NCBI RefSeq assembly: GCF_006345805.1
Contig: NC_043011.1
Location: 22,890,464-22,954,463, forward strand
Reading direction: 5' to 3'
From: Octopus sinensis
Taxonomy: Eukaryota
DNA: 64,000 bases
Part shown: piece by piece, positions 1 to 64,000 of the stretch
Numbering within the stretch: the stretch's first letter is position 1
Layout: each line of letters begins with the position of its first letter
Translations under genes and position numbers: made by a program
Notes under the pieces: generated by a model
Seen by the model: the letters and a program-made list of their open reading frames with translations, nothing else
Database searches by the model: none
What the model was told of the DNA's origin: nothing

Positions 1-147
1 GCTTCTGAGTCAGCAGACAAGGAGAAGGAAAACAAAACCAAGGCAAAACGAGCATCTCAGGTAATTTAAAGTAGTTAATTAGAGTAAAGTGAATCAAAAA
101 AGGAAAAGTAGAAGGAAAATTGAAAATAGGAGAAATAGAAGTAATTA

Positions 148-712
148 TTGGGTTGTCCGGAAAGTTCGTGCCGATTTATAGTAGCTTACCTTTCGACTTA
201 TTTTAGAACATGGTTGAGTCGATAAAATAAAATTTGACTACACCTCCATTTAGAGCACAGTTTAAGCTATCTTTTCGTGGAAGAAGATTTATGTTCCTAT
301 AACCTGTGTTAATTCTGTACCCTTTAAAATGGAAGATAAGCAAGTTCATTTTCGGTACTTGATGCTTTGGGAACCAGACAAAAATTGCTGTAGCTCGGCT
401 GGGATGTTTTACCCCACCCTCAATATTCACCAGATATTGCTCCTTCGGATTTCCACTTATTCAGGTCTCTGTAGAATAGTCTTCATGGTAAAATTTTCAA
501 TTCCTTGGATGACGTAAAAAGATACCTTGATGAATTGTTTGCCATGAAACCACCTCAATTCTGGGAAGAGGGGATTTTCAAGTTGAAGGAAGGATGAAGA
601 CTCATTGTGCAACAAAATGGTTCATATTTGGTTGATTAAAAATGTAATGGCAAGTATTTATTGACCTTTTCATTTCCTTTAAAAATCGGCACGAACTTTC
701 CGGACAACCCAA
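148..712 (+). mobile_element. Non-autonomous mariner (internal deletion derivative)
   Basis: 30-bp perfect TIRs TTGGGTTGTCCGGAAAGTTCGTGCCGATTT; TA on both flanks; a transposase N-terminal remnant fused to the YSPDIAPSDFHLF region. Confidence 0.92.
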
Positions 713-873
713 TACTTCTGTTTCTCCCTTCTTGATTCACCTTACTCTAATTAAATATTCTAAACGCCCTTTCCTTTCCTTTAATGTGTGTGCGTGCATG
801 TTTGTGTGTGTGTGTGTGTATACATATACATATTGAGTATCATAATTATAACAAATATTGGATATGCATTGAG

Positions 874-1286
874 GGATCTTTTCAGTTTGAACGGCAGTTT
901 TTAACATAATTTCTAGGTAACTAAAAAATGTTAAACTTCGTATACTGGTAGAATGTGTTTATAAAACATCTTTTTCTCTTAGCTTTATTGAGAAAATTCT
1001 ATACTTTGTAAGATATTTGTTGTTGTTTTTTTCTTCAATTTCTGCAATTTCAACCAATCACTGACGTCCATTGAGGTAAAAAAACATTCTGTGCCGTATG
1101 AATATGTCCCTCGTTTAAGAAACAGATTGGGTTTATTTACATTTGTGAAGAAAAAAAAGATACCCTCCCCCCACCCTAACCCTAAAACAGATTGAAATGC
1201 AATAGATCGATACTAGGGCCATAATTATGGGTGACAATTTCATATGACACCGCTAGAAAAAACTGCCGTTCAAACCGAAAAGATCC
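874..1286. mobile_element. MITE with 29-bp TIRs and 8-bp TSD (Merlin-like or hAT-like)
   Basis: TIR GGATCTTTTCAGTTTGAACGGCAGTTTTT (1 mismatch); TSD GCATTGAG at 866-873 and 1287-1294. Confidence 0.85.
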
Positions 1287-1796
1287 GCATTGAGTCCTTT
1301 AGTCAATGTTTATTCTTTGTATGTTTTTAAACTAGACATTCATACGCACGTGTGTGTGAGCGTGAGTATATCTGTGCATTAGTCTCTTGGCACTGACTAA
1401 AAGTTTTGTTATTTGCATGCTCATAAGAAAGCGGTTTGGTTGGAAGAAGGTGAAAGAATAAGTATTAGAGTCTAAAACAAATATAACTGCATCCAATGCC
1501 TGTAACAAGCAAAAAAGTAGGAATATACATGTGTGTGTTTGCGCCTATGAGTGGGTTTCTTTTTTTTTTTTACCCTTTCCTTCTTACAGTCATTGGACAG
1601 CAGCCACGGTATTTAAAGCAACTGCTATCGAATATTTTATGAGGTAGACGTCTCCTACTCAAACGCAAGGAAGTTATGTTGAAGCTAGGTCAATCTATTA
1701 CACGAAATGCATATGTATGCATTAACACAGACACATACATGCACACACGCGCGCACACATACATACGTACATACATATCTATCTAGCTAGCTATCG

Positions 1797-1829
<33 letters not shown>

Positions 1830-2304
1830 CATATATATATATATCGCTATTGAATCAAAAGAAACAAAACTAATCCAACAAGTGGGAAAATAAATATTTT
1901 CTTTATACCAAGTGGGAAAATGAATAATGAATAACAAAAAGTAAAAGGTTCTATTCATTTGAAGAACAAGTTACTATGACAAGTTAAACTAACCGTAAAA
2001 CTTTTGAGCGAGAGCAAAGCACATAATTTAAGCAGTCGCTCTCAGCTCCTACGACTCTTACTCCTCTAGTATTAGAGACCCAGACAGCTGCTATCCTCGC
2101 CCAATAGACTCGACTGCTAAAACCCACGTGATTTTGCAAACAAAACTTTTTAGAGTTTTAATTTAAACCACGTTGCATTTTCAATCTTGTGTACAATTTC
2201 TGTTCCGAAAAAACTTCTGTGTTTCAACGTCGTACTTGCATATTTGCATATATCTATCACTTTTTTTTCTTTTGCCATCGGTCTTTCTTATCTTTATCCT
2301 TATA

Positions 2305-27764
<25,460 letters not shown>

Positions 27765-28859
27765 ATAAATAGAATAATAAACATGCTAATTGCATACAAT
27801 ATTGTTTTGTATTTCTATTAAATTGTATTTAGATTCACTTTCACAATTGGCATTATATAACCCTAAGAAAGGCTCTTGTGATAAAATTTTATTTGAACTT
27901 TATTTATGTCCTTTTAGATCTTCTCACAGAAATGGTTTATAGAACAGTGTATTTCACTTTAAACTGATAATTTGAGGTGTAAAAACTATAGGCTTTTCAT
28001 CATCGTTTAACGTCTGCTTTCCATGCTAGCATGGGTTGGACGGTGTGACTGAGGTCTGGAGAACCAGATGACTGCACCAGGCTCCAATCTGATTTGGCAG
28101 AGTTTCTACAGCTGGATTCCCTTCCTAATGCCAACCACTCCGAGAGTGTAGTGGTGTTTTTATGTGTCACCGGCACGGGGGCCAGTCAGGCGGTACTGGC
28201 AATGACCTCGCTTGAATCTTTTTACACATGCCACTGGCACAGGTGCCAGTAAGGCAATGCCGGTAACAATCACGTTTGAATGGTGCCTTTTACATGCCAC
28301 CAGCACGGAAGCCAGTTAGCCGCTCTGGCAACAATCACGCTCGGATGGTGCTCTTAGCACCCTACTAGCATGGGGCACAAGTGCCAGTAAGGCAACGCTG
28401 GTAACAATCACACTCGAATGGTGCCTTTTATGTGCCACTGGCACGGAAGCCAGTTAGCCGCTCTGGCAATGATCGCACTCGTATGTTGCTCTTTGCACCC
28501 CACTAGCACAGGTGCCAGTCATCGAATTTAACATCAATTCTGTTATTTGTAGGTTGTGTGAAGAATATTTTAAAAGTGGGATGTGGTTTGGCAAGATAAC
28601 TGTTAGTGAATTGGAAAATGCAAAGTTGTTATGATTTTCTATTTTTCCAGTCATTGTAACTGCTATTGGATTAGGAGATCTAGGATCTGAAAGGAAAATC
28701 AAGAATTTTGAATAGCTTTTATCAGAAATTTCTTCCTCCAAATTTTCAACACTGTTTTCCAAGAGTAGCCATTAAATTCATTGCAGGTAATTAGTCATGA
28801 TAAATTTCTCACAAGATAATGTACATTACAAGATGATATATTGTTGGTAAATTCATCAT

Positions 28860-29150
28860 TGGGCATTTTATCCACAGAATATATTACATATTGTGCAAAT
28901 CTCCCCAAAGCCTACATAGGTGAAACCTCTAGGAGTATTTGCAAAAGATTCAAAGAACATTGGAACAAGGCCTAACTCTGTTTTCTAACAGCATACATTT
29001 GATTGCAATGGCTCCTTAGGTGACTTGTATTAGATATCTTGTATACAGATACTTCTAATAAAATGTTGAGACAAATCACTGAATCTGTCTGTAATACAAA
29101 TCCACCCTCAACTGCAAGTCTGAATGGGATGACATCCATGTTTCTCCTTA
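28860..29150 (+). mobile_element. Penelope-like element remnant (GIY-YIG endonuclease)
   Basis: 28892-28960 translates to CANLPKAYIGETSRSICKRFKEH, the YIGET..R..EH signature. Confidence 0.7.
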
Positions 29151-29579
29151 ACTCCATCTTTTTTATCTTTAATTTTTAACCCTTCTATATATCTAATTTT
29201 TTATTATTCTTAATTAGTTTATTTATTTTTATTCCTTCCACCTAATTCTTCTTATGCCTCCCCTTTGTTATTCCCCCTCCTTCTTCTAATGCCCTCTTTT
29301 TTCTCTTCTTCCTCCTCTCCTCATTCTTTATTATTAATGGTGAGCTGGCAGAATTGTTAGCACACTGGACGAAATGTTTATCGTTATTTTGCCCGTCACT
29401 ATGTTCTGAGTTCAAATTCCGCAAAGGCCAACTTTACCTTTCATCCTTTCAGGGTTGATAAAATAAGTACCAGTTGAACACTGGGGTTGATGTAATCGAC
29501 TCATCCCCTCTCCCAGAATTGCTGCCCCCATGGCAAAATTTGAAACCATTATTATTATTATTATTAGTGTCTTTACCAT

Positions 29580-30975
29580 TTTATTTGTGTTATGCTGATG
29601 ACTTTGCTCTCATAGCTGAATCACTACCTGAGCTAGAGAAGTTCTAGGTATGGAAACAAGGTCTAGAATCAAAGGACCTTAGAGTTAACCTAGCAAAAAC
29701 CAAAGTCATAGTAAGTAGGAAGGCAGACAGATCACAAATCTGCTCAGGTAGATTGCTCTGCTCAATCTATAGAAAAGGTGTAGGTAGAAACTCCATAAGA
29801 TGCACCCAGTGTAAGATTTGGACACACAAAAGATGCAGTAACATCAAAGGAAGGTTAACAGAGAAAGTAACTTCTATATGTGGAAGGTGCACAGGCATAA
29901 TAAATACTGAACATATGTGGAAAATAGACTCCATCAACTTCTGAGGGGGGGGGGTCAAGCTAGAGGTAGTAGATAGCTTCTGGTATCTAGGTGGCCAGAA
30001 TAGTAGTAGAGATGGTTGTTCCGAGAGAATAGCTATGAGAATAAGATTAGGCTGGGCTAAGTTCAGGGAGCTCCTACCTCTGCTGGCAACAAAGGGCCTC
30101 TCGATCAGAGTGAAAGGCAAATTGTTTGATGCCTGTGTGCAAATAGCTATGTTGCATGGCAGTGAAACATGGGTTATAACAGCCAAGGACATGTGTAGGA
30201 TTGAGAGAAATGAAGCAAGTATGCTTCGCTGGATGTGCATGTTCGGCAGTGTAAGCATCTTGAGAGAAAAGTTAGGCATAAGAGGAATCAGATGTGATGT
30301 GCCAGAGAGACGACTGTGCTGGTATGATCATGTGATGCATATGGACGAGGACAGTTGTGTAAAGAAGTGTTGATCTCTAACTGTGGAGGGAACCTATAGT
30401 AGAGGTAGATCCAGGAAGACATGGGATGAGGTGGTGAAGCATGACCTTCAAACTTTGAACCTCACAGAGGCAATGACTAATGACCGAGACCTTTGGCAAT
30501 GTCCTCTGCTTAAGAGGACTCATTGAGCTAAGTGCACCCATGCTGGTGGCATGTAAAAAGATCAACCTTTGAATATTGGGCCTGACAGAGGCAAAATGGC
30601 TGAGTTGCTTTTGAGCAGGCCTCACAGAGGTGAAGTGGCTGAGTTTCTTCCAAGTGTTGGGCCTCATGGAGACAAAATGGCCAAGCTCCTTTTGAGTGGG
30701 CCTCGTGGAAGCAATGACCAAGGCCTATGGCATTATGTCATGCTTGAGAAGAAGACCCATCAAACCAAGTAAAATCGCAGTCATGGCAGATACCAGTAGC
30801 ATGTAAAAGTACCCATTACATGCTTAGAGTGGTTGGCGTTAGGAAGGGCATCCAGCTGAAGAAAACCATGCCAAATCACACTGGATCCTGGCACAGCCTT
30901 CCAGCATGCCAGCCCAGTTAAACTGTCCAATCCATGCCAGCATGGGCAATGGATGTTAAATGATGATGATGATTC
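29580..30975 (+). mobile_element. Degraded RTE LINE 3' portion, same family as 3395-5520
   Basis: ORFs 29753-29944 and 30035-30373 (WAKFRELLPLL, GSETW) plus the 3' UTR and (ATG)n tail. Confidence 0.88.
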
Positions 30976-31519
30976 GTATTGTCATTTAGGCAGCATTTCA
31001 TCTTTACATTCTGGGTTCAAATTCCGCTGATGTCAACCTTGCTTTTCATCCTGATAGGGTTGGTAAAATAAGTACCAGTTGATCACTGGGGTCCAAGTAA
31101 TTTCCTTAGCCCCTCTCCTGACCTTGCCTTTCATCCTGATAGGGTTGGTAAAATAAGTACCAGTTGATCACTGGGGTCCAAGTAATTTCCTTAGCCCCTC
31201 TCCTGAAATTGCTGGCCTTGTGCCAAAATTTGAAACCATCATTATTATCGTCATTGTTATTATTTTAGTGTTCTAATTATTAAGGCAGAATTGTGACCAT
31301 GTGGGGCGAAATGCCCACAAGCATTTTGTCATTACATTCTGAGTTCAAATTCCACCACCACTGACTTTTCCTTATATCCTTTCAGGGTCCATAAAATAAG
31401 TACCAGAGTTGATATAATTGACTTCTTCCCCTCAAAACTCTTGGCCCTGTACCAAAATTCGAAACTTTTATTATTATAATTATAAGCATTGTTAGTGCAT
31501 ATAAGTACTATTTTACTAC

Positions 31520-31690
31520 AACCACTGCCATTATTGCTGCTTTTTCTCCTACTATTACTACTCTTAATACTACTACTACTGCCACTACCACCAGCACCAC
31601 CACTACTACTACTACAACTACCACTACTGCTACTGTTACCACCATCACAACTATTATTACAACACCTACTGTCACTACTATTACTACTAC
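31520..31690. repeat. (ACT)n/(ACC)n trinucleotide low-complexity tract
   Basis: Direct reading. Confidence 0.85.
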
Positions 31691-32146
31691 TTCAGCTCAA
31701 ACTTGTCCCCCCCCCCCGTCCAGAACACCACTCCTTGAAACCTTCAATGTTCTGACTGACATTGTCACATTGTATTCCTTCTAAATATGATGACAAAGGA
31801 AGAGAAGAAGGAATAACACAAGAGGCAGCTAAATATCAAAAATCAATGATGACTGACCAGCTCTGAACACCCAACCAGAACAAATGATGACCTTTGCCAA
31901 AAATAAAGAAACAAAGAATGAAGAAAACATCCCAGAATCTTACAAACTATGTATGTGTCACCTTATAATCTTTTATCTTTTAGTTGTTTCATTCGTTTGA
32001 CTGGGACCATGCTGGGGCACCATCATGAAGGGTTATTTTGTCGATTAGATTGTCCCCCATGACTTACGATATTTAAAGCCTAGTATTTATTCTATCAGTC
32101 TTTTTTGCCGAACTGCTAAGTTAGGGGATGTTAACTTACCACCACC

Positions 32147-32547
32147 AGTAGTCAAGCAGGGGGGGAGGAGGATGGGACAAACACAGTAGTCAAGCAGGGG
32201 GAGGAGGCTGGGACAAACACAGTAGTCAAGCAGGGGGGGGCAGAAGGATGGGACAAACACAATAGTCAAGCAGGGGGAGGAGGATGGGACAAACACAGTA
32301 GACAAGCAAGGGGAGGAGGATGGGACAAACACAATAGTCAAGCAGGGGGAGGAGGATGGGACAAACACAGTAGTCAAGCAAGGGGAGGAGGATGGGACAA
32401 ACACAGTAGTCAAGCAGGGGGAGGAGGATGGGACAAACATAATAGTCAAGCAGGGCGGGGATGGGACAAACACAGTAGTCAAGCAGGGGGGAGGAGGATG
32501 GGACAAACACAGTAGTCAAGCACGGGGGAGGAGGATGGGACAAACAC
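32147..32547. repeat. Minisatellite, 11 copies of an approximately 36-bp unit AGTAGTCAAGCAGGGGGAGGAGGATGGGACAAACAC
   Basis: Units counted directly. Confidence 0.95.
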
Positions 32548-34267
32548 AGATGCAAAGACAGACAGACAGACGCATAATAAGTTGAAAAACATAATAAATG
32601 CACTAACAAACGTAAAACAGACACACAGAAGGCCATCAACTCCTCATCAATTATTGGCCGGAGGGTCAAATGCAATTTTGTGCCTTACGATAATATTACT
32701 TCACTTCTTGGTGGCACCAACAAGAAGAAGCTGCTGGAAAATGAACCAAAACATAAAAGAATGAGAACAAAAAGAAGTGGATAAACATGCAATAGAGAAG
32801 TTGTTATAGGCGCAGGAGTGGCTGTGTGGTAAGTAGCTTGCTAACCAACCACATGGTTCCGGGTTCAGTCCCACTGCGTGGCATCTTGGGCAAGTGTCTT
32901 CTGCTATAGCCCCGGGCCGACCAATGTCTTGTGAGTGGATTTGGTAGACGGAAACTGAAAGAAGCCTGTCGTATATATGTTTGTGTGTATGTGTTTGTCC
33001 CCCTAGCATTGCTTGACAACCGATGCTGGTGTGTTTACGTCCCCGTAACTTAGCGGTTCGGCAAAAGAGACCGATAGAATAAGTACTGGGCTTACAAAGA
33101 ATAAGTCCCGGGGTCAATTTGCTCAACTAAAGGTGGTGCTCCAGCATGGCCGCAGTCAAATGACTGAAACAAGTAAAAGAGTATACGAACATGAATAAAT
33201 GTGATTCAAGACGAGGATCTTCTGTGACTGCTTTCTGCTTGTTTATACATTTATTATATGTTTTTTAACTTATTAATTAATGGGGACAGTGCTGTCTGAC
33301 TGGTACCATGCCGGTGGCACGTAAAAGCACCATTCAAGCGTGGTCGTTGCCAGTACTGCCTCACTGGCTCCTATTCCGGTGAAACGTAAAAAGCACCATT
33401 CAAGAGTCGGTCGTTGCGAGTGCCGCCTGTCTGGCTCCAGTGCTGGTGACATGTAAAAAGCACCATTCAAGCGTAGTCGTTGCTTAGTGCCACCTGACTG
33501 GCTCCCGTGCCAGTGGTACGTAAAAAGCACCATTCAAGCATGGTCGATAAAAGTACCACCTGACTGGCCCTCGTGCCAGTGGAAAATAAAAAGCACCCAC
33601 TACACTCTCAGAGTGGTTGGCATAAGGAAGGGCATCCAGCTGGGGAAACCTTGCCAGATCATATTGGAGCCTGGTACAGCCTTCTGGCTTGCCATTCCTC
33701 AGTGAAACCATCCAACCCATGCCAGTATGGAAAGCGGACGTTAAACAGCGATGATGATGGAACACTACATACTCTTGATTTTTTTTATTATATATATAGA
33801 ACAATGAAGAAATAAATTATATGGGTATCCACTTTATACAGTTCAACTGATTAGTGCTTTGATAGAGCTTCAGGAATATAAAATGAAGGAGAGGAGAAAA
33901 CAAATTCAAAGGCCGATTATATATTCATTCAATACATATTAACGAAATTCTCCATGGTATACAAAGTACACACATAGATGCATTCATCTATATGATATAT
34001 GAAAAATTTCCAAGAATCTATAAATACATACACACGAAAATTTATAAATATATAAAATTTCATACACATAAAAATTTACAAACACATAAAAATTTATAAA
34101 TATACAAAAAGTGTAAGTACATTAATGTACTTGCGACAGGATGATAAAGTGGATGTAAAATAATTCATAAGTTGTCTGGAACATGTATAAAGTCTTACGG
34201 CCGTTTTGAAAAGATATATGTTGCTATGGGCGAGCTAACCCCAACCATATTCTATTTTTCCAATACT

Positions 34268-34794
34268 CCCGGAATCATTGGATTTTTTTTTTTTTTGCGT
34301 TGAATGAATTCCTGTGACTTCCTAATATGCTACAAAACCCTTTTTGGGGGTCCGAAAAACGGGGTGGGTGAGGTGGAAGCCTCGGAAATTTCTCCCCCAC
34401 CCCCTTTTGCCCGCACAATTTTCACTAAGGAAAAAAAATCGGACCTCCTAATATGCTGCAAATCCCTTATTTGGGTTCGGAAAGAAAGGTAAGGCCGGTC
34501 CCCGCTTTTTTTCGTGCGGGTGAAAAGATCAATGGGGTGGGGGTGAAATTTCTGCGGCTTCCACCTCATCCCACCCCGTTTTTTCGAACCCCAAAAAGGG
34601 TTTTGAAGCATATTAGGAGGTCACAGGAATTCATTCAACGAAAAAAAAAATTCCAATGATTCCGGGATGGGCCCTCCACTCCTTTTCCTGAACCAAAATA
34701 AGGGATTTGCAGCATATTAAGTCAGGGTACTTGATTCCCGGCAAAAAAATCCGAGTTTTGTTGTTTTTTTCTTTTTTTTTTGTGAAAATTGTGC
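34268..34794. repeat. Interleaved inverted repeats (A-B-A'-B')
   Basis: 34268-34416 is the reverse complement of 34511-34666; 34412-34490 is the reverse complement of 34681-34794, with indels. Confidence 0.8.
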
Positions 34795-35777
34795 AGGTGT
34801 TAATACAGAAATTTACCGAAAATTCAATTTATGTCGGTGTCCTGATCCGAAACTCCACCGAATCTTTTCTGTAGAATTTCATTTTCTTTTTATATTTTGT
34901 GCACCCAAATTCACCCCCCTTTTCTATGAAGTACTGATTGCTATTCTGAAACTACAACCTGCTCTCCCATTAAAACAAGAGCGATTCCTTAGAAACCTTA
35001 ATCGCAATAAGCAACACTGGACCAATAACCCGACAAGCTTGGGGAACGGAAGTGTAACGGATTTCTGAATTTTCCGGTTTTCTGAAGATATTTTAATATA
35101 TACTTAAAATTCATAATAAACTATGAAAAATAAAGAACGAAGTTCTGTTTCACAGAATCAAATTATCACACCTCTAAAGCAGGGTTTGTTTGATATTTAT
35201 TAATACACTTAAAATACATCATATTGTATGTATGTCATATACAGTATAATGTTTGTTGGATTAAAATTAAATGAAGAACACGATTTTATTTTATTTTATT
35301 TTTTTTGTTTTTGGATTTGGTTTGCAAGATTCTTTATATGAGTTCGTGGTGAGTGTGTTACATTATAAGGCACAAAAAGAAAATGACTCTCCCCAGACAC
35401 GATTTTATTTAACAGATATAAATACAAATTGATAAACTTGTAAAGTAGAGTGTTTAAATCTTCATCAATCCACTTAAACATGTGAAGAATAAAACAACTA
35501 CTTTTAACACACCGTATGCAAGTTAAGCGATTTAAGAAACAGGGTCCGTTCGCTCAATGCAGATTATAGAATGCTGCTCAATATTGCCGGATTTCTGGAA
35601 GCCAGTACGAAATTGTGGCTCGTCAATAACATTTCCTATGAAAATATTTGAAGGGAGATAATAAAAGGTAACCAAATGTGATGTGGCACAGGAAATATTT
35701 CTGTTCAGATTTTGTTTACTGTCATCTATGAGAACAATTCCAGAACTGCTTTAGAAGAACAAATCTCCGTCAACAAA

Positions 35778-48143
<12,366 letters not shown>

Positions 48144-50519
48144 TCCTTGTGGAGGTGTTCTTCAAATGCAGCAAGTCCGGAGTGGAATTTTGTAATTCAT
48201 ATGGTTTGGGATTTTCAATGAAAACTGGTGTCAAAGAATTGAATTGTGGTTTATACTCATACTTGATTTATATACATATACAATTATAAATGGGAATGAA
48301 TGAACATTGTGTGTATGATGTGTGTGTGTGTATGATGTGTGTGTGTGTATGATGTGTGTGTGTGTGTCAGTGTTGTGTGCATGTGTATGATCTATGAATG
48401 TTTATGCATTTTGAAATGTGTGTGAGTAATATCTGTATGTTTGAATATATGTGCATGTACATATTCATAAACATTGAGCCTATGAATTAATGTATTTGAG
48501 TTTTGAAATATGTAAATAAAATTTCAGAAAATATTATGCACAGACAAATGTATTAGGAAAAAAATAAATGTTTCCTATGTGTTTTTTGACTTTGTTAATA
48601 CTGAAAATTTTCTTATGTACCATTCTGTATACTAGCAAATCTACCCATTTACGATGGAAGCATAAAATGAAGGAGGGAAGTCATAACAGTAGTATGTATT
48701 GAGAAATGTGTAAATGGACTTGATAGATTACTGGGTGATGTCTTAGAGAAATCACATTATTGTTGGTGATACAGCATTCTATTGCAGTTATATGGCATGT
48801 GTTTGCGATTAAGTGACATGTGATGACAATTCACTCCCGAACTGAAATATGCTCCCAGCCTCTGTATCATGAATGGTTATGTGGACCACTCCTAATGAAA
48901 GCCAGAACATCCTCCGATCACTACATAAAAAGTATTAAGCAAAAATGTTATTTAGATATACTTTTATTTTAGTTGTTTACACTATTTTACACTTGTTTAT
49001 ACCCTTATGCATTCAAAGTTCCCAAATTTCCTTATTTGAATTATGAATCCTATTCCTTTCGATAATATCAATATGATTATAAAACTTCTTTGTAGACGAT
49101 ATTTTCTGTTTGGTCGACACTGATTTTTTAAATTACTCATAGCGACGTATAACTGGCTGTGTGTAAACATTAGAGTGGGTAAAAATACACCTACACAATC
49201 TAAAGTCTGGCCCTGTGCCTTGTTTGCTGAGAATGTATGAGCGGAACCTGTAGGGTTACAAAAAAAATCAAACTAAGACTTACCTCTCGCTGTTCTATGT
49301 GAATAATGTCTGGATGTTCTAGTACCATGGGTTATTTTGATTGGCAAAACTGAGATATAAATAACGGCTGCTTCAAAAAGCCATTTTGAATCCCGTTCGA
49401 GACTGACTCACCTCAATAACCACTAAATAATCACGCACACTTTTTCCATTTTATTTTCGCTATTACCTATTTCTTTACTACCCACAAGGGGCTAAACACA
49501 GAGAGGACAAACAAGGAAAGACAAACGGATTAAGTCGGTTATATTGACCCCAGTGCGTAACTGGTACTTATTTTATCGACCCCGAAAGGATGAAAGGCAA
49601 AGTCGACCTCGGCGGAATTTGAACTCACAACGTAACGGCAGATGAAATACCTCTTAGCATTTCACCCGGCGTGCTAACGATTCTGCCAGTTCCTCGCTAT
49701 TACCATCCACATGACCCCTTTGTATCTACAATGGGGCCACGAACTATTCAATAAAAATCCAGATTTGTGGTCTGTGAATTTTTAATAAAAATGCAGAGGT
49801 GGTTTATTGATTCAAAAATCAATATCCACAAAATAATAATACTTTCTGATTTTTTAATGCTAAAAACCTTCCTGACGACTGGCTTTGTAATCCCGAAAAA
49901 TTTCACCATTTGTCCAGCCATCTGGCCATGAAGGGGGAATGAAGAGATCGATATAACACCCATTATAGTAAGATAGCAAATCTGCCCAACTACGATGGGA
50001 AATAAAGGGATAGTATTGCAAATCTAAACCCTCTAAATTCACAAACTATACATGAGTGAAATCCAGAGTTAATTCTTGTTGCTGGAATTTTAACAAAAAA
50101 AAAAATCAAAGGTGATTTATTAATACAAAACTCAATATCTACTAAATAATCATACTTTTACACATAATTTTTTGCTAAAAACCTTCCTAATTACCTCCTT
50201 CAAAAAACATCATCACCATTGGTCCAGCCATTTGACCATGAAGAGGGAACAGACAGATAGATGGACATAACACCCATTATAGTAAGATTTTATTTGATGT
50301 GGGTACATCTCAAGGCAGCATCTCATAGACGTATAGTACCAAAAAGCACAGAAGATCAATAGCTAGAAAGAAGCATCCAGCAGCAACAGTGGAATTGCTG
50401 AATCTAGATTTCTGCTTCTTTGAGAATTAGCAGCTGAAGTATCCACTTAACAACCACATGTTGAGACAAATTTAGCTTCCACTTATATAGAAAAATAGTA
50501 CACCAATTATGACATCTTT

Positions 50520-50763
50520 AAACAAGTTAAAAATATATTTCTTTACTACCCACAAGGGGCTAAACATAGAGGGAACAAACAAGGACAAAGGGATTAAGTC
50601 TATTACATTGACCCCAGTGCGAAACTGGTACTTTATTTATCGACCTCGAAAGGATGAAAGGCAAAGTCGACCTCGGCGGAATTTGAACTCAGAACGTAAC
50701 CGCAGCTGAAATACCGCTAAGCATTTCGCCCGACGTGCTAACGATTCTGCCAGTTCGCCGCCA
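50520..50763 (-). mobile_element. tRNA-derived SINE, family B. Copies at about 26520-26725(-), 29338-29550(+), 31000-31470(+), 45820-45970(-), 49470-49695(-), 54095-54320(-), 63490-63645(+)
   Basis: Head GGCGGCGAACTGGCAGAATCGTTAGCAC...GAGTTCAAATTCC; core GCCTTTCATCCTTTCGGGGTCGATAAA..AAGTACCAG. Confidence 0.85.
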
Positions 50764-53700
50764 CAAACAAGTTAAAAATAGTTTTGGCTATGACATCTTG
50801 GTGGTGATGCACAATGCTCACCAATAAATGAAAGAGTTTTCTTAGTTGTGAATGCAATAAACCCAGATTCTGCTCTGGGCAATGCTGGTTCCCCAGCTTG
50901 GCAATTATGCCCCCTGTACACCATATTTTGCAAAGTAATAATAAAATAATAATAATGAAATTATTGTATATAGTGCTCAGGTGCACCACAACTTGTCAGA
51001 CAGTGCATATAAAGCACATGCAGTAAAGCGAACAATGCATGAGTCAGATACATGCTTGTGTGTGTATGGAGGGGAGAAAATCAGGTGTAGTGTTGGCGAA
51101 TCTCAGAAAGCATGGAAGTTTTGAAGGATGCAGTGCTCCGACAACTAACAACTGATGCCGGCAGTTTGTTCCATGCTTCAGCAACTCTCAACATGAAAAA
51201 ATGTTTCCTAAAATAGGTTGTTACCAGACCAGAAATACCTTGTGATGTAGTTTTTGTTTCAAGAGAACAAATACTCATCCTTCACCTGAACATCAACAAT
51301 ATAGCAACCAAAGCTGATCAATTATATACAATTAGAAACACTAGTTTTGGCATTCAGCTAAATGGTAAACTTATGTGCTGATTCTTTGATTTCAGTAGTA
51401 ACTTACATTAAAAGTTCTCTGCCATGTTATCTACTCAATTACTGAAAGGTGTTGGAGACACAAACTTGATAGTTTCATTTTTTCTTTCATCACACAGGTG
51501 TTGTACAAAACGAGGTATAATCCAATATACCTCTAAATTATTGTTATTCCAACTTTACAGAAACAGTTGTTGAGTTTAATAATAATGAACTTATTGTATA
51601 TTGCTCAGGTGCTCTACAATTTAAGATACATTGAATTTTGTGATTGGTCGACTCTATACATCAGGAACATTTTATTAAAACTTCAGCTGGGGCACTGCTT
51701 TGAAGGGGTTTAGTTGAATGAATTGACTCCAATACTTTTTTTTTTAAGCCTGGTACTTGTTCTATTCGTTTCTTATGCTAAACTGCTTAGCTACAGGGAC
51801 GTAAACAAACTAACACTGGTTGTCAAGCAATGTTGGTGATGAACACTGTACCTGGAACCATGTGGTTGGGAAGTAAATGTCTTATGACACCTACAATAGC
51901 TCTTTTACTCGTTTCAGTCATTTGACTCTGGCCATGCTGGAGCACCGCCTTTAGTTGAACAAATCGACCTCAGGACTTATTCTATCGGTCTCTTTTGCTG
52001 AATTGCTAAGTTACGGGGATGTAAACCGAACCCGACTCCTCATGATATGCCAAAGCATTCATTTTGAGTATATTTTGATTTTTAAAAGAGTGAAAAACAT
52101 CAGATAAACACCTCCACTTATGTGCTGGTAAGTCTCTAGTATAGTAAGACAACAGAATAACACTGTTAGTGGGAGAGGTTAGGAAGGTAAAGGACAAGGA
52201 TGAAATAATGGGATCATACTCTTACTATACTGTTTTATAACCATGTTGCCTGAAATACATCAGAACATTATCCTCATCAGCCCCCACCAGGACATGTATC
52301 TCCTGCATAGGGACTATTATAACCATGTTGATAAACGTAAAAGAACATTTTGGCAGGGTCAATTCCTAAAGATTTACAGTATTTCATCCTTCTTTTTACC
52401 TTACATTCTTATTGATTCCTTGTTTTTCTGGCAGAATGCTTATTGCTGCTGCTGCATGTTCTTATTCGATGGGGCTGGGGGGTCATCTCAGGTTAGTGGT
52501 CATTATGAGCAGAGCCAACCAAGTCCAACAGTGCTTTCCATTGCTGGTGGTCCCATGTCATCCCTTCTACACTCTCCAAAGTGACGTTATGCCTCTGGAG
52601 ATCTTCCTTAATCACACCCAGCCACGAGGCTTGTTCCAGCATTCAAAAACAACTTAGACCAAAAAATTGGAGTAGACTAGTGTTTTTTTTCTTCTTTTCT
52701 TTTTGTATTTCGCAAAAGACTTGCTCCCTTTTGTGAAATGTAATGATTCATCACACATCAAAGAGTGAGGAAATGAGATTTCTGACTCCTCTTGCTGTGC
52801 CACTGATGTGGATGGAAGCACTCCGTCGGTTACGACAATGAGGGTTCCGGTTGATCCGATCAACGGAACAGCCTGCTTGTGAAATTAACGTGTAAGTGGC
52901 TGAGCACTCCACAGACACGTGTACCCTTAACGTAGTTCTCAGGGATATTCAGCGTGACATAGAGAGTGACAAGGCCGGCCCTTTGAAATACAGGTACAAC
53001 AGAAACAGGAAGTAAGAGAGAGAAAGTTGTGGTGAAAGAGTACAGCAGGGATCACCACCATCCCTGCCGGAGCCTCGTGGAGCTTTAGGTGTTTTCGCTC
53101 AATAAACACTCACAACGCCCAGTCTGGGAATAGAAACCGCAATCCTACGACCGCGAGTCCACTGCCCTAACCACTGGGCCATTGTGCCTCCACGCCACTG
53201 ACGTATTACTCCAATCAAATGCAGTTTTATCCCGACTGGACTAATTATCCTGAGTTAAGGAACTGTTTACCTAGGTGGACAGAGGTTTTGAATGGTAAAT
53301 GTCCTCAATAGGAAAACAGAATCAGTGACAAGAGACAAGTAAATATGGACAGTCATCAATTAACCCACATGACAAAGGACCTCATTTACATCTTCAAATA
53401 TAATAGAAAGAAAAAAAACATAACAAAACAATTAAATCAAAAATTCTTTATTTCACTTTATCATGAAACAAAAATGTTTTTCATCTGATTATTTGTAAAA
53501 AAATATGTACTTACAATAAATAATCAGAAGAATATTCTGTACATACTGCTTTTAATTAATTCATATGAAATATATATATATATATATATATATAAATTTT
53601 ACTTCTCATATAAGCATATGCTTGTGAACATGCTCCATCCATTTCAGAAAGTGATTCTTCAATTAATACACTTCATGTGAAAATTCAGCCATTAAAATTC

Positions 53701-54685
53701 ATTTTTCTTCAGCTCAAAATATACCTTTCTTTTTTACCTCTACCATTATAACCATTAGGAGGGTGTGTATGTGTGTGTACATACAAACACACACACACAC
53801 ATTTACTCACATGCATACATAATACATATATGTGTATGTGTGTGTGTACAAACACACATTTACTCATATGTGCATACACACATTTACTCATATTTACACA
53901 CATATATACATACACTATATCAGGTTACATCACTCATAAGAAGCATAATACATATAACATACACATATATGGTCAGTCCACGAATCAAAATTGCAATCTA
54001 CAATCATGAGTCCAACACCTTAACCACTAAACTATGTGCCTCCACATACATATCTACAATAAATTAACAGCAAAGTTTTCATTATATATAATTCTTTATT
54101 GCCCACAAGCGGCTAAACATAGAGGGGACAAACAATGACAGACAAAGGGATTGAGTCGATTACATCGACCCCAGTGCGTAACTGGTACTTATTTAATCGA
54201 CCCCGAAAGGATGAAAGGCACAGTCAACCTCGGCAGAATTTGAACTCAGAACGTAGCGGCAGACGAAATACCACTAAGCATTTCGCCTGGCATGCTAACA
54301 ATTCTGCCAGCTCGTCACCTTAAGTTTTCATTATATAATGCAGTGTATAATTTATAACAAAAAGGGACAGAGACAGGAAAACAATGAACAAAAGAGTCAC
54401 TGAAGGGAACTCAAGCCACGTCTCTCATTCCTACTCAGTGATTGTGTCACTAATTGTATCACAAGTATTTCACTTGCTTCACAGATAATTTTTGTCAATC
54501 ACTTAAATTACTGGCAGTATATGTATGCTTGCTTCTGGCCATTCCGTTTACCTCATTACCTGAACAGGTGCTTGTTTTATACCCCATATATATATTAATA
54601 TATATATATATATATATGTATAAGATAAAACTTACTTGGAAATGGATGCGTGGCGTCAATCATATAATAATATAAATATATATAT

Positions 54686-54718
<33 letters not shown>

Positions 54719-55106
54719 GCATATATGGGTACAGGACATTACAAAACGTAAATAACATGAAATACAAGGCAAACGGGTATGCAAACGAGAGAAACAAATG
54801 GAAAAACAAGAAAAGTAACATAAAGAACGACCCTTCATCAGTTGTTGGCTGTTCATCTACTCCACATTTCAAGCAATCAACAACAATATGAGGCTTTGAA
54901 AAACAGTTGCTCCCATGAACCAAAATAAAATTTGGGATTTGTGGAGGGTCAAAGTTTGTATTATTTATTATTACAAATTTAGGATATTCACCAATAGATG
55001 AGCAACTCCTATTTCAGGATAACCTCATGGTATGGTATACGCAGTGAAAATTACATCAAATAAAATAAAATAACATACAATAAAATTAGTTAAGGTAATA
55101 CAAGTA

Positions 55107-55190
55107 ATCGCTACACGTGTTTCTGCACTGATGGGGTATGTATTAAGACTATACTTAATACATAAATACACCACTGCATCCTCAGGTTAT
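55107..55190 (-). ncRNA. Degenerate hammerhead motif (left arm of the 54966-56010 inverted repeat)
   Basis: CUGAGGA (55185-55179); 11-bp perfect distal stem II; GAAA CACGUG UA; weak stem I. Confidence 0.45.
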
Positions 55191-55787
55191 TAATATTATC
55201 ATTATGTGCGGGTAAAAGTTAAAATCTAATAAAATGTATACACCCTTAATTGCTATATTATTTGTAGAGTGAAGTGTATTGGTATATTATTTATAGAGTG
55301 AAAATAGATAACAAAACGTCCTTATTATGTACAACAGAGCTTATGAAAATACTCTAGTCGAGAGTTATTATTAAACAGTAATGAAGAGTGAGAAATAAAA
55401 TGCCAACATAAGAATATCTTTACATATAATAAAATGAAAAATATATCAAATACCCCCCCCCTATATCATCTCTACACACTTATGAGGGATAAAGTTACTA
55501 GAAGTTTTAATAATATTTATAGTAGTATTATATATGTATATACTAAGAACTAAGAATTTATTAAACAATATTACCTTTAAATGAATAGACAGGCCACATT
55601 TATGTAACATAAATCTCAAAACACTTTTGATATATTTCTAAGTTAATCATTAACAATTTTCTTAGGTAGAGCATTTTCAATATATATCTTAATTTTATTT
55701 TAGGTATCTAATATTTTTATAAATATATTTGTAATTTTTATTTTTAATATGATTTTAAACTTTTACCCATACATAATAATAATATAC

Positions 55788-55873
55788 ATAGCCTGAGGAC
55801 GCACTGGCATATTTATGCATTAAGTATAGCCTTAATACACCCCCCCCATCAGTGCAGAAACACGTGTAGCAAA
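55788..55873 (+). ncRNA. Degenerate hammerhead motif (right arm of the 54966-56010 inverted repeat)
   Basis: CUGAGGA 55793-55799; GCACUG/CAGUGC stem II; GAAA CACGUG UA; weak stem I. Confidence 0.45.
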
Positions 55874-56599
55874 TTTAATTAACTAATTTTATTGTATGTT
55901 ATTTTAATTATTCTATTTGATGTAATTTTCTCTGCATATACCATACCATTAGGTTATCCTGAAATAGGAGTTGCTTATCTATTGGTAAATATTCCAAATT
56001 TGTAATAATAATATTATAAAATATACTTTTTACATTTTATTAGAAAAGTGTAAAATAGTAAACTTCCTGATAACCTGGAATACTTGTTGTTCCCTAATAT
56101 ATTTTATTTATATTACTATATATATATATATTATAGTTATAAATAAGCAGGTGGTGTAAAGTTCCTGGCTTTGAGTAAAAGAAAATACAAGAAGATCAGT
56201 AAATTATGATTTTATTCAACATATTCCCCTCTCAGATTCACACACTTATTACAGTGGTCCTTCAGTTTTTCTAAAGCCCTGTAAAAGAACCTTTTCTGTT
56301 GGTGACAGGAAAGGCATCCAGCCACAGAAAATCTGCCTCAAAAATTACAGCTCATCCATGCAAGTATGGAAAGGTGACTTTTGTGACACCCTTAAAGCCA
56401 GGAAGATATGTGTGTATTTCATTAATTGTTTATAGTAACCACCCATGCTGTGAATACCAAAAGCAAAAGTCATATGATTTTCAAATTGGGTATATAGTGG
56501 GTTGGTGTGAGGGTGAAATTTGCTAGTGTGTAAGATTGCACAAAACATAAGGATTCTTCTTGTCACGGTCAATAAATAGAATGACTTTACAATTCGCCA

Positions 56600-56760
56600 G
56601 CAAAAGGAATCGACAGCATCTCATTCAGTTTAACCTGGGCCCTATGAACATGTTGTTCAACATGAGTGCAACCTGAGTAAAAATTCCACTGGAGACAATT
56701 TATGAACTCATTAGAACAATGCCCCAACGAATTAAATCATTAAAAACTGCATCAATGACA
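56600..56760 (+). mobile_element. Possible Tc1 transposase C-terminal remnant
   Basis: KIPLETIYELIRTMPQRIKSLKT resembles the Tc1 IP.ETI..L..SMP.R motif. Confidence 0.35.
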
Positions 56761-58277
56761 TTATTTTGTTTCTAGGAATAGATCTTTTAAAAGAGAATGG
56801 AGTCTATTTACTTTTGAGTTGTGTGTGTATGCATATATATGTACACCACCATCTCACACATATTACATTACATTACATTACATATATATATAAAGAGAGC
56901 AATTCAGCTTTAATAAACTGTATACACATATACAAAGAAAACGGAAGATTGACTGTAAGTACAATTTTCAAAGATTTCCAGAGTGAAAGATGATGTTAAT
57001 CAATTGAAAAGATGAGCAACCTAAAGAATTGATCTCTTTAATGTATGAAAAACATTTACTGGAAAAGGCACTTTTGTTAATTTAATATCTCTATTGAATA
57101 GATTTTGTTTTTTAAATTACTATAAGCACTAAACTGACTTTCTAGTGCTAGAAACTCTAACAAGTAGCTGATAGCACTAAGGTCAGTCACAGCTTTAAAA
57201 TAGCTGTTAGTTGTAGAACACATGGTAACCTGTATTCACTTTTCAGTTCCCTTAGCAGATGTTCAAAAGAACATGGTTGCTTAGTTGTTTTCAGTTAAAC
57301 GATGATGATGATGAAAGGAGTAAATTTTGTTAAGCACAAACTTATTGACAAGAGTTCTATTAATTCACACTATTAATTTCTAATACTCTCGCAAGCAGTC
57401 TTTGGACTGTGTCTTTAATTCACTGAGTTATAGGATTTACTTTTAGTTATACAATTCCAATGATATTCCCAAAAGCTGTTGCACTTTTCTTAACCAAAAC
57501 CAGAGTTGAAGCTGGAAGAGCATGAGAGGATAATGAGCAGAGTTCCTTCTCTTCACCTAGGACTTAGTTAAAAAAGAAAAAAATGTATTTACGCATATGT
57601 GCGCATACATTGTATGGTAAGAAATCTGCTTCCCAACCACGTGGTTCTGGGTTCAATTTCACTGCATGACACCTTGGGCAAGCGTCTTCTACTATAGCCT
57701 CAGATCAACCAAAACCTTATGTGTGGATTTGGTAGATGGAAACTGAAAGAAGCTTACCATTTGTATGTGTGTCTTTGTATCTGTGTTTGTTCCCCACCAC
57801 CGATTGATAACTGGTGTTGGTTTGTTTACATCGCTGTAACTTTGTGGTTCAATAAAAGGGATCGACGGAATAAATACCAGGCTTTAAAAAAAATAAAATT
57901 TCAAGGCGGTGTCCCAGCATGGCTGCTGTGTAACGATTGAAACGAGTAAAAAGTAAAAGATACTATACACAAGGACTAAAATAGGTTTTGTAGAAATATA
58001 TGTTTTTTTTATTACAAATTTTGTAATTTTATAAACATTATGAAATATTACAAATGTAGAAAAATAATTTGAATGTTTAAAACAGTGGTAGAACAGGTTA
58101 GGCAGAGAACGGTATAGTAGAAGAGAGAAAAGATTGAGAATAAAATAAAAAAGAAAAAACTAATATTTGAGATGAAATTATTAGCAAAAGAATACACACA
58201 CACACACACACATATATATATATTATAATATAAGTAAATAAATGGAGTTGAACGCAGATGTTATTAAAATTCTTTTA

Positions 58278-58359
58278 CTTTCGACATATGTTTCGAAGAC
58301 AACATGGTATTATTCCAAAAGAATAAATGGTGTAAAATGCAATCTTCTCATCAGGAAAG
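58278..58359 (-). ncRNA. Type I hammerhead ribozyme motif with palindromic stem III (intact)
   Basis: Stem I CUUUC/GAAAG; core CUGAUGA; stem II GAAGA...UCUUC; GAAA; CAUAUG; UC. Predicted cleavage between 58283 and 58282. Activity untested. Confidence 0.8.
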
Positions 58360-58386
58360 AAAGAGAGCTTATCTCAACAACAAGAC

Positions 58387-58470
58387 ATTCTCCTGATGAG
58401 AAGATTGCATTTTATACCGTTTATTCCTTCGGAATAATACCATGTTGTCTTCGAAACATATGTCGAAAGT
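58387..58470 (+). ncRNA. Type I hammerhead ribozyme motif, inverted partner copy
   Basis: CUGAUGA 58393-58399; stem II GAAGA/UCUUC; GAAA 58453-58456; CAUAUG; UC at 58463-58464. Stem I AUUCUC/GAAAGU has one mismatch. Confidence 0.72.
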
Positions 58471-58859
58471 AAAAGAATTTTAATAACATCTGCGTTCAAC
58501 TCCATTTATTTACTTATAATACACAAATTACTGCACATTAACCCGGAGTTTCTACCTTTGAATAGGTCGCTTCAATCCGTGTTACTTGTGTGAATTTGCT
58601 ACCTGGTAACTGTTTATTGAATTTCCATGTTAACAGTAAACAAAGGATAATTCATTCATCCATTTAAATATATTATAATATATTATATATATATATTATA
58701 ATAGAATATATTATAAATATATATATATTATATATTATAATAATATATATATATTATAATATATATATATATTTATATATATATAATTATAATATATATA
58801 TATTTTTATAATATATATATATACACACACATGCAACACACTGACAGTGGGGGAAAGGA

Positions 58860-59635
58860 TTAAAAAATTTGCTTTAAGAAAACTATGAAGGCGAGGAGTA
58901 ACAAAGTGTATGTATTATAGAGAGTGGAAGAAGCAGCAGAACATATTTTTTCATTCGAACTGAAATTCTCAAGAATGTCTTGGTATGTATGAGGTATGAA
59001 TTTCTGTGGCTCAGAAATATATGAAAGCCCAATTGCACTCTCCTTGAAAAGAAGATTTTTACCACCACTGGATGAGAATAAAAGATCCTTGGTTTCACTG
59101 GATCCCAAATCCAAGTAACTGAATACACTGTACATACGCTTTGCCACTTGGTCGTCATTGAAAACCATTGCATGTGCAGGAACTTTGGCAAGATGACATG
59201 TGAGCCAGTTTTGAACTGACTCACGTGAGCCGTCGCTACATAAAAGTTCGTAATCTTCTGATTTTAGATCTTTTTCCCACTCTTCTTTTCCTTTACCATC
59301 AGTGCTTTCCAAAACTGTGGTGTGTTTCACAAATGCCACCTCACCAGTATCCTCAGCTAGACATCGGAAAGCACCTGTATAGCCATAGTATTTGTTCTTC
59401 TTGCTTGCAGAACATTCCTTGCCATTATCTGGGCAAAGCGCACACAAAGATGCAGGGTTACCATGATTTGGATTATTTTTTGCGTCTAAAGCTCCAGGAA
59501 CGCAACTTTTAGAGAAATATGCTCCAACATTTTTAACAATATTATCATTTTTAATCTCATTCTTTTCAATTAACAAACCAACCGGCACCTTCCATCCTGA
59601 TGTTTTACCATAACCAGTGTGACATGATTTGGCAC
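58860..59635 (-). CDS. MELTF: Melanotransferrin-like last exon (GAKSCHTG...FLKQIF*)
   Basis: Acceptor ctcatttag| at 59636; extends track ORF 58860-59588. Confidence 0.92.
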
Positions 59636-60846
59636 CTAAATGAGAGAAAGAGGTGGGGGAAAAAATTATTTAAAAATAAAACTAAAAAAAATTTAAATAA
59701 CAGTAGTCAAAATAATGAATATGCTAACTAACACACACTGAATTGATTTACTGTAAATGGATACTGTTTCTAACAGTAATGAATAATTAAAATGGACCAA
59801 ATGTAACAAAAATAAATTTTTGTTTTTTAGATTCAGAGTGGCTATGTGGTAAGTAGCTTGCTAACTGCTAACCAACCACATGGTTCCGGGTTCAGTCCCA
59901 CTGCGTGGCATCTTGGGCAAGTGTCTCCTGCTATAGCCCCGGGCCGACCAATGCCTTGTGATTGGATTTGGTAGACGGAAACTGAAAGAAGCCTGTCGTA
60001 TATATGTATATATATATATTTATATAGGTGTGGTGGTATGTTTGTGTGTCTGTGTTTGTCCCCCTAGCATTGCTTGACAACCGATGCTGGTGTGTTTACG
60101 TCCCCATCACTTGAAACTGAAAGAAGCCTGTCTTATATATATATATATTTTTATATAGGTGGGTGGTGTATGTTTGTGTGTGTCTGTGTTTGTCCCCCTA
60201 GCATTGCTTGACAACCGATGCTGGTGTGTTTACGTCCCCATCACTTAGCGGTTCGGCAAAAAGAGACCGATAGAATAAGTACTGGGCTTACAAAGAATAA
60301 GTTCCGGGGTCGATTTACTCGACTAAAGGCGGTGCTCCAGCATGGCCGCAGTCAAATGACTGAAACAAGTAAAAGAGTAAAAAGAGTAACCAATAAGGAA
60401 AAACAGATCTATCAATTTACATGTAAGTAAATATCTGAACAGCCTGAATTCTGACTCCCACAATGCACTGGTTCACATAGGCACATCGTTAAGGTTTATA
60501 CTTTCTTTATGTAGTGGTGTATCTAAGATAAGCTAGCCCATTGCTCTCAAAGCTGTATCAATGATAGGATTTCAACTCAATTCACGTACAGCAAAACGTT
60601 TATCAATTATACAGTAGTATTACTGTTTGAGGAAGTACATCCAAATAAAGATCTTCTATGGAATTGTTCAACATAGGCGCAGGAGTGGCTGTGTGGTAAG
60701 TAGCTTGCTAACCAACCACATGGTTCCGGGTTCAGTCCCACTGCGTGGCATCTTGGGCAAGTGTCTTCTGCTATAGCCCCGGGCCGACCAATGCCTTGTG
60801 AGTGGATTTGGTAGACGGAAACTGAAAGAAGCCTGTCGTATATATG

Positions 60847-60879
<33 letters not shown>

Positions 60880-61721
60880 ATGTGTGTGTATGTGTGTGTG
60901 TGTGTGTGTGTTTGTGTTTGTCCCCCTAGCATTGCTTGACAACCGATGCTGGTGTGTTTACGTCCCCGTCACTAAGCAGTTCGGCAAAAAGAGACCGATA
61001 GAATAAGTACTGGACTTACAAAGAATAAGTCCTGGGGTCAATTTGCTCGACTAAAGGCGGTGCTCCAGCATAGCCGCAGTCAAATGACTGAAACAAGTAA
61101 AAGAGTATACTTGCAATAGCAGCCAATTGTCCCCCATATGACATCTTACTAGAGTAGTTCCTAACCTTTTTTCCAACCAAAAAAACTCTTTCAATTAAAC
61201 AATTTTACCCATAGGGCACCCAGGTTTTTAAGGGACCCAATTTTATTAACTAACAACAAATATACTATTTCCAGGTCCATTTCTCACTTGAAAGTAACTA
61301 TCTAACTGAATAATTATATATTTTGTATTGTATTCATTTCAGATTTTGAACGAAACTCATGAACTTCCAAGGGTGCTTAGACCTTAGATTAGGAACCATT
61401 CTGTTGCCAGCTTAAAGAAAGAAAGACAATGGCGTATCTGATATTGCTCATATTATCATCATCATTCATTTAATATCCACCATTCCATGCTTGCATCAAA
61501 AAGGTGAAGATGCATCACGTTCAATTAAATAATAAGTAATAAATTATATATATATATATGTATGTATATATATATCTTTTATATATATATATATATGTAT
61601 ACATATATGTGTGTGTGTATATATATATATATTTGTGTGTGTATATATATATATATATATGTGTATATATGTATGTATATATCTTTTTATATATATATAT
61701 ATGTGTATACATATATATATA

Positions 61722-61765
<44 letters not shown>

Positions 61766-61991
61766 GTGTATATATATGTGTGTGTTATATATATATATTG
61801 TTGTGTGTGTGTATATATATATATTTTGTGTGTGTATATATATATATTTTGTGTGTGTATATATATATATATGTGTGTGTTATATATAGATTATATTGTG
61901 TATATATATATATATATATTATATATATATATATATTTGTATATATATATATGTATATATATATATGTATATATGTATATATATATATTTA

Positions 61992-62043
<52 letters not shown>

Positions 62044-62060
62044 ATATATATATGTATATA

Positions 62061-62093
<33 letters not shown>

Positions 62094-62108
62094 ATATATA
62101 TATATATG

Positions 62109-62154
<46 letters not shown>

Positions 62155-62891
62155 ATATATACAATGTATATATATATATAAGCAATAAAATCTCTGAGCA
62201 AGATGTAAAAAGTAGCAGCACAACATCATGAAGTATATTTGCCACCTAAATATGGTTGACCCATATGGGATGATGCTACTTTTGTTTATAGCCACAGGAA
62301 TATATCTCCTCCAAGTGGCTAACAACATACTGTCTGTGTCTGATCAGTATTTGCTTGATCTATCCTTACAAAAATCTATTTAACCCATAGATGGGACCCT
62401 GACAGGTACTACCATTCCCGGTCAGAATAGACCTGAAAGTAATGATAATTAAGGGGTGACCACATACTCCCCACAACTCCAGAAGTCCCAAACTTGAGCC
62501 TTGCCACCAGATGCAGTTTAATGTCATACCCAAGACATTCATACATATATACAACAGGCTTTCATCTAGTTTACATCTACCAATTTCCACTCACAAGGCA
62601 CAGCTCAGTTTGAACACATAGTAGAAGATGCCCATGATGTGCCGTGCTAAGACACCTGGAAAAATGTGGTGGCAAAGTGAACTTAACCACACAGCAATGC
62701 ACATGTGAATAAACCAGAAATAAATAGAAAAGCAAGAGGTCCATTTCAAATATAAATGGTATGACAAACCTTTCAAATTAGGAAACTTCAATTTGGAGTC
62801 TTTCTTTACCACAGCCACGGCATAGTAGGAGGCTTCCTGAGCATTCTTTTCTGTTATATGAGTTTCAGATATTCCAGGTGTAATTTTACAT
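58860..62891 (-). CDS. MELTF: Melanotransferrin-like (transferrin family, C-terminal lobe plus GPI signal), 3' part only: complement(join(58860-59635,62770-62891)); upstream exons lie outside the window
   Basis: Transferrin motifs [58 protein letters not shown]-terminus CSAASS followed by a hydrophobic tail, typical of a GPI signal. The symbol is by family resemblance; orthology was not tested. Confidence 0.88.
61540..62180. repeat. (TA)n/(TG)n microsatellite in the melanotransferrin-like intron
   Basis: Direct reading. Confidence 0.97.
62770..62891 (-). CDS. MELTF: Melanotransferrin-like penultimate exon ([11 protein letters not shown]...[20 protein letters not shown])
   Basis: Polypyrimidine tract plus AG at 62892, donor G|gtttgt at 62769; joins in phase to the last exon. 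Confidence 0.88.
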
Positions 62892-64000
62892 CTAAAAAAG
62901 AAATAGAAATAGAAATACAACAACAATAATAATAACAATAATAAATTGTTTGTACCTGCCATCTGCATTTAGCTCAGGTGTATTTAGCTGAAGATTGTTA
63001 TGAGAACAAATGGCAGGGGTATTAGAATATTTCTTTAGAATCATTTTCAGTTAATAAATATGATAAAATGTGTTCTGTTTCTGGTTATCTATATATAAAG
63101 TAGGTGCAGGTATGGTTGAGAAGTTTAGGAAGTTTAGTTTTCAACCACATGGTTTTGAAATCAGCCCCATTGCATGGCAACACCATGGGCAAGTGACTTC
63201 TATTGTTCCAGGTCAACTAATGCCTTGAGAGAGAATTTGGTAGGTGAAAACTGAAAGAAGCCTGTCACGTGTGGGCAAATGTTTACAAAATTATGCTGAA
63301 CAGCAAGTCAAGAGGATGGCATCATCATATGTGACTGCATTGCAACTGGTTAAATTTATTTACAATTCCTGCCTACAAAATTGTTTGCTGCCTCTGTGTT
63401 CTTGAAATCTAGAATAAAAGCTCCATACTTATAAAATAAAGGCTGACATCTAGTTGTAAAAACTCAGCCTAATATCTACTTCTGCTTAGAGGCAGCAAGC
63501 TGGTAGAATCATTAGCATGCCAGGCAAAAGCCATTTTATTGGCCTTTACATTCAGAGTCCAAATTCTGCTGAGGTCGACATTGCCTTTCATCCTTTTGGG
63601 GTTGGTAAAAAGTACCAGTTGAACACAGGGGTTGATGTAATTGACTAACACCCTGTTTTTGCTTTTTGAAGATGACTATGATTTTAAAAATTCATTACTT
63701 TTAAAAACAGATGTGTTAGTGAGAGAAATTAGTGAATATATAATACAGATGTCTGTCAGTCTGTGTAGCTGTATGCATTTCTACATTTTACAATAGATTT
63801 GCACCAAATTTCATACATGGGTTTCTTAAGTCCTATTACGCATCATAAGCTATTTTATTTTTCCGTACATCGATTGTGCCCCCCCCCCCCCCGGGCAGAT
63901 AACCCTCTTAAGCTTCTCTTTTTTGGCCCCATAATTCCAGCACTCTGCCACCCATCTTCACCAAAATTAATCTTTTGTTTGTTTATGGCCTAGAAATAAA

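What the first reader, a model, noticed from the sequence alone, without database searches (positions are those of the whole stretch)
58229..58518. Head-to-head pair of intact hammerhead ribozymes forming a 128-bp hairpin just downstream of the melanotransferrin stop codon
Seen: each arm of a 97%-identical inverted repeat encodes a complete type I hammerhead, CUGAUGA - stem II (GAAGA/UCUUC plus a distal hairpin) - GAAA - CAUAUG - UC. The minus-strand copy has a perfect 5-bp stem I (CUUUC/GAAAG) and is sense to the melanotransferrin transcript, about 500 nt past the stop. All 4 arm differences cluster in the distal stem II; none touch the core. Established: hammerheads whose stem III is a short palindrome (here ACAUAUGU) are typical of Penelope-like element termini and cleave as dimers. 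Inference: in either transcription direction the antisense arm is made first, so the ribozyme would be locked in long dsRNA, which is also an ADAR substrate in a lineage with extensive A-to-I editing. Editing or arm skipping could unlock cleavage. A minus-strand AATAAA at 58613-58618 lies upstream of the hairpin. The unit could therefore be a 3' UTR switch or a post-polyA cleavage/termination element rather than a simple fossil.
Basis: partly seen in the sequence, partly recalled or inferred. Interest (0 to 1): 0.88.

Follow-up and report, generated by a model that had tools for sequence, protein, structure and literature searches.

The report
Inverted hammerhead retroelement fragments, octopus gene flank
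Two truncated copies of a hammerhead-ribozyme-bearing retrotransposon tail sit head-to-head in a TA microsatellite 340 bases past an octopus melanotransferrin stop codon; they are absent from the same site in Octopus bimaculoides, so this looks like an ordinary lineage-specific transposon footprint and not a conserved regulatory device.

Summary
Arms 58226-58356 and 58391-521 form a 131-nt inverted repeat (126/131 matches), and each carries CUGAUGA, a long stem II, GAAA, CAUAUG and UC. Only the minus-strand copy (58390->58226, 165 nt) is a complete type I hammerhead. The plus copy is cut off 2 nt before its core, and its "stem I" is fortuitous. Rfam Hammerhead_1 matches at 18.8 bits (gathering score 34) and only in a narrow search. 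In O. bimaculoides the orthologous site is an uninterrupted (TG)n(TA)n microsatellite. O. vulgaris has the identical hairpin. A single-arm, core-decayed copy elsewhere in O. bimaculoides runs through the "spacer", so the family unit is one arm and not the palindrome. Both O. bimaculoides copies lie within 1 kb of Penelope-like (RT plus GIY-YIG type) ORF fragments. 5' truncation, an adjacent inverted copy and a TA-microsatellite target are the published Penelope-like insertion signature. Published in vitro work shows the element's protein cleaving and extending both DNA strands. Best reading: a neutral, post-speciation retroelement footprint. A 3' UTR switch is not supported: there is no conservation, only one sense ribozyme per transcript so no tandem dimer can form, and a -200 kcal/mol competing hairpin. 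Transcription and cleavage could not be tested here. Interest is low.

The parts
58226..58390 (-). Minus-strand (gene-sense) copy. It is the 165-nt 3'-terminal fragment of the repeat family, 5'-truncated at the junction with the other copy. It includes the 34-nt 'spacer'.
   Evidence: The O. bimaculoides solo copy L002 6105-6271 aligns across 58389-58226, so the spacer belongs to this copy.
58277..58360 (-). Complete type I hammerhead motif. Stem I is CUUUC/GAAAG. The core is CUGAUGA. Stem II has a GAAGA/UCUUC base plus a roughly 43-nt distal hairpin. Then come GAAA, stem III (A-U and C-G pairs with an AUAU loop; palindrome ACAUAUGU) and the UC cleavage dinucleotide. The predicted cut is at 58283|58282.
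   Evidence: Sequence. RF00163 at 18.8 bits, E=0.019, below the gathering score of 34. The constrained hammerhead fold is -10.3 kcal/mol against an MFE of -12.5. The homodimer with an 8-bp stem III is -32.4.
58391..58521 (+). Plus-strand copy, 131 nt, truncated 2 nt upstream of the CUGAUGA box (core at 58393-58399). It has the core and stems II and III but no native stem I 5' strand.
   Evidence: Inverted-repeat boundary, alignment of the copies, and a C.A mismatch in the substitute stem I.
58519..58665 (.). An unrelated repeat of about 145 bp. It is also part of the DNA missing at the O. bimaculoides empty site. It contains the minus-strand AATAAA at 58613-58618.
   Evidence: A 73% copy sits at L001 473-648 in a different context. 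It is absent from L002 at the orthologous site.
58196..58230 (.). (CA)n(TA)n microsatellite flanking the insertion on the left. It forms part of the target microsatellite.
   Evidence: Three-way alignment with the O. bimaculoides empty site. A 19-nt direct repeat occurs at 58212-58230 and 58685-58703, but it is low-complexity.
58661..58832 (.). TA-rich microsatellite, expanded relative to O. bimaculoides, ending in (CA)n. It flanks the insertion on the right.
58860..59669 (-). Last coding exon of the melanotransferrin-like gene, with stop codon TAA at 58860-58862.
   Evidence: PF00405, E=6e-57. The C-terminus is identical to O. vulgaris CAI9736201.1.
58008..58013 (-). AATAAA downstream of the insertion, conserved in O. 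bimaculoides. It is a candidate ancestral poly(A) signal (inference only).
   Evidence: The conserved 'TTTGTAATAAAAAAA' appears in the O. bimaculoides sequence and in the window sequence.

Best explanation
The hairpin is a transposon footprint. Two 5'-truncated copies of the 3' end of a hammerhead-bearing retroelement lie head-to-head in a (TA)n microsatellite, about 340 nt downstream of the melanotransferrin-like stop codon. The element is most likely a Penelope-like element (PLE) or a non-autonomous relative mobilised by one. The insertion happened in the O. vulgaris lineage after its split from O. bimaculoides.

Inferred mechanism: the PLE endonuclease cut both strands of the AT-rich target, and each 3' end primed reverse transcription of the element's 3' region. 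The two cDNAs stopped early, at 165 nt and 131 nt, and were joined at 58390/58391. That gives a palindrome whose 'loop' is simply the extra 34 nt of the longer copy.

The hammerhead belongs to the life cycle of the source element, presumably processing of tandem or precursor transcripts as a dimer. At this locus it is most likely inert. Only one arm is a complete ribozyme. There is no second sense copy with which to dimerise. If the region is transcribed, the roughly 130-bp duplex would dominate folding.

Shown: anatomy, empty site, solo copy, truncation point, energetics. Inferred: the PLE assignment, the dual-strand priming event, and neutrality.
For: - **Empty site.** O. bimaculoides L002 has a continuous (TG)n(TA)n(TGTA)n microsatellite where the window and O. 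vulgaris L001 carry about 530 extra bp.
- **Shared insertion.** The hairpin is identical in O. vulgaris, including all arm differences. The two genomes differ by 17/6139 substitutions, so 0.8 substitutions are expected in the hairpin and 0 are seen, which is no signal of constraint.
- **Family unit is a single arm.** The solo copy L002 6061-6271 (81% identity) runs through the 'spacer', ends at the same 3' terminus and abuts a (GTAT)n microsatellite. Its core has decayed (CGUGAUGA; stem II 5' strand deleted). A second diverged copy, L007 6569-6760, keeps CGAAACATATGTCG but has CUGGUGA.
- **Link to PLE ORFs.** Both O. bimaculoides copies lie near PLE-type ORF fragments: L002 5369-5772(-), about 290-330 bp from the copy's 5' end (6061 or 6105, depending on the family profile used) and head-to-head with it; and L007 4870-5627(+), with the hammerhead about 950 bp downstream on the same strand. 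Full-length homologues have an RT-like region, a Cys-rich linker and a weak GIY-YIG match (PF01541 E=3.6e-4; RVT_1 E=1.6e-4).
- **Literature.** PLE insertions are highly 5'-truncated, often have an adjacent inverted 5'-truncated copy, and favour (TA)n microsatellites that obscure target-site duplications (PMC8557442). PLE terminal repeats carry hammerheads with short palindromic helix III that act as dimers with low activity, and paired hammerheads on opposite strands 100-700 bp apart were noted in S. mansoni (PMC4209133). Purified PLE protein cleaves and extends both DNA strands and prefers AT-rich DNA (PMC11167929).
- **Age.** Arm divergence of 4/131 against about 10-12% flank divergence from O. 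bimaculoides places the insertion after the species split.
Against: - No copy was found in which this hammerhead is contiguous with an intact PLE ORF. A near-full-length PLE in O. sinensis (L009 5467-7911) has no hammerhead of this family or any CUGANGA...GAAA motif nearby.
- Only four family copies could be examined. No cephalopod genome could be searched as a whole.
- No clean target-site duplication or 30-40-bp PLE 'tail' is discernible.
- The unrelated 145-bp repeat inside the same extra DNA is unexplained.
- The four arm differences cluster within 16 nt, which is unexpected if both arms were copied from one template and then drifted.
- Transcription, editing and cleavage were not testable, so a lineage-specific function is not excluded.
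Confidence: 0.78

Rival explanations
1. Exapted 3' UTR device. The gene-sense hammerhead is held inactive in a long duplex, and A-to-I editing or alternative folding releases it. It would then cleave the melanotransferrin transcript, acting as a switch or as a post-poly(A) termination element.
For: - The gene-sense arm is the complete hammerhead, with a perfect 5-bp stem I.
- The hairpin lies between the stop codon and a conserved AATAAA at 58008, so it could be within the 3' UTR.
- An annotated O. vulgaris isoform splices to an exon 6.5 kb downstream, which implies transcription through the region.
- The arm differences avoid the core.
Against: - The hairpin is absent from the orthologous O. 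bimaculoides site.
- There is no excess conservation between the window and O. vulgaris.
- Other family copies decay freely.
- The hairpin, at -200 kcal/mol, dwarfs the ribozyme fold.
- The short stem III class cleaves poorly even as dimers (PMC4209133), and only one sense copy exists per transcript.
- Three AATAAA/ATTAAA hexamers lie in the inserted DNA upstream of the ribozyme, so many transcripts might end before it.
Confidence: 0.04
2. One retroelement fragment inserted first, and a later DNA-level event made the palindrome. The event would be fold-back replication or repair at the microsatellite, producing an inverted duplication, and not dual-strand priming by the element's enzyme.
For: - The short asymmetric spacer (34 nt, belonging to one copy) is what fold-back priming produces.
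- Microsatellite flanks are fragile.
- Both arms end at the same outer position.
Against: - Adjacent inverted copies are a documented regular feature of PLE insertions (PMC8557442).
- The PLE enzyme extends both strands in vitro (PMC11167929).
- An inverted PLE fragment also faces the solo copy in L002.
- The present data cannot truly separate the two routes.
Confidence: 0.12
3. The element is a foldback or MITE-type DNA transposon whose terminal inverted repeats happen to contain a hammerhead-like motif.
For: - Long inverted arms with a short loop.
- TA-rich flanks that could hide a TA or TTATAA duplication.
- A 19-nt direct repeat nearby.
Against: - The other family copies (L002, L007) are single arms with no inverted partner within reach.
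- The L002 copy extends through the 'loop' and further 5'.
- The two arms have different lengths by descent.
- The direct repeat is microsatellite sequence.
Confidence: 0.04

Closest known systems
Hammerhead ribozymes in the terminal repeats (pLTRs) of Penelope-like elements (Cervera & de la Pena 2014, PMC4209133; Lunse, Weinberg & Breaker 2017, cited in PMC6765202)
   Same: - Type I topology with a short palindromic helix III, implying dimeric action.
- A large helix II and a short helix I (4-5 bp).
- Location near the element's end.
- Thousands of dispersed, mostly truncated copies per genome.
- Pairs on opposite strands have been noted.
- AT-rich or microsatellite targets and inverted 5'-truncated partner copies.
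   Different: - Helix III here is 2 bp plus a 4-nt loop, like 'canonical' invertebrate type I motifs, and is not missing.
[quoted passage not shown]
- Helix II is unusually long (53 nt).
- Contiguity with an RT-EN ORF was not shown.
Metazoan non-LTR retrozymes (Cervera & de la Pena 2020, PMC7229834; Li et al. 2026 preprint 10.64898/2026.07.22.740005)
   Same: - Type I hammerheads with a weak palindromic helix III in AT-rich, short non-coding repeats.
- Proposed to be non-autonomous derivatives of PLE pLTRs.
   Different: Retrozymes are defined by tandem head-to-tail repeats of 170-400 bp that yield circular RNAs. All four copies seen here are solitary or inverted, and none is tandem.
Hammerheads embedded in host mRNAs or introns: the discontinuous 3' UTR hammerhead of rodent Clec2 genes (Martick et al. 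2008, from my own knowledge) and the amniote intronic HH9/HH10 (cited in PMC7229834)
   Same: A hammerhead in sense orientation within or next to a protein-coding transcript.
   Different: Those motifs are conserved across species and have a stable helix III or active fold. This one is absent from a congeneric species and is embedded in a far more stable hairpin.
Inverted-repeat transposon pairs in 3' UTRs as ADAR substrates (for example inverted Alu pairs; general knowledge)
   Same: A duplex of about 130 bp formed by two inverted retroelement copies in a possible UTR would be a generic editing or dsRNA-sensing substrate.
   Different: No RNA data here. Nothing about this is specific to the ribozyme.

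Membership tests
Hammerhead ribozyme, type I (Rfam RF00163) | Conserved core: CUGANGA, GAAA, and a U-H cleavage dinucleotide with the G10.1-C11.1 and A15.1-U16.1 pairs | tested here: met
   Both arms read CUGAUGA-G...C-GAAA-C-AUAU-G-UC. All core columns align in the Rfam match.
Hammerhead ribozyme, type I (Rfam RF00163) | Three helices, with helix I open | tested here: met
   Minus copy: helix I is 5 bp, helix II is 6 bp plus an extension, and helix III is 2 bp plus a tetraloop. The constrained fold is within 2.2 kcal/mol of the MFE. Plus copy: the helix I 5' strand is not native and pairs 4/5.
Hammerhead ribozyme, type I (Rfam RF00163) | Score at or above the curated gathering threshold | tested here: not met
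   18.8 bits against 34. No hit in the whole-window search or the 551-nt search. The 49-nt stem II insert and AU-rich stems cost score.
Hammerhead ribozyme, type I (Rfam RF00163) | Site-specific self-cleavage | not testable with these tools
   Needs in vitro transcription and cleavage assays.
Penelope-like element (terminal fragment) | 5'-truncated copies, often with an adjacent inverted 5'-truncated copy | tested here: met
   Copies of 165 nt and 131 nt are joined head-to-head at 58390/58391. The solo copies extend further 5'. Feature as described in PMC8557442.
Penelope-like element (terminal fragment) | Insertion into AT-rich or microsatellite DNA | tested here: met
   The empty site is (TG)n(TA)n(TGTA)n. 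The L002 copy abuts (GTAT)n and the L007 copy follows (TG)n.
Penelope-like element (terminal fragment) | Hammerhead located in the terminal repeat of an element encoding RT plus GIY-YIG endonuclease | tested here: inconclusive
   Both O. bimaculoides copies lie within about 0.3-1 kb of PLE-type ORF fragments. Their homologues show weak RVT_1 and GIY-YIG matches. No contiguous intact element was found, and the L009 PLE lacks the motif.
Penelope-like element (terminal fragment) | Optional 30-40-bp 'tail' and target-site duplication | tested here: inconclusive
   No tail is recognisable. The 19-nt direct repeat lies in low-complexity TA sequence.
Non-LTR retrozyme | Head-to-tail tandem repeats of 170-400 bp, each with a type I hammerhead | tested here: not met
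   No direct or tandem copy occurs in the window or loci. The only partner is inverted.
Foldback / MITE DNA transposon | The mobile unit is bounded by terminal inverted repeats, with a constant target-site duplication | tested here: not met
   Other family members are single arms (L002, L007).
Conserved host-gene hammerhead (Clec2-type 3' UTR; HH9/HH10-type) | Orthologous conservation across species | tested here: not met
   Absent at the O. bimaculoides orthologous site.

The most novel reading that the evidence does not exclude
In the O. vulgaris lineage, the newly inserted inverted pair has been co-opted. The melanotransferrin 3' UTR, or the retained intron of the long isoform, would carry a 130-bp duplex that is hyper-edited by ADAR. 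Editing-dependent loosening would then let the gene-sense hammerhead cleave, coupling RNA editing to transcript stability or 3'-end formation.
Probability: 0.03. Interest if true: 0.65.

Novelty: new member of a known kind. Interest (0 to 1): 0.17.

Why it matters
The main value is as a calibration case. A textbook-looking ribozyme pair next to a gene turns out to be a young transposon footprint once the orthologous empty site is seen.

It adds an octopus example to the known association of type I hammerheads with Penelope-like retroelements. It also illustrates the head-to-head architecture that dual-strand priming by the PLE enzyme would produce.

If the region is transcribed, it would be one more inverted-repeat dsRNA in a lineage with heavy A-to-I editing. 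That property is generic to inverted transposon pairs and does not depend on the ribozyme.

Tried and rejected
- **Rfam.** At gathering threshold on the whole window there were no hits. In E-value mode on 551 nt there were only spurious hairpin-driven matches such as mir-1179 and psbA 3' UTR. Both searches are uninformative because the palindrome and the stem II insert defeat the filters.
- **Exact-pattern scans.** A search for GAAACATATGTCGRAAGTAAAAGAA in JGI metagenome contigs and IMG/VR gave 0 hits. These collections hold no cephalopod DNA.
- **Protein-space proxy.** Searching with the 76-aa ORF that spans the hairpin, to find other copies, gave no hits.
- **O. vulgaris isoform P0077.** It is not on record as a gene product. 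The longer isoform P0196 worked.
- **Other loci.** The Logan contig of a related octopod (L003/L004) has only 91 nt after the stop, too short to show the 3' UTR. The Argonauta hians locus L005 has no family copy in 31 kb, which is too small a sample to conclude anything.
- **Pfam on the L002 RT-like ORF fragments.** Nothing significant. Homologues had to be collected first.
- **RNAalifold on the four copies.** No hammerhead consensus emerged, because two copies are near-identical and two have decayed.
- **Bacterial promoter/terminator scan.** Irrelevant for this eukaryotic locus.
- **Assembly artefact.** Considered and rejected. The same palindrome, with the same four arm differences, is present in an independent O. 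vulgaris assembly.
Full report
**1. What is in the sequence**

The region 58226-58521 is an inverted repeat. The arms are 58226-58356 and 58391-58521, each 131 nt, 96% complementary and separated by 34 nt. There are five mismatches. Four are transitions at arm positions 25, 29, 37 and 40, and one lies at the outer edge.

Read 5'->3', each arm contains CUGAUGA, then GAAGA...UCUUC enclosing a roughly 43-nt distal hairpin, then GAAA, CAUAUG, and UC followed by GAAAG. The 22-mer TCTTCGAAACATATGTCGAAAG occurs exactly twice in the window, once per strand, against zero expected.

The gene claim is right:
- 58863-59669(-) is a transferrin-domain exon (PF00405, E=6e-57).
- Its translation ends in a hydrophobic tail and TAA at 58860-58862.
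- It has the same C-terminus as O. vulgaris 'melanotransferrin-like' CAI9736201.1.

The hairpin begins 339 nt after the stop. The predicted cleavage site of the gene-sense ribozyme (58283|58282) is 577 nt after it. The minus-strand AATAAA at 58613-58618 exists.

**2. Are these hammerheads?**

Rfam gives nothing at gathering threshold over the whole window. It gives no hammerhead even at E<=10 when 551 nt are searched, because the palindrome attracts hairpin families instead.

Restricting the search to the minus arm (103 nt) returns RF00163 Hammerhead_1 over the full model. Every core column matches, at 18.8 bits (gathering score 34) and E=0.019. The penalty comes from a 49-nt insertion in stem II.

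ViennaRNA results:
- The isolated minus arm forms stem I and the long stem II in its centroid structure.
- The enforced hammerhead fold (-10.3 kcal/mol) is close to the MFE (-12.5 kcal/mol).
- Two copies cofold into the classical double hammerhead, with an 8-bp ACAUAUGU stem III (-32.4 kcal/mol).
- The complete hairpin folds at -200 kcal/mol in either transcription direction.

So the motif is a bona fide type I hammerhead by sequence and architecture, though sub-threshold for Rfam. Activity is untested.

One correction to the finding. The plus copy starts only 2 nt upstream of CUGAUGA (inverted-repeat boundary 58391, core 58393-58399). Its apparent stem I strand, 'UUCUC', is the reverse complement of the minus copy's own 5' extension. 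It pairs 4 of 5 with a C.A mismatch. By descent, only the minus (gene-sense) copy is a whole ribozyme.

**3. Comparative evidence**

Using the transferrin exon I retrieved the orthologous loci of O. vulgaris (L001, OX597831.1) and O. bimaculoides (L002, CM046618.1).

- *O. vulgaris.* The window is collinear with O. vulgaris over 53974-60112, with 17 substitutions in 6139 nt (0.28%). The two are therefore the same species complex. The hairpin is identical, including the four arm differences. With 0.8 substitutions expected, zero observed is not evidence of constraint.
- *O. bimaculoides.* The flanks align at 88-90%. About 530 bp are missing, and the site is a continuous (TG)n(TA)n(TGTA)n microsatellite.

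The extra DNA consists of three parts: a TA-rich expansion, an unrelated repeat of about 145 bp (58519-58665, with a 73% copy at L001 473-648), and the hairpin.

Arm divergence (4/131) against about 10-12% flank divergence between species dates the event well after the species split.

**4. The repeat family**

One more copy lies 30 kb away in O. bimaculoides (L002 6061-6271, 81% identity):
- It is a single arm.
- It aligns through the window's 'spacer' (58357-58389) and beyond.
- It ends at the same ...CCATTTAT terminus, directly followed by (GTAT)n.
- It has lost the ribozyme (CGUGAUGA; the stem II 5' strand is deleted).

The unit of the family is therefore one arm, and the window's minus copy is a 165-nt 5'-truncated fragment.

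An ORF fragment 290-330 bp from the 5' end of that solo copy (depending on whether the copy is taken to start at 6061 or 6105), on the opposite strand (L002 5369-5772), has 775 relatives in the representative library. Full-length relatives show an RT-like block (FDVTMGS...GLYRDDGL...FLDV.LDL), a CxC-rich linker and a C-terminal 'VYKA...YVGST...FKERY..H' block. That last block gives sub-threshold GIY-YIG matches (PF01541 E=3.6e-4 and 3.6e-3). One relative gives RVT_1 at E=1.6e-4. This is the RT-linker-GIY-YIG layout of EN+ Penelope-like elements.

Fetching one such O. bimaculoides ORF (L007) revealed a second diverged hammerhead copy about 950 bp downstream on the same strand (6569-6760). It has an invariant CGAAACATATGTCG, a core mutated to CUGGUGA, and a preceding (TG)n.

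By my rough estimate, two out of two solo copies lying next to fragments of a sparse PLE family is unlikely by chance (order 10^-3 to 10^-4). However, a near-complete PLE in O. sinensis (L009) carries no such motif. The link is therefore circumstantial.

**5. Fit to the literature**

- PLE insertions show strong 5' truncation, frequent adjacent inverted 5'-truncated copies forming inverted repeats, and a bias to (TA)n microsatellites that hides target-site duplications (PMC8557442).
- PLE terminal repeats carry type I hammerheads with short or absent palindromic helix III, large helix II and short helix I. These have low activity even as dimers. Paired motifs on opposite strands 100-700 bp apart were noted in Schistosoma (PMC4209133; review PMC6765202).
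- Purified Poseidon PLE protein cleaves and extends both strands of an AT-rich target (PMC11167929). This gives a direct route to two head-to-head cDNAs.
- Tandem 'non-LTR retrozymes' with similar ribozymes are argued to derive from PLE pLTRs (PMC7229834; 2026 preprint).
- Hammerhead_1 hits are already reported by the hundred in a cephalopod genome (PMC6962438).

**6. Mechanism and function**

Most likely (0.78) this is a neutral footprint of one complex retrotransposition event into a microsatellite.

The ribozyme served the source element. At this locus it has no sense partner for the dimer that short-stem-III hammerheads are thought to need. It is also opposed by a duplex some 190 kcal/mol more stable.

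An annotated O. vulgaris isoform that splices to an exon 6.5 kb downstream implies read-through transcription, in which the hairpin would be intronic. A conserved AATAAA at 58008 would place the hairpin in a long 3' UTR.

Against that, there is no conservation. The AATAAA at 58613 is itself part of the insertion. Three poly(A)-type hexamers precede the sense ribozyme within the inserted DNA.

The clustering of the four arm differences in distal stem II is statistically mild. It is equally expected if the two cDNAs came from slightly different source RNAs whose variable region is the dispensable tip of stem II. That last point is inference only.

**7. Verdict**

This is a new member of a known kind, and interest is low.

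Noticed in passing
window 58519-58665: A repeat of about 145 bp, unrelated to the hammerhead arms, is part of the DNA absent from the O. bimaculoides empty site. A 73% copy lies at L001 473-648 in a different context. Whether it arrived in the same event as the hairpin is unknown.
   Followed up: partly
L001 36570-36625 (O. vulgaris); window junction near 52024/52025: The O. vulgaris isoform CAI9736200.1 uses an alternative last exon (…ADYTSNKFIYKTKIAEYE*) 6.5 kb downstream of the hairpin. That exon lies in a stretch of about 600 bp with no counterpart in the window, so the isoform cannot exist in the window's genome as annotated.
   Followed up: partly
L002 5369-5772(-) and L007 4870-5627(+) (O. 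bimaculoides); L009 5467-7911 (O. sinensis): Penelope-like ORF fragments of a family with hundreds of relatives. These relatives escape Pfam RVT_1 and GIY-YIG at curated thresholds, showing only weak hits and HTH_animal PF26215. Two of the fragments sit next to hammerhead copies.
   Followed up: partly
L002 6327 onward and 2690-4250: Assembly gaps (runs of N) flank the O. bimaculoides solo hammerhead copy and the PLE fragment. This fits the reported difficulty of assembling PLE tandem/inverted structures.
   Followed up: no
window 3760-5527(-) and 43911-44633(+): Open reading frames of non-LTR (LINE-type) retrotransposons. RVT_1 scores E=5e-13, with a weak PHD-like match, at 4373-5035.
   Followed up: no
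window 57611-57957, 59836-60112, 60113-60380, 60674-61107 and others: Many copies of a SINE-like repeat of about 250-430 bp. It is also abundant in L001, L002 and even the Argonauta locus, and it surrounds the melanotransferrin exons.
   Followed up: no
window 58212-58230 and 58685-58703: An exact 19-nt direct repeat, ATATATATATATTATAATA, brackets the hairpin plus the 145-bp repeat. It could be a target-site duplication but lies in TA microsatellite sequence.
   Followed up: partly
window 61526-62181 and 2450-3350: Very long (TA)n/(TATG)n-type microsatellite tracts, one of them inside an intron of the melanotransferrin-like gene.
   Followed up: no
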